In this document: positions 1 through 64,000 of the stretch, piece by piece
Layout: the number at the start of each line of letters is the position of its first letter
How positions within the stretch are numbered: the first letter of the stretch is position 1
Assembly (NCBI GenBank): GCA_964611275.1
Contig: CAZSZS010000040.1
Span: forward strand, 2,992 to 66,991
DNA: 64,000 nt
From: an uncultured Eubacteriales bacterium
Lineage (GTDB): Bacteria; Acidobacteriota; Aminicenantia; Aminicenantales; Aminicenantaceae
Reading direction: 5' to 3'
Position numbers and translations under genes: made by a program
The notes under the pieces: generated by a model
Seen by the model: the letters and a program-made list of their open reading frames with translations, nothing else
Databases searched by the model: none
What the model was told of the DNA's origin: nothing

Positions 1-1
1 C

Positions 2-1240
2 GTTCGGTTCCGGTTTGATGATTTGAGTTTTAGAAGAGAAACAGAGATCGAGGAGCGGTATATCGATCTCTCCTCCCCCGTCATTTTATCCGCTTTCAAC
101 ACTATGAACAAATACGCCGGGTATTTCCGGTTGGAGAATGGCGCGTTAAAGGAACTCATCTACGAGCCGGCGTCCTTCTCCGGTTCAAGATGGCGGAGCG
201 GGTTGATTCGATCAAAAAAATCAGATGCCCTCATCTTCATGATGGGGGATTACCGGAACTTCCCCGAGGCGTATCTGAGCCGTACCGATTTCTCGGAACG
301 AAAAAAAATCACGACCACCAATCCGCAGCAGGACCAGTATAAGTGGGGGCGCCGTATCCTGATCGATTACACCAACGACGACGGAGTCCCGCTGCAGGGG
401 GTGCTGAGTATTCCTGATGGTTATCAAAAGGGACGGAAACTCCCGATGATTGTGTATTCCTACGAAAAAATGTCACAAACCCTGTACAATTACGCCGCCC
501 CACGACTGTCGGGTTCCAGCATCTGTGAGATGATGTATGTTTCCGACGGTTATCTTGTCCTTCGCCCTGATATTCATTTTAATGTCGGGACACCTCACTC
601 GGATATGCACAAGTGCATTGACGCCGCCATCGAGAAGGTCATGGAACTGGGATATGTGGATGAAAAACGCATCGGATATGAGGGATTCAGCTTTGGAGGC
701 CACTGCGGTATGTTTATTTCGACCCAGGATAATAAGTTTGCTGCCATCGCCGCGGGGGCGGGGGTCAGCAACTTGGTTCAGGGATTCAACATTGATATTG
801 TAGGGGACGGCAGCAATGAACAGGATTACTACATGACCGGACAGGGACGACTGGCAAACGATCCCGTCAGCGACACCGGGATGTTCCTCTCGGAATCCGC
901 GGTTTTTAACGCCGGAAACATGAATACACCGCTGCTGCTGTTTCACGGGAGCGTGGACACCGTCGTGCAGTGGGAACATTCCTTTGGTTTCTACAGCATC
1001 CTGCGTTATCTGAAAAAGCCGGTCGTCTTTTTGTCCTATCGCGGCGAGGGCCATGGCCTGAGAAAAAAGAGCAACCGCCTGGATATCCAGAAACGGTTGA
1101 AGGAATATTTCGACCACTATCTGAAGGGCCGGGATGCTGGAAAATGGATAACCGACGGACTGCCTTATTCGCTGAAAAAGAAATCAGATAAAAATGGCGA
1201 CAAAGACAAAGACAGGCCGAAACTCCCGGTGTGGAAATAG
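2..1240 (+). CDS. S9 family serine peptidase (prolyl oligopeptidase / acylaminoacyl-peptidase type), C-terminal part; 5' end lies outside the window
   Basis: The frame stays open from nt 2 to the TTG at 23 with no stop. Alpha/beta-hydrolase triad in S9 order: nucleophile elbow GFSFGGH, Asp in FHGSVDTVV, His in GEGHGL. Confidence 0.8.
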   Translation, partial: VRFRFDDLSFRRETEIEERYIDLSSPVILSAFNTMNKYAGYFRLENGALKELIYEPASFSGSRWRSGLIRSKKSDALIFMMGDYRNFPEAYLSRTDFSERKKITTTNPQQDQYKWGRRILIDYTNDDGVPLQGVLSIPDGYQKGRKLPMIVYSYEKMSQTLYNYAAPRLSGSSICEMMYVSDGYLVLRPDIHFNVGTPHSDMHKCIDAAIEKVMELGYVDEKRIGYEGFSFGGHCGMFISTQDNKFAAIAAGAGVSNLVQGFNIDIVGDGSNEQDYYMTGQGRLANDPVSDTGMFLSESAVFNAGNMNTPLLLFHGSVDTVVQWEHSFGFYSILRYLKKPVVFLSYRGEGHGLRKKSNRLDIQKRLKEYFDHYLKGRDAGKWITDGLPYSLKKKSDKNGDKDKDRPKLPVWK

Positions 1241-1287
1241 CCGCCTGATCCAACAATAACAGACGGGGACATCCTATAATTTTTTTC

Positions 1288-1316
1288 TTGACAAAGCTTT
1301 GCTTTGGGATTATCTT
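1288..1316 (+). promoter_or_regulatory. Candidate sigma70-type promoter of lexA, with a 10-bp palindrome CAAAGCTTTG (1292-1301) overlapping the -35/spacer
   Basis: TTGACA (1288-1293), a 17-nt spacer, then TATCTT (1311-1316), about 20 nt upstream of the lexA ATG. The palindrome sits where a repressor operator would. Confidence 0.35.
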
Positions 1317-1336
1317 ATCTAATACAGGTGAACAAA

Positions 1337-1951
1337 ATGGTGAACAGACAAAGGCTGGAATTGACCGAAAGGCAAAAAAAGGTTCTGCAGGCAGTGGAGG
1401 ATTTCATCCGGAAGCACGGCTATGCGCCTACCATACGGCGGCTGGCCGGGATACTCGGCATTCAAAGCCCCTCCGCCGTGTTCAAGCATATCTCCAGTAT
1501 AGAGAAAAAGGGTTATCTGAGAAAAGAGGGAGGGGAGCTCAAGCTCGCGGGAGCCTCTTCTTTGGAGCCTCATGTCCAGGTGCCTTTGGTCGGCCTGGTC
1601 CCTGCCGGAGATCCCAGGGAGGTCTTTGACAGCAGGGAAGAGGCCGTGGATGTTCCCGAGTGGATGCTGGGGCGCAAGAAGGGAAATGTTTTCTGTGTTC
1701 TTGTCGAAGGGAAAAGCATGGTGGATGCTTATATAGACGACGGGGACAGGGTTCTTTTGGAGAGGACCCATACGGCTCATTCAGGAGAGATGGTGGTGGC
1801 CTTTCTCGATGACGGTTCCATAACGTTAAAGAGACTAAAGATCGATAACGGGAATATTTTTCTGGTCCCTGAGAATCCTGAGTTCAAACCCATACAGGTC
1901 TCAGAACTGAAAATAATCGGGCGGGTTATCGGAGTCCTGCGGAAGTACTGA
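1337..1951 (+). CDS. lexA: LexA repressor (S24 self-cleaving peptidase)
   Basis: N-terminal winged helix (GYAPTIRRLAGILGIQSPSAVFKHI). Ala-Gly cleavage site in VPLVGLVPAGDP. Ser-Lys dyad motifs GKSMVD and LKRL. ATG at 1337 is preceded by AGGTGA; the ORF-track TTG at 1304 is less likely. Confidence 0.93.
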   Translation: MVNRQRLELTERQKKVLQAVEDFIRKHGYAPTIRRLAGILGIQSPSAVFKHISSIEKKGYLRKEGGELKLAGASSLEPHVQVPLVGLVPAGDPREVFDSREEAVDVPEWMLGRKKGNVFCVLVEGKSMVDAYIDDGDRVLLERTHTAHSGEMVVAFLDDGSITLKRLKIDNGNIFLVPENPEFKPIQVSELKIIGRVIGVLRKY

Positions 1952-1997
1952 CCCGGTCGGCCCGGCTTTCCGAGTTTAAAAATAAGGAGCGATAGAA

Positions 1998-3221
1998 TTG
2001 AGAAGACGGTGTATTGTCCATATTGATATTGATGCTTTCTTTGCCTCTGTGGAAAAGCTTCTGGACCCCTCTCTTGAGGGAAAACCTGTTATCGTGGGCG
2101 GACTTCCTCATGAAAGAGGCGTTGCGTCCACAGCTTCCTATGAGGCCAGAAAGTACGGGGTGCATTCGGGCATGCCGCTGCAAAAGGCTTATCAGCTCTG
2201 CCCTAACGGCATATTTATAAGGGGCGACCACCGGGTCTATACGGCTTTTTCCAGGAATTTCCGTCGGATCCTTTCGCGGTACACTCCGGATATGGAGATG
2301 GCTTCCCTGGATGAGGCTTATCTGGACCTCAGCCGCTGTGGCGCGCTTTATTCCTCATTCTCAAGAACGGTCGCTCAGATAAAGCAGACCGTGGAGAAAA
2401 AATTAAGACTCTCTGTGTCCGTGGGCGTAGGGCCTAACAAGACTATAGCCAAGCTGGCAACCAACAGAGCCAAACCCGGGGGGCTGGTGGAAGTAAAACC
2501 GGGCTGCGAGGAGTCCTTTCTTAAGGAGCTTCCCATAGAGGCTCTTCCGGGAATCGGCTTCAAAGCCCGGGCTGAACTTGATATGCTCAACATACGGAAG
2601 ATCAAAGACCTCTGGGGGCTGCCCAGGGAGGCTCTGAGGACACTTTTCGGATTAAGGGGAGAGGAGATCCGTCTTCAATCCCATGGTATTGACGACCGGC
2701 CTCTGGAGTCATCCGGAGAGCAGAAATCGATTTCGCGTGAGACCACATTTCTCAAGGATATATGGGAGAGGCGGCTCCTTCTGGCTCACCTGGCCTATCT
2801 TTGTGACCGTTTGAGTTTGGCTCTGAGAAAAGACCGTTGCTTCAGCCATATCATAGAGGTCAAGGTCAGGTGGTCTGATTTCAAGACCGAAGTCCGCCGC
2901 AGGCTTCTGGTGAATCCGGTCCAGGAAATGGATGATATCTACCGGATAGCCCGGGAGCTGTTTTTAGAGCTTTTTAAGGGAGCTCGTTTGTCACTCCGTC
3001 TGGTGGGAGTCAAGTCTTCTGACCTGGTCAGAAGCCGGACCCTTTCGCTTTTTGAGCCTCACTCTCTCCATAAAGAACGTCTGGGCACGGCTGTTTTCGA
3101 AGTGAGAGAGAAATACGGGTTTGGCTCCCTTCTTACCGCCAGGGAGAAGATGCTGGACGATGTGTACGGCTTCACAAAGAAGCGCGGTTTTATACTGAAA
3201 ACAGCTTCTCTCACCAAATAG
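1998..3221 (+). CDS. dinB: Y-family DNA polymerase IV (DinB-type), catalytic residues intact
   Basis: N-terminus IVHIDIDAFFASVE and SLDEAYLD (catalytic Asp/Glu), LPGIG helix-hairpin-helix. TTG start follows AAGGAG (1984-1989). Confidence 0.9.
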   Translation: MRRRCIVHIDIDAFFASVEKLLDPSLEGKPVIVGGLPHERGVASTASYEARKYGVHSGMPLQKAYQLCPNGIFIRGDHRVYTAFSRNFRRILSRYTPDMEMASLDEAYLDLSRCGALYSSFSRTVAQIKQTVEKKLRLSVSVGVGPNKTIAKLATNRAKPGGLVEVKPGCEESFLKELPIEALPGIGFKARAELDMLNIRKIKDLWGLPREALRTLFGLRGEEIRLQSHGIDDRPLESSGEQKSISRETTFLKDIWERRLLLAHLAYLCDRLSLALRKDRCFSHIIEVKVRWSDFKTEVRRRLLVNPVQEMDDIYRIARELFLELFKGARLSLRLVGVKSSDLVRSRTLSLFEPHSLHKERLGTAVFEVREKYGFGSLLTAREKMLDDVYGFTKKRGFILKTASLTK

Positions 3222-3283
3222 CCTCTGGCTTTTGTCATTTTTAACGGAACAGGTCATGGTTTTTGGAGGTCAATGAGAAAGTG

Positions 3284-6088
3284 ATGTTTGTTCCCCTGCG
3301 GGTTCACTCCGTGTACAGCAAAGGCAAAGGGAGTGTGCTTCCGGATGAGCTGGCTTTCTGGGCAAAAGACAGGGGAATGGCTGCGGCATGTCTTTCAGAT
3401 AGGGAGGTTTTTTACGCATGGGGACGCTGGAAGGAAGCAGCCCGCAGAAACAAAATAGTCCCTTTGTACGGCTGTGAATTGACCGTCCAAAAGAGAAAGC
3501 TTCTGTTTGTGGTTAAAAACCGGACCGGATACTGGAACCTGATGGAGATCTTTAACAGCAGGGAGATAAAACAGGTCCGGGGTCTTGTGGTGGTCTATAT
3601 CCCCCAGGCGGGGGAGAGTGAGTTTCCGGAGGGGCTCAAAGCCGCGGCTGGTCCGGATTTCTACCTGGGAGCGGATTTTCAAAACTTTGAAAAGGTAGTG
3701 CACTGGGCCGGGGTGTACTCTCTGCCCGGGGTTTGGGCCAATCCCCTGAAGTTTATTGGAAATCCGAAAAGGCTTATCCTTACTCACTCTATCCATGAAA
3801 AACGGCCTTTCCCTCCGGAATGGACAAAATGGAAGTCCCGGATGAAGTTTTTCGGCCCGCTCCAGCAGGAATTGGCACTGAAAAAGTTTGGCAGCAAAGT
3901 CAGTGAGTTTTTTAGAAGGACTCTTGAAGTGGCTGAAAAGTGCTCTTTCACTCTGGAAAACATCGTTCCCGGACTGCCTGAAGGCCTTTTCCCAGAGTCG
4001 TTCAGGGATATGGTCATGAAAACAATGCAGCAGAAGAAATCCCTGAGCTGGAGAGAGAGGCAGCGGGCGCGGATAGAGCTGCAGGCGGTTGAAAAAACAG
4101 GATTCGGTCCTTATTTCCAGGTGGTCCATGATGTGGTGCGTTTTGCACGGCGGGAGGGGATCCTTTATAATCTCAAAGGCTCCGGGGCCTCTTCTTTTCT
4201 GGCCTATCTTCTGGGGATCTCCCATATCAATCCGGTTGATTTTGACCTTTATTTTGCCCGGTTTTTAAACCAGGGCCGGAAGGACCCTCCGGATTTTGAC
4301 CTGGACTTTGATTCCAGATACAGAGACCGGGTGCTGGAGTATGTTCTGGAGAATTACGGAAAGGGAAAAACTGGGGCGGCTTTTGTGTGCAGCCTCAAAA
4401 ACTACCGGGCCCGTTCCGCTGTTTATGAAACGGCGCGGGCATTTGGCCTGCCTCCGGCAGAGTCGAGGGCGCTCAGCAAGAAGGTCCCCTATTTTGTGGA
4501 GCCTGATTATCTGAAAAAGCATCACCCTCCGCCCGGCTGTAAGGAGATCTGGAGGGCTGCCTCGGAATTGACTTCGGTCTACGGTGAAAGTTCTCTTCAT
4601 GTGGGAGGTGTTCTTTTGACACCCCCGCCGGTCAGCCGGTATCTTCCTCTGGAAAAATCAGCAAAAGGCCTCATCATGTGTCATTTTGACCGGGATGCGG
4701 TGGAAGATTTGAAGCTCATTAAGCTGGACCTTCTTTCCGTACGAGGGCTGGCCGCGATTTCCGGGACGAAAAATGAGCTGAACATAAAGGATATTCCATG
4801 GAATGACAAAAAGAGCTTTCTCCTTCTCTCCCGCGCACAGACCATAGGATGCTTTCAGGTCGAGAGTCCGGCCATGATGAATCTGCTTTCCCGAATGAAG
4901 CCGGATGATATCTACGGGCTGACCCAGGCTTTAGCGTTGATCCGGCCGGGGCCGACGCAAAGCGGGACAAAAAAGGCCGTGCTCCAGGCGCGTGAGGGCA
5001 GGTCATCTGCCAATGACCCGTTTTTCTCCGGAATCATTCCTGAGACCGGAGGGCTTCTCCTTTATGAAGAGCAGGTCATGCAGGTGGCTGAGAGAGTCGC
5101 CGGCATGAGTTCAGAAGAGGGAGACACACTGCGCAGGGAACTGAAAAAGAAATCGCCCTGTCCCGCCTTGAAAGATAAGTTTTTTCAAGGAGCGCAAAAG
5201 CGAGGATACACACGCACCGAGATAACAAAGATATGGAATCATATGGAGCAATTTTCTTCCTACTCTTTTAATAAAGCTCATAGTGCCTCCTATGCGTGCA
5301 TGGCTTATCAGTCCGTTTATTTAAAAGCCCATCATCCTCTGCCGTATCTCAAAGCTGTTTTGAATGCCGGCGGAGGTTATTACAGCCTCCCGGTCTATAT
5401 AGAGGAAGCCAAAAGGCTTGGGATCAAGGTTCTGCCCCCGGATGTCGCACACAGTGATTATGACTTCGAAGAGGAGGGCTCCTGCATAAGGGTGGGGCTT
5501 TTGTCCATAAAGCGCCTTAAGACCAGCACGGCCAAAAAGATAATAGAAGAACGCCGAAAAGGCCCTTACCGCTCTCTGGATGATTTTCTTGCCAGGGTTT
5601 CTGTGACCAGGGCGGAGCTTTTCTCTCTGGTCAAGTCAGGGGCTTTGGACCCGTTGGAGCCCCGAAGGGCAGAGCAGGTCCTGAATGGTTATAAAGGCAG
5701 CGGAGGAACAGAAAAGATTCCCGAGATGGAAAAGGCACGGAAAGAGAAGATGCTGATTGACTCTCTGGGGTTTGATCCCACAGGAGATGCTCTCAATCTT
5801 TTTAACGCGAAAAGGCCGGCTCTGCGGATCAAAGACCTGGAATACAGGGCCGGACAGATCGTGGAGCTTATGGTCCGGGTTATGGACGCGCGCAGGAAAA
5901 AGGTCAGGCAGGGGGAAACGTATTTCTTTCTTTTTTCAGACGAAACAGGCATGATCGAAGGAGCAGGCACAAAGAAATGTGTTCCTTTTGGTTCGCCGCC
6001 GGCCTGTTATGTGCGGGGCAGGATCCGCAGGAGCGAGAACGGGCGCGTCAAGATTTTCAACTGTGCTTTTCTCTCTTTGCACGAGTGA
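3284..6088 (+). CDS. dnaE2: Error-prone DNA polymerase III alpha-like subunit (DnaE2-type, short form)
   Basis: Pol III alpha core motifs: PDFDLDF, IRPGP, FNKAHSASYA. C-terminal OB-fold-like region. About 935 aa is too short for replicative DnaE. The PHP N-terminus is degenerate (PLRVHSVYS). Start is uncertain (ATG 3284, GTG 3281 or TTG 3263). Confidence 0.8.
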   Translation: MFVPLRVHSVYSKGKGSVLPDELAFWAKDRGMAAACLSDREVFYAWGRWKEAARRNKIVPLYGCELTVQKRKLLFVVKNRTGYWNLMEIFNSREIKQVRGLVVVYIPQAGESEFPEGLKAAAGPDFYLGADFQNFEKVVHWAGVYSLPGVWANPLKFIGNPKRLILTHSIHEKRPFPPEWTKWKSRMKFFGPLQQELALKKFGSKVSEFFRRTLEVAEKCSFTLENIVPGLPEGLFPESFRDMVMKTMQQKKSLSWRERQRARIELQAVEKTGFGPYFQVVHDVVRFARREGILYNLKGSGASSFLAYLLGISHINPVDFDLYFARFLNQGRKDPPDFDLDFDSRYRDRVLEYVLENYGKGKTGAAFVCSLKNYRARSAVYETARAFGLPPAESRALSKKVPYFVEPDYLKKHHPPPGCKEIWRAASELTSVYGESSLHVGGVLLTPPPVSRYLPLEKSAKGLIMCHFDRDAVEDLKLIKLDLLSVRGLAAISGTKNELNIKDIPWNDKKSFLLLSRAQTIGCFQVESPAMMNLLSRMKPDDIYGLTQALALIRPGPTQSGTKKAVLQAREGRSSANDPFFSGIIPETGGLLLYEEQVMQVAERVAGMSSEEGDTLRRELKKKSPCPALKDKFFQGAQKRGYTRTEITKIWNHMEQFSSYSFNKAHSASYACMAYQSVYLKAHHPLPYLKAVLNAGGGYYSLPVYIEEAKRLGIKVLPPDVAHSDYDFEEEGSCIRVGLLSIKRLKTSTAKKIIEERRKGPYRSLDDFLARVSVTRAELFSLVKSGALDPLEPRRAEQVLNGYKGSGGTEKIPEMEKARKEKMLIDSLGFDPTGDALNLFNAKRPALRIKDLEYRAGQIVELMVRVMDARRKKVRQGETYFFLFSDETGMIEGAGTKKCVPFGSPPACYVRGRIRRSENGRVKIFNCAFLSLHE

Positions 6089-6156
6089 TCTGGATCATTC
6101 CGGTCCTTTATTTTTTGCCTGTACCTTGTGTGGTTTTATTGGGATTCACTCCCGCT

Positions 6157-7803
6157 CTATTTTTCGGAGAACACAATGGCTACTGTTTTCCAGACCTTGA
6201 CTCTCACTCCGTTCTTGACAGCTGGTTTGTATTTCCACTTCTTTATGGTTCTTTCTGTATTTTCGTTAAGACCGTATGAATTCTCGATCCCCTGGACTAT
6301 TCTGGTCTCAATCACATCCCCTGTTTCAGAAACCAAAATGACCAGCACCACTTTACCGCTCACTTTGTATTTTAATGCAGCAGGAGTGTATTCCGGCTCG
6401 ACTCTTTTGACGAGCTCCGGCGGGCTGTCCACTTCATTCAAAGCAATGATATCCCCTGTTTCGATTTTTTTCTCAGGTGCAGGTTCGGGTGTTTCCGCAG
6501 GTTCTTGATCCTCGGTCTTTTGTTCCTCTTTGTTGGGTCTGGATTCCGGTAGGACATGATCTATAAGTTCTTCGATTTTGGGCTGAGGAATCTGTTTGAA
6601 ATCCGGAGGAGGCAGCGGGGTGATGCTCTCCTCCTGGCTTTCCCGGATGGTGTCTGCGGTTTTTGCCGGAGCTTCCACCACATCTTGATTTTGTTCTTCA
6701 GATGGCAAGGATTCCGGGGGAGAGGCAGGCCGCTCTGAAGCGATTTGGGTTTTTCTCTCAGCCTCTTCTCCTGGATCTTGTGGCCCGGCTGGATACTCTT
6801 CCGAGATGGTTATAGGTGTATCGACAGAGGCAGCATCTTCTATCTCCGGGTCGATTTGTTCTGCTGCAGCGGACTTATAAAATTGTTGAGAGGCTTCCTG
6901 TTTTTTATGGGAATTTTTAGGAAGAGCTACTAACAGAATAAGAGTCAATCCCAGAATGACAGAGCCAGATGCAAACAGTATCCACCTGGGTATCTTTTTT
7001 TTATTTTCTTCAGCAGAATATTCATTAAAAAGGGAAGCTCTTCTGTATTTTTTTTCAGGATCTTTGTGTTTCTTTTCTTCTTCTTTCCGGCTTTCCTGAA
7101 TTGTTTTCCCTTCTTTTTTTTCTTCCTTTATTTCTTCCTCTTGAAGAGGCGGTTTAACCGGAGCTTTCTGTTTGTTTGCGGGGTGGGCGAATTCAGCCAG
7201 TTTGCTTTTGAGGATCTCATCTATCTCTCTGCTTTTATCACTTGTGAGGTTTGTTGGCTGTGCTTTATCTCTCTTTTTAGCTAAATATTCCTCATACAGA
7301 CTATCAATCTCTTTCTCTCCGTTTAGTTTATTTTGTCTTTCCTGAGGTGAGGAACTCGCGGCTTTTTTCTCGGTTTCTTTCTTTTCCAGAAAAGCCTCTG
7401 AAGCTCTTTTATCTCTGGGTGACATTTCTGTGTCTATATTTAATAATTCAGATACCTTTGATATCATCTCCTTTTCTTTGTACGGTTTGGTAATGAAAGC
7501 GGAATTATTGAAATATTTAAGAACATAGCTCTGACAGGCTGCTTCAGAATAAAAATTAGTCATCATGAGAAGATTTATCTGTATGGTAAATGATTCGGAG
7601 ATTTCTTCAAGAAGGTCAAATCCATGGAGCTTTGACAGGAAGGGTTCCATGATAATAAGGTCAGGCTTTTCCTCATAGAATTGGGATTTGCCTTCCAGGC
7701 CGTCTTTGGCTGCTATCACCTGGTATCCCTGCTCTTGCAGAAGATTCTTGAGAGAGGATAAGGATGTCCTGTTGTAATCAATGATGAGTATCTTTTTTTG
7801 CAT
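6157..7803 (-). CDS. Atypical receiver domain - TM - Pro/Glu-rich spacer - TonB C-terminal domain fusion protein
   Basis: N-terminal CheY-like fold (KKILIIDYN...DLIIMEPFL...LLMMTN...ITKPY). Lys/Glu low-complexity stretch, then TM helix IPRWILFASGSVILGLTLILLVALP. C-terminal TonB_C-like YTPAALKYKVSGKVVLVILVSETGDVIETRIVQG...KYKPAVKNG. Start set at ATG 7803 (MQKKILIID); the ORF is open up to 7866. Confidence 0.75.
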   Translation of the reverse strand: MQKKILIIDYNRTSLSSLKNLLQEQGYQVIAAKDGLEGKSQFYEEKPDLIIMEPFLSKLHGFDLLEEISESFTIQINLLMMTNFYSEAACQSYVLKYFNNSAFITKPYKEKEMISKVSELLNIDTEMSPRDKRASEAFLEKKETEKKAASSSPQERQNKLNGEKEIDSLYEEYLAKKRDKAQPTNLTSDKSREIDEILKSKLAEFAHPANKQKAPVKPPLQEEEIKEEKKEGKTIQESRKEEEKKHKDPEKKYRRASLFNEYSAEENKKKIPRWILFASGSVILGLTLILLVALPKNSHKKQEASQQFYKSAAAEQIDPEIEDAASVDTPITISEEYPAGPQDPGEEAERKTQIASERPASPPESLPSEEQNQDVVEAPAKTADTIRESQEESITPLPPPDFKQIPQPKIEELIDHVLPESRPNKEEQKTEDQEPAETPEPAPEKKIETGDIIALNEVDSPPELVKRVEPEYTPAALKYKVSGKVVLVILVSETGDVIETRIVQGIENSYGLNENTERTIKKWKYKPAVKNGVRVKVWKTVAIVFSEK

Positions 7804-7968
7804 CCCGCTGCCAAACATCTTTTGAATGAACATATATAAATTACGTCTTTGAAAGAAACCGGTCAATCACCTTTAGGGGTGATTTAAGAGGTGAGATTGT
7901 TAATCTGCAGCAACCTTGACTCGTTCATCACCCGGGTTGGCCTGCAGTGGATTAAACTTTCTAATGTC

Positions 7969-8880
7969 TTAATCTTTACCAAACAAATCGCTCTGGCCTT
8001 TAGCAATATCTTTGATGACCTTTTTGAGCTCAGGATAGGTTTCGACCAGCTCTCTGGGCACATCCAATTTTTGGTTCGTCAGTTTGTTTTTTATCTGTAT
8101 GGCATTTGTCAGGGCCTGTCCCCTGTAGTGATTGTTGGTCACCACAAAGGTCTTTTTGGATTTTCCGCCCAGGTTTTTTATGCGGTTGATCCACTGATTG
8201 AGCTCTTCGTCAGGGTAAAGATAATCATAACGCGCATCCCTACCTGCATTTTTTCTGAACCAATTTTTATAGTTTCTGCCGTGAAGCCTCACATAGGTGA
8301 AATCAGGATTTGTGGCATAGGATGTGGGTTTGATTGATGACCGGAACACAGGCTGGTCGATGTTGCAGAAAGCCACTTTATGATCGGAGAGGAATTTTAG
8401 AAACTCGGGATTATCCCAGGAACTGTGCCTTATTTCCAAAGCAAGAGGCAGTCCGGAAAACATGCGGAACAAACGTTCCAGATAAAGTTTGTTTTTGGTG
8501 GAAAGGGAGAAAGACCAGGGAAACTGCATGAGTACAGCGCCCAGGCGGTTGTTTGCTGAAAGCGGTTCGATCCCGAATCTGAACTCATCTGCTTGTTTTT
8601 GAGAGGGATTTTTATCTTGATGGGTAAAGTCTTGATGGAGCTTGACAGCAAACAGAAAGTCCGGATTTTGTTCGACTTTTTTAATCCAGGAAAGAGCAAA
8701 GTTGAACATGGGCATCCGGTAGAACGTGCTGTTGATTTCCATAAAATCAATATACTGGGATAAAAACCTCAAGGCATGAAAACCTGATGGCTTTTTTCTC
8801 GGGTAAACGATCCCTTCCCAGTCTTTATAGCTCCAGCCGGCCGTCCCCACATTGTATTGAGCCATAGCATTATCCATCAT
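7969..8880 (-). CDS. DUF72 (YecE-like) family protein
   Basis: The characteristic N-terminus GTAGWSYKDWEGIVYP and overall length match the DUF72/UPF0759 family. Confidence 0.8.
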   Translation of the reverse strand: MMDNAMAQYNVGTAGWSYKDWEGIVYPRKKPSGFHALRFLSQYIDFMEINSTFYRMPMFNFALSWIKKVEQNPDFLFAVKLHQDFTHQDKNPSQKQADEFRFGIEPLSANNRLGAVLMQFPWSFSLSTKNKLYLERLFRMFSGLPLALEIRHSSWDNPEFLKFLSDHKVAFCNIDQPVFRSSIKPTSYATNPDFTYVRLHGRNYKNWFRKNAGRDARYDYLYPDEELNQWINRIKNLGGKSKKTFVVTNNHYRGQALTNAIQIKNKLTNQKLDVPRELVETYPELKKVIKDIAKGQSDLFGKD

Positions 8881-8911
8881 AAACTGACCTATTCATAAAA
8901 AAATGGCAATG
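8881..8911 (+). repeat. Copy A of a 31-nt intergenic motif AA(A/C)CTGAMYYATTCATAAAAAAATGGCRATG
   Basis: AAACTGACCTATTCATAAAAAAATGGCAATG. By hand alignment, 27/31 identical to copy B (12471-12501) and 28/31 to copy C (58174-58204), all in the same orientation. Confidence 0.8.
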
Positions 8912-9122
8912 TTCATTGTAACAAAAAAACAGGAATTATTCTGTTTTTTGTTCTTAGCCAAAGCCTTTTTTTCAGATTGAAAAGACGGCAGGTTTGTGTT
9001 ATAAATATCCTTCTTGATCTATATGGATATGGGGAGGGCAGAGGAAGTCTGTGATAAAATACGGGGGAGATAAAATCCACACAAAAAGGCTTCGAATGTG
9101 AATTTTTACAGGAGATATTGAT

Positions 9123-11234
9123 ATGGCAGACAATTTGTATGTGACGTCAACGGAAAGAAAAAGCGGCAAATCAGTCATTTCACTCGGTCTGACAGAGATG
9201 CTCATAAGAAATGTGGATAAAGTAGCTTTTTTTCGCCCTCTTATATACGTGGATTCTAATAAGAAAACAAAGGATGATGATATCAATCTGATGTCAGGTT
9301 ATTATAATCTTGATATCCCTTATGATAAGATGTACGGCTTTTCCACTGATGAAGCCAATGAAATGCTGTCTCAAGGAAAATATGATGAACTGATTGAGAA
9401 GATTGTAACCAAGTATAAATATTTGGAAGAAAACTATGATTTTGTTTTGTGCGAAGGGACTGACTTCGAAGGGGCCACATCTGCTTTTGAGTTTGACATC
9501 AACGCGGACATCGCCAACAACCTGGGATGTCCTGTGGTTTTATCCACGAATGCCTATAACAGATCTGAGGAAGATGTGATCAGGTCAGTTGAGACCTCTC
9601 TGGAATCCTTCATTGAAAAACACTGTAAAGTAGTGGCTATCATAGTGAACAGAGCTGAAAAGGGGGATAGGATCGTATCTAAACTGAAAGGCAATCCTCT
9701 TGTGAAAGACAGTCTTGTGTTCAGCATTCCCAATATCAAGTCCCTTCAGTATCCCACTGTCGGGGAAGTGGCCAAAGCACTGAATGCGCGGGTTGTTTCC
9801 GGACAGGTGAAATTGAACCGACATGTTGGGGGATTCGGTGTAGCAGCCATGCAGTTGTGGAATGTTCTGACCAGGGTTTCAAACGGAGATATCGTCATCA
9901 CTCCAGGAGACAGGGCTGATGTCATTGTCGGCTGTCTGTCAGCGCTCTCGTCTTCCTCTATGCCCAGTATATCAGGGATTATTTTGACGGGAGGGCTGAT
10001 ACCTCAGGAACCGATCCTTAAATTGATCGAAGGCTATGACGAGAAGATCCCTATTTTAAGTGTCAAAGAAAATACTTTTGAAGCAGCCCGTATGGCTGAT
10101 AATATCCATGCGGTTATAGATCCGGATGACACCATTAAAGTGGCTCAAGCACTTGAGGCTTTTGAAAAAAATGTTGAACTTGAAGAGTTGAGAGAAAAAA
10201 TCATCAAAACAAAAGTATCCATAGTGACTCCCAAAATGTTCGAATACAGGCTTATTAAGAGGGCCCAAAGCCGGAAACAGCATATTGTCTTGCCTGAGGG
10301 AGAGGATGAGAGAATTTTACAGGCCGCAGAGATATTGTCCCGGAGGGATGTGGTCGACCTGACATTACTAGGAAATGAAAAGGTCATGCGTGACAAAATA
10401 ACAAAGTTGGGGCTGCAGCTTGATAAAGTCAATATAGTAGATGTTCCGAACAATGGTAGATTTGAGGATTACGCACAAACCTATTATGAGTTGAGAAAGC
10501 ACAAAGGGTTGGAGATGGATAATGCGCACGATAATATGAGTGAGCTCAGTTATTTTGGCACGATGATGGTCTATAAAGGGGATGCAGACGGGATGGTCAG
10601 CGGAGCCGCGCACACCACAAGAAACACCCTTCGCCCTGCGTTTGAATTCATAAAAACGAAAAAAGGTTTTTCTATCATATCGAGCGTATTCTTTATGTGC
10701 CTTCCTGACAGAGTGTTGGTCTATGGAGACTGCGCCGTGAATCCTGATCCAAATGCGGACCAGCTTGCCGAAATCGCTATCGCATCCGCTCAAACGGCTG
10801 TCACTTTTGATATCCAGCCTATTGTGGCCATGCTTTCCTATTCCACAGGAGATTCGGGAGTGGGAGAGGATGTGGAAAAAGTCAAGGAAGCCACAAAAAA
10901 AGCCAGGGAACTGGCAAAGAACTATTCCATGGATTTGAAGATCGAAGGTCCGATCCAGTATGATGCGGCCATTGATCCGGGTGTAGCGAAGGCAAAACTT
11001 CCGGGAAGTGATGTGGCCGGAAGAGCAAACGTTTTCGTTTTTCCTGACCTCAATACAGGGAATAATACATACAAAGCTGTTCAGAGATCAGCCGGAGCTG
11101 TGGCCATTGGCCCGGTCCTTCAGGGGCTTAACAAACCAGTCAATGACTTAAGCCGGGGATGCACTGTGACAGATATCTTTAATACAGTAGCCATAACAGC
11201 CATTCAGGCTCAGGCTGAAAAGAAAAAATCTTGA
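9123..11234 (+). CDS. pta: Phosphate acetyltransferase, long form (N-terminal P-loop-like/DRTGG region plus PTA_PTB domain)
   Basis: 703 aa. The C-terminal half has typical Pta blocks (IVLPEGEDERIL, VSGAAHTT, YGDCAVNPDP, PDLNTGNNTYK). Sits immediately upstream of ackA. Confidence 0.92.
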   Translation: MADNLYVTSTERKSGKSVISLGLTEMLIRNVDKVAFFRPLIYVDSNKKTKDDDINLMSGYYNLDIPYDKMYGFSTDEANEMLSQGKYDELIEKIVTKYKYLEENYDFVLCEGTDFEGATSAFEFDINADIANNLGCPVVLSTNAYNRSEEDVIRSVETSLESFIEKHCKVVAIIVNRAEKGDRIVSKLKGNPLVKDSLVFSIPNIKSLQYPTVGEVAKALNARVVSGQVKLNRHVGGFGVAAMQLWNVLTRVSNGDIVITPGDRADVIVGCLSALSSSSMPSISGIILTGGLIPQEPILKLIEGYDEKIPILSVKENTFEAARMADNIHAVIDPDDTIKVAQALEAFEKNVELEELREKIIKTKVSIVTPKMFEYRLIKRAQSRKQHIVLPEGEDERILQAAEILSRRDVVDLTLLGNEKVMRDKITKLGLQLDKVNIVDVPNNGRFEDYAQTYYELRKHKGLEMDNAHDNMSELSYFGTMMVYKGDADGMVSGAAHTTRNTLRPAFEFIKTKKGFSIISSVFFMCLPDRVLVYGDCAVNPDPNADQLAEIAIASAQTAVTFDIQPIVAMLSYSTGDSGVGEDVEKVKEATKKARELAKNYSMDLKIEGPIQYDAAIDPGVAKAKLPGSDVAGRANVFVFPDLNTGNNTYKAVQRSAGAVAIGPVLQGLNKPVNDLSRGCTVTDIFNTVAITAIQAQAEKKKS

Positions 11235-11270
11235 TTTGACTAGCCTGGATTATTCACAGAAAGGATAAAA

Positions 11271-12488
11271 ATGAAAATACTAGTGATCAATACAGGAAGT
11301 TCCTCTATTAAATATCAATTATTTGATATGGATCAAAAAAAGGCATTGGTGACGGGACTGGCAGAAAAAATAGGTGAAGAGACAAGTATTCTGACGCATG
11401 AATTACTAGACAACAAGGGAAAGGGAAAAGAAAAGATTGAAAAGCAAAGGATTAGCGATCACGAGCAGGGCATGGAGAGAATCGTCAATCTTCTTATCGA
11501 TCAGGAATGGGGAGTTATCAGGGATAAATCTGAGATCAATGCCGTAGGACACAGGGTTGTCCACGGGGGAGAAGCTTTTAAATCTTCCACGGTTATTACA
11601 AGTGAAGTGATCTCCGCAATAGAAGAAAACATACCCCTGGCTCCTTTGCACAATCCGCCGAACCTCACGGGGATCAAGGTGGCCCGTTCTTTATTTCCAG
11701 ATGCCCCGCAGGTTGCTGTGTTTGATACCGCGTTCCATCAGTCAATCCCAAGGAGAGCTTATCTTTATGCTGTTCCTTATGAGTTGTACGAAAAGCACAG
11801 AGTTCGTAGATATGGATTTCACGGGACTTCGCATGAATATGTGGCACAGGAAGGCGCTGCTTATCTGAACCGGCCTCTTCAGGACTTGAACCTTATCACC
11901 GTTCATTTAGGTAATGGAGCCAGCATGTCAGCGGTTAAAAAGGGAAAGTGCGTGGATACTACCATGGGCATGACTCCTCTGGAAGGGCTTGTGATGGGAA
12001 CGCGCTCTGGTGATATTGACCCGGCCCTCCCTTATTTCTTGTCCAAAAATCTCAGTCTATCCATTGATGAGATTGATGATCTTTTAAATAAGAAGAGCGG
12101 ATTAAAAGGTATCTGCGGCATAAATGATATGAGGGAGATCGAGCAGAGAGCCGCTGCAGGAGATCAGAGAGCGGTAACGGCCCTGGATGTCTACACTCTT
12201 CGGATAAAGAAGTACATCGGCGCTTATTATGCTGAACTCGGGCACCTGGATTCCGTGATATTTACAGCCGGCATCGGTGAGAATTCCCCAAAGGTACGCC
12301 ATATGAGCTGTGAGGGTTTAGAGGATTTGGGTCTCAAGCTGAACCCGGAAAAAAATAAAGTAAAGGCCGAAACCACAAGAGAGGTCAGCCGTGAAGATTC
12401 AAGAGTGAAAATTCTGGTTGTGCCCACCAATGAAGAGAAGAAAATAGCTTTAGAGACAGAAAAGGTGATCAACCTGACTCATTCATAA
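11271..12488 (+). CDS. ackA: Acetate kinase
   Basis: MKILVINTGSSSIKYQLF N-terminus, GHRVVHGG, LAPLHNP, FHGTSH, TVHLGNGAS, FTAGIGENS. Confidence 0.95.
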   Translation: MKILVINTGSSSIKYQLFDMDQKKALVTGLAEKIGEETSILTHELLDNKGKGKEKIEKQRISDHEQGMERIVNLLIDQEWGVIRDKSEINAVGHRVVHGGEAFKSSTVITSEVISAIEENIPLAPLHNPPNLTGIKVARSLFPDAPQVAVFDTAFHQSIPRRAYLYAVPYELYEKHRVRRYGFHGTSHEYVAQEGAAYLNRPLQDLNLITVHLGNGASMSAVKKGKCVDTTMGMTPLEGLVMGTRSGDIDPALPYFLSKNLSLSIDEIDDLLNKKSGLKGICGINDMREIEQRAAAGDQRAVTALDVYTLRIKKYIGAYYAELGHLDSVIFTAGIGENSPKVRHMSCEGLEDLGLKLNPEKNKVKAETTREVSREDSRVKILVVPTNEEKKIALETEKVINLTHS

Positions 12489-12501
12489 AAAAATGGCGAT
12501 G
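12471..12501 (+). repeat. Copy B of the 31-nt intergenic motif; overlaps the last codons and stop of ackA
   Basis: AACCTGACTCATTCATAAAAAAATGGCGATG. The ackA TAA stop (12486-12488) lies inside the motif. Followed by AGCATTTTTTT. Confidence 0.8.
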
Positions 12502-12576
12502 AGCATTTTTTTGTGACATTATGTCATAGTTATCAATTTGAAGAATTTTTTATTATTTTGTTAAGGAGGGAGAGGG

Positions 12577-14157
12577 ATGAAATGCTTGAAGGGGATAGTC
12601 CTGGGTATTGTTCTGTGCTTTTTTTGTCTGAGTGCTGTGGCTCAAGACAATAATGATACCCTTTTCTCAGATTTGACTAAAGTGAAGAAGGCGCGGTCCA
12701 AAGCAGTGACTTCTTCGGCATCAAACGCCAACAGCAATCTCGACCGCCGCACCTATATCCAGTCCGATGAGACTTTTGTGATGGCTGATATAGAGGGACC
12801 CGGCATCATCAACCATATCTGGCTGACATTCAATGAAGCCCGGCCCAACTGGCTGGAGGAGCATGGATCAGCAAAGCCATCGGATATCGTGCTGCGGATG
12901 TACTGGGATGGATGTGAGGACCCGGCTGTAGAAGCACCTCTAGGGGATTTTTTTGCTGCGGGATTTGGGGAGCGCCATGAGATCCGGTCACTCCCGGTTC
13001 TCGTTGAAGGAGGAGACGGATACAACTGCTACTGGCAGATGCCTTTTTACAAGAGAGCAAAGGTCATAGTGACCAACGAAGGGGAGAAGAAGGTGCGGAG
13101 CTTTTACTATCATATTGATTATACAGAGGTTGAAAGTCTGCCCAAAGACACGGCCTATTTTTGTGCCCAGTACCGCCAGGAATTCCCGGAGAAAGAAGGA
13201 AGAGATTATTTGATCTGTGATGCGGAGGGATGGGGACATTATGTAGGAACGGTTATGTCGGTCCGGTCGCGTTCGCCCTTCTGGTTTGGAGAGGGAGATG
13301 CCCGGATTTATATAGATGGCGAGGAAAAGCCTTCTATTCAGGGAACCGGAACAGAGGACTATTTTCTCATGGCATGGGGATTGAATGAGGCTCTTTTTCC
13401 GTTTTTCGGCTGCACGTACCAGAGCTCCGGCTTTTCCGACCTCGGTGTTAAATATACGTTGTACCGGTGGCATATTGCAGATCCCATACGGTTTACAGAG
13501 TCTTTCCGGTTCGAGATCGAGCATACCGGTTGGATCACAGGCGACGAGACAGAGACCGGAGAGATAGACGGCCATGTGGAGCGTGAAGACGACGTCGCTA
13601 CAGTGGCGTTCTGGTACCAGGTCGGTCAGCCAAAGCGGTTCACAGAACTGCTTTCCCTCAAAGAGCGGGAGCTTCCGAATCTGGATATCATCATACAGAG
13701 CAGCGAGATGATAGAGACCGAAGAGCATTCAAAGGGCATGGTCACGCTCCAGGAGGGCTACGACTGGACAGAAGGCAGGCAGATGCTCTTTGACCCCGGA
13801 GCAGAGGACGGTTGTTTGGAAGTCAGTTTTGAAGTCGAAGAAGAGGACTACAGAGGGCTTATGCTCATACTCAGCCATGCTCCTGATTACGGGATCTACC
13901 GCATTTATCTAGACGGGGAAAATATCAAGCGTCCGGAGGATTACATAGACCCGGACAAACCTTATGAGATAGATTTTTTCTCCGAGCAAATGGATGTGAG
14001 AGAGATCTATATGGGGAGTCTTACCCTGCCTGTAGGCACACATACATTGCGTTTTGAGTGTGCAGGTAAAAATCCATATTCGAAAGGATATATTCTGGGG
14101 CTAGATTCTGTACGGCTCAGAGAGAGGTGGAAAAAGAAACGCAAATCCCTGCGTTAA
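12577..14157 (+). CDS. Secreted DUF2961 / glycoside hydrolase family 172-like protein
   Basis: Signal peptide (LCFFCLSAVAQ). DUF2961-type block IEGPGIINHIWLT and later GTGTEDYF. Confidence 0.65.
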   Translation: MKCLKGIVLGIVLCFFCLSAVAQDNNDTLFSDLTKVKKARSKAVTSSASNANSNLDRRTYIQSDETFVMADIEGPGIINHIWLTFNEARPNWLEEHGSAKPSDIVLRMYWDGCEDPAVEAPLGDFFAAGFGERHEIRSLPVLVEGGDGYNCYWQMPFYKRAKVIVTNEGEKKVRSFYYHIDYTEVESLPKDTAYFCAQYRQEFPEKEGRDYLICDAEGWGHYVGTVMSVRSRSPFWFGEGDARIYIDGEEKPSIQGTGTEDYFLMAWGLNEALFPFFGCTYQSSGFSDLGVKYTLYRWHIADPIRFTESFRFEIEHTGWITGDETETGEIDGHVEREDDVATVAFWYQVGQPKRFTELLSLKERELPNLDIIIQSSEMIETEEHSKGMVTLQEGYDWTEGRQMLFDPGAEDGCLEVSFEVEEEDYRGLMLILSHAPDYGIYRIYLDGENIKRPEDYIDPDKPYEIDFFSEQMDVREIYMGSLTLPVGTHTLRFECAGKNPYSKGYILGLDSVRLRERWKKKRKSLR

Positions 14158-14220
14158 GGAGCGGGAATGGGATACAGAAATCGATCTCTGAGACCGCCTA
14201 GAGAGAGTGGTTTTTATTAT

Positions 14221-14247
14221 AAAAATCTTGCTTGAAGATTTTTTTTT
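14221..14247 (+). terminator. Candidate intrinsic terminator after the GH172-like gene
   Basis: AAAAATCTT-GCTTG-AAGATTTTT hairpin running into a T-tract. The stem is AT-rich, hence weak. Confidence 0.35.
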
Positions 14248-14282
14248 GATTATCATTGTTATCTAAAACAAAAAATCGTCCC

Positions 14283-15275
14283 ATGAAAAGAGCTTGCTTT
14301 TTTTTACTTATTTTGCTTTTTATTTTTTTTAGCTGCGGAAAAAACAACAAGGAAAGCCTTTACACCATAGGGATATTTCAAGTAAACGATGCTCCCCATT
14401 TAAACAAGGCAGTGGAAGGTTTTTTAAGTTGTCTGCAGGACAATGGAATGGTCCACGGAGAAAACGTCACTCTTATACTGAAGAACGCGAAGGGAGATAT
14501 TTCTGAAGTTCACAATATTGTTGGGAGTTTTGTGAAAAACGATGTTGACATGATCGCTGCTTTTTCAACAGCCTGCCTTCAGGCTGCCCTTAATGCGACG
14601 AGCGAGATTCCCATTGTTTTTTCATCGGTCGCGAATCCTTATAGAGCGGGAGCTGGTTTTTCTCAAAAAGAACATCTCGGTCATGTGACCGGTGTATCTT
14701 CCAGGAGTCCTATAAAGGAAGGGCTCTATTTTTTAAAGGAGGTCCTGCCTGAATCTTCAAAAATAGGGACACTTTGGACTCCTTCGGAATTGAATTCCGA
14801 ATATTATCTTGAATTGACCCGTGAGAGCGCAGCTGAACTGGGTCTGGAAGTCGAGGCAGTACCAATAGCCAATTCAAATGAAGTCCTGCTTTCCTCACAG
14901 CTACTTGTCAGCAGAGGAGTGGATGCGATTTATCAGATATCTGATAATACCATCAATGAGTCTTTCGAGGCCGTGGCTCAGGTTGCTCTTGATAACGAAG
15001 TGCCTTTGTTTGGAGGATTCCCTGTTTCCGCAGAACAAGGAGCCTGTGCGGCATTGGGGTGGGATTTTTTTGATATGGGATATAAATCCGGCGAAATGGC
15101 TTTTGAGATAAAAAACGGAAGGAGCCCGGCTGATATTCCTTTTCAGTATATGAAAAAAGCCAGCCTTTTTATCAACACAGAAGCCGCATCAAGACAAAGA
15201 GTAAGGTTTTCAAAGGAAATCCTGGAGAGAGCAGATAAGGTCTACACTTCCATTGAAAATGGGAGTAATGAGTAA
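14283..15275 (+). CDS. ABC transporter substrate-binding lipoprotein (COG2984 / ABC_sub_bind type); no permease or ATPase adjacent
   Basis: Lipobox LFIFFSC after the ATG at 14283. Blocks IGIFQVNDAPHLNKAVEGF, NAKGD and DMIAAFSTACLQAAL match this family. Confidence 0.7.
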   Translation: MKRACFFLLILLFIFFSCGKNNKESLYTIGIFQVNDAPHLNKAVEGFLSCLQDNGMVHGENVTLILKNAKGDISEVHNIVGSFVKNDVDMIAAFSTACLQAALNATSEIPIVFSSVANPYRAGAGFSQKEHLGHVTGVSSRSPIKEGLYFLKEVLPESSKIGTLWTPSELNSEYYLELTRESAAELGLEVEAVPIANSNEVLLSSQLLVSRGVDAIYQISDNTINESFEAVAQVALDNEVPLFGGFPVSAEQGACAALGWDFFDMGYKSGEMAFEIKNGRSPADIPFQYMKKASLFINTEAASRQRVRFSKEILERADKVYTSIENGSNE

Positions 15276-15364
15276 GCGAAAGGATTAGCTTGAAGAGGGT
15301 CGGAGCAGGCAGCTTTCAGGAGGAACTTTACGATTGAACGTGATTTTTGTATAATGAAAAAAAG

Positions 15365-15640
15365 ATGATGGAGAGAGCAAGCATACTCATTTCAGGCCGG
15401 GTTCAGGGTGTTCTCTTCCGTGATTTTACACAGAGATGGGCCTCGTCCTTGGGATTGAAAGGATGGGTCAAAAATGTAGTTGGCGGGCGAGTCGAGGTCC
15501 TGGTAGAGGGAGAAAAGGATAAAATCAATCAGATGATAGGGAAGCTCAGACAAGGGCCCCAAATGGCACGGGTAGATGATGTTGAACTTGAATGGCAGGA
15601 ATATAAAGGAGAGTACGGGGATTTTCGTATCACATGGTAG
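15365..15640 (+). CDS. acyP: Acylphosphatase
   Basis: About 90 aa. ISGRVQGVLFRDFT and GWVKNVVGGRVEVLVEG are the acylphosphatase signature blocks. Confidence 0.85.
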   Translation: MMERASILISGRVQGVLFRDFTQRWASSLGLKGWVKNVVGGRVEVLVEGEKDKINQMIGKLRQGPQMARVDDVELEWQEYKGEYGDFRITW

Positions 15641-15690
15641 GTTTTTATTGCGAGCATGCAGTCAAATCCCTATAAGAAAGAGGAGAAGCC

Positions 15691-16014
15691 ATGTTTAAAC
15701 ATGCAAAAAAAGATCATCCGAGCGTAGAGGTTTTTAAGGGTGTTGTCCGAACGACCTTAGGGTGTGGAAAAGATGTTCTTATGGCTCGATTCGATTATAA
15801 GAAAGGCTCTCAAGTCCCCCCTCATAGGCACTCTTATGAACAAGTAACGGTCATTATTAAAGGGAAGCAAAAAGTCATTATAGATAACAAGGGGGAGAAA
15901 GAAGAGATTATACTGGAAGAAGGGGATTCCTATATGGTTCCAGCCTCATTTGAACACGAGCAATTCAATCTTGAGGATACGGTGACCATAGATTCTTGGA
16001 GCCTTGCTCCCTAG
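15691..16014 (+). CDS. Cupin domain protein
   Basis: 107 aa. PPHRHSYEQVTVIIKG ... YMVPASFEH (cupin motifs 1 and 2). Good RBS GAGGAG. Confidence 0.7.
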   Translation: MFKHAKKDHPSVEVFKGVVRTTLGCGKDVLMARFDYKKGSQVPPHRHSYEQVTVIIKGKQKVIIDNKGEKEEIILEEGDSYMVPASFEHEQFNLEDTVTIDSWSLAP

Positions 16015-16322
16015 GGGTTTTCGTTTTTCTTTCTGGACTCGAGAAATTTATTTCGACATTCCTTTGAACAAAAGTAATATTCTTTTCCTTTGTGTATTTC
16101 TTTTATGGCATCTTCTTTAGGAAGATACGTATTACAGACTTGATCTTTGACCATGATCCCGGGTTTTGAGCTTGGTTTTTGGGGAGGCTTTTTTGCCCGT
16201 TTTAATGACTGATAGGTTTTGACGACGATGTATATCAAATAGGCAATCATCGCATAGAAAATGACTTTGAATAATCCGGACATAATGGATATAAATTTAG
16301 ATGATTTAGCCTTGTATGTCAA
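16011..16322 (-). CDS. Membrane-anchored YHS/TRASH-type metal-binding domain protein
   Basis: N-terminal TM helix, then VCNTYLPKEDAIKEIHKGKEYYFCSKECRNKF (YHS-like Cys pattern). Confidence 0.6.
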   Translation of the reverse strand: MTYKAKSSKFISIMSGLFKVIFYAMIAYLIYIVVKTYQSLKRAKKPPQKPSSKPGIMVKDQVCNTYLPKEDAIKEIHKGKEYYFCSKECRNKFLESRKKNENP

Positions 16323-16402
16323 CTAAATCCTTCCTCTGGTTTTTACCACTTTTCACTGTTGACTGCTCACCTATTTTGTTATAATGAGTGGTTGAGAAAA
16401 AA

Positions 16403-17335
16403 ATGAATATCGTTCAAGAAATATTAAAGGGCAGTCCTAAAGCCATGGCCAGGGCTATTTCCTTGATTGAGAACAGAGATGTTCGTGCGCAGGAGATTCT
16501 AAAAGGGATTTTTCCCTATTCCGGAAAATCGATCATAATCGGGATAACCGGAGCACCAGGTTCTGGCAAAAGCACCTTGGTGGATCAGATTGTGACGGTT
16601 TTCAAAGAAAAACAAAAAAAGATCGGCATCATTGCTGTTGATCCCACAAGTCCTTTTAGCGGAGGGGCCATCCTGGGTGACAGAATTCGTATGATGCGCC
16701 ACAGTACAGATAAAGATGTTTTTATAAGAAGTATGGCAACCAGAGGACACCTGGGGGGGCTTTCGAAATCCTCAAGCGAGGCCATCACTGTGCTTGAGGC
16801 CGGAGGAAAGGATGTCATACTTGTGGAGACAGTGGGAGTCGGACAGGATGAAGTCGAGGTGGTTAAACTTGCGGATTTGATACTGGTCATACTGACACCT
16901 GGAGCCGGAGACGATATTCAGGTTTTTAAAGCAGGGATCATGGAGATCGCGGATATATTTGTTCTCAACAAAGCAGACTCCCCGGAAGCAGAGAGAACAG
17001 AACGGCATCTGAAAGCCATGCTGGATTTAGGACTGAATAAGGAAGCCGTACCTCCCATAGTCAAAACAATCGCCACTACAGGGGAAAACATTGGTTCTCT
17101 TGTTAAGCACATAGAGAGCTTTACGTCCGGGAAGAAAGGGAAGCTGAAGACGGCGAGAAAGAAAAGGCTGATCTTATGGATGCTGAAGGACATCATTGGC
17201 GAAAAAATTCATCAGTTGATCACCCGCAGTATTAAAGAAGATGAACTTGAGGATTATGTTGATCAGATATTTAAAAGGGAGACAGATCCTTATACTATAG
17301 CTGATGGTTTTATCCAAAAGTTAAAGGATTCTTAA
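16403..17335 (+). CDS. meaB: Methylmalonyl-CoA mutase-associated G3E GTPase (MeaB/ArgK)
   Basis: P-loop GITGAPGSGKSTL, VETVGVGQ, NKAD. Immediately followed by an epimerase gene. Confidence 0.85.
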   Translation: MNIVQEILKGSPKAMARAISLIENRDVRAQEILKGIFPYSGKSIIIGITGAPGSGKSTLVDQIVTVFKEKQKKIGIIAVDPTSPFSGGAILGDRIRMMRHSTDKDVFIRSMATRGHLGGLSKSSSEAITVLEAGGKDVILVETVGVGQDEVEVVKLADLILVILTPGAGDDIQVFKAGIMEIADIFVLNKADSPEAERTERHLKAMLDLGLNKEAVPPIVKTIATTGENIGSLVKHIESFTSGKKGKLKTARKKRLILWMLKDIIGEKIHQLITRSIKEDELEDYVDQIFKRETDPYTIADGFIQKLKDS

Positions 17336-17743
17336 ATGACAGAAAAAATACACCATATAGGCATTGCGGTCAATGACATTGAAGAGAGCCTTACCAAGTG
17401 GGGGCGGTATGTAACATTTGAAAAAGGAGACATAGAGGAAATAAAGACAAGAGGCGTGAAAGTGGTGACTCTGGGATTTGAGGAAGGGCCTTTGATTGAA
17501 CTTCTTGAGGCAGTGGGAAGTGAATCTCCTATAAGGAAATTCATAGACAAACGCGGGGAAGGAATTCACCACATTTGTTTCAAAACGGATGACCTGGACC
17601 TTAAAGTCAGGGAGCTCAAGAAAAAAGGAGTCCGATTTGTTCAGGAAAGACCTGTTTCAGGAGCAGGGGGGAGCCGTATTATTTTTATACATCCGGATAA
17701 TCTCAATGGAGTGCTCATTGAGCTGAAGGAAGAGAAAGAATAA
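17336..17743 (+). CDS. Methylmalonyl-CoA epimerase (VOC/glyoxalase fold)
   Basis: 135 aa. IHHIGIAVNDIEESL ... GEGIHHICFKTDD ... IFIHP; typical MCE length and motifs. The ATG directly abuts the meaB stop. Confidence 0.8.
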   Translation: MTEKIHHIGIAVNDIEESLTKWGRYVTFEKGDIEEIKTRGVKVVTLGFEEGPLIELLEAVGSESPIRKFIDKRGEGIHHICFKTDDLDLKVRELKKKGVRFVQERPVSGAGGSRIIFIHPDNLNGVLIELKEEKE

Positions 17744-17749
17744 TTCAGG

Positions 17750-20700
17750 CTAATTATTAGGCTTTGTTTTTTTCAGTATGATGGATATTTTCAGCCCTGA
17801 AGGTGTGTTTGGAGAGGCTTTGATGCTTCCTCCGTGGTCTTCAAGTATTTTTTTTGCAATGGGAAGGCCTAATCCTGTTCCTCCTTCCTTAGTTGAAAAA
17901 TAAGGCCTAAAGATCTCATCCAGCATATTTTTTTTGATACCCTGTCCGGTGTCACTTATTTCAAGATGGATTTCATCATTCTTGGAAGAAGCTTTGATCT
18001 CGATCACTCCCTTGTCTTTAATGGATTCTATGGCATTTGTAAGAATATTTCTGAAAACCGTTTTGATTTTTGCTTTATCTCCGGAAAAAAACATATCCTG
18101 TTTTTGGAATGTTTCTTTAAATGTGATTCTTTCGGACAAAATGCTTTTGTAGGGATCTATGGTCTCTTTTATGGTTTCTTTCAGATTTAAAGTTTCCTTT
18201 TGCAGCGTGCCCTTTTTGGATGTTTCTAAGAAATCCTGGGCTATTTTTCTTAGATTCTCCACTTCCGTGACTATGTATGATGTTGATTCTTTCAGAACTT
18301 TTTCGAAATCCTCTTTATTGTCTTCATATACGGTTAGAAGGTGTTCGGCGGATAGCTGTATCGGAGTCAGCGGATTTTTTATTTCGTGGGCCACTTTTCT
18401 GGCCATTTCAGCCCATGCTATTTTTTTACTGATGTCTGCAAGTTCCTGCTGGTGTTTTCTGAGGCTTTTCACCATTGTATTGAAGCCGTTTATCAGAGTT
18501 TTCATCTCGTCTTGCTTTTTGTAATCAATGGATACTTTAAGATTTCCTAAACTGACTTCTCTGGTCCCCGAAAGGAGTCTTTTGATGGGATTGAGAATCA
18601 TATCTCCAATTCCTTTTGCAACAACGAGGACAGCAGCGATGAAGAAAAATGAAATGAACACAAGGAATTCGAACAGTTCATAAGAAAATGTTGATATTTC
18701 TTCTTGTTCAAGGGGAAAGGGAAGAGATATCAGAAAGAAAGAATCCTGATATTCATAAGGAATAGTCAGGGTATGAAAGGAATATTCTCCAATTTTTTGG
18801 GTCTGCGTGTAAAACGGATTGTTCTCATAGAGGGCTTTATAATACACACCCCCGTCAATGAGTTCAGGAAGGATACCGTAGTCAAAAAATTCCCTGTGGC
18901 TTGAAGAAACAAGTTTTCCGTTTACGTAAAGGTTTACGTCATTTGATATGGTCGAGCTGATCCACATGACCATTTCGTCCGGAGGTATGGTCACACTAAG
19001 CTCTTCTTCGTTCTGGAAAAAAATAAAATCTTCCATGACACTGTTGGCGAATTTTGCCTGAACCTCTGCTTCTTCGGTTATTTTCTGGGTGAAAATCTGT
19101 GAAAAGTAACCTCTGGTTAAAAGAGAAAACAGAAGAAGGGGAAGAAGAGACACAGCGATAAAGGAGATATAGACCTTGTTAGAGAAAGACCAAAAAGGGT
19201 TTTTCATCTTTTTTTTGTGAAAAAATGAAAAATAGGCAAGGGCAGCTATGGATAGAAAGAGAAGGTAGAAAAAGAATATGACTAGAAATTCGACTGAGTG
19301 AGTGATAAAGGATTTTATAGGTATGAAAAGCGAATAAATAGAACCTTCCTTTACAAAATAGATGCTTTTGAATTTTTTCCCTTTATCTGAAAAAACAGCC
19401 CAAACAGGTTGGTCTGAAGAGTGGATCTCGTCAAGATATTTTGAGGGAATGCCTTTCGATATATTGTTCGGATTGAATACGGGTTTTCCTCGAGGATTGA
19501 AAATGGCAAATCCCAGTTTGATGTGTCTTAGAGAAGGAATGGAAGTAGCTCTTGTGAGCTCAAAATATGGATTTGCAGAATAAAGAAACGGAAGCATCTC
19601 ATGACCGACAGAGAGAGAAAGAATGGTTCTTCCTATCCCTTGATCGTTCTCTATCCAGTCTTTATATCCTGTAAGAAAACGCTTCTCCTCTCCTAAAAAA
19701 GGAACACTCTGGCTTATGATGGTCCAGCTCTCACTAAGAGGAAGGGCCACTCCGTTTTGCAGATTCGGGATATTTAGGGAAAATCTGGAAAGGATATTTC
19801 CCTCGGGACCGAGCATCTCAAAGCTTGAGTACCAGTTAAATTTCGAGATGAGAGTCCTCTCCCAGAGCGAGGCAGCCATTTCCGAAGGATTTTGGTGATG
19901 AAAAAAAGACAGTATCTGGTTTTGGTTTTCATTTATTTCCTGTATTGATTCTTGAATAAGAAATACAGCCCAGTCTTCCAGTGTTGTGATTGTGTATCTT
20001 AGAGAATGCTCTAAAATGGCTTTCTTTTTATCAACACTTGTGAAATGAAGGGAGGAATGGATAAAAAGAACGGATATCACAAACGCAGATAACAGAAATC
20101 TTTTTCTTTTTTGGAGACCGGGGAAATAAATCAGGACAAAAAGGAGAAATAGGACGGCTGCCTGAAGGCCAAAGATAAGGGCAGGGTTTTTCCCCAGATG
20201 AATAATTACGTAAGCGCCTATCGTGACAAGCAGTGCGGTAAATGGGATGAGCTTGTTTGGAGAAAAGAAACAGGCTGTTCTCAAAGCCATGTAACCCAGG
20301 ACAAAGAAACTGAAAGAAAAGAGTATGATACTGATATGCAGAAGAATAAAGCTGGGATGTAAAGACAGACTCAACAATGCCTGTTTTGTGTTGAAGGCCA
20401 GCCTGTAAAGCAGCTCATGCAGAAGGAAGATAAGAAATACGGATATAACCGAGGATAATAAGCTCAGGATGATGCTTAATGGAACAGATGCCTTTTGGGT
20501 CCATTTTTTTTTGGATCTGTTGAATAAAGACAGAAGAAAGATAAGGAGGGATGCGAGCAGAAGAGAGGATAGAAATATATCAGCAGGTGATTTTGTGAGG
20601 TTATCCAGGGAGATGAAGCTTGCTGAATCCGGAGAAAATATGGGCATGGATTGAACAGGTTCGAGCCTGCTTACGGGGAGAAAAATCAGGCGGATAGCGA

Positions 20701-21646
20701 TCATGATCGCTATGACGCTTATTTTCCGGGCCGGACTGAATTTTTTTGATAACCGGGAAGACCTTATGATGTATATGAGAAGCAGAATAAGAGAGAGAAT
20801 TGAGAGAAGATAAAATCCCAGCCGTATGTTCTGTTTTTGAGCGGAGATGATTGAAGTCAGGGGAGGCAGACTCAGAGTAACTGTGGCCATTATATGACCT
20901 TCTTCGTTCCTCAGGGGAAAAAACATGGTCTGTATCTCATTTTGAAGCCTCGGCTGTCCTATATATTCATCTTTATATTTGCTGAATATTCTTTCAAAAC
21001 CGGAAATGTCATCCCTGAAATCCCAGTAGTCGATTTTGCAGTCAGCCATCAGCTGGTTCCTAAGGAAATGATGCTCCTGCAGATACTGGGCCTTAAACTG
21101 GGGCAGAAACGCCAGCAGATAATAGAAGACGACGGAATGCCCTCCACTGTCGGTACTAACGGAGACCACATATACGGATGCTTTGTCTTTTATTAAGAAT
21201 GTTTGTTTGTCCCGGTAGTGTTCATTGTTATCCGAATAAAGGATTTGCCGGACGTCTATGACTTTGCCGTCCCACATTTCAATCTGTCCAAATGCGTCAT
21301 ATAAGGCTATTCCCTCTTTGTTCTTATCAATTTGGAATTTCTGAAAAAAGGTGAAGATTTTTTCTTCTTCCGGCAGGGCCGTGCGGTTAAGGATATCATG
21401 TTTGCTGAGGATTTGATTGATAATGGAAGAGAATTCCGTTTTTATGGCATGAGATTTGTTCCGCAGCCGGGCCAAGCTTTTTTGATGGTAATTTGGAGAA
21501 ATCAATATCGGGTAGGCCAGCCATAGAAGAAGAAGGAGAACACAAAGGGCCGTTGATGTGAAAAAGCTGAACAGCAGAAATCTGTATTGTTGTCCGCTTT
21601 TGTTTTGATTCAAATTCTTGCTGCTTTTATTTCTATGATTTTCCAT
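17750..21646 (-). CDS. Very large multi-pass sensor histidine kinase, NtrY-like transmitter (HAMP-HisKA-HATPase_c)
   Basis: H-box HEIKNPLTPIQLSAEHL, N-box RNILTNAIES, DTGQGI, GGTGLGL. Many hydrophobic helices separate at least three extracytoplasmic segments. Alternative TTG start at 21613 forms a TTGA overlap with the upstream stop. Confidence 0.9.
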   Translation of the reverse strand: MENHRNKSSKNLNQNKSGQQYRFLLFSFFTSTALCVLLLLLWLAYPILISPNYHQKSLARLRNKSHAIKTEFSSIINQILSKHDILNRTALPEEEKIFTFFQKFQIDKNKEGIALYDAFGQIEMWDGKVIDVRQILYSDNNEHYRDKQTFLIKDKASVYVVSVSTDSGGHSVVFYYLLAFLPQFKAQYLQEHHFLRNQLMADCKIDYWDFRDDISGFERIFSKYKDEYIGQPRLQNEIQTMFFPLRNEEGHIMATVTLSLPPLTSIISAQKQNIRLGFYLLSILSLILLLIYIIRSSRLSKKFSPARKISVIAIMIAIRLIFLPVSRLEPVQSMPIFSPDSASFISLDNLTKSPADIFLSSLLLASLLIFLLSLFNRSKKKWTQKASVPLSIILSLLSSVISVFLIFLLHELLYRLAFNTKQALLSLSLHPSFILLHISIILFSFSFFVLGYMALRTACFFSPNKLIPFTALLVTIGAYVIIHLGKNPALIFGLQAAVLFLLFVLIYFPGLQKRKRFLLSAFVISVLFIHSSLHFTSVDKKKAILEHSLRYTITTLEDWAVFLIQESIQEINENQNQILSFFHHQNPSEMAASLWERTLISKFNWYSSFEMLGPEGNILSRFSLNIPNLQNGVALPLSESWTIISQSVPFLGEEKRFLTGYKDWIENDQGIGRTILSLSVGHEMLPFLYSANPYFELTRATSIPSLRHIKLGFAIFNPRGKPVFNPNNISKGIPSKYLDEIHSSDQPVWAVFSDKGKKFKSIYFVKEGSIYSLFIPIKSFITHSVEFLVIFFFYLLFLSIAALAYFSFFHKKKMKNPFWSFSNKVYISFIAVSLLPLLLFSLLTRGYFSQIFTQKITEEAEVQAKFANSVMEDFIFFQNEEELSVTIPPDEMVMWISSTISNDVNLYVNGKLVSSSHREFFDYGILPELIDGGVYYKALYENNPFYTQTQKIGEYSFHTLTIPYEYQDSFFLISLPFPLEQEEISTFSYELFEFLVFISFFFIAAVLVVAKGIGDMILNPIKRLLSGTREVSLGNLKVSIDYKKQDEMKTLINGFNTMVKSLRKHQQELADISKKIAWAEMARKVAHEIKNPLTPIQLSAEHLLTVYEDNKEDFEKVLKESTSYIVTEVENLRKIAQDFLETSKKGTLQKETLNLKETIKETIDPYKSILSERITFKETFQKQDMFFSGDKAKIKTVFRNILTNAIESIKDKGVIEIKASSKNDEIHLEISDTGQGIKKNMLDEIFRPYFSTKEGGTGLGLPIAKKILEDHGGSIKASPNTPSGLKISIILKKTKPNN

Positions 21647-22050
21647 TTATCAGGTTCATTTTTGCCGGTGGTTTCTGATTTTTTCAAAAGGAAAAACACA
21701 TGATAAACATACTGGTTGTTGTTTTTTTTGTCCTTAAAAGACCATCTTGATTTAAAAATTGTGTTATCGTTCTGTATCTCTCTTTCCTCCGACAGAGAGT
21801 AGAATTCAAAGGTCGGATAGTGTGAGAATATTTTCTGGAAGAGAAAGAAGGCCTGCTGGTCAGTGAGTTGATCGGAAAAAGAAATCGGCTCAGGGAATGA
21901 TAGATTGACATGGCCGTCTGAGGGGAAAAGCAAAGAGAGCATGTGGGCGTTGTTTTGAAGGAAGGCTCTTTCGATTTTATTGGAGACGGTATTTGATTGA
22001 GGGGCCAAAAGGGAAAAAATCAGGGTTAATATGACTGTTAACTGACTCAT
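21610..22050 (-). CDS. Small secreted protein, DUF4783-like
   Basis: Signal peptide, then a pattern resembling DUF4783 (…LSLLF…V.L…QAFFLFQKIFSHYP…FEF…VFFLLKK…WKIIEIK). Overlaps the kinase start. Confidence 0.5.
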   Translation of the reverse strand: MSQLTVILTLIFSLLAPQSNTVSNKIERAFLQNNAHMLSLLFPSDGHVNLSFPEPISFSDQLTDQQAFFLFQKIFSHYPTFEFYSLSEEREIQNDNTIFKSRWSFKDKKNNNQYVYHVFFLLKKSETTGKNEPDKWKIIEIKAARI

Positions 22051-22196
22051 AAAAATATATTAACATAATATGTTTCCTGTAGGAAGGCTCTCGTTATGTG
22101 CCTGGATTTTCGCTGCCGCATTCCCTTCCTTCACATCAAAAGGCAAAAGAGGTAGAATAAACAAAAACTGCGAACCGTATACTTAGGGAAGATACC

Positions 22197-22631
22197 ATGT
22201 CCGAAGAACTTTCTTTTGGCGTTAAAAAGTCAAAGGAAAGAGCTCTGCACAGGAGGATGAAAAGGCTGGAAATCTATGAAAAGGACCTGGTAGAGAATTT
22301 TATTCGTTCAAGCGGGAAAGGGGGGCAGAGGACGAACAAAGTGTCCACATGCGTTTATTTGAAACACATACCCACCGGGCTGGAAGTCAAGTGTCAAAAG
22401 GAAAGACAGCAGTCCATAAACAGGTTTCTGGCGAGAAGGCTTCTTGCTGATAAGATCGAATCCATGATTCTGGGAGAGAAGAGCAGGGAGAAGCAGAGAA
22501 TTGAAAAGATACGGCGTCAAAAAAGAAAGCGTTCCAAGAGAGCTAAGGAAAAAATGTTAGAGGAGAAAAAGAAGCAGGCGGAAAAAAAGAAAAGGCGCAG
22601 CTATAAGCCGGAACCTGAGGATTTTGAATAA
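22197..22631 (+). CDS. ArfB/ICT1-like GGQ peptidyl-tRNA hydrolase (RF-1 domain) with basic C-terminal tail
   Basis: SSGKGGQRTNKVSTCVYLKH contains the GGQ motif. Lys/Arg-rich tail. 144 aa. Confidence 0.7.
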   Translation: MSEELSFGVKKSKERALHRRMKRLEIYEKDLVENFIRSSGKGGQRTNKVSTCVYLKHIPTGLEVKCQKERQQSINRFLARRLLADKIESMILGEKSREKQRIEKIRRQKRKRSKRAKEKMLEEKKKQAEKKKRRSYKPEPEDFE

Positions 22632-22732
22632 CCTGAACAATTCAGCTCATTAAATTCACTTAAAAGGAATAAAGAGGACTTTATGTGAGTCTAATATAAA
22701 GAAGAGGTGAATTTCATACGGATTGAAACCGG

Positions 22733-22966
22733 ATGGATGAGAAGAAGCTCATATCTCTGGCTCGTGATGGTAATAAAGATGCATTTAGGGAACTTGTCAC
22801 AAAATACGAACCTCAGATAGCCGGTACTGTTATAGGCATGTTAGGTCCAGGCCCTGAAGCAGAAGATATCGGGCAGGAGACTTTTATAAGGCTTTACAGG
22901 TCTCTTTCAAAGTTTCGAGGAGAGTCTTCTTTAAGCACATATTTGACAAGAATAGCTATATTCTAG
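22733..22966 (+). pseudogene. ECF sigma factor remnant (region 2 only)
   Basis: FRELVTKYEPQIAGTVIGML...AEDIGQETFIRLYRSLSKFRGESSLSTYLTRIAIF then TAG. It stops right after region 2.4. No region 4 in any frame downstream and no SD upstream. Confidence 0.6.
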
Positions 22967-23016
22967 CCAAGCATGCAAAAACGGTCAGGGGCATAAGAGA
23001 GGACTACCAGAAGAAA

Positions 23017-23418
23017 ATGCAAAAGGCAAACCTATCCCTGTATAATGAGCTGACTCCTTTCTTGGATCCGGTCCAGAGAAGAAGATTCAACCGAAGATTG
23101 TTTATGCCGGGCATGCCTTTTCATACCCGCGGCCGTTTATCTGACAGTTACCTTGCGGGCGAGGCGCTTGATAAGGATGTTGAATTTATAAAAACAGAGC
23201 TCTCTTTGACAGAAGAGCAGACAGAAAAGGTGAGAGAGGTTTTCAGGAAATACAGGATCCCCTTATGGACACCAAGGCTGAAATACGGAGGAGTAAGAAA
23301 TTCCGAGATGCACAAGAAAATGCTCCAACGTGTTAAGGAAAGAGACAAGGCTGTGAAAGAGGTCCTGGATGAAAGGCAGAAGAAGCGCTATGATAAATTG
23401 AGAAAACAGGTCAATTGA
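23017..23418 (+). pseudogene. Spy/CpxP-like (LTXXQ-motif) periplasmic protein, N-terminally truncated remnant
   Basis: LSLTEEQTEKVREVF and LTPFLDPVQRRRF repeats. No signal peptide. The frame stays open upstream back into the sigma remnant (at least to 22921). Confidence 0.45.
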
Positions 23419-24091
23419 TATATTTTTCCACGGCTGATTTCCATAAAAGGTAGCCTGCTCCGGTCAGATGCAGGCCGTCATTCGTATAGTTCGGATCAAG
23501 CTTTTGGTCTTTTGTCGCAAAATGGGAATATAAATCTATATATGTGATTTTATTTATATCAGAGAAATTTTTTAAGGCCCTATTGATCCTGATGATCTCT
23601 TCTGTCTTGTTGACGTGATTTTCAAAAATTGTATAGTCCTTGTTAACCGGAAGCAGGCTCTGGAGAAAGATTTCCGTATCCGGCGTTTTTTTATGGATGA
23701 TTTTCACGATCTGCTTGATGTTGTAGACCACTTCTGTTTCAATTTTTCCGTCTGCCAGGTCGTTTATCCCTATCATTAGGAAGATCTTTAATGGTTTTGA
23801 TTCCACGACTTCGTCCAGCCTGTGAAGGACTCCGGATGTGATGTCCCCGCTGATCCCTCTGTTGATGATTCTTTTGTCCTGGAACATCTCACTCCAGTTG
23901 CATCCGTCTGTAATGCTGTCTCCTAAAAAAATAATCTCATTTTCTGCATTAGGAAGCATTTCAAATAAAGATACACGTTGATGCCAGTAAGGGTAAAATG
24001 TGTTTTCGTCTTCATATGGTTCCTGGCATGACAGACTGATGAAAACCATGAGAGCCGTAGCCAGTATTATTGATTGTTTTAAGTTCCGCAT
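23411..24091 (-). CDS. SGNH/GDSL hydrolase lipoprotein
   Basis: Lipobox ISLSC. Block I FLGDSITDG, block III GIND, block V DGLHLT. Confidence 0.8.
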   Translation of the reverse strand: MRNLKQSIILATALMVFISLSCQEPYEDENTFYPYWHQRVSLFEMLPNAENEIIFLGDSITDGCNWSEMFQDKRIINRGISGDITSGVLHRLDEVVESKPLKIFLMIGINDLADGKIETEVVYNIKQIVKIIHKKTPDTEIFLQSLLPVNKDYTIFENHVNKTEEIIRINRALKNFSDINKITYIDLYSHFATKDQKLDPNYTNDGLHLTGAGYLLWKSAVEKYIN

Positions 24092-24136
24092 ACTCTCCTC
24101 CTAAATAGATTATTTGCATTTGGCTCAGCGGCAGGT

Positions 24137-25378
24137 TTAAGCAGAGAGGTCTAACAATACACTGAGAAGCAGGTTAGCCGCTTTTTCCAGGTCTTCCCAG
24201 TCGATTTTCTCTTGCGGGGAGTGGCTTATTCCATCCTCACAAGGAATGAATATCATACCGGTATCAGATACAGAACTCAGGATCTGCGCATCATGCCCTG
24301 CTCCGCTGTTAAGGGTCATATAGGGATAATCCAGCTCCTTGCAAAAATGTGCCATAAGGTCTTTGAGCCGGGCTGAGGTTTTGACTGGTTCTGTTTTATC
24401 GATGATTTTGTAGTCAAAATGAAGTCCACGCGAAGAGGATATATCATTCGCAAATTCAAGCACTTTTTTTTCTATCTCTTTAAGGGTCTGGCCGGATTGG
24501 CTTCTAAAGTCGAGAGAAAATTCAACTCTGTCAGGGATGATACTGAAGGAACCGGGGTGAATATGAGCGTTTCCTATGGTAAGCATACTCCCGTAGTGTT
24601 CTTTGGCTACATAATGGGTCCCTTTAAGCGCAAAGTCAGCCAGGCCTAAAAAGGCATCATGACGGAGTTCAAAAGGAGTGGTGCCTGCATGACTGGCTTG
24701 TCCCTGAAAAAGGCACGTCCATAAGTTTTTCCCGGCGATGTTTTCAACGATGCCTATAGACTTATCTTCTGTTTCCAGTAAAGGGCCCTGCTCAATGTGT
24801 ATTTCAATAAATGCGTCGATTTCAGGCCGCTGTTCGCTGGCTTTTATGATTGTTTCTATGGTGAATTCTGTGTTTTCCAGAATATTTTTTAAAGGAGGGC
24901 CGAATTGAGTGTGTCCCTTTTCCAGCATTTCCCTTTGTATCATTCCAGTGAAGGCCCTTGAGCCTAAAAAATCTCCCGCCAGATTGCCTTCTTCATCAGT
25001 AAACGAAGCTACTGATAAGGGTTTGGTGTGCTTTATTTTTTCTTCATGGATTCTCTGCAGGCATTCAAGGGCTGAAAGAACACCGGCCGCGCCGTCAAAC
25101 ATACCTCCGTTTATAACCGTGTCTATATGGGAGCCTGCCATGATTGTTTGCCCTTTTCCTTCTAAAGAGCCAAAAATATTTCCGGCCCCGTCCTGGCTGA
25201 CACAAAGACCGGCACAGGAAATCTTATCTTTAAGCCATTCCCGTGCTTCGAGGTCAGCTTTGCTGAATGAGGGGCGGCTTATTCCTCCGGCAGGGTCTTT
25301 CCCTATTTCGGAAAGCTCCATCAGGTTGTTTTTCAGGCGTTCAAGATTGATTTTCATGTTCATGGGATGACTCCTCAA
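24137..25378 (-). CDS. M20 family amidohydrolase (allantoate amidohydrolase / N-carbamoyl-L-amino-acid hydrolase type)
   Basis: GGISRPSFS...EAREWL, GSHIDTV.NGG.FDGAAGV, FTDEEG, HAG, GAGHDAQ. The true start may be a few codons downstream (MNMKIN). Confidence 0.8.
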   Translation of the reverse strand: MRSHPMNMKINLERLKNNLMELSEIGKDPAGGISRPSFSKADLEAREWLKDKISCAGLCVSQDGAGNIFGSLEGKGQTIMAGSHIDTVINGGMFDGAAGVLSALECLQRIHEEKIKHTKPLSVASFTDEEGNLAGDFLGSRAFTGMIQREMLEKGHTQFGPPLKNILENTEFTIETIIKASEQRPEIDAFIEIHIEQGPLLETEDKSIGIVENIAGKNLWTCLFQGQASHAGTTPFELRHDAFLGLADFALKGTHYVAKEHYGSMLTIGNAHIHPGSFSIIPDRVEFSLDFRSQSGQTLKEIEKKVLEFANDISSSRGLHFDYKIIDKTEPVKTSARLKDLMAHFCKELDYPYMTLNSGAGHDAQILSSVSDTGMIFIPCEDGISHSPQEKIDWEDLEKAANLLLSVLLDLSA

Positions 25379-25394
25379 TCTATGTTGATTTTTA

Positions 25395-26105
25395 TCATTC
25401 CAGAAGATGAAGCATATCCTTGACTGCTTTTTCTAAGCCTACAATCGAGCTTCTTGCTATGATAGAAAACCCGATGCTGAATTCTTTGATCTCCTGGATC
25501 GCAGCTATGGGATGGATGTTCCAATAATCAAGACCGTGTCCTGCATGTACTTCGAGACCCAGGTCATGTGCTTTTTTAGCTGCGTTTATGATCTCCTGCT
25601 CCGCCTTTTTCCTCTCATCGCCCGGTTTGAGGTCAGCATACTTGCCGGTGTTTATTTCAATCAAGTCAACCTTTAATTCAGCGCATGTTTTGATCTGTTC
25701 GTCAGAAGGGTCAACAAAAATACTGACCTTGATCCCGTGCTGCTGGAGGCTACGGATATGAGGAGCCAGCTTATCTTTGTTTTTGATGACATCCAGCCCG
25801 CCTTGAGTCGTGATCTCGTGCGCCTCTTCAGGCACCAGGGAGACGACATCCGGCTTGATATCAACAGCGATCTTTTTCATTTCTTCTGTAGCAGCCATTT
25901 CTATATTCAGTTTTGTCTTTATGGTCTGCCTCAAGAGACGCAGGTCTCTCTCTTTGATGTGTCTTCTGTCACCTCGGATGTGACAGACGATACCCGAAGC
26001 ACCTGCCTGTTCAGCCAGAAGTGCGGCTAAAACAGGTTCCGGGACTATGCTTTTTCGTGCTTCTCTTAATGTTGCGAAATGGTCTATATTAACAGACAGT
26101 CTCAT
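25395..26105 (-). CDS. pdxJ: Pyridoxine 5'-phosphate synthase
   Basis: LSVNIDHFATLREAR, VCHIRGDRRHI, NIEMA, SLVPE, HAGHGL. Confidence 0.93.
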   Translation of the reverse strand: MRLSVNIDHFATLREARKSIVPEPVLAALLAEQAGASGIVCHIRGDRRHIKERDLRLLRQTIKTKLNIEMAATEEMKKIAVDIKPDVVSLVPEEAHEITTQGGLDVIKNKDKLAPHIRSLQQHGIKVSIFVDPSDEQIKTCAELKVDLIEINTGKYADLKPGDERKKAEQEIINAAKKAHDLGLEVHAGHGLDYWNIHPIAAIQEIKEFSIGFSIIARSSIVGLEKAVKDMLHLLE

Positions 26106-26117
26106 ATGAGGACTCCT

Positions 26118-27455
26118 TTAAGCTAATTCTTTGGAAATCGATTCGGCAATCATTTGACCGAGCCGCTCGATCTTTTCCTTGTTTGCTCCCTCTATCATCA
26201 CTCTTGCTACAGGTTCTGTTCCCGAATAACGGACTTTGATCCGGCCTTTTTCCATAAGCGCCTCTTCGGCTTTTTGTATGGCTTTCATGATCCCCGGGCA
26301 GTTTTCGAACTTTTCCCTTCTTGATATTTTAACATTTTTTTGTATCTGTGGGTATTCATGGAATCCTGAATGCAAAGAGGATAAGGGGCGGTCTTTATGG
26401 GCCATCGCCTGGATGACTTTCAGACTGGTGAGTATGCCGTCTCCGGTAGGGCATTCGTTGAGAATAATGGTGTGCCCTGATTGTTCTCCTCCCAGACTGC
26501 TGTTTTGTTTGAGCATTTCTTCATAGACGTACCTGTCGCCCACATTGGTCCGTATGAGCCGGAGCTCGATTTGCTTTAAGGCTTTTTCCAGGCCCAGATT
26601 ACTCATGATCGTCCCTATGATCTTATCCGATTTCAGTGATCCCTTTTCTTTCATATATTTGGAGAGGATGAAAAGAGTGTGGTCTCCGTTTAAGACAGTT
26701 CCTTTCTCATCTACGAAAATAGCCCTGTCCGAATCTCCGTCAAAAGCAACCCCCAGGTCAGCTTTTGTTTCCAGTACTTTAGCTGCAAGCGTGTCCGGAA
26801 ATAATGAACCGCAGCTTGAATTAATATTCGTTCCGTCCGGTCTGTCATTTATGGACAGTGTGTCGAAACCCAGATCTGAGAACACATCAGGAGCTATGTT
26901 TGAACTCGCTCCATTGGCACAGTCAGCAACGATTTTTATTCCTTGAGAAAAATCCTTAAAGGGAAAACTGCTTTTTAAAAATTCCGTGTATTCTGTTCTC
27001 AGCTCTTTACTGGGTATGGGGTCTGAACTGTCCGGGATTATTTTCTTTCCAGGTTTTTTGATAAGGTTCTCCAGTTTTCGCTCAAAAGAGTTTTTTATTT
27101 TTATCCCTTCTGAGGAAAATATCTTTATTCCGTTGTATTCAAAAGGATTGTGAGAAGCGGAAATGACAATGCCCGAAGAAAATGACTTTTTTTTGCTCAG
27201 TACAGCAATGGCGGACGTGGGGATCACTCCCGCAGATACGGCTTCTCCGCCGGAATCTCTGATTCCCTGAAAAAGAGCTTTTTGGAGCCATTCCCCTGAT
27301 GAACGGGTATCGCGTCCGATCAAAATACGGGGAGACAGGCCATCCTGTTTCAGCAAATCCGTAAGGTTTTTCCCTATTAGATAGACTGTGGAGTAATCAA
27401 GAGGATATTTTCCTGCTACAGCCCTTATCCCATCGGTACCGAAGAGTCTGTTCAT
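26118..27455 (-). CDS. glmM: Phosphoglucosamine mutase
   Basis: LFGTDGIRAVAG, active-site SASHNP, DGDSDR, GGEQSGH. Sits downstream of cdaA-cdaR. Confidence 0.93.
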   Translation of the reverse strand: MNRLFGTDGIRAVAGKYPLDYSTVYLIGKNLTDLLKQDGLSPRILIGRDTRSSGEWLQKALFQGIRDSGGEAVSAGVIPTSAIAVLSKKKSFSSGIVISASHNPFEYNGIKIFSSEGIKIKNSFERKLENLIKKPGKKIIPDSSDPIPSKELRTEYTEFLKSSFPFKDFSQGIKIVADCANGASSNIAPDVFSDLGFDTLSINDRPDGTNINSSCGSLFPDTLAAKVLETKADLGVAFDGDSDRAIFVDEKGTVLNGDHTLFILSKYMKEKGSLKSDKIIGTIMSNLGLEKALKQIELRLIRTNVGDRYVYEEMLKQNSSLGGEQSGHTIILNECPTGDGILTSLKVIQAMAHKDRPLSSLHSGFHEYPQIQKNVKISRREKFENCPGIMKAIQKAEEALMEKGRIKVRYSGTEPVARVMIEGANKEKIERLGQMIAESISKELA

Positions 27456-27477
27456 TTGGTTTTTATTTGGCTTCCCT

Positions 27478-28149
27478 TTACGTCTCCTCTTTCTGAATGA
27501 GCAGTTTCACGAGAGCGGTCGTTTTCGAACCCAGAATCGTTAGTTCAGGGGCGGGTGTGATCAGGTCTGCCTCAACCGCTGTGGTGTGTATAAAACCGGA
27601 AATGTCAATGGGACTGGTCCGGACAACCTCGTTCTCGCTGATTTTGCTTTCAGGCCCTTTAACGAGCACTTCAGAGGGTTCGACTTCGGTCTTTTTTAGA
27701 ATGTAGCCGGGAGGCAGTTCTCCATAGATATCCGGCTTTATGGAAAGCATCATTTCTTTGCTGTTTTCGAATTTAAGATTGACCAAGCTGGGAGAGATTT
27801 CCTTGACTTCAGCTCCGTCCGGGATACTCACCATGCTTCGGCTGAGAGTGTAATCCTGCTGGGCTGTTGTGGCTCTTCTTAAGTCCAGTACGGCATGGAC
27901 ATTTGCAGAGGATATCTGGTTGATAAGCCTCTCCGGTGCGCGTACGGTCACATGGACGGTCTGCACCGGTCTCTCGACAAGCTCTATGTTTGATGGGATG
28001 TTGTGGAGTTCAAGAGGAACATTAAGGCTCTTCTCGGAATATCTTTTTTCTTCCGGGATCAAAGAGAACCATAATATCAATGCCAGTAAAAAAGAGAAGA
28101 TCTTAAGTCCGAGATTTTTTGTGAATATTTTTTTTACGTTCGGTTTCAT
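27478..28149 (-). CDS. cdaR: YbbR-domain protein (CdaR-type regulator of diadenylate cyclase)
   Basis: N-terminal TM (LGLKIFSFLLALILW) followed by repeated YbbR-like beta segments. Conserved position between cdaA and glmM. Start set at ATG 28149, 4 nt after the cdaA stop. Confidence 0.75.
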   Translation of the reverse strand: MKPNVKKIFTKNLGLKIFSFLLALILWFSLIPEEKRYSEKSLNVPLELHNIPSNIELVERPVQTVHVTVRAPERLINQISSANVHAVLDLRRATTAQQDYTLSRSMVSIPDGAEVKEISPSLVNLKFENSKEMMLSIKPDIYGELPPGYILKKTEVEPSEVLVKGPESKISENEVVRTSPIDISGFIHTTAVEADLITPAPELTILGSKTTALVKLLIQKEET

Positions 28150-28153
28150 TTTT

Positions 28154-28921
28154 TTATATGAAATAATTTTGTATGCTTTCTTTGAGTTGGATTTTATCCA
28201 GGCCTCTTTCGAGCGATCCTTCGGCAGCCAGCGAGATGGTCCCGGTCTCTTCTGAGACCACAATAATGACAGCATCCGTTTCTTGCGAAAGACCGAGAGC
28301 TGCGAGATGGCGGGTTCTGGTTTTGAACTGTTTGCCGAGCTTGTGTGTGGCAGGAAGAGGGAGAAGGCATCCGGCAGCCAATATCTTGTCTTCCCTTATG
28401 ATAACGGCTCCGTCATGGAGAGGATTGTGGGGGAAAAAAATACTGACAATAAGGTCTTTTGAGAGCTGCGCGTTTATTCCGACCCCTCTTGAGGCATAGC
28501 TCTCCAGAGATATCTCTTTTTCAAGCGCGATCAGAGCGCCTATTCTATGTTGCGCCAGATAATCAACAGCCTGGAACAGGTCTTCAAATGTAAGGGTTTT
28601 TTCTTTTTTTATGATCGACCTTGAACCTATTGATGTGAGAAGCCTTCTTATTTCGCCCTGAAAAAGGACAATGATAGCAATGATTAAATAAGAGATAAAA
28701 CTTTTAATAAGCCTGTGTGAGACAAGGAGGTTTCCCCACTGAGTGATAAGATACAGGATAATGACGATTCCCAGGCCGATGGCCATTTGATAAGCCCTGG
28801 TGTCTTTTATGAGCCTGAAAAAGGAATAGAGGATGAAAGTCAGAAGAAGGATATCCAAAAAGTCAGCCAGCGTAAAACCCTTAATAGCGGTTATGACTTC
28901 TGATAAGACCTCAGCCAGCAT
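28154..28921 (-). CDS. cdaA: Membrane diadenylate cyclase CdaA (DisA_N/DAC domain)
   Basis: Three N-terminal TM helices. HDGAVII and TRTRHLAALGLSQETDAVIIVVSEETGTISL. Confidence 0.92.
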   Translation of the reverse strand: MLAEVLSEVITAIKGFTLADFLDILLLTFILYSFFRLIKDTRAYQMAIGLGIVIILYLITQWGNLLVSHRLIKSFISYLIIAIIVLFQGEIRRLLTSIGSRSIIKKEKTLTFEDLFQAVDYLAQHRIGALIALEKEISLESYASRGVGINAQLSKDLIVSIFFPHNPLHDGAVIIREDKILAAGCLLPLPATHKLGKQFKTRTRHLAALGLSQETDAVIIVVSEETGTISLAAEGSLERGLDKIQLKESIQNYFI

Positions 28922-29813
28922 GCAGCACTCTATCCTTTCCTCTGTCTCCGGATGATTGGATTGAAGCTCCTTCCTTGATTATGGCCTCAGCCACAGTCAC
29001 TGCCTTTTTTAGTGAAGAGACGTCATGGACTCTAAGAATGTGCGCTCCTTGAAGGATGCTGATCAAAGATGAAGCTATGGTCCCTTCGATCCTCTTTTCA
29101 GGAGAAAGAGCCAGAAGGTCTCCTATGAAAGATTTTCTCGAAACACCGATCAATATGGGAAATCCCAACTCGTTGAATGCGCTGAGGTTGCTTATGATCC
29201 TAAGATTATCCTTCAGCCTTTTCCCGAATCCTATCCCGGGATCGATAATGATCTTCTTCTTCTTTATTCCAGCGGTCAGTGCCTCTGTGACCCGCTGCTG
29301 CAGAAATGATTTGATCTCATGTATCACATTGCCGTACTCAGGGTTTTCCTGCATATTCCTGGGTGTCCCCTTCATATGCATGATGATAACGGGGATGTCT
29401 TTTGTTGCAACCAGTTCGCGTATTTTGGGGTCGGACCGCATTCCGCTTATATCATTGAGGATATCAGCTCCGGCATCCAGAGCAGATTTCAAGACTTCTG
29501 ATTTTGTGGTGTCCACGGATATCAAGGCATCTGTTTTTTTCCTTATCTCGGAAATAACGGGTAAGATCCTTTTCTTCTCTTCTTCAGAGGTTATGGGGTT
29601 GGATCCGGGCCTTGTGCTTTCTCCCCCGATATCAAGGATGTCAGCTCCGTCCTCGATGAGTTGAAGCCCTTTTCGGACCGCGTTTTTCTTATCCAGGAAT
29701 AGGCCTCCGTCTGAAAAAGAGTCAGGGGTGACATTGAGAATCCCCATAAGCCAGGTTCTCCGGCCCAGGATGTAGTTCCTCTCTCTGATCCGAATCGAAT
29801 ATTCTTTTCTCAC
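28911..29813 (-). CDS. folP: Dihydropteroate synthase
   Basis: MGILNVTPDSFSDGG, DIGGESTRPG, DPGIGFGK. GTG start. Confidence 0.92.
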   Translation of the reverse strand: MRKEYSIRIRERNYILGRRTWLMGILNVTPDSFSDGGLFLDKKNAVRKGLQLIEDGADILDIGGESTRPGSNPITSEEEKKRILPVISEIRKKTDALISVDTTKSEVLKSALDAGADILNDISGMRSDPKIRELVATKDIPVIIMHMKGTPRNMQENPEYGNVIHEIKSFLQQRVTEALTAGIKKKKIIIDPGIGFGKRLKDNLRIISNLSAFNELGFPILIGVSRKSFIGDLLALSPEKRIEGTIASSLISILQGAHILRVHDVSSLKKAVTVAEAIIKEGASIQSSGDRGKDRVLHAG

Positions 29814-29820
29814 TTTTAAT

Positions 29821-31713
29821 TTAGTTTGATGCTTTTTGCTTATTTCTTGCCGGTGATTCTTTTTTCTTTTTTTGAGAAGATGTTTTCTTTGCTTTTTTAG
29901 GACCTTTTCCGTTTAAAAAAGCTTCGATTTCCTCGGAAGTCAGGACCTCTTTTTCAAGAAGAGCCTCTGCTATGTTATTCAGGACATTTTTATGGTTTTC
30001 CAGCAGGCTGATGGTTCTTTTCAAATTCCTTTCCACTATTTTTTTGACTTCCGCATCAATGAGTTGAGACGTTTGTTCACTGTAGTTTCTGTCCGTGGAC
30101 AGTTCTTTTCCGAGAAAGACCATGTCGTCCTTTTCACCGAAGGTAAAAGGTCCCAGGGAAGACATCCCGTATTCACAAACCATTTTGCGGGCGATTTCCG
30201 TTGATTTCTCAAAGTCATTGGCCGCACCTGTGGTGCTTTTATTGAGAAAAATGTTTTCCGCAGCTCTTCCCGCCATCAATACGGAAAGTTGGGCTTCAAG
30301 ATATTCCTGTGAATATGTGTATCTGTCGTCAAGAGGAAGCTGCTGCGTAAGGCCCAGCGCCATTCCTCTGGGGATGATAGTGACTTTGTGCAGGGGATCT
30401 GCCTCAGGAATGAGAAGCGCCACAAGAGCATGCCCTGCTTCATGGAAGGCGGTTATCTTCTTTTCATCGTCGTTTATGATCATGCTCTTTCTTTCCACTC
30501 CCATAAGAACTTTATCCTTGGAAGATTCGAGGTCTTTCATGGACACTTTATCTTTGTTGTAGCGGGCGGCAAGGAGCGCTGCTTCATTAACAAGATTAGC
30601 AAGATCAGCCCCTGAAAATCCCGGAGTAGACCGGGCGAGAACAGAAAGATCCACATCATCGCTTAATGGGATGTTTCTTACGTGCACTCTTAGGATGTCC
30701 TCTCTTCCTTTGAAATCAGGCATGTTCACCACGATTCTGCGGTCGAATCTGCCTGGTCTCAACAGAGCACTGTCCAGGATATCCGGACGGTTCGTTGCCG
30801 CGATCAGGATGATGCCCTCGTTTGCATTAAACCCATCCATTTCAACGAGCAGTTGGTTGAGGGTCTGCTCCCTTTCATCATGACCCCCTCCAAGCCCGGC
30901 TCCTCTGTGACGTCCTACAGCATCGAGCTCATCGATAAAAATGAGGCACGGGGCCTGTTTTTTACCCTGTTCGAAAAGGTCGCGTACTCTGGATGCTCCG
31001 ACCCCGACGAACATCTCGACAAAGTCAGAACCGCTTATAGAGAAGAAGGAGACATTTGCTTCTCCTGCAACAGCTCTTGCCAGGAGAGTCTTCCCTGTTC
31101 CCGGCGAACCGACCAGAATGACACCTTTGGGAATACGGCCGCCTAATTTTTGGAATTTTTTAGGATCTTTAAGAAACTCTATGATCTCTCTGAGTTCTTC
31201 CTTGGCTTCCTTGACTCCGGCCACGTCTTTGAATGTGACTTTTTTCCTTGGACCAGTAAAAAGTTTGGCTTTGCTTTTTCCAAACGAGAGAGCTTTGTTT
31301 CCTCCGGACTGCATTTGCCTCATGAAAAACACCCAGAAGAGCACAATCAGGATTATCGGAAACCACGTGAAAAGATAGGAATACCATGGATTTTTTGTAT
31401 TGTCTTTCACATTGATATTGACATTATTTTCCCGGAGAATGGGAACAAGGCCGTCAAATTGAGGGGGATTCACTGTTTTAAACTCTGTCTGGTCCAGGTA
31501 TTTTCCTGTGATCTGACTGCCCGTGATGGTCACTTCTCCGACTCTTTCGTTTTCAACATCATTGAGAAATTGAGTGAAGGAGATGTCATTCTTTGCGGCT
31601 TTGGGGGTCTGCAGAAGACTCCAAAGAACGATGATGATGATACCGGTTATAAGCCAGAAGGCTAGATTCTTATATGCTTTTGGTTTTTTTCTCTTCTTAT
31701 CCATTCTTTCCAT
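29821..31713 (-). CDS. ftsH: ATP-dependent zinc metalloprotease FtsH
   Basis: Walker [18 protein letters not shown] region, zinc motif HEAGHAL. Confidence 0.97.
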
Positions 31714-31884
31714 TGTTCATCCTGTAACGAGTTATTTTAGCATTTTTTATAAAAATTGTTAACCCAGATTATTTATAAAAAACGCCGATACCTCATTTAT
31801 TAAGAACACAGCGGACATGTTTAAGTAAAATTTTTCGTATTAACTTGAATGAAGAAGCTGTTTCTATTTGTTTTTGAACAGTGC

Positions 31885-31913
31885 TTGACTGATGAGGCCC
31901 ATTTTATTATTAT
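31885..31913 (+). promoter_or_regulatory. Candidate sigma70 promoter for tRNA-Ala
   Basis: TTGACT (31885-31890), 17 nt, TATTAT (31908-31913). Ends about 15 nt before the tRNA 5' end. Confidence 0.5.
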
Positions 31914-31928
31914 TGATTAACCTAGCGT

Positions 31929-32004
31929 GGGGCTGTAGTTCAGTTGGGAGAACGCTTGACTGGCAGTCAAGAGGTCGTGGGTTCAAATCCCATCAGCTCC
32001 ACCA
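31929..32004 (+). tRNA. tRNA-Ala (anticodon GGC), CCA encoded
   Basis: Hand-folded cloverleaf. Acceptor GGGGCTG/CAGCTCC with the Ala-identity G3:U70 pair. Anticodon stem CTTGA/TCAAG with loop CTGGCAG. T-arm GTGGG-TTCAAAT-CCCAT. Discriminator A plus CCA. Confidence 0.9.
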
Positions 32005-32020
32005 TTTTTTTTCTGCCGCA

Positions 32021-32049
32021 TTGACTCTTTTTTTATTTTATTGATAATT
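32021..32049 (+). promoter_or_regulatory. Candidate promoter of polX; would give a very short leader
   Basis: TTGACT (32021-32026), 16 nt, GATAAT (32043-32048). The polX ATG is at 32062 with no recognisable SD. Confidence 0.4.
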
Positions 32050-32061
32050 TTATAGTTACGC

Positions 32062-33798
32062 ATGCCCATACACAATAATGAAGTAACCGATATTTTCAGC
32101 CAATTGGCTGACTTATTGGAGATCAAAGGGGCCAATCCATTCAGAATCAGAGCCTATAGGAATGCCGCGCGTACCCTATCCAGTCAGTCCAGGAATATAA
32201 GTGATATGGTCCGGGAGGGGGAAGACCTGACCCGTCTGCCCGGAATCGGCAAAGACCTTGCCGCAAAGATAAAAGAGATCGTAGAGACGGGTGAGCTTTC
32301 CAAACTGAATGACCTCAAAAAAGAACTTCCTGACGACTTGAGCAAGCTGATGAATATCCAGGGCCTGGGCCCTAAAAAAATCAAAGTACTGTTTCATGAT
32401 TTGGGGATCACATCTATCAAGGGGCTTAAAAGGGCAGCACAGGACCACAAACTGCGCGAACTCGAAGGATTCGGGGATAAAACCGAGCAGAATATCCTTG
32501 GAGAGATCCAGCGTATCGAAGAAGAGATAAAGAAACACGGAGGGAAAGAAAGAATCAAGCTGTTCCGTGCTGAACAGATCGCTGAAAATTATAGGGAGTA
32601 CCTGAAAGAACACAAAGATGCGGAAAAAATCCGGATCGCTGGGAGCTATCGAAGAAGAAGGGAGACTGTGGGAGATCTGGATATTCTGGCTGTTTGTGGG
32701 AAAGAGAATGACCTCTTGGATCATTTTGTTGCGTATGAAGATGTGGCGAAGATCATTTCCAAGGGCAAGACAAAATCCTCGGTAATGCTTCGAACCGGAT
32801 TACAGGTAGACCTCAGGGTCATACAGCCGGAAAGCGATGGAGCGGCTCTTCTCTATTTTACCGGCTCCAAAGACCACAACATAGCTGTCCGAAAAATCGG
32901 GGTCGGAAAGAATTTAAAGATCAATGAGTACGGGGTGTTAAAGGGGGATAAACGGATAGCCGGAAAAACAGAAAGCGAGATCTATAAGGCAGTGGGGCTT
33001 CCCTTTATTGAGCCTGAGCTCAGAGAAGACAGGGGGGAGATAGAAGCAGGGCAGAAGGGGAATCTGCCCAGGCTGGTGGAGCTTGATGATATCCGGGGGG
33101 ATCTGCATATGCATACCCGTTATTCCGATGGGAGATCCACCATAAAAGAAATGGCTGAAGCCGCTCGAAACAAAGGGTATGAGTATATCGCCGTATCCGA
33201 CCATTCCAAGCATCTTACGGTGGCCAATGGCTTGGATGAGAGGAGACTCGCAGAACAGATGCAGGAGGTCGACAGACTCAATCAGGAATTAAAGGGCATA
33301 CGCATTCTTAAGTCGATCGAAATGGATATTCTGGAAGACGGATCCCTGGACCTGCCGGATGAGATCCTCAAGGATCTGGATCTGGTGCTGTGTTCTGTTC
33401 ACTATAGATTCAATCTTTCCCTGGAAAAACAGACAGACAGGATTTTAAAAGCCATGGATAATCCCTATGTGGATATTATCTGTCATCCAAGCGGGAGGCT
33501 GATCAATGAACGCCCTCCGTATGAAGTCCACATGGAAAAGATCATTAGATCCGCAAAAGAGAGAAACTGTTCTCTGGAACTCAATGCCCATCCGGACCGA
33601 TTGGATTTGAATGATATTTACTGTAAACTGGCTAAGGAAGAGGGTGTTAAAGTGGCAGTGTCAACGGATGCGCACACGCAAAGTGACCTGGATTTTATGC
33701 GCTTTGGTGTAGGACAGGCAAGAAGAGGCTGGCTGGAGCCGGCGGATGTTCTGAACACAAGAAGCTGGGAAGATTTGGTTGGGGAACTGGGAGGATGA
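32062..33798 (+). CDS. polX: Family X DNA polymerase with C-terminal PHP phosphoesterase domain (PolX)
   Basis: HhH motifs (LPGIGKDLAAKI, IQGLGPKK). Pol-beta nucleotidyltransferase GSYRRRRETVGDLDIL. PHP HMHTRYSDG...SDH. Confidence 0.92.
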   Translation: MPIHNNEVTDIFSQLADLLEIKGANPFRIRAYRNAARTLSSQSRNISDMVREGEDLTRLPGIGKDLAAKIKEIVETGELSKLNDLKKELPDDLSKLMNIQGLGPKKIKVLFHDLGITSIKGLKRAAQDHKLRELEGFGDKTEQNILGEIQRIEEEIKKHGGKERIKLFRAEQIAENYREYLKEHKDAEKIRIAGSYRRRRETVGDLDILAVCGKENDLLDHFVAYEDVAKIISKGKTKSSVMLRTGLQVDLRVIQPESDGAALLYFTGSKDHNIAVRKIGVGKNLKINEYGVLKGDKRIAGKTESEIYKAVGLPFIEPELREDRGEIEAGQKGNLPRLVELDDIRGDLHMHTRYSDGRSTIKEMAEAARNKGYEYIAVSDHSKHLTVANGLDERRLAEQMQEVDRLNQELKGIRILKSIEMDILEDGSLDLPDEILKDLDLVLCSVHYRFNLSLEKQTDRILKAMDNPYVDIICHPSGRLINERPPYEVHMEKIIRSAKERNCSLELNAHPDRLDLNDIYCKLAKEEGVKVAVSTDAHTQSDLDFMRFGVGQARRGWLEPADVLNTRSWEDLVGELGG

Positions 33799-33876
33799 AT
33801 TTAAAAGGATTCCCGTAAAATAAAATGAAATATAAAGGAGAAATCAATTATAATAAACTGATGAAAAGGAGATAAA

Positions 33877-34335
33877 ATGCTTCCAATAAAGAAAATCCTC
33901 TGGCCGACAGATTTTAGCGAGCCTTCTTATGAGGCTTTGAAAACCGCTCAGGAACTAGCCGAACACTTCTCAGCAGAGCTTACCATAGTCCATGTCGTGA
34001 CCCCGATTCCCATGTTGACTTCCACAAGCGGGCCGAGTGGTTTCGATGTAGGCGTTTTTCATAAGCAGCTCATGGACACCTCAAAGGAATCCCTGAAAGA
34101 GATTGTCAAGGATAAGATAAGAAAAAAAATAAAGACTCACACCAAAGTGGTAATGGGCAGAGCCCCGGATGAGATTGTCAGTGTCGCTAAAAAGGGAAAA
34201 GCGGACCTGATCGTCATTTCAACGCACGGAGAGACAGGATGGCGCCATCTGGTCTTTGGCTCAGTGGCTGAAAAGGTGGTCCGTTTTTCCTCGTGTCCGG
34301 TTCTCACTATACGCGAACCTGATAAAAATCAATAA
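33877..34335 (+). CDS. Universal stress protein (UspA family)
   Basis: KILWPTDFSEPS...TIVHV...ADLIVISTHG.TG...FGSVAEKVVRFSSCPVLT. Confidence 0.88.
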   Translation: MLPIKKILWPTDFSEPSYEALKTAQELAEHFSAELTIVHVVTPIPMLTSTSGPSGFDVGVFHKQLMDTSKESLKEIVKDKIRKKIKTHTKVVMGRAPDEIVSVAKKGKADLIVISTHGETGWRHLVFGSVAEKVVRFSSCPVLTIREPDKNQ

Positions 34336-34375
34336 GGATTTCTGTCACCATAGGGAGAAAGAAAATAGGGTTTTC

Positions 34376-34404
34376 TTGACTAAATGAGTTATCAAGATTA
34401 GGAT
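34376..34404 (+). promoter_or_regulatory. Sigma70-type promoter of OMP paralog 1
   Basis: TTTTCTTGACTAAAT; TTGACT-17 nt-TAGGAT. The same layout is duplicated before paralog 2. Confidence 0.6.
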
Positions 34405-34437
34405 CGGCTCGAAAAGTCTGATATAGGGAGAACAAGT

Positions 34438-35316
34438 ATGAAAAAGGTTGTTAAAGTAATGGGCATTACTTTTCTGATTTTCTGTTTTGCTGCTTCCATT
34501 TCTGCTCAGATTAAAAGACCGAGCAAGCCGTTTAACATTGAAGTGGGCCTAACTTTTGGTTCTACGATGAATTACGATTATTATGGAAGTTCTTACTTCT
34601 ATGGTTCCTGGATTGCTAGGTGGTTTGATATTGATTCAGAAGACGGAAATATCCTTCCTGAACTGAGCATGCCCTTGCTCTTTGGTGCCAATATCAGTTT
34701 GATCACCAGGAAGGGCATCGGAGTTCAGTTTGCTTTGGATTACAACTCCAAGTCGGATATAACCGGCTCCAGCAACTATTATGCCTCTGGATTTGACTAC
34801 TGGTATTGGGAAGATATCAGCGAATCTAATTCATGGGATGTGACAGGGATTGTAAAAATGATGGTTCTGAGTCTGGATGTCATTTACAAATATCAAAGGG
34901 GGATGTTCAATCCCTGGTTTGCTGCCGGAGGATCTTATTACACGGGAAGCATAGAGGCCAGTTCGGAAGTCGGATGGGGACTTGAAGATCCATGGTGGGA
35001 TTTCGATTACCTTTCCTTGCCGGTGGAAATTAATGAAGATCTCAGCGGGATCGGATTCAACGTGGGGATTGGAGCAGACATTCAATTTACCCAAAATATC
35101 GCCTTTACCATTGAAGGAAGATATTTTATTCTCAAGAAGTATGAACTGCACTGGTTATCAGACGCCAGCGGACAATTCACATCTTATGTCTATGATGTTA
35201 CTTATACGTTTGCCAATACGTCTGCTTTTGAGGAAGGTATTAATGAGATAATCACGCCGTTTGAGTTCAATCCTTCTTTTGCGGAACTCGCCGTTGGAGT
35301 CAAATTCTCATTTTAG
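34438..35316 (+). CDS. Outer-membrane beta-barrel protein, paralog 1
   Basis: Signal peptide ending SISAQ. Alternating beta-strand pattern. C-terminal VGVKFSF (terminal Phe). Same length (292 aa) as the neighbour and clearly homologous. Confidence 0.8.
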   Translation: MKKVVKVMGITFLIFCFAASISAQIKRPSKPFNIEVGLTFGSTMNYDYYGSSYFYGSWIARWFDIDSEDGNILPELSMPLLFGANISLITRKGIGVQFALDYNSKSDITGSSNYYASGFDYWYWEDISESNSWDVTGIVKMMVLSLDVIYKYQRGMFNPWFAAGGSYYTGSIEASSEVGWGLEDPWWDFDYLSLPVEINEDLSGIGFNVGIGADIQFTQNIAFTIEGRYFILKKYELHWLSDASGQFTSYVYDVTYTFANTSAFEEGINEIITPFEFNPSFAELAVGVKFSF

Positions 35317-35374
35317 ATTTTAATACCAAAAAAGAATATTTTTCACTTTTAAGGGGTATTTAAGAAGAATTTTC

Positions 35375-35403
35375 TTGACTAAATTCAGTTTCGATACTAG
35401 AAT
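35375..35403 (+). promoter_or_regulatory. Sigma70-type promoter of OMP paralog 2
   Basis: TTTTCTTGACTAAAT; TTGACT-17 nt-TAGAAT, followed by the conserved ATCGGCTYGAAAA as in paralog 1. Confidence 0.6.
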
Positions 35404-35435
35404 CGGCTTGAAAATCCATTTAAGGGAGAATACGC

Positions 35436-36314
35436 ATGAAAAAATTTTTAAAGCTGTTAGGGGTTGCTTTTTTGGTTTTCTGTTTCACAGCTTCCCTTTC
35501 CGCTCAGATCCAAAGACCGAGCAAACCGTTTACAATTGATGTGGGCATTAATTTCGGCACTACGCTTGGATACAGTATTACGGAAAGCACGTATATAGAA
35601 CCCGAATGGAGCACAACTTGGTTTTATGTGGATGAATCCGGTGAGATCGCTCCTGAACTGAGCACACCCCTGTGCTTTGGTGGTAATATCAGCTTAATCA
35701 CCAGGATGGGGATCGGAGTTCAATTCGCTCTGGATTATAATTTCAACTCAGATATCACAGGGACAAGCTCCTATTTAGGAACCGGATATGACATTATAGC
35801 AGGAAATTTCGATTTTTCCTCTGATTGGGATGTGACAGGGACGGCAAAATTGATGGTACTGAGCCTGAATTTCCTTTACAAGTATCAAGGGGGGATGTTC
35901 AACCCCTGGTTTGCTGCCGGAGGATCTTATTACACCGGAAGTCTGGAAGCCAATACCCTGGCTGGATATGGAATAAGTTATGCTTCATATTTTTGTTATT
36001 TCGATGTGAATGAGGATGTAGAAGAGGATCTCAGCGGGATCGGATTCAATGTGGGAGCCGGAGCAGATATTAACTTCACACCGAATATCGCCTTTACCAT
36101 TGAAGCAAGATATTTCATATTAAAGAAATATGAAATGTACTGGTGGGCAGACTCAAGCGGAACGCGCAATCTTTACGGTTTTTACGAAGGTACAGTTCAA
36201 CTTTCGAGTTCTTATGCTGATTCTGTTAATGAGTATATGGATGACTTGATCGAACCGTTTGAGTTCAATCCTTCTTATGCGAAGCTGGCAGCTGGATTTA
36301 AATTCTCCTTCTGA
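35436..36314 (+). CDS. Outer-membrane beta-barrel protein, paralog 2
   Basis: Signal peptide ending SLSAQ. C-terminal AGFKFSF. Conserved blocks GIGVQFALDYN, GGMFNPWFAAGGSYYTGS, LSGIGFNVG.GADI.FT.NIAFTIE.RYFILKKYE. Confidence 0.8.
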   Translation: MKKFLKLLGVAFLVFCFTASLSAQIQRPSKPFTIDVGINFGTTLGYSITESTYIEPEWSTTWFYVDESGEIAPELSTPLCFGGNISLITRMGIGVQFALDYNFNSDITGTSSYLGTGYDIIAGNFDFSSDWDVTGTAKLMVLSLNFLYKYQGGMFNPWFAAGGSYYTGSLEANTLAGYGISYASYFCYFDVNEDVEEDLSGIGFNVGAGADINFTPNIAFTIEARYFILKKYEMYWWADSSGTRNLYGFYEGTVQLSSSYADSVNEYMDDLIEPFEFNPSYAKLAAGFKFSF

Positions 36315-36339
36315 TTCTTCTGTTGAGCTAGATTTTTAG

Positions 36340-36410
36340 AACCGGTGGCATAAGAGCCGTTTTTGGTTTGAATGCTTTTTATGTCACCGGTTTTCTGTGT
36401 GTTTTTTTTT
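36340..36410 (+). terminator. Candidate terminator region after OMP paralog 2
   Basis: AACCGGTGGCAT (36340-36351) pairs with ATGTCACCGGTT (36381-36392) with one mismatch and a large loop. Followed by TTCTGTGTG and a T9 run. Confidence 0.35.
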
Positions 36411-36594
36411 ACATTTAAGACATTCAAGCAGTCCCGTCTGAACTTCAGGCCTTGCCCGGGCTCTCTTCCAATCGTTTGCGATAAATCAAATAAACAAAAT
36501 GCAGGGAATAGGCATATTTAAATAAAATGATCTGCAACCAAAGGAAGAATCGACAGTTTATATATTATAAGCAAAGAAATCTAAAGGAGATGCC

Positions 36595-37803
36595 ATGAAA
36601 GTTAAGATCAGAGGGATGATCGCATGCCTCTTCATGATGTGCCTTGTGTTTGGCTGTACCGGAGAGAAAAAGGCGGAATCAGAATGGAGCGGCACGGTCG
36701 AACAGGAAAACGGAGTCAGGGTCGTGAACAACCCGGAACAGCCTTTTTACGGAAATCTTGAGCTTGTTCTGGAACAAGACCTGAGCGTAGGGAATGAAGA
36801 GGATGATAATTACTTGTTCTACAGGGCTTATGGGATGGATGTTGACTCTGAGGGAAATATCTATGTGATGGACACGGGCAACTTCCGGGTCCAAAAATTC
36901 GACAGTTCCGGAGAATACCTGCAGACCATAGGGAAAAAAGGCCAGGGTCCCGGTGAATTTGACCGCATGCAGAGCTTTTATATTGACGAAGAAAATAATC
37001 TGTATGTATCAAGCGGTATGAAAATCCAGCTATTTGATGAACACGGGGAATTTGTAAAGAGCATCCCTCTGACCTCTCAAATCTCTGATTTTTGGATCTC
37101 TCCGGATGACTTTATTTATTGCCTTGCGTATTCATTTACAGGGGGAGAGAGTGAAAGGAAAGTCCTTAAACTCAATATGGAAGGCAAGGAAATTGAGGAA
37201 ATCAACCGGTTCGGAGGCATGAAAATAGTCACCCGAAAAAGCGGGGGGCAAACCGCTGCGTTTATTTTATCCCACAGCTACAACCATTCTATGCATCTGG
37301 TTCCTTTTCAATACAGAGGTTTGATCTATGCGTATTCTGATGAGTATAGTCTTTCTCATCTCAACTCAATGGGAGAGCTTGATTGTATTATCAAAAAGAA
37401 TGAACCGTATCAGGCCATAAGCAGAAGGGAAAAAGACAAGATCATTCAAGATACGAAGGACTCTATGTCTGACAGGGGACAGGAATGGCCGGATGGTGTG
37501 ATAGAGGAGGCCTGTCAGTTTCCCGCAAACCGCCCGTTCTTTTCAGGTTTAGCTGTGGATGAGCTGGGAAGGATCTATGTGAGGAGAGTCAGATCCGTGC
37601 TTGACGAAAGGGAGACCAGTGAGTTCGATATATTCAGTGCGGACGGGTATTATCTCTATAAAACGGAAGTCGATTTCAATCCTTCTTTGATAAAGGATGG
37701 ATTCTTATACAGGATAAAAACAGATGAGGAAGCAGGCACGGTGAGGATCATTCGCTATAGAGTGAAAAACTGGGATCAAATAAAAACCACCCTACCTCAA
37801 TGA
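36595..37803 (+). CDS. 6-bladed beta-propeller lipoprotein (NHL-repeat-like)
   Basis: Lipobox LVFGC. NHL-like repeat DTGNFRVQKFDSSGEYLQTIGKKGQGPGEF and further blade-like repeats. Confidence 0.6.
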   Translation: MKVKIRGMIACLFMMCLVFGCTGEKKAESEWSGTVEQENGVRVVNNPEQPFYGNLELVLEQDLSVGNEEDDNYLFYRAYGMDVDSEGNIYVMDTGNFRVQKFDSSGEYLQTIGKKGQGPGEFDRMQSFYIDEENNLYVSSGMKIQLFDEHGEFVKSIPLTSQISDFWISPDDFIYCLAYSFTGGESERKVLKLNMEGKEIEEINRFGGMKIVTRKSGGQTAAFILSHSYNHSMHLVPFQYRGLIYAYSDEYSLSHLNSMGELDCIIKKNEPYQAISRREKDKIIQDTKDSMSDRGQEWPDGVIEEACQFPANRPFFSGLAVDELGRIYVRRVRSVLDERETSEFDIFSADGYYLYKTEVDFNPSLIKDGFLYRIKTDEEAGTVRIIRYRVKNWDQIKTTLPQ

Positions 37804-37844
37804 CTTTGCTTTTAAATATATAGTGTTACGCACTATCTTAACTT

Positions 37845-37978
37845 TCAGGAAGGCTGGGTGGTTCTGAAGTCATCCGGAGGCGTGCGGGCATGGTTCCTCG
37901 CAGAGGGGAGTGAGCCGAGGAATAAGCTGATTTTACTCGCGGGGAAAAATCAGCGGGCTGAAGAACCAGCTTGCCTGA
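37845..37978. other. Structured GC-richer intergenic element (candidate small RNA or 3'-UTR structure); strand unknown
   Basis: Long-range helix: TCAGG/CCTGA (37845-49 with 37974-78) plus TGGTTCT/AGAACCA (37859-65 with 37962-68). It encloses two perfect hairpins: TTCCTCG/CGAGGAA (37894-37922) and GCTGATTTT/AAAATCAGC (37926-37954). Confidence 0.3.
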
Positions 37979-38005
37979 TGAAGGTAGGGAGCTCAAGTCA
38001 CACCC

Positions 38006-40237
38006 TTAAAGAGTCCATGCATAGCCTATTTTGAGAAAAAACGTCCGGTCCGTCTGTGTCAAATTGATATCATAGAATCCCAGGTAGTTATCGCTGTATC
38101 CGAGAAAAAGCACAGTGCGGGGATTGAGTTTATAGGAAAAGAGAAGCTGTGAGAAGAGGGTTTGCGTCTTAGAGTCCACTTCATCCTCGTAGAGAGCGAG
38201 ATTCCTGTCAATGTCCTGATACTGAAGGATCGCGCGGAAAAAAGCCCTGTTGTTGAGATGGTAGATAAGGCTCATCTGCGGCAGTTGAGCCAGGAAAAGC
38301 CTTTCTCCGTCTATTTTCAGCCATCTGTATAAGTAACTTAGGTTGATATTGAAATGGGTTCCTAAGTTCCAGATCACTTCAGGGCTTATCTGGAAGTATT
38401 TCCCTGCCCTTACATGTGTGTAATCGATCTCGTCCCCGTAGCTTAATAAAACATCAAAGTAGAGGCTTCCGGCAGGACGGATTGAAAACATGATGTGATT
38501 GAAAAATTGGGAAAAAGATTCTTGTTTATAGATTTTTTCCCGAACTCCCACCACGGTCGTGAAGGTCGACTGCATGGGACCGTTCAGCGAGAGATTGGTT
38601 TCCAGCTCTTTTTCCAGAAGATCTCCCCGGTGGTCATTAGACTGGTCATAGTTGGCAATGGCAGTGATCTGAGAGAAAAAACTGTTTTCAGTCCCTACGT
38701 ATATGTATCCTCCCCCCAGCTCGAAATTACGGTAGTCGACTTGAGGCTCGAATCCCATATCAGCTCGGAAATCAGGGCTGAAATCTTCATAGGAGCCAAA
38801 AAGCACATAATTTTTTTTCTGCCTGGAGATCTCTATATTGGCTGCGTATCCATAGAGCTCGCCGGTATCCTGGTCATAATCTTCAGCCTGGGAGTCCGGA
38901 TAAGCGGTTTGAGAACCCAGAAACTGAAAGGTCACAACATCGGATTTACTCAGATGCAGAAGGCCGTCCAGTCCGGCCAGCCGGTTGTGATATTTATCGC
39001 CTTCCCGGTCGGTCATGAGAATACCAAGGGTGGAGCCTCCTCCAATGTCTCTCCGGTAGCGCAGGACATTGGAAAAAGAACGCTGGCCTAGGAAACCGGA
39101 ATTTGAACCCTGAGACCCCGGAAAAATCAGATTGGTCAGCTGGTCCTGGGCTGAGAAAAATCCGATGGTGTTTTTCCCTTCTTTCCCCGAAATCTTCACT
39201 CCCAAGGAAGGATCTGCAACGGAGCGCGTGTATAAAGCCTGGATGGGGGTTTCAAAAAAGTCCTGGCCTTCCAGGAAAAAAGGCCGCTTTTCCGGATAAT
39301 AGAGAGCAAATTGTTTGTTGATGTCAAGCTGCGCCACATCAGCTTCGACTTGAGAAAAATCCGGATTCAGAGCCGCGCTCAAGGTCATGTTATTGGTCAT
39401 TCCCCATCGTCCTGAGATGCCGATATCGCCAGAGGATTCCTCCTTTTTCATGGGCCCGTCAGGAAAATCTTCTCTCTCATCCGAATAAAGCCCCACAATA
39501 GTGGGGTCAAGTTCGATATTGCGCCCCGGCTCTGCTCCTGAAAATCCTTTGATCTTGGGAAGCTGGCAGAGGATGCACTGTTCGTTCCTGTCCAAAGAAA
39601 ATGAGCTGATCTGATGGCGCCGGCTTCTGGGATAATTCCGCACAGGAGCAAAACCCCATATCTGGTCTTCATCAGAAGGCTGAAACTGCAGAGCTCTAAA
39701 AGGGATGGCGATTTCGATCACATAACCGAAATCAGTGATCCGTCCCGCAGAATCCCAGATTGCATCCCAGGAATCATCTTCATATGAGCCGCCGTTGCTC
39801 ATGATCTCGTCTCCCTGAATACCTAAAGGATTTACAAAGAAAGCAAAGGCTCTGTTTTCATCATTAAAGGTATCGATGATAATTCCGATGCTGTCATCCC
39901 GCCAGGCCTCATCCCGGTCGGAAAGAAAAGCCCTTATTTTTTCAGGCTCAGGATCAAATGCGCGGCATGCAACATACAGGTTTTGGGAGTCATAGAGCAA
40001 ATAGCATTCTGTATCAACCGGGGCTGGTACATTTTCCGCAGGCATGACCTCTACATCCAGATGGAATGTCAGAGCATTTGACCATGCTTTTTCATCCAGA
40101 ATGCCGTTTATATTTATTTTAGAATCTGTTTTGAGTATCTCAAATGCTTTTTCTTCTTGGTTTTTGTTTTTGGCTAAAAGTGCCGGACTCATTATAATGA
40201 GGATACTGAGCAGCAGCCCTAAAAGTTTTTGTGACAT
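38006..40237 (-). CDS. CBM9-like plus DUF5916 outer-membrane-type protein
   Basis: Signal peptide after ATG 40237 (RBS AGGAG). N-terminal INGILDEKAWSNA...YLLYDSQNLYVACRAFD (CBM9/DOMON-like). Long beta-rich C-terminus ending GYAWTL. Confidence 0.6.
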   Translation of the reverse strand: MSQKLLGLLLSILIIMSPALLAKNKNQEEKAFEILKTDSKININGILDEKAWSNALTFHLDVEVMPAENVPAPVDTECYLLYDSQNLYVACRAFDPEPEKIRAFLSDRDEAWRDDSIGIIIDTFNDENRAFAFFVNPLGIQGDEIMSNGGSYEDDSWDAIWDSAGRITDFGYVIEIAIPFRALQFQPSDEDQIWGFAPVRNYPRSRRHQISSFSLDRNEQCILCQLPKIKGFSGAEPGRNIELDPTIVGLYSDEREDFPDGPMKKEESSGDIGISGRWGMTNNMTLSAALNPDFSQVEADVAQLDINKQFALYYPEKRPFFLEGQDFFETPIQALYTRSVADPSLGVKISGKEGKNTIGFFSAQDQLTNLIFPGSQGSNSGFLGQRSFSNVLRYRRDIGGGSTLGILMTDREGDKYHNRLAGLDGLLHLSKSDVVTFQFLGSQTAYPDSQAEDYDQDTGELYGYAANIEISRQKKNYVLFGSYEDFSPDFRADMGFEPQVDYRNFELGGGYIYVGTENSFFSQITAIANYDQSNDHRGDLLEKELETNLSLNGPMQSTFTTVVGVREKIYKQESFSQFFNHIMFSIRPAGSLYFDVLLSYGDEIDYTHVRAGKYFQISPEVIWNLGTHFNINLSYLYRWLKIDGERLFLAQLPQMSLIYHLNNRAFFRAILQYQDIDRNLALYEDEVDSKTQTLFSQLLFSYKLNPRTVLFLGYSDNYLGFYDINLTQTDRTFFLKIGYAWTL

Positions 40238-40498
40238 GAAAGATCTCCTCTTTTGATTGATGTACATGATTTGTTCTTGTTTAAACTTGTTCTCATTTAA
40301 ATAAACGTAAAGGAAGGGAAGAAGGTTCATTTTTTTTATTTTAAAAAAAATACCGAATCTTCATTCATATCTCCTGCCGGGAGGAAAGAGAAATCTCTTG
40401 AATTTTTTTCTTGATCGGCGACAAATGACTATAAAATCTATTGATTAAATAGGATAAATATATTAAAATAACAACATCCCTGACTGAGGAGGATAGGA

Positions 40499-43400
40499 AT
40501 GGGAACATTGAATAAAAACATGAAAGCATGGCTTGAGGAGAAATTCATTCAGAGAGTCAACTTCAACCCGTATGAAAGACTTCTTTACAGCCATGATATT
40601 GCGGCCATGCCTAAACTGGTGAAGCCCCTTATCGGGAATACGGTCCCTGATGCCGTGGTCCAACCGGAAAATGAACAGGAATTATCCGAACTTATCAGAT
40701 GGGCTGCAGAGAAGAGAATACCGCTGGTCCCAAGAGGAAAAGGGTCATCCGGATACGGAGGGATCATCCCGACAAAAAAAGGGATCGTCATCGATTTTTA
40801 CCGGATGAAGAGGGTCGTGTCAGTGGATGAAAAACAAATGCTGGCAGTAGTGGAACCCGGAATAACCTGGGAACAGCTGGATAGAGAGCTGGCTAAAAAA
40901 GGCCTCACCGTACGTCTTTACCCTACCAGCTACCCTTCTTCGTCCGCCGGGGGATGGCTCGCCCAGGGCGGAGCGGGCATAGGCTCTTTTGAGTACGGAT
41001 GGTTTTCAGACAATGTCAAAAGCGCGAGGATCGTCCTTCCTGATGGGAAGATAAGAGATCTCTCTGGAAAGGAGATGGAGCTTGTGGCTGATGCAGAGGG
41101 GACCACAGGAATTATAAGCCGGCTGACAGTTCATGTGCAGAAACTGGAAAAAAACCATGTAACTGCTTTTGCCTGTCCCGATGCTCATTCCCTTTCCCGG
41201 ATTTTTCAGGAAATCATAGACCGGAAACTTCCGGTCTGGTCTGTGGTTTTTATAAATCCACGCATGGCCGAAATGAAAAATCGATCTCCTCTGCTCGAAA
41301 AGCATGGTCACCCTGTAGAAGAGAGGGTGATACTTCCGGCCGCTTATATCACGACCCTTGCCTTCAGGGAAAAGGATCGTGATGAGATCATGGGAAAACT
41401 GGCCGGAATCATCAAGAAGTGCGAAGGAGAGATGCTCAGCCAGAGGATCGCCGACCATGAATGGAAAAATCGATTCAAATTGATGATCGTCAAGAGGCTT
41501 GGTCCCTCTCTTGTTCCGGCGGAGGTAGTGGTTCCTTTGGATAAATTAGGTGATGTCATGGAGGAGATCGAGAATAAAGTGAACCAGCCGGTGGTCAAGG
41601 AAGGCGTCATTATAAAAAAAGGAAGAGACGGAAAAGCCGAGGCTGTCATCCTGGGTTTTATCCCCAGTGACCAGCGGAAATTTTCCTATAATTTTGTTTT
41701 CGGGCTAGTGCTGACTATCATGAAGATCGCTAAAAAATACGGGGGGCGGCCTTATTCGACCGGATTGTATTTTTCCGGAGAGAAAGGCAAGGTTCTTGGG
41801 AAGAAGAGAAGCACAGAGATCGAAAAATATAAGAAAACAGTCGATCCGCATAAAATTTTAAATCCGGATAAGGTCGTGAAAAAGAATGCGGTAAGCAGAG
41901 CGTTGAGCTTTGCCAAACTTTTTGAGCCTTTTGTGAGACCATTCGGCAATACGGTGGTCACCCGAGTAGGAGAGTACTTTGAAAAACCGGTGAGAGGGAT
42001 TCCGGCCGATGTGGCCAGATATGCCTATGGCTGTTCCCAGTGCGGTTACTGTCTGGATGAGTGCGACCAGTTTTTTGGCAGGGGATGGGAGAGCCAGTCG
42101 CCACGCGGGAAATGGTACTGGCTTCGCGAATACATGGAAGGAAAGGTCGAATGGAACCAATTTATGGTCGATACCATGATCGCCTGCACGACTTGTGAGT
42201 TCTGTGACATTCGCTGTTCCGCATCGCTTCCCATAGAGTCATCCTGGATGAAATTAAGGGGAAAATTGATCCATGAAGACAAAAAGATGACCTTTCCTCC
42301 TTTTGAGATGATGGCTGCTGCTTCCAGATCTCAAGGAAACATATGGGCAGGGTATCGAAAAGACCGCACAGCCTGGTTTCCAAAAGAATTGAAAGAAAAA
42401 CACGGGCCTGGGAAAAAGAGCAAAAATATCTATTTTGCCGGATGCACGGCTTCTTATGTCGAACACGATATCGGAGCGGCTTCTGTGACCCTGCTGGATG
42501 CGGCTGGGGTAGATTTTTCCTATCTCGGGACTAAGGAAAACTGCTGCGGCACTCCCATGCTGGTGGCGGGGAAATGGGATGTGTTCAAAGAGATCATGCG
42601 CAGAAACATAGAAGCTGTCAAGGAAGCCGGAGCGGATACAGTGATCTCGTCCTGTCCGGCTTGTGACATGATGTGGCGTCACTATTACCCGCAATGGGCG
42701 GATAAACTCAATATGGATTACAACATAAAAGCCAAACACTACAGCGAAGTGATTTCAGAAAAGCTGAAAAAAGGAGAGTTTAAATTCACCCATGCGCTGA
42801 AAGGCAAGGTGACCTGGCATGACTCCTGTCATATCGGACGTGTCTCAGGAGTCTACGAAGAACCCAGGGATATTATTAAGGCCGTTCCGGGAGTTGAGTT
42901 TGAGGAGATGGCTCACAACAGGGAAGAAGGACACTGCTGCGGAAGCGTATTGACTTTACTAAAAGACCCTCCTATAGCGGCTGACATAGGAAAGTCAAGG
43001 ATGGAGGAAGCAAAGGAGATCAATGCAGAGACTGTTCTTGCTCTTTGCCCCTGCTGTGAGTTCCAACTAAGGGTCACAGAGGAAAAAAAGAAACTGGGGC
43101 TGGAAGTCAAAGACTTAGCCACCTTTGCCTGTAAAGCTTTGGGAAAGGAGTTTAAAGATCCGAGCCCCGAAGTGGCCAAGCAGTGGGCTGTTTTTGAAGC
43201 CATGATCGAGCTTATGACACCTGAGGGATTTGCCAGCCTTATGGCTTCCATGTGGCCCGAGCTCTTGGATGCCATGCCCCTGGGAATGGGGAAGATGATG
43301 CGGGCTATAGGGAAGATGGGAGTATTCGGTGGTTTTTTATTGGGTCTGATGAAACCGGTATTTCCTGTGCTGTTCCCAAAACTTCTGCCTGGCATGATGC

Positions 43401-43582
43401 CAAAAGTCATGCCCAAGATGCTGGAGAAGATAGAAGAAAGGATTCCCATGCCTGATTATATGGCAGAGCAAATGCCGGATATGATGCCCGGAGTCATGGA
43501 TAATCTGATGCCGCATATGCTGCCCGATGTGGTTCCTCTGGTTGTGCCTGAAATGATATCTTATCTTAGAAGCCGGGCTTAG
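40499..43582 (+). CDS. FAD-binding oxidase (GlcD-like) fused to a 2x[4Fe-4S] and double-CCG (GlcF/HdrD-like) module, with a Met/Pro-rich C-terminal tail
   Basis: FAD_binding_4 motif PLVPRGKGSSGYGG. CSQCGYCLDEC and CTTCEFCDIRC cluster motifs. CCG motifs (ENCCGTP, GHCCGS). The last ~126 aa are unusually Met-rich. Confidence 0.85.
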   Translation: MGTLNKNMKAWLEEKFIQRVNFNPYERLLYSHDIAAMPKLVKPLIGNTVPDAVVQPENEQELSELIRWAAEKRIPLVPRGKGSSGYGGIIPTKKGIVIDFYRMKRVVSVDEKQMLAVVEPGITWEQLDRELAKKGLTVRLYPTSYPSSSAGGWLAQGGAGIGSFEYGWFSDNVKSARIVLPDGKIRDLSGKEMELVADAEGTTGIISRLTVHVQKLEKNHVTAFACPDAHSLSRIFQEIIDRKLPVWSVVFINPRMAEMKNRSPLLEKHGHPVEERVILPAAYITTLAFREKDRDEIMGKLAGIIKKCEGEMLSQRIADHEWKNRFKLMIVKRLGPSLVPAEVVVPLDKLGDVMEEIENKVNQPVVKEGVIIKKGRDGKAEAVILGFIPSDQRKFSYNFVFGLVLTIMKIAKKYGGRPYSTGLYFSGEKGKVLGKKRSTEIEKYKKTVDPHKILNPDKVVKKNAVSRALSFAKLFEPFVRPFGNTVVTRVGEYFEKPVRGIPADVARYAYGCSQCGYCLDECDQFFGRGWESQSPRGKWYWLREYMEGKVEWNQFMVDTMIACTTCEFCDIRCSASLPIESSWMKLRGKLIHEDKKMTFPPFEMMAAASRSQGNIWAGYRKDRTAWFPKELKEKHGPGKKSKNIYFAGCTASYVEHDIGAASVTLLDAAGVDFSYLGTKENCCGTPMLVAGKWDVFKEIMRRNIEAVKEAGADTVISSCPACDMMWRHYYPQWADKLNMDYNIKAKHYSEVISEKLKKGEFKFTHALKGKVTWHDSCHIGRVSGVYEEPRDIIKAVPGVEFEEMAHNREEGHCCGSVLTLLKDPPIAADIGKSRMEEAKEINAETVLALCPCCEFQLRVTEEKKKLGLEVKDLATFACKALGKEFKDPSPEVAKQWAVFEAMIELMTPEGFASLMASMWPELLDAMPLGMGKMMRAIGKMGVFGGFLLGLMKPVFPVLFPKLLPGMMPKVMPKMLEKIEERIPMPDYMAEQMPDMMPGVMDNLMPHMLPDVVPLVVPEMISYLRSRA

Positions 43583-44352
43583 ATCACAACCGCATCCACA
43601 AACAGTTCATAGGTATTGTCTTCGTCAAGGTCGTGGATTTTTACCTTTTCAACTTCATTAAGGCCCATTATCCCGACAAGTTCGGATTCAGAGAGAATTT
43701 TAACATTTGCTTGTTTGAGCTCAGCCTTGAGATCGTCTGCAACATTTTTGGATTTTTTCTGAGTTAAAAAGACAACTCTAGGAGAATACTTGGCTAAGGC
43801 TCGGGCCAGCTCTCCGGATTCTTTTCCTTTATCCTGGATAAGAATCCTTTTTTCCTTTAATAAAGAAGGGTCTTTGATTTTATGATAAACTCCCTTTCCT
43901 GAGAAGTCTTTTTCTCCCGGGATTTTCTTCATGGAAGGGCTTTTGACCTCTTTTTCATTTTCCTTTTTTTCTTTTTGTTTTTCTTTGTAATTTTTTATGG
44001 CTGTTTTAAGGGCATCGGCAGCCAGATTTGAACAGTGCATTTTTACCGGAGGAAGCCCGTCCAGTTCATCCGCCACATCCTGTCGGGTTATTTTAAGGGC
44101 TTCATCCAGAGTCTTCCCTTTAGCTAATTCTGTCACCATAGAGGCGGTGGCCACAGCTGAACCGCAGCCGAATGTTTTGAATTTAATATCTTGGATCCGG
44201 TTGTTTTTGACTTTCAATGTGAATTCCATAAGGTCCCCGCACACAGGATTTCCGACCGTGCCTTTGGCTATATCTTTCCCTGTTAAAGTGCCCACGTTCC
44301 TGGGATTGCGGAAATGGTCCAAAACTTTTTTAGAATATGATGTTGATTTCAT
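43579..44352 (-). CDS. iscU: IscU/NifU-N Fe-S scaffold fused to a degenerate thioredoxin-reductase-like NAD(P)H subdomain
   Basis: IscU ligands GNPVCGD, FGCGSAVATAS, HCSNLA. Lys/Glu linker. The C-terminal ~105 aa align by eye to the TrxB NADPH domain (KRILIQDKGKESGELARALAKYSPRVVFLTQKK...VKIHDL...YELFVDAVVI). Confidence 0.8.
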   Translation of the reverse strand: MKSTSYSKKVLDHFRNPRNVGTLTGKDIAKGTVGNPVCGDLMEFTLKVKNNRIQDIKFKTFGCGSAVATASMVTELAKGKTLDEALKITRQDVADELDGLPPVKMHCSNLAADALKTAIKNYKEKQKEKKENEKEVKSPSMKKIPGEKDFSGKGVYHKIKDPSLLKEKRILIQDKGKESGELARALAKYSPRVVFLTQKKSKNVADDLKAELKQANVKILSESELVGIMGLNEVEKVKIHDLDEDNTYELFVDAVVI

Positions 44353-44379
44353 TTTTATCCTCCTCTCTTTTTTTCCTGG

Positions 44380-45531
44380 TTAATAGATCGGGGAAAGCTT
44401 TCTTAATCTGTCAACGACTTCAGGCAGAGCCTTTATGACAGAATCAATATCGCTTTCCTTTGTAAACCTGCCTGTGGTGAGTTCCAATGAGCCGTGTGCT
44501 TCTTCGTGAAGCAAACCCATGGCGATCAGTGTATGAGAGGGCTCCAGTGTTTTTGAGGAGCAGGCTGAACCTGTTGAAACAGCTATCCCCTTGTCATTCA
44601 GTGACAGAAGCAGTGATTCGCCTTCGATCCCGTCGAAACGAAAATGAGCGTTGTTGGGCAGCCTGTTTTCAGGGTGCCCGTTAAGATAGGACCTTGGAAT
44701 ACTTTCTAAGATCTCTTTGATCAGCCTGTCTCTGAAAGACTGTAATTTATGGGCTTCCTCTTTTCTTTCCTGCATCACGATCTCTGACGCACGGGCCATT
44801 CCTGCGATGGCCGGCAGGTTTTCCGTGCCGGAGCGGATTCCGTTTTCCTGTCCTCCGCCAATGATCTGCGGCATCAACTTGATTCCTTTTCTTACATAGA
44901 GAACTCCCAATCCTTTGGGTCCGTAAATATCATTCGATGATAGGGTCATCAGGTCTATGAAATCTTTTTGGACATCTAGGGCAAGGAGCCCTTCGGCTGC
45001 CACAGCATCGGTATGAAAAGCGATGTCTCTTTCTCTGCACAAGCGGCCTATTTCCTTTATGGGCTGGATCGTACCGACTTCATTGCTGGCATAGCCTATG
45101 GAAACAAGAAGGGAGTCATCTGTGAGCCGCTCAATTATTTTATCCGGATGCACTCTTCCGTAGTGGTCTACAGGGACCTTTGACACTTTAAATCCGGATT
45201 TCATGAGAAACTTAGCTGTGTTGTGTATGGATATATGCTCTGTTTCTGAGAGGATGATGTGCTTTCCCTTACCTTTGTTTTTGAGCGCATAGCCAATAAG
45301 CGCCAGGTTATTGGACTCGGTGGCACCTGATGTGAATATGATTTCGTCAGGTTCGGCTTGAATGAAGCCTGCGATTGTGGAACGGCTTTTATCAAGAGCT
45401 TCTGTGGCTTGGTCTCCTATGGAATGCAGCGACGATGGATTTCCGAATGTTTCATTGAAATAGGGATCCATGGCTTTAACGACCCTTGGGTCTACAGGTT
45501 TTGAGGATTGGTAGTCAAGGTAGACATTCAT
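44380..45531 (-). CDS. iscS: NifS/IscS-family (class V aminotransferase fold) protein lacking the PLP-binding lysine
   Basis: FTSGATESNN, SETEH, HTDAV, catalytic-loop SACSS, HGSLELT. The canonical SGHKIYGPKG is SSNDIYGPKG here (Asp codon GAT at 44929-44931). Confidence 0.85.
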   Translation of the reverse strand: MNVYLDYQSSKPVDPRVVKAMDPYFNETFGNPSSLHSIGDQATEALDKSRSTIAGFIQAEPDEIIFTSGATESNNLALIGYALKNKGKGKHIILSETEHISIHNTAKFLMKSGFKVSKVPVDHYGRVHPDKIIERLTDDSLLVSIGYASNEVGTIQPIKEIGRLCRERDIAFHTDAVAAEGLLALDVQKDFIDLMTLSSNDIYGPKGLGVLYVRKGIKLMPQIIGGGQENGIRSGTENLPAIAGMARASEIVMQERKEEAHKLQSFRDRLIKEILESIPRSYLNGHPENRLPNNAHFRFDGIEGESLLLSLNDKGIAVSTGSACSSKTLEPSHTLIAMGLLHEEAHGSLELTTGRFTKESDIDSVIKALPEVVDRLRKLSPIY

Positions 45532-45546
45532 TTGTTTCTCCTTTTT

Positions 45547-45906
45547 TTAAAACCACATGGTTGTGTCAGATTCAAGAGCCAGGTCATTCAATGTGCCGGC
45601 TCCCACGATCTTCAAACCCGGGATAAGGTTGGCCTTTTCCATGCCCAGCATTTGTTTGGAGGCTTCGCAAACGTATATTTCTATGCCCATATCAAGCGTA
45701 TTTTTAATGACTTCTGATAAAGCAGGAAAGGAACCGGCTTTAATTTTCTCAGCAGCTCCAGGCTTTAAAACTCTCAGTCCCTGGCCCAGATAATAAATCT
45801 TAGCATCAATATCCATGGCCTTTGCGGTCTGGGCTAGGACAAGTGGGGAGTACTGCCTTTCCGGGTGATCACTTGTTTGAACATAAAGGATTGAATCTTT
45901 TTTCAT
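45547..45906 (-). CDS. DsrE/DsrF-like sulfur-relay family protein
   Basis: 119 aa. DsrE fold pattern with conserved Cys in IYVCEASKQM. Adjacent to tusA. Confidence 0.7.
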   Translation of the reverse strand: MKKDSILYVQTSDHPERQYSPLVLAQTAKAMDIDAKIYYLGQGLRVLKPGAAEKIKAGSFPALSEVIKNTLDMGIEIYVCEASKQMLGMEKANLIPGLKIVGAGTLNDLALESDTTMWF

Positions 45907-45915
45907 TCTTGCCTC

Positions 45916-46158
45916 CTATTTTATTTTTTTTATCAAGAACCGCATGGATTCATCTCTTTTTTCGAATGAGATGATCTCATGGCCTGTTCTTTTTGCAAAC
46001 CTCTTTATATCTTCCTCAGCAGCCGGGTCATCTGCCAGAACTTCCAGGATTTCTCCTTTTTCGATGCTGTCTATGCTTTCTCTTGTCTGGAACAAAGGTT
46101 CAGGACAAAAAAGTCCGATACAATCAAGGGTTTTTTGGGGTTTATTTTTTGATGACAT
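45916..46158 (-). CDS. tusA: TusA/SirA-family sulfur carrier
   Basis: 80 aa. LDCIGLFCPEPL contains the CPxP active-site motif. Confidence 0.85.
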   Translation of the reverse strand: MSSKNKPQKTLDCIGLFCPEPLFQTRESIDSIEKGEILEVLADDPAAEEDIKRFAKRTGHEIISFEKRDESMRFLIKKIK

Positions 46159-46385
46159 CGCTTCACCCTCCTATGAGTTATAAATCCTATAGAAATTGTA
46201 GGATATGTATAATATAAGGCTTTTATCCCCCTTTGTCAACCTCATATTTTCTTATTTTTTTTATATTCCAGTCAACCTTTTTGTCGGGTTTTACGTCTTA
46301 TATACAGAAGTTCGAAATTTTCGAAGTGCTCATTGGGCATGAAAAAAATGAAATTTTCAAAAGAGTCAATAATAAGGAGCCAAGC

Positions 46386-46715
46386 ATGAAAACCTTTACC
46401 AAAAAAGAAGAGCAGATCCTCCTGGCAATTTACCATCTCAAAGATAAAGCCTATCTGATCCCTATTCGGGAAATGATAAAGAAATTTACGGGAAAATACT
46501 ATTCTGTGGGCACCATCTATGCCCCTCTGAACCGTCTCCATAGCTGTGGTTATTTGAAGACGTATGTGGAAAAGCCCGAATCCTCCTCCGGAGGCAAACC
46601 TATCAAATATTACTGCCTGACCAAAGACGGATTGGAAGCCCTGGAATCTCTTAAAAGACAGAATGAGTTGATGTGGGAAGGCTTTAAGGTGCCTGCTTTT
46701 GGCGACAAGAATTAA
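46386..46715 (+). CDS. PadR family transcriptional regulator
   Basis: ILLAIYHLKDKAYLIPIREMI...YYSVGTIYAPLNRLHSCGYLK (winged HTH). ATG 46386 preceded by AAGGAG. The upstream part of the track ORF is not credible. Confidence 0.85.
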   Translation: MKTFTKKEEQILLAIYHLKDKAYLIPIREMIKKFTGKYYSVGTIYAPLNRLHSCGYLKTYVEKPESSSGGKPIKYYCLTKDGLEALESLKRQNELMWEGFKVPAFGDKN

Positions 46716-46717
46716 TC

Positions 46718-49294
46718 ATGAAAAAAGCAAAACCCCGTATACCTGGATTGGCCTTTGGATTCCTTAAGCGAATTCTTCCAAAAGAGGACTCTGTATATTT
46801 GAGTGAAAATTTCAAGGAACTGTACGAGTACAGAGTGAAAACAGGGGGCCGGTTCAAAGCGGGGATATGGTTCTGGGGAGAAATTTTAAAATCCCTGCCT
46901 GGATTTTTATATTCAGCACTTTACTGGAGGTATATGATGTTTAAAAATTACTTTGTCGTTTCAATAAGAAATATCCGCAAACACACACTTCACTCCATCA
47001 TTAATATTGCAGGAATGTCTTTGGGCCTTTTTGTCTGTCTGCTCATTTTTCTCTGGGTTCAGAATGAAATAGGGTTTGACAGGTTTCATACACAAAGAGA
47101 CGACATTGCCCAGGTCTATTCCGAAACCCTGTATTCAAATGGAAGCACTCAGGTTTTCATGGGCTCTTACTATCCTTTGGCGAAGATTTTGAAACAAGAA
47201 TGCCCTGAGGTCAGGGAGGCGGTCCGGTATGAAACCGCAAACGGCATTTCCTTGAGATATAAAGATAAGCAATTCACCAATGATACCGTCGGCCTGGCTG
47301 ATCCCGCCTTTTTTGATATCTTTTCCTTCTCTTTTATCAAAGGCGATCCTGAGCTGGCCCTGCAAAACAATTATTCCGTTATTCTAACGGAAAAAATGGC
47401 CAGAAAATATTTCGGAAATGATGAGCCTATTGGAAAAACACTCACTTTGAACAACGAAGTGGATATCCAGGTCACAGGTGTCATCGAAGATGTTCCATCG
47501 CAGTCTTCACTCCAGTTTAACTGTGTCGCTCCTTATGTTCTCAAGTATGCTCCGGATTTTAAAGAGCCTGAACACTGGGGAGGAAATCCTCTTGCAACTT
47601 ACGTCCTGCTGCAAAAAAACAGTGATCCTTCTCAACTGGAACAAAAAATCACATCCATTGTGGACAAACACGCTCAGTGGGAAACTGCAGAGGTCTCTTT
47701 TTATTTGCATCCCCTGAAAAAAATGCACCTCTATTCTCCCCAGGGAGGCGGTTTGATCCAGTCCCTGTTGATTTTTTCCGCCATTGCCCTCTTTGTTCTC
47801 TTTATTGCCATCATCAACTTTGTGAATCTGAGCACAGCTAAAGCAGCCACCCGGGCCAAGGAAGTGGGAGTCCGCAAAGTAGTAGGGGCCAGGAAGAGAG
47901 AACTTATCCAGCAGTTCATGGGCGAATCCCTGATGATCTCTCTCATCACACTGATCATTGCCGTCTTACTTCTGGCCGTCTTTCTCCCCTCTTTTAACCA
48001 GTTTGCGGGAAAACAATTTTCGCTTCATCTTCTGCTCAAACCCGAAGTGGCTCTTGGGTTTTTAGGCATGGCCCTGATTACAGGATTTCTTGCCGGAGTG
48101 TATCCGGCTCTTTACCTCTCCAATATCCAACCCAGAAGTATCATGAAAGGTCTTGCTGGAGTACGGAATAAAGGTTCTTTACGCAAAATTCTGGTCGTGT
48201 CCCAGTTTTCTCTTTCCATTATCATGATCATCAGTACAGTTGTGGTCTTCAGACAATTAAACTATATGATGAGCACAGACCTGGGTTTTGACAGAGAAAA
48301 TCTGATCGTTCTCCCGATGAGCCAGAGAATCCAGGAGGGATTCGAACCTCTGCGGAACGAATTATTGAGCGATCCTCAGGTCGAAAGCGTGACAAAAAGC
48401 CTTCAGGGCCCATGGCATATCGGATCCACTGTACGTGCAGTGGACTGGGATGGAAAGCCTGCGGATGAGACGATCTATATGCATTGGGATTATGTGGGAT
48501 ACGATTATTTTTCAACCTTAAAAATGGATATCATTGAAGGCCGGGCTTTTTCCAGAGAATTTCCTACAGACCTCAAAGAGGCATACATCGTAAATGAGGA
48601 AGCCGTGAAACTCATGGGAATGGAATCTCCGGTCGGAAAGCGGCTTTCGGTTTTTCAGAATCAAGGTCAGATCATCGGCGTGGTGAAAAATTTCCACTTC
48701 CAGCCCCTTTATCATGAAATAAAACCATTTGTCTTTATGCTGAGGCCTGATTCCAGTTCCCTGGCTTTTATGCGGATAAGACCGGAAAACGTATCCGGAA
48801 CTCTGGAGAACATTCGGACCATTCTGGCCAAACACAATCCCGGATCAAAAGGAGATTTGCTTTTCTTTAATGATATTCTCTCCCGGTATATCTACACTGC
48901 AGAGGAGCAAACAGGAAAAATTGCCGGGTACTTCACTCTTCTTGCCGTGCTTATATCCTGCATAGGGCTTTTTGGCCTGGCTGCTTTTATGGCCGAACAG
49001 CGCACCAAAGAGATCGGCGTTCGAAAAATTGTGGGCGCTTCCATGAAGAATGTGGTGTTTATGCTGACCAAAGACTTCACCAAATGGATTTTGCTGTCCA
49101 ATATTATCTCCTGGCCCGTGGCTTATCTTATCATGAAAAACATTCTTGAAAAGTACTCTTACAGAACACACATCGGGCCGGAGCTGTTTATTTTGTCAGG
49201 TCTTGCCGCTTTTATCGTAGCTTTACTGACCGTCAGCTTTCTGGCTTTTAAAGCAGCACGTGCCAATCCTGCTGACTCTCTCCGGTATGAATAA
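46718..49294 (+). CDS. Duplicated FtsX/MacB-type ABC permease (ADOP-like); no ATPase gene adjacent
   Basis: 858 aa. Two MacB_PCD-like periplasmic regions and two FtsX 4-TM modules (…EIGVRKVVGA…, …EIGVRKIVGA…). Starts 2 nt after the padR stop. Confidence 0.85.
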   Translation: MKKAKPRIPGLAFGFLKRILPKEDSVYLSENFKELYEYRVKTGGRFKAGIWFWGEILKSLPGFLYSALYWRYMMFKNYFVVSIRNIRKHTLHSIINIAGMSLGLFVCLLIFLWVQNEIGFDRFHTQRDDIAQVYSETLYSNGSTQVFMGSYYPLAKILKQECPEVREAVRYETANGISLRYKDKQFTNDTVGLADPAFFDIFSFSFIKGDPELALQNNYSVILTEKMARKYFGNDEPIGKTLTLNNEVDIQVTGVIEDVPSQSSLQFNCVAPYVLKYAPDFKEPEHWGGNPLATYVLLQKNSDPSQLEQKITSIVDKHAQWETAEVSFYLHPLKKMHLYSPQGGGLIQSLLIFSAIALFVLFIAIINFVNLSTAKAATRAKEVGVRKVVGARKRELIQQFMGESLMISLITLIIAVLLLAVFLPSFNQFAGKQFSLHLLLKPEVALGFLGMALITGFLAGVYPALYLSNIQPRSIMKGLAGVRNKGSLRKILVVSQFSLSIIMIISTVVVFRQLNYMMSTDLGFDRENLIVLPMSQRIQEGFEPLRNELLSDPQVESVTKSLQGPWHIGSTVRAVDWDGKPADETIYMHWDYVGYDYFSTLKMDIIEGRAFSREFPTDLKEAYIVNEEAVKLMGMESPVGKRLSVFQNQGQIIGVVKNFHFQPLYHEIKPFVFMLRPDSSSLAFMRIRPENVSGTLENIRTILAKHNPGSKGDLLFFNDILSRYIYTAEEQTGKIAGYFTLLAVLISCIGLFGLAAFMAEQRTKEIGVRKIVGASMKNVVFMLTKDFTKWILLSNIISWPVAYLIMKNILEKYSYRTHIGPELFILSGLAAFIVALLTVSFLAFKAARANPADSLRYE

Positions 49295-49380
49295 GAGAAG
49301 CGGCTACCGAAGAACCTCGTTTTCCCAGATCGGGCTGGCAGTGCTGGAGCGGGATTCGTTAGCGTGGTGATAGGTGATGA

Positions 49381-50073
49381 CTATACGGGCTCAAATTCGT
49401 CCTTAGATGCCCCGCACACCGGGCAGACCCAATCGTCAGGGATATCTTTAAAAGCGGTTCCCGGCTCGATTCCGCTGTCAGGATCGCCCTTTTCCGGTTC
49501 ATAAATATATCCGCACACTGTGCATCTGTAAGATTTCATTTTTGTTTTCTCCTTTTTTTCCGTGTTTTTTTCTTTAACATAAGTGGGCGCATTTTTGTCT
49601 GTCTTGCCTTTTTTGACCTCATGATAATAGGAGTAGGTAAGGGGTTCCCCCTGTTTCAGTTTTTCTGCTTCAATCAGCTTTCCCACAAATGCAGTGTGAG
49701 TGCCCACGTCTAAAGCCTCTGTCACTTCACATAAAAGATACCCAAGAGTGTTCTCGGTCAGATAGGGGATGCCTTTTTTCCCTGTTTTGTAGCCGACTTC
49801 CTTGAATTTATCGAATTCACGGCCCGACCTGAAACCAAAAGTCCCGATAAACTTAAGAGGTGTGTCCTTTTCTAAAATTGAGACCGAGAAAACTTTGCTT
49901 TCAGTGATATAGTTATGTGTGAGATTTTTTTTATTGAGGCATACCAGAATTTTAGGGGGCTCTGCGGTGATCTGAGTCACAACATTTGCTATCTGGCCGT
50001 TGTATTTTTCTCCCTTTTTGGAGCTTATCACATAAACTCCATAGCTGATATCGAACAAAGTGGTTATATCCAT
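49381..50073 (-). CDS. Flavin reductase domain fused to C-terminal rubredoxin (high-molecular-weight rubredoxin type)
   Basis: Flavin_Reduct-like N-terminus. C-terminal [16 protein letters not shown]...[14 protein letters not shown] rubredoxin. Confidence 0.85.
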
Positions 50074-50240
50074 TGATCATTCTCCTAAGAAATGTTTCCA
50101 TATTGCGGTACTGCTCTTTATTATGCAACATTTTTGTATACAATGGAACAGCTGGAGTGGAAAGATAAATTGACAATTCCCTCTATAATGAATATTGTTA
50201 TGAAAAGTCAGAATCAGAATGCAATCAGGAATGTTTGGCG

Positions 50241-52589
50241 ATGAAAAATAACAGCACAGAGTTTAAAAGCAAAGCTCCCGGTACGGAACTGGCAAGGGAT
50301 ATGGGATTGATGCATGTCACGATGATCGGTGTGGGAGCCATGATCGGGGCAGGCATATTCGTTCTTACCGGGTTGGCTGCCGGTGTGGCAGGCCCAGCCT
50401 TGATTCTTGTGTTTCTCCTTAATGGAATTGTAACCGGATTTACCGCCATGTCCTATGCAGAGCTGGGATCCTGTTTTCCCGAGGCAGGGGGCGGATATCT
50501 TTGGGTTAAGGAAGCGCTGCCCCAGCCAAACGGATTTTTATCCGGATGGATCAGCTGGTTTGCCCATGCCGTGGCATGCAGCCTTTATGCCGTTGCCTTC
50601 GGAGCTTTTGCCGTTGATTTATTGAGCTTGGGGGGAGTGGATTTTGAACGGCTGGTCCCCTCTATCGTAAAGTCTCCGCCCCATTTGTTTTGGACAAAAT
50701 TGGTCGCTGTTCTTGTGGGTATTGTCTTCGTTTATATTAATTACCGGGGGGCTAAGGAAACAGGCCAGGCTGAAACATTCGTGACAATGGTTAAAATCAT
50801 TGTGATTGCTATGTTTATAGCCTTTGGATGCTATGCTATTTTCTCCGGGAATCTGGCAGAACCATGGCAGAGTCATTTTAGGGGGTTTTTTCAAAAAGGG
50901 CCTATGGGTATCATCATGGCCATGGGGCTGACTTTTATTGCTTTTGAGGGATATGAGATCATTGCCCAGTGTGGTGAAGAAGTTGTCAATCCTAAAAAGA
51001 ACATACCGCGTTCCATTTTTCTTTCTCTTATCATTGTGGTCCCTATCTATCTTCTGGTCGCTTTTGTTGCTCTGGGAGCTGTGACTCCGGAGGGAGGTAT
51101 GCCGAGCTGGCAGTATCTCGGGACAAGAGGCGAGCTGGCCATGATCGAGGCAGCAGAGCATTTTATGATGGGAAAAATCGGAAGGATTATTTTCCTCATA
51201 GGAGGTCTGTTTTCAACTATGTCTGCTCTGAATGCCACGATTTACTCTTCCTCAAGGGTCAGCTTTGCCATGGGCAGAGACCATAACCTTCCCGGAGTAT
51301 TCGGGAAAATTCATAAAAAAAAGAGAACTCCCCATATGGCCGTATTTATTTCAGGGGCTTTCATATTGTTTATGGCCGTAGTACTCCCGATCGAAGATAT
51401 TGCCAGTGCTACAGATGCGATGTTCCTGCTGCTGTTCATATTCGTTAATATAGCTGTTATTAACCTGAGGAAGAATCGTCCGGATCTGGACAGGGGATTT
51501 AAGGTGCCTTTTTCCCCGTTCATTCCTATCCTTGCTACTTTCCTGAATCTTTTACTGGCTGTATTTTTGTTTTTCTACAGGCCGTTAGGTGTGTGGGTCT
51601 GTGTTGGATATATTCTTTTGGGTGTTTTTATCTATTATATTTATTCCAGGAAGAAAGAGTTCACAGCCAAAGCGGCTCCTGCCATCCATATGGAGCGTTC
51701 GGTTTTCCTGGGAAATGAATCTAAATACCATATTTTAGTTCCGGTAGCGAATGAACAAACCGTAAAGCAACTGCAGAAGTATGCTGTTGAGATCGCGGAG
51801 AATCGCGATGCGGACATGACAGTGCTGAATGTCATCCGGGTCCCTTCCCAGCTTCCTCCCAGTATGGGACGCAAATATCTGAATGAATCAAGAGCTATCC
51901 TTGAAAAAGCCATTGATGCTGCGGAGGGCAAAAACATACCCATCTCTTCGGTTGTCAAAGTCACCCATAATATACCAAAAGCTATCATTGAGACATGTGA
52001 AGAGAGGAAAATTGATTTAATGGTGCTCGGTTGGGAGGGAGAGAAGGCGGCGCATAATAGAGTTTTTGGCACGATTTTGGATGAGATCATACTGAACACC
52101 GTATGTGATATCGTGCTTATTTGCCGTCCTCCGGCTAGAGAAGCCCAAGTATCGCGAATATTGATTCCGGTGAGCACGATAAAATACGCTGTTCTTTCCT
52201 TACAGATGGCAGAAATATTGGTCAAGGACAAACAGATCCCCATTGTTCTTTTTCATGCCACATACAGAGATGATATTGAGGAAATAAAAAAGTATTATGA
52301 AACTGAACTGAGGAAGCTGAACTGCGGAATAAATCCTGATAAATACAAGATCAAAATCAAGAAAGCATCCAGACTGTCGGATTCCATTCTTGAGGAGACC
52401 CGGAGTGATGACCTCGTGATTATGGGCGCTCCGGAAGAGGGATTGGTGCAGCGCGCCATGTTTGGAGATATTCCTGTGGAGATCGCCAAGAGAAGCAAAG
52501 CATCTCTTATTCTGACCAAGAAATATACGGGCCATGTGAAAACATGGTTCCAGAAATTTTTCGGCTCCAGGAAGACCATCCTGGAGTAG
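50241..52589 (+). CDS. APC-family amino-acid permease fused to two C-terminal universal stress protein domains
   Basis: About 12 TM helices with GAGIFVLTG and FEGYE blocks. Two Usp-like repeats follow (HILVPV...DLMVLGWEG; ILIPV...DLVIMGAPE). Confidence 0.85.
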   Translation: MKNNSTEFKSKAPGTELARDMGLMHVTMIGVGAMIGAGIFVLTGLAAGVAGPALILVFLLNGIVTGFTAMSYAELGSCFPEAGGGYLWVKEALPQPNGFLSGWISWFAHAVACSLYAVAFGAFAVDLLSLGGVDFERLVPSIVKSPPHLFWTKLVAVLVGIVFVYINYRGAKETGQAETFVTMVKIIVIAMFIAFGCYAIFSGNLAEPWQSHFRGFFQKGPMGIIMAMGLTFIAFEGYEIIAQCGEEVVNPKKNIPRSIFLSLIIVVPIYLLVAFVALGAVTPEGGMPSWQYLGTRGELAMIEAAEHFMMGKIGRIIFLIGGLFSTMSALNATIYSSSRVSFAMGRDHNLPGVFGKIHKKKRTPHMAVFISGAFILFMAVVLPIEDIASATDAMFLLLFIFVNIAVINLRKNRPDLDRGFKVPFSPFIPILATFLNLLLAVFLFFYRPLGVWVCVGYILLGVFIYYIYSRKKEFTAKAAPAIHMERSVFLGNESKYHILVPVANEQTVKQLQKYAVEIAENRDADMTVLNVIRVPSQLPPSMGRKYLNESRAILEKAIDAAEGKNIPISSVVKVTHNIPKAIIETCEERKIDLMVLGWEGEKAAHNRVFGTILDEIILNTVCDIVLICRPPAREAQVSRILIPVSTIKYAVLSLQMAEILVKDKQIPIVLFHATYRDDIEEIKKYYETELRKLNCGINPDKYKIKIKKASRLSDSILEETRSDDLVIMGAPEEGLVQRAMFGDIPVEIAKRSKASLILTKKYTGHVKTWFQKFFGSRKTILE

Positions 52590-52620
52590 GATCTAAAAGA
52601 AATTTAAAGACCTGTGGTTT

Positions 52621-53328
52621 TCATTTTGTGGTTTGTGTTTCACTTTTTTTAATGAGAGATTTGGTTTTTTTTATGAGCATCCCCGTAAGGGAAGAGATGA
52701 AAGGAAGGGCGACCAGAAAAAAGGTCACATACGTTGTTAATCCATGTCCGATCCTTTCAATGATTTTATAAAGCTCGTCAAACCATATGGTCCAGCACAC
52801 GACACCCACCCACATCGAGGGGATCGTTATGGTAAGTGATGGTATTGTTTTATATCCTTCAGCACGGGCAATGAGAAAACCCATTATGGCCCCGGTCATG
52901 GGAAAAGGCATCCATACAAAAACAACAATTCCTATCCAGCTCCATTTTTTCATTTTCTCAGCCCTTTTTTCGGCCTTTTGCATTCGGATCTCGACAAATT
53001 TTTTGAACAGTTTGAATTCCTTTGCTTTGACCCATAAGAAACCAACAATAGAGAGCATAATGAGGAGAAAGGCCGTGAGATAGGCGAGGATGATGAGCAT
53101 GATCGTGAGAGCAGGGAAATTAAATTCAAGACCCGCACCTATAATGGCAAGCCTTCCTCCAAGGTGGAAAGCGGTGACCATGGAGATTAACTTTAAAGCA
53201 AGGGAAGATTTAGAAAGGAACAAGACTATGATGACGCAGATCTCAATGGAAAGAAGGACCATTCCAATAAAAAAGGGGATCTTTTCATTATCAATACCAA
53301 GAATGTTTTTATCTTTGAATGAGTTCAT
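52621..53328 (-). CDS. Polytopic membrane protein, possibly small-multidrug-export-like (COG2426)
   Basis: Several TM helices. WMPFPMTGAIMGFLIA resembles the LP.PGTGAWTG block of that family. The family call is weak. Confidence 0.4.
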   Translation of the reverse strand: MNSFKDKNILGIDNEKIPFFIGMVLLSIEICVIIVLFLSKSSLALKLISMVTAFHLGGRLAIIGAGLEFNFPALTIMLIILAYLTAFLLIMLSIVGFLWVKAKEFKLFKKFVEIRMQKAEKRAEKMKKWSWIGIVVFVWMPFPMTGAIMGFLIARAEGYKTIPSLTITIPSMWVGVVCWTIWFDELYKIIERIGHGLTTYVTFFLVALPFISSLTGMLIKKTKSLIKKSETQTTK

Positions 53329-53487
53329 TTTTATTCCTATTCAATACATTTTTAGGGAAAAAATATCAAGATTTTTTAAAGAAAACAGATGAAACGAGAG
53401 ACCTGAACAAAGAGAATTGTTGAATAATTCCTCGTAAAATATTATCTTACTTAGGGATGAAATGATTGATGTAAGTAAAGGAGAACC

Positions 53488-55194
53488 ATGAGAAAATATG
53501 CCCTCGGACTGGATTTTGGAACCAATTCATGCCGGGCTTTGATCGTTGATATTTTGAACGGCAGGGAGGTCGCAACGCGTGTTTTTCCCTATCCATCCGG
53601 AGACGATGGTGTTATTCTCGATGAGAAAGAGCCTGATATAGCAAGACAGAACCCGGATGATTATCTCATCGGGATGGAAAGATCCGTAAGATCCGCTGTT
53701 GGTAAGGCTCAGACCAATGACCCGGAGTTTGATCCCCAACACATCATAGGCATTGGGATAGACACTACAGGGAGCAGTCCGATGCCCGTTGATGCCAGGG
53801 GAGTGCCTTTGAGTATGTTGCCTGAATTCAAGAACAATAAAGATGCTTTAGTCTGGCTGTGGAAAGATCATTCAAGTCATTATGAAGCCGCACAGATCAC
53901 GGAAATTGCTCGGGAGATGCGTCCTCAATATTTGGAGAGAATAGGAGGGGTCTATTCTTCAGAATGGTTTTGGTCCAAAATATGGCACTGCAGGAAGGTA
54001 GCTCCGGATGTTTTCGGCTCAGCGCACAGCTTTGTGGAGATTTGTGATTATTTGCCTGCTGTTTTGACGGGAGATACAAGACCGGAACATTTAAAAAGGA
54101 GTGTTTGTGCGGCCGGTCATAAAGCCATGTATAATGAGGAATGGGGAGGCCTTCCTGACAAGGATTTTCTCAAGGAATTGGATCCCGGACTGGCCGAATT
54201 AAAGGACAGGCTGTATGAACGAGCCTACCCTTCGGATAAACTGGCGGGTCGTCTTTGTTCCGAATGGGCAGACCGGCTTGGATTGAATGAAGGTACGGCC
54301 GTTGCTGTGGGGGCCTTTGATGCGCATATGGGCGGAGTGGGAGCCGGAGTCAAAGAGGGGACTCTTGTGAAAATACTTGGGACAAGCACCTGTGATATTC
54401 TGGTCAGCGCCAAGGAAAAGGGCCCCATAAATATTCCCGGAGTGTGCGGTATCGTGGATGGTTCGGTCATACCGGGATATTATGGCATTGAAGCAGGGCA
54501 ATCAGCGGTCGGGGATATTTTTTTGTGGTATGTTGAAAAACTCGTACCTGATAGATATGGGAAAACGATTGATGAAAAATTTAAAAATCTTGAGGCAGAG
54601 ACTCTCAAACAGAAGCCCGGTGAACACGGCCTTATTGCTTTGGATTGGAACAACGGGAACCGCACCATACTGGTCGATGTGAGGTTGAATGGACTTCTCA
54701 TCGGTCAGACGCTTCATACAGAACCACACGAGATCTACAGGGCTCTTATAGAAGCCACAGCCTTTGGTGCGTTGACCATCATCAACCGCATTCAGGAGTA
54801 TAATGTCACCATCAAGGAGATTATCAACTGCGGAGGACTGGCAGCAAAAAGTCCGTTTCTTATGCAGGTTTATGCTGATATACTTGGGCGTCCTATGAAA
54901 GTATCGCGGAGTGATCAGACACCCGCTCTGGGGGCCGCTCTTTTTGGTGCGGTGGCAGCCGGAGCAGAGAAAAGCGGATATACGAGTGTGGAGGAAGCTC
55001 AAAAGAAAATGACAGGCATTAGTAAGGTCACCGATCCGGATCCAGGATATCATGAAGTCTATCAGAAAATGTACGCTCTTTATAAGAAGCTTCATGATGC
55101 TTTCGGCACTAAGGAGTGGAAAGGAAGCCTTTATAATGTGATGAAGGACCTGATTGATCTCAGGGAGGCGCAGAGGAGGGGAAGAGATGCTTGA
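53488..55194 (+). CDS. araB: Ribulokinase (FGGY family)
   Basis: YALGLDFGTNSCRALIVD N-terminus, GIGIDTTGSSP, WFWSKI, EAGQSAVGD. Followed by araD. Confidence 0.88.
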   Translation: MRKYALGLDFGTNSCRALIVDILNGREVATRVFPYPSGDDGVILDEKEPDIARQNPDDYLIGMERSVRSAVGKAQTNDPEFDPQHIIGIGIDTTGSSPMPVDARGVPLSMLPEFKNNKDALVWLWKDHSSHYEAAQITEIAREMRPQYLERIGGVYSSEWFWSKIWHCRKVAPDVFGSAHSFVEICDYLPAVLTGDTRPEHLKRSVCAAGHKAMYNEEWGGLPDKDFLKELDPGLAELKDRLYERAYPSDKLAGRLCSEWADRLGLNEGTAVAVGAFDAHMGGVGAGVKEGTLVKILGTSTCDILVSAKEKGPINIPGVCGIVDGSVIPGYYGIEAGQSAVGDIFLWYVEKLVPDRYGKTIDEKFKNLEAETLKQKPGEHGLIALDWNNGNRTILVDVRLNGLLIGQTLHTEPHEIYRALIEATAFGALTIINRIQEYNVTIKEIINCGGLAAKSPFLMQVYADILGRPMKVSRSDQTPALGAALFGAVAAGAEKSGYTSVEEAQKKMTGISKVTDPDPGYHEVYQKMYALYKKLHDAFGTKEWKGSLYNVMKDLIDLREAQRRGRDA

Positions 55195-55882
55195 AGGATT
55201 GAAGGAAAGTGTTTGCAAAGCCAATTGTGATATAATCAAGTCTCATCTTGTCACTCTGACATGGGGAAATGTGAGTGGTTTTGATAGACAAAAAGAGCTG
55301 ATTGTCATAAAACCCAGTGGTATCTCTTGTGAAGAATTAAAGCCGGAAAGCATGGTTGTGATGGATCTTAAAGGCTCTAAAGTCGAGGGTGATCTCAAAC
55401 CTTCTTCTGATGCTCCCACTCATATAGAGCTTTATAAAGCGTTTGATGGCATCGGTTCCATTGTCCACACACACAGTGATTATGCATCCATGTTTGCTCA
55501 AGCAGGAAAGGAAATTCCCTGTTTGGGCACCACACATGCTGATTATTTCTATGGGAGTGTGCCTGTGACCAGACCCTTAAACAAGAAAGAAGTGGGGACC
55601 GGTTATGAGAAAAATACGGGGAGTGTTATTATCGAGACTTTCGAAAAATTAGATCCACTCGCTTGTCCGGCAGTGCTTGTTTCAGGTCACGGGCCTTTTT
55701 CGTGGGGGAAGACTCCTGATGAAGCTGTGGGGGTCAGCATAGCTCTTGAAAAGATCGCCAAAATGGCATGGGGGACCTTGGCTTTGACAGGCAAAGAGAG
55801 AGCCCTGCCCGATTATATATTAAAAAAACATTATTTGAGAAAGCACGGGCCAAATGCCTATTACGGTCAAAAAGGAGGCTAG
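55187..55882 (+). CDS. araD: L-ribulose-5-phosphate 4-epimerase (class II aldolase fold)
   Basis: MLEGLKESVCKAN...TLTWGNVSGFDR...VIKPSG...PSSDAPTHIELY...VHTHS. The ATG overlaps the araB stop (ATGCTTGA). Confidence 0.9.
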   Translation: MLEGLKESVCKANCDIIKSHLVTLTWGNVSGFDRQKELIVIKPSGISCEELKPESMVVMDLKGSKVEGDLKPSSDAPTHIELYKAFDGIGSIVHTHSDYASMFAQAGKEIPCLGTTHADYFYGSVPVTRPLNKKEVGTGYEKNTGSVIIETFEKLDPLACPAVLVSGHGPFSWGKTPDEAVGVSIALEKIAKMAWGTLALTGKERALPDYILKKHYLRKHGPNAYYGQKGG

Positions 55883-55886
55883 GCAG

Positions 55887-57368
55887 ATGAATAATATTCC
55901 GAAAATAAAGCTGGGAATGGTGGCTGTGAGCAGAGACTGTTTCCCTATTGAATTGTCGAAAAAAAGACGGGAAAAAGTCTTCGAAAAATGCAGGGATAAA
56001 AAAATCGATATCGTAAAAATCAATACCATTATTGAGAATGAACAGGATGTGATGAAAGCTCTCAAAGAGATCAAGGAACAGGGAATAAATGCGCTGGTTG
56101 TTTATTTAGGGAATTTTGGGCCGGAAGGACCTACGACCATGCTGGCTGAGAAATTCCAGGGTCCTTGCATGTTTACAGCAGCGGCCGAAGAGCCTGGGAA
56201 TAATTTGATCCAGGACAGAGGGGACGCTTACTGCGGCATGCTGAATGCGTCATACAATATGGGATTGAGAAATATAAATCCTTATATACCTGATTTTCCA
56301 GTTGGGACAGCTGTGCAGATCGCTGATATGATCAAGGACTTTATCCCTATCGCAAGGGTTGTAAATGGAATAAAAGGCCTTAAAATATTTTCATTTGGCC
56401 CTAGACCTCAGGATTTTCTGGCATGCAATGCTCCTATCAAAGCTTTGTATGACCTTGATGTGGAGATCATGGAAAACAGTGAGCTGGACCTTTATGATAT
56501 CTTTCGCAAGGCAGAAGGCAGCCCGGACATTGAAAAAATCACAAAGGCAATGACCGAAGAGCTTGGGGGAGGAAACCAGTATCCTGACCTTCTTAAAAGG
56601 CTGGCCCAGTATGAAGTGGCTCTCTTAAGGTTCTATGAAGACAATCTCGGTGCAAGTAAGTACGGGGTGTTTGCCAACAAATGCTGGCCTGCTTTTGAAA
56701 GCTATTTTAGATTTGTTCCCTGTTATGTGAACTCCAGGCTTGCTTCGAACGGAATACCGGTTGCTTGCGAGGTGGATATCTATGGTGCCCTGAGTGAATT
56801 CATGGCTGTGTGCGCTACAGAATTTCCGGCTACCCTTTTGGATATCAACAACACAGTGCCGGAAGATATGTATATAAAATCTGAGGAAAAGATAGGGAAC
56901 TATAAAACAAACGATCTTTTCATGGGTTTTCACTGTGGAAATACCGCTTCCTGCTGTTTGATTGATCCAAAGATGAAATACCAGCTCATTATGAACCGCC
57001 TTCTGGAGGGCGGAGAGAAGCCGGATATAACAAGGGGAACTCTGGAGGGAAGGATCAGGCCGGGCGATGTGACAATTTTCAGACTTCAGTCAACGGCGGA
57101 TACAACCCTGAAAAGTTATATAGCCGAGGGAGAGGTTCTGGATATAAATCCGGGCTCTTTTGGGAGCATAGGAGTTTTTGCGATCAAAGAAATGTCCAGG
57201 TTTTACAGATACGTGCTCATAGAAAAAAGATTCCCTCACCATACAGCGGTTGCTTTTAAACACACAGGGAAGATCCTGTATGAAGCCGTCAAAATGCTCG
57301 GGATAAGCGATATTTCTTTCAATCAACCAAAAGAAATGTTGTATGAAAGGGAGAATCCATTCTTATGA
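55887..57368 (+). CDS. L-fucose/L-arabinose isomerase family protein (FucI-like, COG2407), probable arabinose isomerase of this cluster
   Basis: RBS AAAGGAGG, ATG 55887. About 490 aa with FucI-family layout (…VVYLGNFGPEG…, …GFHCGN…). It is not the canonical AraA N-terminus. Confidence 0.65.
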   Translation: MNNIPKIKLGMVAVSRDCFPIELSKKRREKVFEKCRDKKIDIVKINTIIENEQDVMKALKEIKEQGINALVVYLGNFGPEGPTTMLAEKFQGPCMFTAAAEEPGNNLIQDRGDAYCGMLNASYNMGLRNINPYIPDFPVGTAVQIADMIKDFIPIARVVNGIKGLKIFSFGPRPQDFLACNAPIKALYDLDVEIMENSELDLYDIFRKAEGSPDIEKITKAMTEELGGGNQYPDLLKRLAQYEVALLRFYEDNLGASKYGVFANKCWPAFESYFRFVPCYVNSRLASNGIPVACEVDIYGALSEFMAVCATEFPATLLDINNTVPEDMYIKSEEKIGNYKTNDLFMGFHCGNTASCCLIDPKMKYQLIMNRLLEGGEKPDITRGTLEGRIRPGDVTIFRLQSTADTTLKSYIAEGEVLDINPGSFGSIGVFAIKEMSRFYRYVLIEKRFPHHTAVAFKHTGKILYEAVKMLGISDISFNQPKEMLYERENPFL

Positions 57369-57479
57369 AGGGAACTTGCTTAAGTGCTTCTCTTTTATCC
57401 TGGATAGGTCAGGTTATTTGACTTTGGTTAAATATTTATATACATATAATCCAGAATTTCATGTAAGGGGATTGTTCCG

Positions 57480-58166
57480 ATGAAGAGAGATACGATATTG
57501 AACTTGGCTTCCTTAAAGGACCAAGTGTATGAATACATCCGCTCTTTGATGAAAGTTGGGGAATTAAGACCGGGTTCGTCCATAGACATGAATGCCACGA
57601 GCCAGAAATTGGGCATCAGTAAAACTCCGCTCAGGGACGCGCTGATCAGGCTGGAAATGGAAGGATTTGTCAGTATTCTCCCCAGAAGGGGTGTGGTTGT
57701 CAATACACTGACAGTGCAGGATATCAAGGATTTTTATCAAATACTCGGCGCGCTTGAAAGCACGGCGGTTCTTACAGCTTCCTCCTCTTTTGGCCGGAGA
57801 GAGATGAACGAGCTGAGGAAGCTGAATGACCTGATGGATAAAGCCATAAAAAAGGATGATTTCAATACCTATTATGAAGAAAACCTTAAATTTCATGATG
57901 TCTATCTTAAGCGTTCAGGAAACAAGACGTTAAGAAAAACAGCAGATATTTTAAAAAAAAGGCTGTATGATTTTCCAAGAAGGGAAGGTTATATTAAAAA
58001 ATGGGAGGAATCTTCCATTAAGGAACATGAACAGTTCATGGAGATGATGGAGCGCGGGGCGTATCAGGAGGCCGCTGATTTTATCCGTGATGTACACTGG
58101 TCTTTTGAAGTACAGGAAAAATATATCCGCCAATATTATTCAGAAAATAAAAAGCCTGATAAGTAA
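57480..58166 (+). CDS. GntR family regulator (FadR/FCD subfamily)
   Basis: N-terminal wHTH LRPGSSIDMNATSQKLGISKTPLRDALIRLEMEGFV. All-helical FCD-type C-terminus. Confidence 0.85.
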   Translation: MKRDTILNLASLKDQVYEYIRSLMKVGELRPGSSIDMNATSQKLGISKTPLRDALIRLEMEGFVSILPRRGVVVNTLTVQDIKDFYQILGALESTAVLTASSSFGRREMNELRKLNDLMDKAIKKDDFNTYYEENLKFHDVYLKRSGNKTLRKTADILKKRLYDFPRREGYIKKWEESSIKEHEQFMEMMERGAYQEAADFIRDVHWSFEVQEKYIRQYYSENKKPDK

Positions 58167-58173
58167 GGAAATT

Positions 58174-58225
58174 AACCTGAACTATTCATAAAAAAATGGC
58201 GATGTATGTATGAATAATCCAGGTT
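58174..58225 (+). repeat. Copy C of the 31-nt motif (58174-58204) plus a matching right arm forming a long hairpin
   Basis: AACCTGAACTATTCATAAAAAAATGGCGATG. AACCTGAACTATTCATA pairs with TATGAATAATCCAGGTT (58209-58225) at 15 of 17 positions. Followed by TATTTT, so it is terminator-like after gntR. Confidence 0.75.
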
Positions 58226-58258
58226 TATTTTGATCATTTCTATGAAAGGAGTGAGGAG

Positions 58259-59866
58259 ATGAAAAAATACACATATGTCATTCTGATTTTGCTGTCCGTG
58301 GTTTTTTTATGGAGCTGTCAAGGGAACAAGGCCAAACAGAGCATTACACCGGGGGAGATAGAAGGGCATATCAGGTTCCTATCGGATGACCTCCTGGAGG
58401 GAAGGGCTGTTGGTTCAAGAGGCCTGAAGATCGCAGCTTTGTATCAGGAAAATTTCTTTAGAAGACTGGGATTAGAGCCCGCTTTCGGGGATAGCTATCG
58501 CCAAACAGTGAATCTTGTTGGAAGCCGGCCCGATCCCCTGGCGAGCATTGAGTTCCTATTTGAATCTCTTTCCATAAGACCGGCGATTCATGAAGAATTT
58601 GTCGTGGGCTCCGAAAGAAGAGACTGTCCGGAAGGTATAGAAGGAGAGCTTGTCTACGGAGGTTATCTTATTCAGGCGCCCGAGAGAAATTGGGATGATA
58701 TAAAAGGTACTGACCTCAGAGGAAAAGTCCTTCTTGTGGAGATAAATGAGCCCGGTAATTACCCTGATGGAATATTTGAGGGGGAGGACATGACTTATTA
58801 TGGGAGGTGGACGTATAAGTTTGAGAAAGCATCAGAGCTGGGAGCGGCTGGTGTTCTCATCATTCATAACAGAAAAGGAGCGGCATACGGATGGGATGTG
58901 GTCAAAAACTCCTGGTCGGGAGAGTCATTTTTTCTTCCTGATGTCAACAACAATCTTTTTTTCCATGGATGGATCAATAAAGAGACAGCGGAAAAAGTGA
59001 TCAAAGAGGCTGGATATGAAAGGCAGGTGCTGGAAGAGAGTGCCTCCAGAGAAGATTTCAGGCCGGTTTTTATGGGGGCAAACGTCAGAGTGAGACAAAA
59101 ACCTGAATTTTTCTCTGTAAAGAGCGAAAACATAGCGGCTGTTCTTAGAGGAAAGATCAAAAAAGGGGAAAGGCGGGCGGTTATTCTTTCCGCCCATTAC
59201 GATCACTTTGGGAAAGATGAGAGCAGAGAGGGAGATCAAATATACAACGGAGCGGTTGACAATTGTTCTGCTTCAGCATCCATGCTTTCACTGGCCCGTT
59301 ACTATGCGCAAAGCGGAAAAAAGCCGAAGGTGGATCTGATTTTCGTAGCGGTCACTGCAGAGGAACAGGGCCTTCTTGGGTCTGATTATTTCGCAAGGCA
59401 TCTTCCGGTCTCTTCATCATCCGTTCTTGCCAATCTTAATTTTGAGATGACAAATGTATGGGGAAGAACCAAGGAACTATACACCATAGGAGGCAGTCAC
59501 AGTGATCTGGGTGATATCTGTGCCAGGGCAGCGAATAATATGGGCCTTGAATATATTCCGGAACGGAATAAAGAACTGGGATATTTTTTCCGTTCTGACC
59601 AGCTGAGCTTTGCAAGGGCCGGTATTCCGGCCGTTTGGCTTCACGAAGGCATTACTTCTTTTGGAAAAGACAGTGATCATATCCAGAAGAAGAGCCAGGA
59701 TTACCGAGAGTTAAGGTATCATCAAGTGACCGATGAGTATGAAGAGGACTGGGATCTGGAAGGTACGGTACAGATCACAGAGTGGGCAAGAGAGATTATT
59801 TCCCTGCTGTCTGATTTGGATGAAATGACTCAGTTCAAGGAAACCAGCTCTTTTAAGAGAAAATAA
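58259..59866 (+). CDS. M28 family aminopeptidase lipoprotein with PA domain
   Basis: Lipobox FLWSC. Zinc-ligand blocks SAHYDHFG, AVDNCSA, TAEEQGLLGS, and later His/Asp blocks. Confidence 0.85.
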   Translation: MKKYTYVILILLSVVFLWSCQGNKAKQSITPGEIEGHIRFLSDDLLEGRAVGSRGLKIAALYQENFFRRLGLEPAFGDSYRQTVNLVGSRPDPLASIEFLFESLSIRPAIHEEFVVGSERRDCPEGIEGELVYGGYLIQAPERNWDDIKGTDLRGKVLLVEINEPGNYPDGIFEGEDMTYYGRWTYKFEKASELGAAGVLIIHNRKGAAYGWDVVKNSWSGESFFLPDVNNNLFFHGWINKETAEKVIKEAGYERQVLEESASREDFRPVFMGANVRVRQKPEFFSVKSENIAAVLRGKIKKGERRAVILSAHYDHFGKDESREGDQIYNGAVDNCSASASMLSLARYYAQSGKKPKVDLIFVAVTAEEQGLLGSDYFARHLPVSSSSVLANLNFEMTNVWGRTKELYTIGGSHSDLGDICARAANNMGLEYIPERNKELGYFFRSDQLSFARAGIPAVWLHEGITSFGKDSDHIQKKSQDYRELRYHQVTDEYEEDWDLEGTVQITEWAREIISLLSDLDEMTQFKETSSFKRK

Positions 59867-59935
59867 AGGATGAAATTCTATCCTAGATGATTTTTTACTT
59901 TTGAGCTTAAAAGTTTTGTGTTAAAATAAAACAAA

Positions 59936-60760
59936 ATGGAAAAAGAACCATCGAAAAGTTCCTATTTTTCAGATTATCTTAAACCCTCTCAAATTATTCT
60001 CGACTTGGATGCAACGGATAAAAAGGAAGTTCTTGAAGAGCTTCTGGAACTGCTGAAAAAACAAAAATTAATAAAGAACAAGAAACCGATCCTAACCAGA
60101 ATCATTGACAGGGAAAGACTCGAGTCGACTGGAATCGGCCATCATGTGGCTTTGCCTCATGCACGATTTAATACAGGAGTTAAAGATATCGCCGTGGTAG
60201 TGGGGAGACTCAATAAGGGCATAGATTTCGATGCCATTGATAAGAAAAAAGTCAAACTCATCATCCTTATTGTGTGGAATCCAGCTATTCCGGGCCTTTT
60301 CAATCATCTGTTTGCTGGATTAGCTCAATTCCTTTCCAGCGATAAGTTCAGGAAAAGACTTTTTACGGCTGAAACACCTGCCGAGTTGTATAAGATTCTT
60401 TCTGAAATAGAGCTGCATCTACCTCCCATTGAAGATAAAATCATTCATAGGGGAAGACTTTTATGGAAGCTGCAGGAGATAGAACTTAAAAAGAAAAAGG
60501 CGAAAAAGCAGGAGTTGGAAGAACTGAAGCAGCAGGCTGAATTGATCAGAGCGGAGCTGGATAAATCCCTTCTCGACCGGTTTGACAGGCTTATGGACAG
60601 ATATGGATTTGCTGTAGCTGAGGTTAAAGACGGAACTTGTATGGGTTGTTATATCAATATCGCCACAGGGATGAGTTCAGCTATCGAAGGCAGCAATGAT
60701 ATCTATGTCTGCGAAAACTGTGGCAAATTCCTTGTGTCTGCAGAGAGAGAAGAGAAGTAG
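59936..60760 (+). CDS. PTS EIIA-2 (PtsN-like) domain fused to a coiled coil and a C4 zinc ribbon (COG1579-type C-terminus)
   Basis: EIIA-Ntr-like N-terminus with GIGHHVALPHARF (phospho-His position). Lys/Glu coiled coil. RLMDRYGFAVAEVKDGTCMGCYINI...YVCENCGKFLV. Confidence 0.75.
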   Translation: MEKEPSKSSYFSDYLKPSQIILDLDATDKKEVLEELLELLKKQKLIKNKKPILTRIIDRERLESTGIGHHVALPHARFNTGVKDIAVVVGRLNKGIDFDAIDKKKVKLIILIVWNPAIPGLFNHLFAGLAQFLSSDKFRKRLFTAETPAELYKILSEIELHLPPIEDKIIHRGRLLWKLQEIELKKKKAKKQELEELKQQAELIRAELDKSLLDRFDRLMDRYGFAVAEVKDGTCMGCYINIATGMSSAIEGSNDIYVCENCGKFLVSAEREEK

Positions 60761-60826
60761 GGATTATAAGTAAAGGCTCTCCAATAAACCTTATTATCAT
60801 AGGAATAAATCCGTAAAATTAACTGC

Positions 60827-60855
60827 TTGACATGTAATTTAGCATATCGTATAAT
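60827..60855 (+). promoter_or_regulatory. Consensus sigma70 promoter of the RHH gene
   Basis: TTGACA (60827-60832), 17 nt, TATAAT (60850-60855). Both hexamers match consensus exactly. Confidence 0.7.
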
Positions 60856-60870
60856 GTATTTAAAATACAT
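60854..60870. promoter_or_regulatory. Perfect 8-1-8 palindrome ATGTATTTAAAATACAT overlapping the -10/TSS; candidate operator
   Basis: All 8 arm positions checked by hand as complementary. Overlaps the last 2 nt of the -10 hexamer, 16 nt upstream of the RHH ATG. Confidence 0.5.
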
Positions 60871-60885
60871 GTAAAGGAGTTATCA

Positions 60886-61281
60886 ATGACTGGAAAAAAG
60901 GATTCAGGCAGTAAAAACAGTGAGGAGACAAAAAAGGAAAAAAAGGGCGCTCTGGAAGATTTAGGAAATCAGGTCGAGAAATTTGCGAACAGAACGGCTG
61001 AGTCGATAAAAAAGGCTATTGACAGGGCGCTTTCTTCCAGAAACACGGTGCTGACTATCAGAGTCAATGATGATTCGAATGAAAAGATAAACAGGCTGGT
61101 AGAGTCAGGACTTTTTAAGACGAGATCAGAAAGCGCTGCTTTTTTGATCATGGAGGGGATCAAATCTCAGCAGGCCCTCTTTGATAAGATCGAGGGAAAA
61201 ATCAAGAGAATAGAAAAAATAAAGGACGAACTAAAGTCTATAGTTACTGAAGAAATTGATAAGGAAACTATTAAAAAATAA
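60886..61281 (+). CDS. Ribbon-helix-helix (CopG/Arc-like) DNA-binding protein with basic N-tail and coiled-coil C-terminus
   Basis: TVLTIRVNDDSNEKINRLVESGLFKTRSESAAFLIMEGI fits a beta-alpha-alpha RHH. RBS AAGGAG. Confidence 0.6.
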   Translation: MTGKKDSGSKNSEETKKEKKGALEDLGNQVEKFANRTAESIKKAIDRALSSRNTVLTIRVNDDSNEKINRLVESGLFKTRSESAAFLIMEGIKSQQALFDKIEGKIKRIEKIKDELKSIVTEEIDKETIKK

Positions 61282-61329
61282 AAAAATACTCTCCAATAAA
61301 AAAAGAAGAGTGATTTGAAGGATTATCTC

Positions 61330-61560
61330 TTATTCTGCTTTTTCTTCCTCCTCTACTTCTTCTTCAAGCTTTTTTGTCCTGGCTGCATCTTTTATGCTGC
61401 TTATGCCGGCCACTAAAGCGATGAGTCCCCCGAAGAATAAAATAGGAGGGATACAGCCAAATAAGAGGTCCAGAAATTCTTGAGTCCAAACCAGAATGAC
61501 AAGTACGATACCACCTGCCATAGCAATGAGTCCTAATAGGATTGCAAAAAACTTACCCAT
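61330..61560 (-). CDS. Small two-TM membrane protein with acidic C-terminus
   Basis: 76 aa. Two hydrophobic helices, then KKLEEEVEEEEKAE. RBS-like GGGAGG upstream. No family recognised. Confidence 0.5.
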   Translation of the reverse strand: MGKFFAILLGLIAMAGGIVLVILVWTQEFLDLLFGCIPPILFFGGLIALVAGISSIKDAARTKKLEEEVEEEEKAE

Positions 61561-61693
61561 AAGTAAGCCTCCCTTTTTTATCTTAATTTTTCTGGTTGAT
61601 TATATCAAAAAGTTATTAAAAACTCAAAAAAAACATTTCTCTTTATTTTAAGGAATATGCTTTATAATTACAGATGGAAGGAGGAATAGATGT

Positions 61694-62290
61694 GTGATGA
61701 GTGAAACACCAGAGATCAGATGTGTTATTTTTGATATGGACGGGACCATTGTGGATGTTCCCTATGACTGGGACCAGATTAAAAGGGAGCTGGATACGCA
61801 GGGGAAGCCTATCCTTAATTATCTGGAGGGACTGAAGGAACCGGAGAGGTCCGAGAAGATGAATATCTTGATACGACACGAGAGCGAAGCGACTCAAAAA
61901 GCTGTTCTCAAAAAGGGAATGGCTGGTTTTATACGATTCATCAAGGAAAAGGGGATGCTTGTTTCTCTCGTCACAAATAATTCAAGAAAAAATGTTTCCT
62001 ATTTACTAAAAAAGTTTAACCTGGAGTTCGATCTTGTGATAAGCAGGGAGAGTGGTTTATGGAAGCCTTCTGCTGAACCGTTATTGGAGGTTTTTGACAG
62101 ACTTTCCCTAAGGAAAGAGGAATGTTGTGTGATAGGAGATTCCAGGTTCGATATTATAGCTGCCAGAGAAGCCGGAGTTGAAAAAATATTCATCATAAAT
62201 AAAGACGTCAATAAATTAAAAGACGATGGTGTCGAAGTGTTCCCTTCTGTCAGGGAACTCAAAAACGGACTGATCCGAATGATTGCTTGA
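61694..62290 (+). CDS. HAD-superfamily hydrolase (phosphatase, subfamily IA-like)
   Basis: Motif I VIFDMDGTIVD, motif II VTNN, motif IV GDSRFD. Start is GTG 61694 or ATG 61697. Confidence 0.85.
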   Translation: MMSETPEIRCVIFDMDGTIVDVPYDWDQIKRELDTQGKPILNYLEGLKEPERSEKMNILIRHESEATQKAVLKKGMAGFIRFIKEKGMLVSLVTNNSRKNVSYLLKKFNLEFDLVISRESGLWKPSAEPLLEVFDRLSLRKEECCVIGDSRFDIIAAREAGVEKIFIINKDVNKLKDDGVEVFPSVRELKNGLIRMIA

Positions 62291-62455
62291 AAAGTCTGCT
62301 GCATTTGACAATTTCCAGGATTCGTTCATAATAAATGATTAAATTGGTTTGATCCAAAAAGGCAGAAAAGATGCTTTTTTGTATTTACTGCCCTGATGCT
62401 TTGATGCGTGAAAAGTCCTGATGAAGAAAGATGTATTATGATGCAAGAAAGTAAG

Positions 62456-64000
62456 ATGAAGAGGATTCTGAGTTTTTATCTGGTTGTGTTTCTTTTTTTC
62501 TTAGTTTTCTCTTTAAATGGATGTAAAGGAAAGAGGAGTAACTATATCCTTATTACATTGGACACCCAGAGAGCAGACTATTTGAGCTGTTATGATCCGG
62601 AAAATGCAAAGACGCCCCATTTCGACCTCCTGGCAAGTGAAGGCATATTATATGAAAACTGTTATTCTTTGACTCCCATCACCCTGCCTTCTCATGGTTC
62701 TGTTCTTTACTCCCAACCACCCCATCAATTAAGGTCATACAACAACGGACATGTTATTAAGGAAAAAAGGAACAGGCCTTCTTTTGTAAAAATATTCCGG
62801 AAAAAGGGCTATACAACAGCAGCCTTTGTCTCTTTGGGTGTTTTAGCATCAAGATTTGGATTGGATGAAGGATTTGACTTATATGATGACCAGTTCGCAG
62901 AGGGAAGATGGTATTTAACTGCTGGGGAGGTCAATCAGAAAGTTTTTCCATGGTTGGAAGAAAACAGCCAAAAAGATTTTTTTTTATGGATTCATTACTC
63001 TGACCCGCATGAACCCTATTATCCTCAGGATGCTCCTCCGGACCTTTCTCTCTTTTTGAACGGCCATCTTGTCGGCGAGTATAATTTGAACAAGACCACA
63101 TACTCGGTAGAACTGGACTTAGAAAAAGGGAAAAATAAACTCAAATTTGAATTGAAAAATAATTTTATTACGAGCACATTTCCTTTAAGGGCGAGGTTTG
63201 AAAACCTTACTCTTGCAGAGATGGAGGATGAACAGAACATTAAAATCGAATTCGGAGAAGGCTGGATATTTAAGAATGGGAATGATTCTGCTTTTATGGA
63301 CCCTGAGGCTGTTGTGAATATCTCAAGTCTTGTCGAACAAAGAAAAGCGGCTTTTTCTTTTAATGGAAATATACTTCTTCCTTTTGATGCAAAGAGGGAA
63401 AATTATAAATTAGATGTAGAATATATGGATAGGAAATTCGGGGAACTCATAGATAAGCTCAAAAACCTCGGCCTTATGAAAAACACACATATACTTGTGG
63501 TGGGGGACCATGGTGAGAGCCTTGGGGATTATATGAATTATGACGGGAAACCTCATTTTGGACACATATTTTTTCTCTATGATGTTTATATGAAGGTCCC
63601 TCTTATTGTCTATAATCCTTTTTCGAAAAAAAGGGGGATCCGGGTTTCAGACCCCGTATCTCTTTTGGATATTGCTCCTACCATAATGGATACTATGGAT
63701 TTTGGCCGTCTCCCTCACTTCAAGGGAGAAAGCATAAACAACCTGAGAGCGGAAAATAATGGTATTGTTTTTGAGGAGACATATAAACCTCAGGCGATCA
63801 GGAATAAATTTGCGTTGCTTCATTATCCTTTTCACTTGATCTTCACTCCTGATTCAGGAAAATACGAACTGTATGATTTGGGGACCGATCCGTGGGAAAG
63901 GAATAATATCTATGATGAGAAAAGTGAAGAGGATCAGATTGCCCGGATGAAAAGAATACTTGATGACACGGTGCGCAAGGTCATAAGGGATAAAATAGAG
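62456..64000 (+). CDS. Sulfatase-like (alkaline-phosphatase superfamily) lipoprotein; 3' end outside the window
   Basis: Absent from the ORF track because no stop occurs before the window end. My translation is open for 515 codons. Lipobox SLNGC, ILITLDTQRADYL, TPITLPSHGS (Thr at the nucleophile position), HYSDPHEPY, VVGDHGESLG. Confidence 0.8.
   Translation, partial: MKRILSFYLVVFLFFLVFSLNGCKGKRSNYILITLDTQRADYLSCYDPENAKTPHFDLLASEGILYENCYSLTPITLPSHGSVLYSQPPHQLRSYNNGHVIKEKRNRPSFVKIFRKKGYTTAAFVSLGVLASRFGLDEGFDLYDDQFAEGRWYLTAGEVNQKVFPWLEENSQKDFFLWIHYSDPHEPYYPQDAPPDLSLFLNGHLVGEYNLNKTTYSVELDLEKGKNKLKFELKNNFITSTFPLRARFENLTLAEMEDEQNIKIEFGEGWIFKNGNDSAFMDPEAVVNISSLVEQRKAAFSFNGNILLPFDAKRENYKLDVEYMDRKFGELIDKLKNLGLMKNTHILVVGDHGESLGDYMNYDGKPHFGHIFFLYDVYMKVPLIVYNPFSKKRGIRVSDPVSLLDIAPTIMDTMDFGRLPHFKGESINNLRAENNGIVFEETYKPQAIRNKFALLHYPFHLIFTPDSGKYELYDLGTDPWERNNIYDEKSEEDQIARMKRILDDTVRKVIRDKIE

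Follow-up and report, generated by a model that had tools for sequence, protein, structure and literature searches.

A gene on the minus strand of the window analysed here (64,000 nucleotides from an uncultured sediment bacterium of the Aminicenantes) encodes a bitopic inner-membrane protein that joins a cytoplasmic pseudo-receiver to a TonB C-terminal domain (TonB_C). The data support a single polypeptide that carries a receiver, a genuine TonB_C domain and, between them, one transmembrane (TM) helix. With a probability of roughly 45%, we read it as a phosphorylation-independent, non-energised adaptor that would span the envelope and be tied to a regulon of pilus, c-di-GMP and cell-wall genes. 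It belongs to a large, conserved and unstudied family of at least 130 divergent sequence clusters, mostly in Aminicenantes, and our literature search turned up no report of such a receiver-TonB_C fusion. The TonB_C domain is usually taken as a marker of energy-dependent nutrient uptake. This family shows the domain without the energy-coupling motif and pairs it with a conserved, non-phosphorylatable receiver, and the current annotation, “TonB family protein,” probably misstates its role.

The frame of this protein (P0001) is open throughout, its 548 residues being counted from the ATG at 7803; the positions of all features are collected in Table 1. Upstream of this ATG the open frame extends back to a TTG at 7866, which is part of the conserved TTGACC of an upstream element. 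The start MQKKILIIDY is common to all orthologues, among them full-length ones at 43 to 94% identity, and extensions upstream of the ATG are not conserved. The receiver and TonB_C parts lie in a single gene whichever start codon is chosen, as the earlier note on this DNA had held. A DUF72 gene lies upstream, and a convergent dnaE2/dinB pair faces the gene, with 69 nt between it and the end of dnaE2; the neighbors in other genomes include a small coiled-coil gene and a gene for an M48 peptidase. Within the genus the gene is accessory, the slot being empty in one genome (G001) and occupied by a peptidase in another (G006), so that any role it has must be dispensable. The sequence was matched in DNA metagenome runs only.

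Table 1. Positions of the features of the receiver-TonB_C gene in the window
Feature	Positions	Strand	Basis
ORF P0001 (pseudo-receiver, linker, TM helix, spacer, TonB_C)	6157..7803	-	Open frame, 548 aa, two Pfam domains above cut-off
Receiver-fold domain, aspartate-less, residues 5-117	7453..7791	-	PF00072; AF2; Foldseek to PhoP, YycF
Glu53 codon GAA, phospho-acceptor position	7645..7647	-	Read from DNA; alignment to solved receivers
K/E-rich cytoplasmic linker, residues 125-272	6988..7431	-	Composition; AF2 helices
Single TM helix, about residues 273-295, RWILFASGSVILGLTLILLVALP	6919..6987	-	AF2 helix 273-292; hydropathy scan
Periplasmic Glu/Pro-rich disordered spacer, residues 296-444	6472..6918	-	Composition; pLDDT < 50
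TonB_C domain, residues 469-545	6169..6399	-	PF03544, TIGR01352, AF2, Foldseek
Conserved upstream element	7861..7894	-	TCACC 7894-7890, TCACC 7882-7878, GGTGA 7871-7867, -35-like TTGACC 7866-7861

The Pfam search placed a Response_reg domain at the N-terminus (PF00072; E = 8.7e-14, 52.1 bits for a Pfam cut-off of 30.2) and a TonB_C domain at the C-terminus, both above their cut-offs, which agrees with the domain order proposed earlier. The AF2 model of the former shows the five beta-alpha units of a receiver fold, with only moderate confidence (pLDDT 66 to 85), and its Foldseek matches are the receivers of PhoP and YycF. Direct reading of the DNA bore out the GAA codon that the earlier note had given for Glu53. 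In HMMER alignments to three solved receivers, PhoP (1mvo), VicR (8fk2) and MicA (1nxo), the segment “liimE” falls on “liilD,” so that Glu53, and no Asp, occupies the acceptor position at the end of beta3. The same alignments put D9-Y10 in the columns of the acidic DD pair that binds Mg2+, which is incomplete in P0001. The conserved Thr of beta4 (T82 in MMTN) and Lys of beta5 (K106-P107 in ITKP) are retained, all as first described, and F103 stands at the aromatic switch position. The domain is thus an aspartate-less receiver (ALR) in the sense of PMC12632262, i.e., it scores as a receiver and has no acceptor Asp. With Glu in place of the acceptor Asp and Tyr in place of the second metal-binding acid, the domain cannot undergo normal phosphotransfer, in line with the original description of a pseudo-receiver.

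Glu-acceptor ALRs, such as plant PRRs, fungal Rim15p and many bacterial proteins, share with P0001 a receiver fold with an Asp-to-Glu change. Glu is the commonest substitution among ALRs, which are enriched in unusual output domains; TonB is not mentioned in the review reporting this (PMC12632262). P0001 differs from these ALRs in its TM helix and TonB_C output, in the loss of the second metal-binding acid to Phe or Tyr and in a P-K-x-H-G-F plus T-x-x-Y signature. The family-wide selection on Glu, Thr, the aromatic switch residue and Lys is in keeping with a module that would be “on-like,” or at any rate independent of phosphorylation. The idea of a receiver locked ON has failed for some pseudo-receivers (PMC12632262).

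Residue counts over a set of 130 REC+TonB_C proteins gave a sharp signature, D-[FY]...E-x3-P-K-x-H-G-F...T-x2-Y...[FY]-x2-K-P. The receiver is N-terminal in 128 of the 130, the acceptor column is Glu in 122, and the second DD position is Phe or Tyr in 124. After the acceptor, K58 and H60 are each kept in 113 proteins, G61 in 129 and F62 in 126. Position 82 is Thr or Ser in 128/130 and Y85 is kept in 122/130; the aromatic switch residue is present in 129, K106 in 126 and P107 in all 130. Judging from these alignments, the acceptor Glu is selected for and not a product of decay or chance, since 122/130 members keep it within the family signature. A decaying fusion, in which a degenerate receiver would be stranded on a TonB paralogue, could account for the accessory status of the gene within the genus. 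This explanation is essentially refuted by the conservation data: the frame is intact, residues including Glu are strongly conserved over 130 divergent proteins and different families share the upstream element.

The same genome encodes a sibling single-domain receiver (G000:C117) that keeps both the DD pair and the acceptor Asp and also carries the P-K-x-H-G-F signature, which shows that this loop is not specific to the Glu forms. With its sharp signature and a true-Asp sibling in one genome, the family lends itself to a natural test of whether Glu at the acceptor position really mimics phosphorylation. The sibling also bears on the idea that the receiver is not locked and that its K58-x-H60-G-F loop binds a small molecule, e.g., c-di-GMP, which would switch the cytoplasmic domain. 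The basic and aromatic residues right after the acceptor are invariant and family specific, the gene is apparently co-regulated with PilZ c-di-GMP receptors, and the pseudo-receiver of ShkA is reported to bind c-di-GMP (PMC7010744). Nevertheless, with the loop also present in the DD/D sibling and no known nucleotide-binding motif detected, this purely inferential idea is improbable.

A sister architecture, represented by P0023 in Acidobacteriota, combines the same pseudo-receiver subfamily, the linker motif DLDKLLENTLSGLE, a TM helix and TonB_C. It differs from P0001 by a Hanks-type Ser/Thr kinase that separates the pseudo-receiver from the TM helix, and the acceptor of P0023 is Ser instead of Glu. 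P0023-type proteins are likewise unstudied.

Behind the receiver, the linker is indeed rich in Lys and Glu (19.6% K and 18.2% E) as the earlier note had stated, but spans about 150 residues instead of the roughly 200 given there. The AF2 model has helices at 129-142, 154-180 and 188-206, the last two (approximately) coinciding with the conserved motifs EIDSLYEEYL and IDEILKSKLAEFA, which are kept even in distant and kinase-bearing relatives. Both AF2 and a hydropathy scan confirmed the single TM helix. One such helix was found by hydropathy in 130/130 relatives, with a poorly conserved sequence. The Pro/Glu-rich spacer also stood (17.8% E and 15.1% P over residues 293-444) and is predicted to be disordered; its median length in the family is 162 aa. 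The identity of the C-terminal domain, likewise proposed earlier, is backed by three concurring lines: PF03544 (E = 3.4e-13, 50.3 bits; cut-off 24.6, Pfam), TIGR01352 (35.8 bits; cut-off 27.1) and a Foldseek match of the AF2 model (pLDDT 90 to 97) to the TonB C-terminal domain bound to FoxA (6i97_D; TM score 0.88, rmsd 1.7 A). Its sequence also matches TonB2 of Vibrio anguillarum (2k9k; E = 6e-7). By its C-terminal domain, P0001 is TonB-like.

The earlier note had inferred a regulated TonB-type energy transducer. This reading is unsupported, because SxxxH occurs in 0/130 family members and because neither exbBD nor any transporter gene shows linkage to the gene or co-regulation with it. In P0001 the TM sequence RWILFASGSVILGLTLILLVALP has no His, Asn or SxxxH, i.e., no SHLS-type signal-anchor motif for coupling to ExbB/ExbD, and only 1/130 relatives has a His in the TM helix. 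E. coli TonB is reportedly active only with His or Asn at position 20. As a positive control, the TolA-like protein in the Tol-Pal cluster of the same genome does carry the motif (ISASAHL). The absence of exbBD and TonB-dependent receptor genes next to the gene, noted previously, extends to the whole contig, and such genes were found neither among its neighbors elsewhere nor behind the inspected sites of the shared upstream element. The sole MotA/ExbB-family gene of the assembly sits in the Tol-Pal cluster, on another contig.

P0001 might still be a genuine TonB paralogue, energised by ExbB-ExbD to open receptors, with the pseudo-receiver gating or localising its activity. Such a paralogue would explain the canonical TonB_C with its YxPxxA motif and its close structural match to the TonB domain in a receptor complex, the Pro/Glu-rich spacer typical of TonB, the presence of at least four TonB-dependent receptors in the genome and, in relatives (with 2 or 3 MotA/ExbB-family genes each), a second such gene besides TolQ in 25/25. 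It is nevertheless quite unlikely, given an unconserved TM helix without His, Asn or SxxxH across the family, a gene that never adjoins exbBD or receptor genes and a regulon without uptake genes. Compared with TonB of E. coli, TonB1 of Pseudomonas aeruginosa and TonB2 of V. anguillarum, P0001 shares the Y-x-P-x-x-A motif of TonB_C, the Pro-rich spacer and the single TM helix, whereas its TM helix lacks SxxxH and His, its gene is neither linked to exbBD nor co-regulated with uptake genes, and about 270 of its residues are cytoplasmic, against about 10 in TonB. As a counterpoint to an adaptor, P0001 resembles TonB in full as regards its TonB_C domain and Pro-rich spacer, and relatives encode another motor of the ExbB type. 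It might conceivably be energised through an atypical contact.

Evidence on the context of the gene comes from the conserved element upstream of it, with the consensus TCAYC-N7-TCAYC-N6-GGTGA-TTGAC (built from 86 sites). It is kept upstream of orthologues at 28 to 79% identity, including those of distant lineages. The core pattern has five exact matches in this genome, all intergenic and gene directed, plus a variant before pilB; it occurs 2 to 9 times per genome in 26/26 relatives, and the reversed control gave 0. A scan for the sigma-70 consensus called no promoter or -10 box at the element, the -10 being weak, and we regard the element as a putative promoter. A looser palindrome, TCACC-N6-GGTGA without the TTG extension, was rejected: it has 7 sites, one of them intragenic, for about 3 expected by chance on a rough estimate.

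The genes behind the element, identified by BLAST and Pfam, are the pilB-pilT-pilC operon (the element is found at 19/20 pilB orthologues), a PilZ-PilZ-LuxR/CsgD-like operon, a propeller histidine kinase (Reg_prop/HisKA_2), RlpA (+SPOR) and SLT lytic transglycosylase genes, a prepilin gene and the small coiled-coil gene. None of about 60 sites inspected precedes a TonB-dependent receptor, exbBD, iron or B12 gene. The shared element makes co-regulation likely, which need not mean a common function. It defines a concrete, testable regulon (pilus motor, PilZ, lytic transglycosylases and propeller kinase) in a lineage without a cultured model.

The small coiled-coil protein (81 to 93 aa), for which Pfam and NCBIfam searches returned coiled-coil noise or nothing, is encoded directly downstream of the receiver-TonB_C gene at four loci (L013, L014, L016 and L017) and in six related genomes (G013, G016, G018, G019, G020 and G024). 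Its gene is present in 12/12 genomes with the receiver-TonB_C gene and in 8/14 without it (P = 0.017). The two genes adjoin in other families and are unlinked in this genus; here no coiled-coil gene is adjacent, and a homologue lies on another contig. Only a paralogue linked to EamA is left in this genus, and it also occurs in genomes without the receiver-TonB_C gene. That this copy represents a relocated, unlinked partner is a reading weakened by the latter occurrence and by the presence of both adjacent and EamA-linked copies in G013.

On the adaptor reading, the gene would be transcribed from the TCAYC-N7-TCAYC-N6-GGTGA-TTGAC element, and Glu53, jointly with the Thr, aromatic and Lys residues that remain, would hold the pseudo-receiver in one conformation. 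The pseudo-receiver and linker motifs could then recruit cytoplasmic partners, one of which, in most lineages, is probably the coiled-coil protein encoded immediately downstream. On the other side of the membrane, TonB_C may dock by beta-strand pairing on an outer-membrane or peptidoglycan-associated partner. The docking partner, the cytoplasmic partners, the locked conformation and the physiological role are all putative. Since the same element precedes type IV pilus, c-di-GMP and cell-wall-remodelling genes, the protein would most likely serve this programme and not nutrient uptake.

Signals could also run from the outside in: TonB_C would sense a TonB box or similar strand that an outer-membrane protein exposes in one state only, and the TM helix would relay this to the pseudo-receiver, which would in turn bind or let go of a cytoplasmic effector, e.g., the coiled-coil protein. 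Cell-surface signalling of this kind would need no phosphorylation. The layout is that of FecR-type transducers, in which one TM helix joins an effector domain in the cytoplasm to a docking domain in the periplasm; the position of the kinase in P0023 suggests that the cytoplasmic side is the output, the genome encodes at least four TonB-dependent receptors, and the retained Thr, aromatic and Lys switch residues could still permit a conformational change. We consider it unlikely, however, as a conformational signal would travel poorly through one TM helix of low conservation and a disordered spacer of 150 aa, receptor, sigma and anti-sigma genes are absent both from the linked genes and from those bearing the element, and no mark of regulated output was found.

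The adaptor reading has a precedent in Myxococcus xanthus, where GltJ and GltG, which both combine TonB_C with interaction domains in the cytoplasm, tie a cytoplasmic platform to the outer envelope as parts of the Agl-Glt gliding machinery, a surface-motility system (PMC11135422, PMC11761067). TonB-type proteins with a signalling fold in the cytoplasm are less novel than the earlier note had made them, since GltJ (ZnR-GYF) and GltG (FHA) already have this layout. Their order of parts is that of P0001: cytoplasmic domain(s), a flexible linker with a short binding motif, a single TM helix, a long disordered periplasmic segment and a TonB_C-like domain. P0001 may act as GltJ does, linking a cytoplasmic platform to the outer envelope. 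The likeness is architectural, with no sequence relationship shown outside TonB_C. The cytoplasmic domains differ, P0001 having a receiver fold and no Pfam match to ZnR-GYF or FHA, and GltJ/GltG work with the dedicated AglRQS motor and a large glt cluster, neither of which was seen here, where the assembly has one MotA/ExbB-family gene and relatives have 2 or 3.

A more detailed version of the adaptor reading is doubtful: a motor-less TonB_C tether would sit on the outer membrane or the pilus secretin and, via a permanently “on-shaped” receiver and the coiled-coil partner, be coupled to the type IV pilus motor and the PilZ c-di-GMP receptors, with one element-binding regulator driving all of them. 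If true, such a tether module would be a third usage of TonB_C, besides ExbBD-TonB and Agl-GltJ/G, and would give an uncultured class a defined regulon for its surface behaviour. A TonB-type system serving pili is already found in P. aeruginosa, where PocAB-TonB3 is required for the assembly and localisation of type IV pili and not for nutrient uptake (PMC5285504). TonB3, which has no receiver, is encoded together with PocA and PocB, homologues of ExbB/ExbD, whereas P0001 is not encoded with a motor and its link to pili consists only of the upstream DNA element that it shares with pilB-pilT-pilC.

The REC-TonB gene (6157-7803, minus strand) has an open frame for a product of 548 aa. The earlier note had read it as an N-terminal receiver with Glu at the acceptor position, followed by a Lys/Glu-rich linker, one TM helix, a Pro/Glu-rich spacer and a C-terminal TonB_C domain, and this architecture was upheld. 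Pfam places Response_reg at residues 5-117 (52.1 bits; cut-off, 30.2) and TonB_C at residues 469-545 (50.3 bits; cut-off, 24.6). Among the NCBIfam models, TIGR01352 (TonB C terminus) scores above its cut-off, and the response-regulator equivalogs all stay far short of theirs. In HMMER alignments with solved receivers, Glu53 (codon GAA, 7647-7645) occupies the position of the phospho-acceptor Asp, D9-Y10 those of the DD pair, T82 that of the conserved Thr and K106-P107 those of the conserved Lys-Pro, matching the DY pair and retained Thr and Lys seen in the DNA. An AlphaFold2 model (input alignment of 16 sequences) gave the secondary structure listed in the table. The linker is rich in Lys (19.6%) and Glu (18.2%), the spacer in Glu (17.8%) and Pro (15.1%). 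With Foldseek, the receiver end resembles PhoP/YycF receivers, and the TonB_C end resembles the C-terminal domain of Pseudomonas aeruginosa TonB in the FoxA complex (6i97_D; TM, 0.88; rmsd, 1.7 Å). The orthologues have MQKKILIIDY in common and differ in the extensions upstream of it; the gene includes the receiver whichever start is used, which excludes two separate genes.

Proteins with both a receiver and TonB_C numbered 15 in a word-indexed search; when 1.84 billion cluster representatives were searched exhaustively, 73 matched at E ≤ 1e-30. Together the searches supplied 178 other proteins, 130 of them with both domains and 128 of these with the receiver N-terminal. Residue counts in the 130 proteins (see the table) show that the acceptor Glu is under selection and that the receiver forms a distinct subfamily. 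It is a conserved aspartate-less receiver with its own signature; a decayed receiver was ruled out by this conservation and is left with next to no probability. That the domain is switched by a ligand is improbable as well. According to a review of bacterial pseudo-receivers, the acceptor is most often replaced by Glu, and receivers that lack the Asp show an enrichment of unusual outputs (PMC12632262); TonB is not mentioned there, and our literature search found no publication on proteins joining a receiver to TonB_C. The peptide pattern E[PA][FM][LI][PS]KxHGF, scanned against one genome per prokaryotic species, retrieved 289 relatives, the best 80 of which were nearly all from Candidatus Aminicenantes (Aminicenantales, Saccharicenans), with a few labelled Acidobacteria. 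Metagenomes containing this exact sequence came from salt marsh and sediment. Two single-domain siblings in the same genome carry the P-K-x-H-G-F / T-x-x-Y signature. One is a 150-aa Glu-type protein of the same subfamily signature (DY, LEAMLPKLHGF), encoded 5' of accD/folC and present in almost every relative; the other (140 aa; ISDMLMPKIHGF) retains both DD and the Asp at the acceptor position.

A Ser-x3-His motif in the membrane anchor couples TonB and TolA to the ExbB/TolQ motors. The TM helix of REC-TonB (RWILFASGSVILGLTLILLVALP) is without His. A single TM helix separates the two domains in all 130 relatives; its sequence is poorly conserved, and it contains a His in 1 relative and SxxxH in none. 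As a positive control, the TolA-position protein of the genome's own Tol-Pal cluster (280 aa), which scores as TonB_C, carries SxxxH (ISASAHL). This cluster is complete (TolQ-TolR-TolA-like-TolB-Pal-CpoB) and holds the sole MotA/ExbB-family gene of the assembly (89.8% complete). Since 25 of 25 relatives have two or three such genes each, an assembly gap probably hides a separate ExbB gene. The four TonB-dependent receptor barrels of the genome are all on contigs other than that of REC-TonB, near which we found no MotA/ExbB gene, receptor barrel or other TonB_C gene, as expected from the earlier claim that neither exbBD nor a receptor gene is adjacent. The proposal of a TonB-type energy transducer found no support: given the missing His, the absence of SxxxH among the relatives and the lack of uptake genes behind the inspected sites of the shared upstream element, the protein appears by its sequence not to be an energy-transducing TonB, and a true ExbBD-coupled TonB is improbable. 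A third TonB_C protein (434 aa) is signal-anchored and combines a poly-Pro tract with two TonB_C domains in tandem; its gene lies next to those for an ECF sigma factor and its neighbouring zinc-finger anti-sigma factor.

REC-TonB is an accessory gene within the genus. Close orthologues (56-79% identity) show the order DUF72, REC-TonB and a convergent dnaE2-dinB pair, and the convergent polymerase genes of the window are kept beside it in close relatives (loci L010-L012); more distant orthologues (~26-45% identity) occupy other genomic locations. The DUF72/dnaE2 slot is variable: it holds REC-TonB in five genomes, is empty in G001 (L129, G001:C50; a 40-nt gap) and is filled in G006 by a 766-aa gene, by eye an S9-type peptidase. 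The gap in G007 is of similar size and gives no REC-TonB match.

The REC-TonB gene is preceded by TCACCTCttaaaTCACCCCtaaaGGTGATTGACC (7894-7861), and a small coiled-coil gene on contig C13 by TCACCTCAAAAGGTGATTGCC. This element is kept before REC-TonB orthologues despite very different sequence and G+C content. Its core, TCAYC-N6-GGTGATTG, occurs at five sites in the genome, all of them intergenic and gene-directed. Each of 26 related genomes has 2-9 core sites, and the reversed pattern, used as a control, has none in any of the 26. The genes behind 41 sites inspected in seven genomes belong to the same families again (REC-TonB, the small gene, PilZ operons, propeller or PAS HisKA_2 kinases, RlpA, SLT transglycosylase, prepilin, M4 peptidase and some unknowns); no receptor, exbBD or metal/B12 uptake gene lay behind any inspected site. 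Among pilB orthologues with an identifiable start, 19 of 20 have the element 80-240 nt upstream. The consensus from 86 distinct sites is aaAaaTCAcC-N4-aAaTCAtC-N6-GGTGATTGAC. The shared element probably defines a regulon that includes pilus motor genes; a candidate for its regulator is the NarL/CsgD-like protein encoded in the PilZ operon. TTGAC resembles a -35 hexamer; as the -10 element at the REC-TonB site was weak and not called in a consensus scan, we infer a promoter with an abutting regulator site.

Features of the REC-TonB protein and its relatives, and loci in the window, its own genome (G000) and related genomes
Feature	Location	Observation
Five beta-alpha units	residues 4-120	pLDDT 66-85 (AlphaFold2)
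Linker helices	residues 129-142, 154-180, 188-206	AlphaFold2
TM helix	residues 273-292	AlphaFold2
Disordered stretch	residues 294-437	AlphaFold2
TonB_C domain		very confident, pLDDT 90-97 (AlphaFold2)
REC+TonB_C proteins	acceptor position	Glu 122/130
REC+TonB_C proteins	second metal ligand (DD2)	Phe or Tyr 124/130
REC+TonB_C proteins	position 58	Lys 113/130
REC+TonB_C proteins	position 60	His 113/130
REC+TonB_C proteins	position 61	Gly 129/130
REC+TonB_C proteins	position 62	Phe 126/130
REC+TonB_C proteins	position 82	Thr or Ser 128/130
REC+TonB_C proteins	position 85	Tyr 122/130
REC+TonB_C proteins	switch position	aromatic 129/130
REC+TonB_C proteins	position 106	Lys 126/130
REC+TonB_C proteins	position 107	Pro 130/130
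Core element	within window 7894-7861	5' of REC-TonB gene
Core element	G000 C13:11046-11066	5' of 93-aa coiled-coil gene
Core element	G000 C46:20163-20181(-)	5' of 1091-aa Reg_prop/Y_Y_Y/HisKA_2 kinase
Core element	G000 C91:1711-1729	5' of PilZ-PilZ-LuxR/CsgD-like-PilZ operon (NarL/CsgD-like HTH protein)
Core element	G000 C118:11633-11651	5' of RlpA-SPOR lipoprotein
Variant element TCACCTTtggaaTCCCCCTgcatGGTGATTGAC	G000 C120:27100-27130	5' of pilB-pilT-pilC
Convergent polymerase genes	window 1998-6088	Y-family and dnaE2-type
DUF72/dnaE2 slot	window 6089-7968	
766-aa gene	L126 1677-3977 (G006:C146)	
Glu-type sibling	G000:C208:20929-21381(-)	150 aa
Asp-type sibling	G000:C117:48933-49355(+)	140 aa
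Tol-Pal cluster	L019 2786-7645 = G000:C172:44785-49644	
Double-TonB_C protein	L020 5270-7558 (G000:C36)	434 aa
Small-protein paralogues	G013:C15:21852-22112, G013:C3:101037-101279	adjoining REC-TonB, EamA-linked
Paired palindromes	G000:C29:4884-4960	
Single palindrome	G000:C109:17049-17064	

In distant orthologues, a gene for a coiled-coil protein of 81-87 aa, starting M-x-L-S-K-E-Q-E-E-L-Y, lies directly 3' of REC-TonB. The window has no space for it beside REC-TonB; the homologue in this genome (93 aa; tblastn E, 5e-21) is on C13, 3' of an RND efflux operon and 5' of an EamA transporter gene. The small-protein family is present in 20 of the 26 related genomes and full-length REC-TonB frames in 12; all 12 have the small protein, whereas only 8 of the 14 without REC-TonB do (Fisher test; P = 0.017). 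The two genes adjoin in six relatives of other genera, five of these in other families. A rule that the partner is always adjacent fails in this genus, where they are unlinked in five of the five genomes with REC-TonB. The related genome G013 has two paralogues, one adjoining REC-TonB and one EamA-linked, as does G010. In G013 the core is matched exactly at the EamA-linked copy; the element belonging to the other copy differs from the core by one base and precedes REC-TonB, which lies upstream of that copy. The EamA-linked paralogue also occurs in genomes without REC-TonB. It follows from the coexistence of both copies in G013 that this genus has retained the EamA-linked paralogue only.

We favor, with a probability of about 0.45, the reading that REC-TonB is a non-energised, phosphorylation-independent, envelope-spanning adaptor. 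All functions proposed for it are deduced from sequence; its hosts are uncultured. TonB_C would dock to a partner in the outer membrane or associated with the wall, cytoplasmic partners would be held by the Glu-type receiver together with the conserved linker helices, and REC-TonB would belong to a programme of pili, c-di-GMP and cell wall. That it instead serves as an outside-in sensor is unlikely. The closest worked example for such an adaptor is Myxococcus GltJ, in which ZnR, linker and GYF form the cytoplasmic part, followed by a single TM helix, a disordered segment and TonB_C, and which ties a platform in the cytoplasm to the outer gliding machinery (PMC11135422); GltG is its FHA counterpart (PMC11761067). 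TonB3 of P. aeruginosa is a TonB-family protein serving pili, not uptake (PMC5285504).

Other palindromic sites were seen in the genome. On C29, a perfect palindrome, TCACCTTTAGGGGTGA, is followed ~30 nt on by a second, GTCAATCC-N8-GGGATTGAC, both 5' of a gene for what is, by eye, a TPR-repeat protein. On C109, a receiver-like gene (373 aa) and the gene for a highly acidic coiled-coil protein (428 aa) flank the palindrome TCACCCTTATGGGTGA.

Follow-up and report, generated by a model that had tools for sequence, protein, structure and literature searches.

The closest described relative of the locus analyzed here is the IscS2-IscU pair of Archaeoglobus fulgidus (PDB 4EB5/4EB7 and 4HVK; D199K variant, 4R5F), so that an IscS without the lysine is no novelty: one has been described and its structure solved. 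The A. fulgidus IscS is reported to have no desulfurase activity and to supply a Cys ligand to the [2Fe-2S] cluster of IscU (PMC7585200; PMC13066941). In the published work on this pair we found no consideration of DsrE or TusA as sulfur donors. The minimal ISC system MIS (MisS-MisU) of anaerobic archaea and bacteria consists of an IscS-like and IscU-like core without IscA, HscBA or Fdx, and MisS is presented as a cysteine desulfurase (Garcia et al., 2022). Carriers have been characterized in other settings. In E. coli, docking of TusA on IscS beside the loop Cys is structurally established (PMC2854127), and in sulfur oxidisers transfer from DsrE3 to TusA is unidirectional and persulfide loading from polysulfide has been published (PMC11094781).

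The stretch of DNA under study (the window, 64,000 nucleotides, from an Aminicenantes bacterium) carries tusA, dsrE, iscS and iscU as a minus-strand cluster at 43579-46158, with all four open reading frames at the coordinates given by the first-pass annotation. The lysine-less IscS is written IscS*, and its type Asp-type IscS. The features are:

46211..46239, minus strand: sigma-70-like promoter candidate TTGACA-17-TATATT (11/12 consensus matches; consensus match only)
45916-46158, minus strand: tusA, 80-aa TusA-family sulfur carrier (PF01206, E 3.4e-25)
45547-45906, minus strand: dsrE, 119-aa DsrE-family protein (PF02635, E 1.3e-16)
44380-45531, minus strand: iscS* (Asp-type IscS, also MisS), 383 aa, class-V aminotransferase fold (PF00266, E 4.1e-73)
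43579-44352, minus strand: iscU, whole gene (NifU_N at residues 6-128, E 1.2e-50)
43969..44352, minus strand: IscU scaffold domain, residues 1-128 (NifU_N; 7c8m, E 2.2e-52; 4eb5_C; model and fold match)
43579..43929, minus strand: IscU C-terminal tail, residues ~142-257 and stop codon (TrxR NADPH-domain-like)

The earlier family assignments were borne out, TusA (PF01206), DsrE (PF02635), PF00266 and NifU_N all matching far beyond chance, and the co-directional, close packing holds, with gaps of 9, 15 and 27 nt. An AGGAGG-like Shine-Dalgarno site precedes every start codon (4/4 operon genes), and the promoter candidate, the top-scoring site of the region, precedes that of tusA by ~53 nt. The first-pass annotation had raised the possibility that tusA and dsrE belong to a separate transcription unit; with such small gaps, and no minus-strand terminator-like site in the three intergenic gaps, the four genes appear to form a single transcription unit. 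The operon's neighbors within the window are unrelated genes, and its putative regulator resembles PadR rather than PerR or OxyR. A flavin-reductase-rubredoxin gene lies 3 kb from the operon, at 49381-50073. No other, functional cysteine desulfurase gene was found within the 64-kb window. At its stop codon iscU overlaps the end of a 1027-aa ORF that converges on it (40499-43582) and is HdrD/GlcD-like, with FAD_binding_4, a 4Fe-4S dicluster and two CCG domains. This enzyme had been suggested as a client or electron partner, but it falls outside the module: it was found beside it only in three near-identical Aminicenantes loci (L001-L003, which entered the survey via protein P0009, 90% identical) and in 0/120 genome loci with Asp-type IscS.

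The loss of the Schiff-base lysine from IscS*, with retention of the SACSS Cys, was read correctly in the earlier annotation. IscS* has TLSSNDIYGPKG in place of the Lys-type ..HK.YGPKG, such that the PLP Schiff-base position is occupied by Asp201, within the motif SSNDIYGPKG. Three PLP-contacting positions are changed together (Q183A/H205N/K206D, E. coli numbering), whereas position-by-position comparison finds Q/H/K there in 100/100 Lys-type sequences. The mobile-loop Cys324 is retained (TGSACSS), and this loop Cys is invariant (118/118 IscS). SSND is present in every relative of the window IscS* with a readable motif (114 of 120 top relatives) and in 119/119 natural top relatives of AfIscS2, to which IscS* is 55% identical (PDB 4eb5); judged by these motifs, Asp-type IscS is a coherent clade.

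Both presumed carriers were recovered as annotated, TusA with its CPxP motif and DsrE with a Cys in IYVCEAS. The active Cys18 of TusA lies in a CPEP motif and is kept in 85/85 cluster-linked TusA proteins, and a second Cys13 five residues upstream (Cys13-IGLF-Cys18) is kept in 71/86. Three aspartates, D43, D44 and D50, each reach at least 90% conservation (84/84, 84/84 and 83/84, respectively). The window TusA scores under the NCBIfam TusA equivalog cut-off (69.1 vs 78). DsrE has one conserved Cys, Cys80, kept in 66/66. Its nearest solved relative, with the Cys aligned, is SSO1125 (PDB 3mc3, E 1.4e-12), treated in the literature as a DsrE3A-type protein; the DsrE2 equivalog score is 36.6 against a cut-off of 210. 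With the dsrE-like ORF that precedes iscS2 in A. fulgidus, the window DsrE shares 49% identity.

The IscU scaffold has the cluster ligands Cys38, Cys63 and Cys107, plus Asp40 and His106, and the ligands are kept in ~100% of sequences. A Lys/Glu-rich linker (residues 129-141), of low confidence in the predicted model, connects it to the tail, for which pLDDT is about 80-93 throughout. The tail matches NCBIfam TIGR01292 (positions 115-231, E 1.7e-11) and the PDB sequence 3f8d (E 9e-5), and fold comparison retrieves TrxR structures at E ~1e-10 (2zbw, E 1.6e-10). Thus, the TrxR-like part of the earlier description stands as a TrxR NADPH-domain fold, but its redox part does not: the tail has neither CxxC nor GxGxxG, and since Cys is absent in 111/121 homologs and there is no glycine-rich dinucleotide motif, the tail is unlikely to be redox-active itself. 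The fusion of scaffold and tail is widespread, and in many archaea a small TRASH/YHS metal-binding protein replaces the tail, which hints at a role in recruiting a partner or a metal.

The neighborhood survey covered 120 genomes with Asp-type IscS, in which 80 loci were informative, having 1.5 kb or more of sequence upstream. On the same strand upstream, TusA was found in 66/80 and DsrE in 46/80; one or both precede iscS* in 69/80 and both in 44/80, leaving 11/80 (about 14%) with neither. IscU is directly downstream in 73/92 loci. Neither TusA (0/118) nor DsrE (0/118) was found at the loci of a Lys-type IscS control. Fisher tests give p = 7e-23 for TusA and 3e-13 for DsrE; the counts are not phylogenetically independent, because the Asp-type sample consists mostly of related archaeal MAGs (Bathyarchaeia) and the control was drawn from another collection, one that carries no taxonomy. 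TusA linkage occurs in Bacteria (12/15 loci) as well as Archaea (54/65), and linked loci span many archaeal and bacterial phyla, recurring in anaerobes of both domains. Pfam-labelled gene calls made independently on bacterial contigs (WOR-3 and others) give these four genes in an unchanged order. The lineage-spanning TusA/DsrE linkage is specific to Asp-type IscS. The module is also present in an experimentally studied lineage, as tusA, iscS*, iscU in Ferroglobus placidus and as dsrE-like, iscS2, iscU in A. fulgidus, where the dsrE-like ORF directly upstream of iscS2 has a short N-terminus and about 6 kb separate the module from the nearest tusA. As the first-pass annotation had supposed, we found no paper describing a tusA-dsrE-iscS*-iscU unit. 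The co-conservation of these genes that it had proposed to survey is strong (69/80 Asp-type vs 0/118 Lys-type loci) and therefore gives its idea of a relay to IscU real comparative support.

On balance, we lean slightly toward the operon being a cysteine-independent Fe-S assembly system of the minimal ISC (MIS) type with a DsrE-TusA-IscS*-IscU relay; from gene linkage and chemistry we infer the movement of sulfur along this chain, its direction and source, as well as the role of the tail. The Asp-type clade would make no persulfide from cysteine, yet would bind IscU and offer its loop Cys to the nascent cluster. The DsrE3-like protein would use its one conserved Cys to take up sulfane sulfur (from polysulfide, thiosulfate or another persulfide) and would hand this sulfur to TusA, which, docked on IscS*, would trans-persulfidate the loop Cys324. 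From there sulfur would pass to IscU, where the [2Fe-2S] cluster would be built. TusA and DsrE would thus supply the sulfur that the dead IscS* active site cannot, and Fe-S clusters could form without cysteine desulfuration because sulfane sulfur would arrive through the loop Cys. The IscU tail would have no catalytic role and would most likely serve in docking or regulation. The presumed sulfur-carrying Cys is invariant throughout (TusA, 85/85; DsrE, 66/66; IscS, 118/118), as are the IscU ligands. The E. coli IscS-TusA interface residues are not specifically conserved in Asp-type IscS, and docking of TusA on IscS*, if any, may differ from the E. coli mode.

Several observations speak against such a relay. 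In the published AfIscS-IscU proposal sulfide is used directly or arises non-enzymatically, with no carrier needed; sulfur in E. coli runs from IscS to TusA, opposite to the proposed direction; and both carriers are missing from 11/80 loci, while A. fulgidus has only the short dsrE-like ORF and no adjacent tusA. Accordingly, IscS*-IscU might build clusters from free sulfide, with IscS* only a structural partner and Cys ligand, and TusA and DsrE might be co-expressed for a parallel task (buffering or detoxifying sulfane sulfur, or other thiolation pathways) with no hand-over to IscS*. This accords with the literature view of AfIscS, with the reported ability of MIS and SMS systems to use sulfide (PMC13066941), with the proposal that DsrE4-type proteins detoxify reactive sulfur species (PMC11094781), with the lack of conserved TusA-binding residues and with the frequent location of the module among oxidative-stress genes. 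The invariant loop Cys is compatible with both models, but the Asp-type-specific linkage, tight packing and fixed order are hard to explain with unrelated carriers, and we consider direct use of sulfide unlikely. That IscS* is instead still active on cysteine, via non-covalent PLP or another general base, with TusA and DsrE as ordinary downstream acceptors, would fit the invariant PLP-pocket equivalents of Thr76, His104, Asp180 and Ser203; the concerted replacement of three PLP-contacting residues, the Schiff-base Lys included, and the reported inactivity of the 55%-identical A. fulgidus orthologue make this highly improbable.

The oxidative-stress neighbors bear on a reading that refines the relay and does not compete exclusively with it, in which the module would serve strict anaerobes mainly as an Fe-S back-up or repair machinery, induced by oxygen or ROS in a role like that of E. 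coli SUF, with sulfane sulfur from oxidised sulfide and a protein-bound relay that avoids the chemistry of free sulfide and iron. On bacterial contigs, from WOR-3 and others, the four co-directional genes lie amid rubrerythrins, ferritin, desulfoferrodoxin, flavodiiron protein, rubredoxin, hybrid-cluster protein, glutaredoxin, an FTR-like protein and AhpC. Such genes occur at 37/120 Asp-type and 3/120 control loci (p = 1e-9), flavodiiron genes adjoin the module in archaeal loci (about 16/120 overall), and the window has its flavin-reductase-rubredoxin gene. Two-thirds of loci, however, have no such neighbors in 8-kb blocks, and the unrelated surroundings and PadR-like regulator of the window operon do not fit, so that we regard this refinement as tentative and somewhat doubtful. 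TusA could also be the end acceptor or distributor for tRNA 2-thiolation or molybdenum cofactor, with IscS*-IscU a cluster-based sulfur source or sensor, in line with the canonical role of E. coli TusA in accepting sulfur from IscS for tRNA and Moco, and with the FdhD and QueC/NAD-synthase-like PP-loop genes in the A. fulgidus neighborhood. MnmA, TtuA, ThiI and MoeB/MoaD are not conserved in the neighborhoods (unbiased clustering), all cluster ligands are kept in IscU, and an IscS* that makes no persulfide has no donor role without an upstream source; we judge this use of TusA improbable.

Returning to the favored relay, its components can be set beside the known systems. The IscS* clade is that of A. 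fulgidus IscS2: the two proteins agree fully in the SSNDIYGPKG motif and the SACSS loop, and iscU lies directly downstream of both genes. AfIscU (4eb5_C) is matched by the window IscU but is without its 115-aa TrxR-like tail, and the window operon differs in having a full-length DsrE and an adjacent TusA. For this known but unexplained IscS*-IscU pair, the recurrent TusA/DsrE linkage points to a possible sulfur source. The window shares the reduced core of MIS, but whereas MIS is described without additional components, TusA and DsrE are fixed partners in the window and most Asp-type loci, often along with a TRASH protein or TrxR-like tail, and, in contrast to the desulfurase role given to MisS, the window clade lacks the catalytic Lys. 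The tail itself has the NADPH-domain fold of low-molecular-weight thioredoxin reductase and detectable sequence similarity to it. It is an isolated, degenerate domain, with YHKIK where the reductase has CATC, and with no FAD domain, CxxC, GxGxxG/A or HRRxxxR.

As in the E. coli Tus system (PDB 3LVJ), a CPxP TusA is combined with an IscS fold whose mobile-loop Cys is the transfer site. There, IscU competes with TusA for the same IscS and sulfur passes from cysteine through IscS to TusA, whereas in the window the flow must be reversed or absent. W45 and E49 of the interface lack conservation. E. coli tusA and iscS are unlinked, and the Lys-type control loci likewise have no adjacent TusA. The DsrE3-TusA cascades of sulfur oxidisers (sHdr and rDsr; M. 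cuprina DsrE3A/TusA and Hyphomicrobium DsrE3C/TusA) resemble the module in that a dsrE-type gene adjoins tusA and DsrE has a single conserved Cys, and their published direction is from DsrE3 to TusA. In contrast to those cascades, the module has no linked hdr, dsr or lbpA genes, and it occurs in anaerobic heterotrophs, methanogen relatives and Asgard archaea, not in sulfur oxidisers. Where the acceptor in sulfur oxidisers is a dissimilatory sHdr or Dsr enzyme, here it would be the biosynthetic IscS*/IscU pair.

The four co-directional, tightly spaced genes that the first-pass annotation had described on the minus strand are found as open reading frames at 43579-46158, and each product matches its expected Pfam family (PF01206, PF02635, PF00266 and NifU_N):

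45916-46158, minus strand: tusA, 80 aa (PF01206, E 3.4e-25)
45547-45906, minus strand: dsrE, 119 aa (PF02635, E 1.3e-16)
44380-45531, minus strand: iscS-like gene (iscS*), 383 aa (PF00266, residues 3-350, E 4.1e-73)
43579-44352, minus strand: iscU, 257 aa (NifU_N, residues 6-128, E 1.2e-50, 171.3 bits)
46239-46211, minus strand: promoter-like site TTGACA, 17 nt, TATATT, just 5' of tusA (11/12 consensus matches)

The successive intergenic gaps are 9, 15 and 27 nt, an AGGAGG-like ribosome-binding site precedes every start codon, and none of the three gaps contains a terminator-like site on the minus strand. Gene calls, family matches and spacing therefore confirm the earlier description of the sequence. 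By consensus match the promoter-like site is the best of the region, and no Rfam family match to a regulatory RNA was found 5' of tusA or near the operon; a tRNA-Ala (31929-32004) is the sole RNA gene in the window, which has no rRNA and no other Rfam family. Clustering of the neighbours at the 120 Asp-type loci listed recovered none of the canonical ISC genes (IscA, HscB/HscA or the ferredoxin of iscRSUA-hscBA-fdx) as conserved, and the window operon, flanked by PadR/MacB genes and a GlcD-HdrD gene, does not have the make-up of a canonical ISC operon.

The window IscS carries the motif TLSSNDIYGPKG, with Asp (Asp201) at the Schiff-base Lys position of SSND[ILMV]YGP[KR]G, and retains Cys324 in the mobile loop TGSACSS (conserved in 118/118), so that both the missing lysine and the kept loop Cys (SACSS) had been read correctly. 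Its best solved relative is Archaeoglobus fulgidus IscS2 (AfIscS2; 4eb5_A, E 2.4e-137, residues 3-383; 55% identity), in which SSNDIYGPKG is identical; Lys-type enzymes have xxHKxYGPKG. An engineered D199K variant of AfIscS2 is deposited as PDB 4r5f. The class-V aminotransferase (IscS/NifS) fold spans the full length of the protein, as judged from PF00266 and 4eb5_A, and the closest named relatives are 'Candidatus Aminicenantes' MAG proteins of at most 92% identity. Fold, Asp motif, loop Cys and an adjoining iscU 27 nt downstream are all present and place the protein in the clade typified by AfIscS2. SSND is found in all 119 natural top relatives of AfIscS2, whose close relatives as retrieved were all Asp-type, and in 114/120 top relatives of the window IscS, the remaining six lying off the search pattern. 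On this sequence evidence, Asp-type IscS proteins form a large, coherent clade.

When about 120 Asp-type and 100 Lys-type sequences were compared at the PLP positions, concerted changes of PLP contacts were observed in the Asp-type proteins, the window IscS included: Q183 to A, H205 to N and K206 to D (E. coli numbering), against Q/H/K in 100/100 Lys-type sequences. Residues equivalent to Thr76, His104, Asp180 and Ser203 are invariant in both types, as is the loop Cys. Four residues of the PLP pocket (71, 99, 175 and 198 of the window IscS) are invariant throughout the set of approximately 120 Asp-type proteins, which may reflect continued binding of some ligand or a structural need. AfIscS is reported to bind no PLP and to be without cysteine desulfurase activity (PMC7585200), the loss of activity being attributed to the Lys-to-Asp change, and its Cys is a ligand of the [2Fe-2S] cluster on IscU; Methanosarcina acetivorans IscS1 likewise lacks the Lys (PMC7585200; PMC13066941). 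As the published AfIscS work describes the Lys-to-Asp change, a lysine-less IscS is of a known kind, and from the 55% identity and the same substitutions we infer that the window IscS is also likely to lack PLP and desulfurase activity. There is no second class-V aminotransferase within the 64-kb window. At other loci, a second IscS paralogue adjoining the Asp-type gene was considered as the real desulfurase and rejected: such doublets proved to be ORFs that are split or frameshifted, or else distant aminotransferases without the Lys-region and loop-Cys motifs of IscS.

The first-pass annotation had called for a survey of the neighbourhoods of lysine-less IscS homologs for co-occurring tusA and dsrE, and such a survey finds this association. 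One genome per GTDB species was scanned for DNA encoding [ST][ST]ND[ILVMF]YGPKG, yielding at least 120 loci, taken as 8-kb blocks in which the gene is not centred, from a sample rich in related archaeal MAGs. Six-frame ORFs of these loci were searched with the window proteins by single-sequence phmmer, so that divergent carriers may have been missed. No record of the exact window IscS sequence was found in assemblies, and a 90%-identical Aminicenantes relative was used for the neighbourhood comparison. Eighty of the Asp-type loci listed are informative, in that no less than 1.5 kb of sequence precedes iscS*. Of these, 66 have a TusA gene upstream of iscS* and co-directional with it, and 46 have a DsrE gene on the iscS* strand no more than 1.5 kb away; 69 carry one carrier gene or both, and 44 carry both. 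IscU directly follows iscS* in 73/92 of the loci listed with enough downstream sequence. The usual gene order is tusA, dsrE, iscS*, iscU. As a control, metagenome contigs, a different collection and one without taxonomy, were scanned for HK[ILVMF]YGPKG; neither TusA nor DsrE was detected anywhere at the 118 Lys-type IscS loci, and IscU follows in 35/72. The difference between the two types is pronounced for TusA (Fisher, p = 7e-23) and DsrE (p = 3e-13), with the survey being rich in related MAGs.

The association extends over both domains among the loci listed. In Bacteria, TusA is present in 12/15 informative loci, from lineages that include Aminicenantes, Deltaproteobacteria/Thermodesulfobacteriota, WOR-3, Stahlbacteria and Spirochaetota; in Archaea it is present in 54/65, the lineages including Bathyarchaeia, Thor-, Hermod- and Promethearchaeota, Atabeyarchaeia, Hadarchaeota and Thermoplasmata, and further Methanomassiliicoccales, Methanocellales and Methanosarcinales/Methanoperedens. 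By independent gene calls and precomputed Pfam labels, the same four genes are found in the 90%-identical Aminicenantes relative, in WOR-3 (2.8-Mb chromosome) and in two other contigs.

In both carriers the cysteine presumed to carry sulfur is present and invariant among the linked proteins. In TusA (PF01206, 88.1 bits, cut-off 28.6), Cys18 of the CPxP motif (CPEP) is invariant in 85/85 linked homologues. The protein scores 69.1 bits against the E. coli-type TusA equivalog NF001423 (NCBIfam), below the cut-off of 78, and is therefore a member of the TusA family that is not assignable as the tRNA-thiolation TusA. A second cysteine, Cys13, lies five residues before Cys18 (CxxxxCPxP) and is conserved in 71/86 cluster-linked TusA proteins; to our knowledge, its equivalent is absent from E. 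coli TusA. Cys13 might make a disulfide, a trisulfide or a metal site possible. The positions of the E. coli IscS-TusA interface (W45, E49, D52, R55 and D65 of IscS; R27 and R31 of TusA) were inspected in Asp-type pairs: W45 and E49 are variable, and those conserved in Asp-type IscS are also conserved in Lys-type IscS and thus not specific to the Asp-type.

DsrE (PF02635, 61.2 bits, cut-off 22.7) has a single Cys80, conserved in 66/66. It scores 36.6 bits against the DsrE2 equivalog, below the cut-off of 210; its closest solved relative is SSO1125 (3mc3, E 1.4e-12), with whose Cys Cys80 is aligned. SSO1125 is treated as DsrE3A-type; for DsrE3 proteins, sulfur loading from polysulfide or thiosulfate and onward transfer to TusA are reported, transfer from TusA back to DsrE3 being slight or absent (PMC11094781).

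A comparable neighbourhood is present in A. fulgidus itself:

AE000782, 506338-519486 (within our compared loci, L249:3379-7958): feoB fragments, a gene for an iron-dependent-repressor C-terminal domain, dsrE-like ORF, iscS2, iscU, HTH gene

The product of the dsrE-like ORF shares 49% identity with the window DsrE, the Cys included; at its N-terminus it is short, with in-frame stop codons upstream. A tusA gene lies approximately 6 kb upstream, and in Ferroglobus placidus the order is tusA, iscS*, iscU. The HTH gene 3' of iscS2-iscU encodes a 112-aa protein with a C-terminal CxxC. The published AfIscS work seems to make no use of the gene context of iscS2.

IscU has the NifU_N domain, the three Cys ligands C38, C63 and C107, together with D40 and H106 (all conserved in at least 94% of sequences), and fold matches to 7c8m and 4eb5_C, as in IscU/NifU_N scaffolds; against TIGR03419 it scores 185.8, just below the cut-off of 187.9. 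An AlphaFold model built with 60 homologues (mean pLDDT 80.9, pTM 0.70) has an IscU domain followed by a Lys/Glu linker that is disordered (residues 130-141) and by an alpha/beta domain modelled with confidence. In Foldseek searches the first domain matches IscU structures (7c8m, 3e-17) and the tail (residues ~142-257) the NADPH domains of thioredoxin reductases (2zbw, 1.6e-10; also 3f8r and 4zn0). The extra redox-like domain of the first-pass annotation thus stands as a fold; a redox role was rejected on the motifs. Of the parts of a thioredoxin reductase only the NADPH-domain fold is present: the tail scores 43.5 against TIGR01292 (cut-off 343) and, by sequence alignment, has neither the CxxC (YHKIK there) nor the GxGxxG glycine-rich dinucleotide loop, and 111/121 homologous tails have no Cys at all. 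It is therefore best regarded as a degenerate, non-catalytic domain. Tailed IscU proteins are widespread, with at least 120 protein clusters of approximately 257 aa at 61-96% identity.

Unbiased clustering that took in every neighbouring ORF also recovered a Cys-rich protein of approximately 55-60 aa (CxxC...FCCxxC), encoded directly 3' of iscU in 31 archaeal Asp-type loci, which weakly matches TRASH/YHS metal-binding domains (one sequence above the PF24273 cut-off). Examples from compared archaeal loci outside the window, with approximately 28 more, are:

L063:5330-5527, plus strand: TRASH protein
L098:2125-2391, plus strand: TRASH protein
L072:2979-3176, minus strand: TRASH protein

Among the loci listed, the TRASH protein (31 loci) and the IscU tail (22 loci) never occur together. 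The TRASH protein could donate metal (iron?), or stand in functionally for the tail. In the window, a YHS domain (PF04945, E 2e-9) is encoded far from the operon by a 103-aa ORF at 16014-16322 on the minus strand.

The genes flanking the operon are as follows:

40499-43582, plus strand: GlcD-like FAD, 4Fe-4S dicluster and two CCG (HdrD/GlcF-like) domains, 1027 aa
46233-49294, plus strand: PadR-like regulator and overlapping 858-aa MacB/FtsX-type permease, divergent from the operon
49381-50073, minus strand: flavin-reductase-rubredoxin fusion, the nearest oxidative-stress-type gene in the window

The HdrD/GlcF-like gene does converge on iscU with overlapping stop codons, as had been noted. The suggestion that it encodes a client or electron partner was rejected: the gene accompanies the module at only three near-identical Aminicenantes loci (L001-L003, found via P0009, the 90%-identical IscS relative) and at 0/120 genome loci listed, and is not linked to it outside close relatives. 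The 1027-aa fusion protein ends in a Met/Pro-rich segment of approximately 120 residues. The true start of the PadR-like gene is probably internal to the listed ORF, which opens with TTG. The PadR/permease/flavin-reductase-rubredoxin arrangement is kept in the 90%-identical relative (L001), and a role of the PadR-like gene as general regulator of the module was discarded, the gene being found in Aminicenantes only (4 loci). G+C content is approximately 0.51 at 1-6000 versus approximately 0.42-0.46 elsewhere in the window.

On three bacterial contigs, one of them from a WOR-3 chromosome, the four genes are co-directional inside a long island:

L244/L245:110-13068: island
L246:203-12327: island
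L248:437-12787: island

Its genes encode rubredoxin, a flavodiiron protein, several rubrerythrins, ferritin, desulfoferrodoxin, hybrid-cluster protein and glutaredoxin, as well as a protein like the FTR catalytic subunit (FTR-B-like), AhpC, and a heavy-metal ATPase with a YHS protein. Homologues of oxidative-stress-type genes occur in 37/120 Asp-type loci listed versus 3/120 control loci (p = 1e-9), and clustering found flavodiiron proteins, a membrane protein and small ferredoxin-like ORFs as other conserved neighbours among the Asp-type loci listed. Going by this association, the module may mainly serve to rebuild clusters after oxidant exposure, during which, as we speculate, sulfide is partly oxidised to sulfane sulfur.

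On the most economical reading of these data, the carriers make up for the desulfurase chemistry that was lost. DsrE would take up sulfane sulfur and hand it to TusA, the direction published for DsrE3 and TusA; TusA would transfer it to the loop Cys of IscS*, and this Cys would deliver it to IscU. An alternating cycle of donor and acceptor on IscS* is structurally plausible. The direct-sulfide model published for A. fulgidus is a live rival. Where the cluster sulfide comes from was not explained by the A. fulgidus IscS-IscU structures, and the conserved operonic link to two dedicated persulfide carriers, specific to the Asp-type, provides a concrete hypothesis for it. This relay hypothesis is directly testable with proteins that have already been crystallised. 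The finding also re-annotates thousands of genes labelled 'cysteine desulfurase', which probably do not encode desulfurases, and would give the TusA/DsrE relay, described for dissimilatory sulfur oxidation and tRNA thiolation, a role in Fe-S biogenesis. The lineages concerned, Asgard archaea among them, matter for scenarios of the early evolution of Fe-S assembly.

We regard it as possible, if on balance rather unlikely, that TusA-DsrE-IscS*-IscU, with a TrxR-like tail or a TRASH protein, constitutes a distinct and ancient route of Fe-S biogenesis that uses protein-bound sulfane sulfur instead of PLP-dependent cysteine desulfuration and is widespread in anaerobic Archaea (Bathyarchaeia, Asgard, Hadarchaeota, Methanosarcinales, Archaeoglobales) and Bacteria (Aminicenantes, WOR-3, Desulfobacterota). 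If true, this would answer where sulfur originates in lysine-less IscS systems.

All component families are already known, as is the Asp-type IscS-IscU pair. We found no description of the tusA-dsrE-iscS-iscU unit in the searchable full-text literature, though Garcia et al. (2022) and the TusA review of Tanabe, Leimkuhler and Dahl (2019) might mention it, and none in the searchable literature of the TrxR-like tail and the TRASH protein as alternative add-ons. One closely related known system is the minimal iron-sulfur system (MIS), described in a 2026 review as free of accessory components and defined as MisS and MisU, with MisS an active desulfurase (PMC13066941). The present module contains the core pair but differs from MIS in having TusA and DsrE as fixed accessory genes and no catalytic Lys. 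Were the distinct route real, the module would represent a form of MIS that contains accessory proteins and is preferentially deployed with oxidative-stress defences.

Follow-up and report, generated by a model that had tools for sequence, protein, structure and literature searches.

The cassette and its scaffold gene

On the reverse strand of the window, as the whole analysed stretch of 64,000 nucleotides is called here, lies a four-gene cassette encoding TusA, a DsrE-family protein, a homologue of IscS2-type cysteine desulfurases and an IscU scaffold protein with a C-terminal tail (Table 1). The operon contains these genes only. HscAB, Fdx, IscA and CyaY are missing from it, and no frataxin, IscX, ferredoxin or chaperone gene is found in the cassette. 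The IscS2 homologue carries SSND in place of the PLP-lysine motif SGHK and keeps the Cys loop TGSACSS. The same SSNDIYGPKG sequence is present in 4eb5, while 4r5f represents an SSNK variant, and SSND or SAND gives 26 regular-expression matches across related loci.

Table 1. Positions of the cassette genes and of the parts of the IscU-tail protein.
Feature	Coordinates	Strand	Evidence or remark
TusA sulfur carrier, first cassette gene	45916..46158	(-)	PF01206 E 3.4e-25; conserved upstream in related loci
DsrE-family protein	45547..45906	(-)	PF02635 E 1.3e-16; in 56/82 related loci
IscS2-type cysteine-desulfurase homologue	44380..45531	(-)	best PDB match A. fulgidus IscS2 (4eb5), E 2.4e-137
Whole ORF, IscU plus C-terminal orphan NAD(P)H subdomain	43579..44352	(-)	257 aa plus stop; last gene of cassette
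IscU / NifU_N domain, residues 1-128	43969..44352	(-)	PF01592, TIGR03419, ligands, dN/dS
Lys/Glu-rich linker, residues 129-143	43924..43968	(-)	AF2-predicted disorder, weak constraint
Tail, residues 144-257 (114 aa), complete NAD(P)H-binding subdomain of low-Mr TrxR fold, without FAD domain	43582..43923	(-)	phmmer, profile, TIGR01292, AF2, Foldseek
Degenerate dinucleotide-binding loop D174-K-G-K-E-S179, replacing GxGxxA	43816..43833	(-)	alignment column statistics
Acidic beta-hairpin and last strand H240-D-L-D-E-D-N-T-Y-E-L-F-V-D253, most conserved tail part	43594..43635	(-)	column statistics

With an adjacent IscS homologue of the IscS2 type, an Asp for the PLP lysine and no accessory genes, the cassette belongs to the minimal ISC systems (MIS) of the A. 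fulgidus IscS2-IscU type. Such systems, consisting of IscS and IscU only, have been proposed as ancestral Fe-S assembly machines (PMC12192291; PMC13066941). The window proteins resemble the A. fulgidus complex (PDB 4eb5, 4eb7) in the canonical IscU of the 128 N-terminal residues, which has all ligands, in the partner IscS with its Asp, and in the lack of chaperones, carrier and ferredoxin. They differ from it in the extra 114-residue scaffold domain and in the TusA and DsrE genes of the cassette. We know of no characterised IscU protein with an extra domain of this kind and length. NifU proper, which joins an IscU scaffold to redox-related extra domains in one polypeptide, offers a partial parallel; there the additions are [2Fe-2S] ferredoxin-like and Nfu domains, whereas here the addition is an unrelated, dead Rossmann subdomain.

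The IscU domain is complete, as the first-pass annotation had read from its three Cys and one His. PF01592 matches residues 6-128 over profile positions 2-126 of 127 (E 1.2e-50; 171.3 bits against a cut-off of 22), TIGR03419 scores 185.8 bits, and the cluster ligands C38, D40, C63, H106 and C107 are all present and invariant in 18 orthologs. Profile and ligands (three Cys plus Asp and His) thus both place the protein among the IscU / NifU_N scaffolds. The domain is strongly constrained (dN/dS 0.03-0.06), while the linker that follows has a dN/dS of 0.25-0.55, an AF2 pLDDT below 50 at residues 130-141 and, in one strain variant, compensating -1/+1 indels.

The stop codon of the gene overlaps that of a convergent gene by 4 nt. 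This 3' end, with its overlapping stops, was recovered in contigs from four independent public runs, strain variants included, which rules out a local artefact or mis-assembly. Current Pfam/NCBIfam annotation of the protein gives only 'NifU_N' or 'NifU'.

An NAD(P)H-binding subdomain without its enzyme

Residues 152-257 (43582-43899) had been likened by eye to the NADPH subdomain of low-Mr thioredoxin reductase, and profile and structure searches bear this out for the whole tail. A single-sequence phmmer search against the PDB matches residues 130-244 of Sulfolobus TrxB-3 (E 2.4e-5), and a profile built from 22 sequences matches residues 131-246 of 2zbw (E 2.8e-10) as well as 3f8d (E 3.6e-9). 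NCBIfam TIGR01292 aligns residues 142-256 with positions 115-231 of its 300 (E 1.7e-11). A Pfam scan of the tail alone gives sub-threshold matches only (FMO-like, E 0.008; HI0933_like, E 0.064). The proposed superposition of a predicted structure agrees: the AF2 model of the tail has a pLDDT of 94.8, and Foldseek aligns it with many TrxR, TrxR-like FNR and AhpF chains in the PDB (E 4e-12, TMq 0.87-0.91). These results confirm, well above chance, that the tail is a homologue of the TrxR NAD(P)H subdomain. The full-length single-chain model has a pTM of 0.47 with no confident inter-domain packing, and its arrangement of the domains is therefore uninformative.

The fold is retained while the remainder of the enzyme is gone. 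Like TrxB (TIGR01292) and the TrxR-like reductases (2zbw, 3lzw), the tail has the subdomain fold and the order of its elements, corresponding to TrxB residues ~118 to ~244. Unlike them, it has no FAD domain, which consists of an N-terminal GxGxxG part and a C-terminal segment, as no sequence before residue 144 or after residue 257 could form one. The position of the redox CxxC, a feature of TrxB, is occupied by YHKI, and the tail has no conserved Cys; the GxGxxA loop and the HRR 2'-phosphate site are replaced by DKGKES and LTQKK. The whole-protein TIGR01292 score is 43.5 bits against a cut-off of 343, and with the TrxR-like ferredoxin/flavodoxin-NAD(P)+ reductases the only point in common is the absence of CxxC. 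Its kinship with TrxR-type enzymes is limited to one subdomain, and it does not itself belong to that family. The protein illustrates a pseudo-enzyme domain well: an inserted subdomain was cut neatly out of a flavoenzyme with two domains. It shows that an NAD(P)H subdomain can outlast its FAD domain and, by prediction, still fold.

The degenerate motifs, read correctly from the start as QDKGKES for GGGxxA and YHKI for CxxC, are a property of the family. The first Gly of GxGxxA is Asp in 95% of tails (Glu, His or Val in the others) and Gly in 100% of full-length relatives. The Ala of the motif is Ser in 95% of tails and Ala in 100% of full-length relatives, while the HRR position is T197 in 97% of tails. 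Because the first Gly is replaced, the Ala has become Ser and HRR is gone, canonical NAD(P)H binding is not expected, nor could the tail, devoid of a FAD domain, be expected to hold FAD. The earlier view that neither disulfide chemistry nor dinucleotide binding should occur is in keeping with the absence of the required motifs.

The same architecture, of about 257-270 aa, is found in at least 149 species representatives, among them Aminicenantes, Actinomycetota, WOR-3, Zixibacteria, Deltaproteobacteria, Asgard archaea and Thermoplasmata. It occurs in seven of nine genomes of the window's own genus. The analysis covered 40 orthologs with IscU and tail; 80 loci were read and 122 family members classified. 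The search for orthologs suggested by the first-pass annotation therefore shows a conserved tail with a common end point and no local artefact. That the ORF "ends abruptly", in contrast, does not hold. The proteins of all loci read have their C-terminus 0-9 residues past ...YELFVDAV, a structural domain boundary where the TrxR chain re-enters the FAD domain, and the window's ORF stops at this natural boundary as do 80/80 loci and the 122 classified members.

These data leave very little room for a functionless evolutionary scar, or for an assembly or annotation artefact. In favour of such a reading, the distribution of the tail is patchy, with 6 of the 55 genera of the window's family and none in the rest of the order. 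Against this, the tail is under purifying selection (dN/dS 0.15-0.22), bacteria and archaea alike keep its near-invariant motifs, all 80 loci read share one end point, and the locus recurs in independent assemblies. Nor are the orthologs recent transfers of one near-identical sequence, as tail identity to that of the window ranges from 45 to 85% across the 80 loci and from 46 to 97% in the set of 40 orthologs. This conservation effectively refutes the scar or artefact reading. The "scar of a rearrangement" proposed earlier is apt in an ancient sense only, that of one reduction event whose remnant purifying selection has maintained ever since.

Full-length relatives and the origin of the tail

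A second architecture occupies the same cassette in archaea. Methanoperedens, ANME-2/Methanosarcinales and Jordarchaeia have proteins of 441-454 aa in which IscU is fused to a complete, CxxC-less TrxR-like flavoprotein. At least about 100 such full-length fusions are present among the 120 matches listed of 4044 in total, with GGGxxG intact and CxxC absent; they are annotated only as 'NifU' or 'thioredoxin reductase'. The window protein has in common with them the IscU domain, the terminal gene position in a (TusA)-DsrE-IscS cassette, the NAD(P)H subdomain, the VEK...DLxEDE hairpin and the lack of CxxC. In place of the complete flavoprotein of ~310 aa, it has only the central 114-aa subdomain. 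The full fusions keep both FAD halves (GGGxxG and a C-terminal part of ~70 aa) and GxGxxA, and those of the Methanoperedens type also keep HR(K/H)D, all of which the window protein has lost. A full-text literature search found no publication that describes either IscU-TrxR-like fusions or the tail architecture. The IscU-like domains at class II RNR C-termini mentioned in an RNR paper are unrelated to the IscU-tail protein.

A tree unites all tails in a single clade (SH-aLRT 100, stem length 0.64), and their nearest relatives are the IscU-fused full-length flavoproteins, a node with weak support (70) from 114 columns. Because the tails form a single clade whose nearest relatives are IscU fusions of the same cassette, the tail is well supported as the remnant of an ancient IscU-flavoprotein fusion minus both halves of its FAD domain. 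Parsimony and the discontinuity of the FAD domain favour the reduction of a full fusion over the opposite direction. The source is a CxxC-less TrxR-like enzyme and not TrxB proper, because the IscU-fused full-length relatives already read GVYYxV at the CxxC position. The first-pass annotation was thus right in seeing YHKI at this site, while the CxxC it took to be replaced was not lost here.

These relationships give good support to a history in which an ancestral IscU became fused to a complete CxxC-less TrxR-like flavoprotein. A single ancient event would then have deleted both FAD-domain halves, the ~106 aa that separated IscU from the subdomain and the ~70 aa that followed it, leaving the inserted NAD(P)H subdomain alone on IscU. 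Horizontal transfer would subsequently have distributed the reduced cassette over anaerobic bacteria and over Asgard and Thermoplasmata archaea.

An independent capture, in which IscU took its tail straight from a TrxR-like gene fragment and the two architectures are convergent, would accommodate the weak node joining tails and fusions. It would also accommodate the linker, where no FAD-domain remnant is detectable: an HMM of the FAD-N segment from full fusions matches linkers with E about 5e-4 over profile positions 1-26 only, which is the shared end of the IscU helix (shuffled controls, E > 0.5). A candidate remnant of the FAD GxGxxG strand, such as 'GAGCG' in actinobacterial orthologs, found no support, the FAD part of the HMM being unmatched. 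Capture is nevertheless improbable. The two architectures sit at corresponding positions of one cassette, TusA-DsrE-IscS2-IscU. They also have VEK...DLxEDE in common, a motif that stand-alone TrxR-likes show weakly or not at all, and two deletions within an existing fusion are the easier route to removing an internal subdomain precisely.

An acidic hairpin under selection and its possible roles

The acidic hairpin and last strand show where constraint on the tail is greatest. E244, Y248, L250, F251, V252 and D253 are conserved in 100% of tails, E249 in 99% and D241 in 96%. The DLxEDE pattern extends to the IscU-fused full-length flavoproteins (D241 92%, E244 99%, D245 83%) and is far less pronounced in stand-alone TrxR-likes, where D241 is found in 48% and columns 101-102 most often contain T (43%) and G (22%). 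Selection therefore appears to keep a beta-meander with an acidic DLDEDxxYELFVD hairpin that probably arose in IscU-fused flavoproteins.

Dead motifs together with a preserved acidic hairpin suggest that the tail is most likely a non-redox protein-protein module, with a docking or structural function. Tethered by its flexible linker, it may attach to the IscS2-IscU assembly site, protect that site or bring in a partner, a role comparable to the one that acidic accessory proteins play in the classical ISC system. The window gene thus encodes the scaffold of a minimal ISC-type cassette, and its tail would be a catalytically dead fusion remnant most likely serving as a non-redox docking module, a reading to which we assign a probability of about 0.6. 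A domesticated docking or regulatory module had been proposed before; the tail is indeed conserved and no local accident, while the docking or regulatory role itself is what we infer.

In CyaY, IscX and Fdx, which are acidic accessory proteins, carboxylate ridges serve both iron binding and IscS docking. The tail could likewise handle iron in the manner of frataxin or IscX, with E235, D241, D243, E244, D245, E249 and D253, perhaps together with D174, binding Fe2+ weakly and delivering it to the tethered IscU, or tuning sulfur transfer by IscS2. The acidic, near-invariant hairpin and a cassette devoid of frataxin, IscX, ferredoxin and chaperone genes are consistent with this proposal, which overlaps with docking. 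It is unlikely all the same, as it is based on composition with no known metal-binding motif, and the full-length fusions have the same hairpin, where a role in electron transfer or docking is at least as plausible.

Less likely still, the tail might bind NAD(P)H, ADP or a similar nucleotide in a non-canonical way and act as a redox or energy sensor gating cluster assembly. The model places high confidence in its Rossmann beta-alpha-beta core, the K168-R169 pair ahead of strand beta1 is conserved, and G176 of the loop is invariant in classified tails. However, the Asp at the first GxGxxA Gly in 95% of tails puts a carboxylate at the pyrophosphate position, the Ala-to-Ser change and the loss of the HRR 2'-phosphate site speak against binding, and G176 itself varies in fragmentary family members from a metagenome library, for which IscU fusion is unconfirmed.

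The IscU-tail gene is almost always the last of its cassette, after TusA, DsrE and an IscS without the PLP lysine. Against a docking role, ORF clustering over 82 loci revealed no conserved neighbour beyond these three as a partner of the tail. The other ORF clusters over the 82 loci are antisense shadow ORFs or lineage-specific genes.

At this locus two scaffold architectures without an annotation of their own come to light, both belonging to one conserved TusA-DsrE-IscS2-IscU cassette and both easy to express and test; they bear on how minimal ISC systems obtain electrons and accessory functions without ferredoxin, frataxin and chaperones. IscU with a whole TrxR-like flavoprotein is a candidate for a built-in electron donor, and selection maintains the combination of IscU with a dead NAD(P)H subdomain in well above 100 species, Asgard archaea included. 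More tentatively, the full-length relatives might be self-reducing scaffolds, in which an NAD(P)H-dependent flavin reductase built into IscU would give electrons for persulfide-to-sulfide reduction and for [2Fe-2S] to [4Fe-4S] coupling. The orphan subdomain might then be the surviving docking surface, now acting on the IscS2-IscU complex as an acidic gate of the frataxin/IscX kind, or as a recruiter of a trans-acting electron donor. If true, this possibility would define a new class of accessory factor for ancestral-type Fe-S assembly, common to Asgard archaea and anaerobic bacteria.

A FAD-domain-only gene complementing the tail in trans was considered and rejected for the window's genome, where a TIGR01292 scan gave two ordinary CxxC TrxR homologues and unrelated flavoproteins. 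A partial TIGR01292 match of 238 aa in the same genome is a contig-end fragment of a GltD/NfnB-like gene.

An IscU scaffold with a thioredoxin reductase-like subdomain

The last of four co-directional genes in the window encodes a canonical IscU domain, whose ligands C38, D40, C63, H106 and C107 are unchanged across the ortholog alignment, followed by a Lys/Glu-rich linker and a C-terminal domain, the tail. The first-pass annotation had described the complete IscU domain and the linker, and had likened residues 152-257 (43582-43899) to the NADPH-binding subdomain of thioredoxin reductase (TrxR). Sequence, profile and structure comparisons bear out this reading. The tail alone matches residues 130-244 of Sulfolobus TrxB-3 (E 2.4e-5), and a profile of 22 orthologous tails matches the T. 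thermophilus TrxR-like protein 2zbw (131-246; E 2.8e-10), along with dozens of TrxRs, TrxR-like ferredoxin-NADP reductases (FNRs) and AhpF. Residues 142-256 align to positions 115-231 of the 300 in NCBIfam TIGR01292 (E 1.7e-11); Pfam alone does not recognise the tail at its thresholds. In Foldseek, the predicted fold of the tail (pLDDT 94.8) aligns with the NAD(P)H subdomain in many experimental structures of the TrxR family (best E 4e-12, query-normalised TM 0.87-0.91, rmsd about 2 Å).

Features of the window; dN/dS is from pairs with unsaturated dS (0.31-0.46)
Feature	Position	Strand	Description	dN/dS
1027-aa fusion	40499-43582	plus	FAD-linked oxidase (FAD_binding_4/FAD-oxidase_C), 4Fe-4S dicluster, two CCG domains	
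IscU-tail ORF	43579-44352	minus	257 aa	
IscU domain	residues 6-128		PF01592, 171 bits, E 1.2e-50; TIGR03419, 185.8 bits	0.03-0.06
Lys/Glu-rich linker	residues 129-143		AlphaFold2 pLDDT <50, predicted disordered	0.25-0.55
Tail	residues 144-257		C-terminal domain after linker	0.15-0.22
IscS homologue	44380-45531	minus		
DsrE	45547-45906	minus		
TusA	45916-46158	minus		
Flavin reductase-like protein	49381-50073	minus	C-terminal rubredoxin, 230 aa	

The protein belongs to the IscU family and is neither a TrxR nor an FNR, because it lacks the FAD domain, CxxC, GxGxxA and HRR. Column statistics cover 111 tails, 60 stand-alone enzymes and 106 full fusions, archaeal proteins of 441-454 aa that join IscU to a complete TrxR-like flavoprotein. 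Where 100% of the enzymes have the first Gly of GxGxxA, 95% of tails have Asp and others Glu, His or Val; the Ala position is Ser in 95% of tails, and T197 (97%) takes the place of the HRR site. Under the established rules of the Rossmann fold, flavin chemistry and canonical NAD(P)H binding are both unexpected, as the annotation had anticipated, since the FAD domain is absent and a carboxylate occupies the pyrophosphate site. Other positions are near-invariant in tails (G154, R169, G176, R192-V193, V234-E235, D241 and E244), and the Y248-E-L-F-V-D253 stretch is 99-100% conserved. The tail is a folded, selected and catalytically stripped subdomain, joined to IscU by a flexible linker; that it is a functionless scar is essentially excluded.

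The architecture is conserved well beyond the window. A tail-restricted search returned 40 clusters, all IscU plus tail, with tail identities of 46-97% and lengths nearly all of 256-269 aa (three shorter ones are probably partial). When one genome was scanned for each prokaryotic species, 149 species had a relative. In all 80 loci read from these, the ORF ends 0-9 residues past YELFVDAV(V/I), and complete ORFs all have an IscU motif ahead of the tail. Four independent salt-marsh and sediment runs yield contigs with the same 3' end, diverged strains included. This end aligns with the point where the TrxR chain re-enters its FAD domain, so what had been taken for an abrupt stop is, by this alignment, a domain boundary. 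The TAA stop shares 4 nt with the TAG stop of the convergent 1027-aa gene (TTAG/CTAA), whose product has a strikingly Met/Pro-rich C-terminus (...MPKVMPKM...MPDYMAEQMPDMMPGVMDNLMPHMLPD...). A strain variant in run X4 carries two 1-nt indels, one a deletion and the other an insertion, at 43957 and 43969 (12 nt apart), that together recode about four codons (approximately residues 128-132) where the IscU C-terminal helix meets the linker, in agreement with weak constraint on the linker.

Bacterial hosts include Aminicenantes, Actinomycetota (Thermoleophilia, Coriobacteriia, Gaiellales), WOR-3, Spirochaetota, Zixibacteria, Deltaproteobacteria and Stahlbacteria; archaeal hosts include Thermoplasmata and many Asgard lineages (Promethearchaeota, Thor-, Odin-, Hermod-, Hel- and Hodarchaeota). 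Within the window's own lineage the distribution is patchy. In the genus, 7 of 9 genomes carry the tail; in the family, 6 of 55 genera do, and the other families of the order have none. Among 201 genomes drawn across the phylum, only the window's own has it.

A minimal ISC cassette

The TusA-DsrE-IscS-IscU cassette is a minimal system of the ISC type, as PMC12192291 and PMC13066941 use the term. The nearest match of its IscS is A. fulgidus IscS2 (4eb5; E 2.4e-137), with which it shares SSNDIYGPKG, a motif that reads SSND where SGHK is expected and places Asp at the PLP lysine. The Cys loop is kept, and the lysine-less motif recurs at related loci. The usual PLP mechanism for turning cysteine into a persulfide is closed to this IscS. 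The probable route of sulfur entry is TusA and DsrE, not cysteine desulfuration. The cassette likewise surrounds tail-bearing orthologs. ORF clustering over 82 loci placed IscS in 75, DsrE in 56 and TusA in at least 49, a lower bound as ORFs below 70 aa were left out, and gave no further consistent neighbour. In 18 Asgard loci (L072 6611-9016 and 17 others) a protein of about 794 aa lies downstream of the cassette; its N-terminus (IIIIGGVAGGASAA) reads as a putative pyridine-nucleotide-disulfide oxidoreductase.

Full fusions and the origin of the tail

An exhaustive profile search (541 hits) yielded P0082, a 443-aa protein in which IscU precedes a complete TrxR-like flavoprotein; as a query, P0082 retrieved the large family of full fusions from Ca. 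Methanoperedens, ANME-2/Methanosarcinales and Jordarchaeia. Their FAD GGGxxG is intact, their NAD(P)H subdomain has a GxGxxA loop, and they occupy the same (TusA)-DsrE-IscS-IscU slot; one Asgard-type locus has TusA and IscS nearby. At one Ca. Methanoperedens locus (L008 7349-9400), the gene directly after the DsrE-IscS-IscU-flavoprotein cassette encodes a ribonucleotide reductase that has an ATP-cone. The CxxC position reads GVYYxV in full fusions. The annotation was right that the tail has no CxxC, but the motif was never lost in the tail's lineage: it was already missing from the source enzyme.

A tree built from 107 NAD(P)H-subdomain segments gathers every tail into a single clade (SH-aLRT 100, stem 0.64), within which Bacteria and Asgard archaea interleave and the metagenome fragment P0049 is placed. 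This clade groups, with weak support (70), with the IscU-fused flavoproteins and a few stand-alone TrxR-like proteins; the other half of the tree holds the remaining stand-alone TrxR-family sequences. A VEK...DLxEDE hairpin is common to tails and full fusions and weak or absent in stand-alone enzymes. The simplest history, whose direction is an inference, is that an IscU-flavoprotein fusion was reduced once, in an ancient event. From the linker medians (33 aa in tails vs 139 aa in full fusions) and the alignment, the inserted subdomain would have lost about 106 residues on its N-terminal side and about 70 on its C-terminal side, after which the cassette would have spread horizontally.

Five predicted metagenome proteins (P0068, P0069, P0072, P0074 and P0080) join unrelated N-termini, in P0072 the C-terminus of IscS, to only the last ~70 tail residues (KxSDVKxL...YELFVDAV), and may be assembly chimeras, deletions or real beta-meander shuffling. 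Two short proteins, P0053 and P0061, are almost entirely tail region, either stand-alone or fragments.

Function of the tail and related genes

Most likely the tail is a protein-protein module without a redox role. The acidic hairpin and the exposed aromatic strand, which would be inherited from a reductase formerly serving the scaffold, would let it dock on the IscS2-IscU assembly site, shield that site or recruit a partner. A close rival to this docking role is that the same acidic hairpin handles iron in a frataxin-like manner. Nucleotide sensing is less likely. For the full fusions the natural hypothesis, by analogy with the ferredoxin of the classical ISC system, is that they would provide the scaffold with a built-in NAD(P)H-dependent electron supply. 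A literature search found neither the reduced nor the full fusion described, and databases name them only 'NifU', 'IscU' or 'thioredoxin reductase'. With this protein and its full-length relatives, the question of electrons and accessory factors in minimal Fe-S systems comes within reach of experiment.

In the window's own genome, a second IscU paralog of 189 aa on contig C63 (L002 1498-2067) has a different, Cys-rich, zinc-ribbon-like extension (CPTC...CRRC...CKEC...CPHC) and lies directly upstream of a putative quinolinate synthase (NadA)-like gene, named from a reading of its sequence; a third NifU_N gene is on C156. Finally, a second stand-alone TrxR homologue on C185 (L092 175-1125) keeps its CxxC (CAVCD) and has degenerate NADPH motifs (VVGGDNRAAE, ICHKNK) that recall NADPH-independent, ferredoxin- or flavin-linked TrxR variants.
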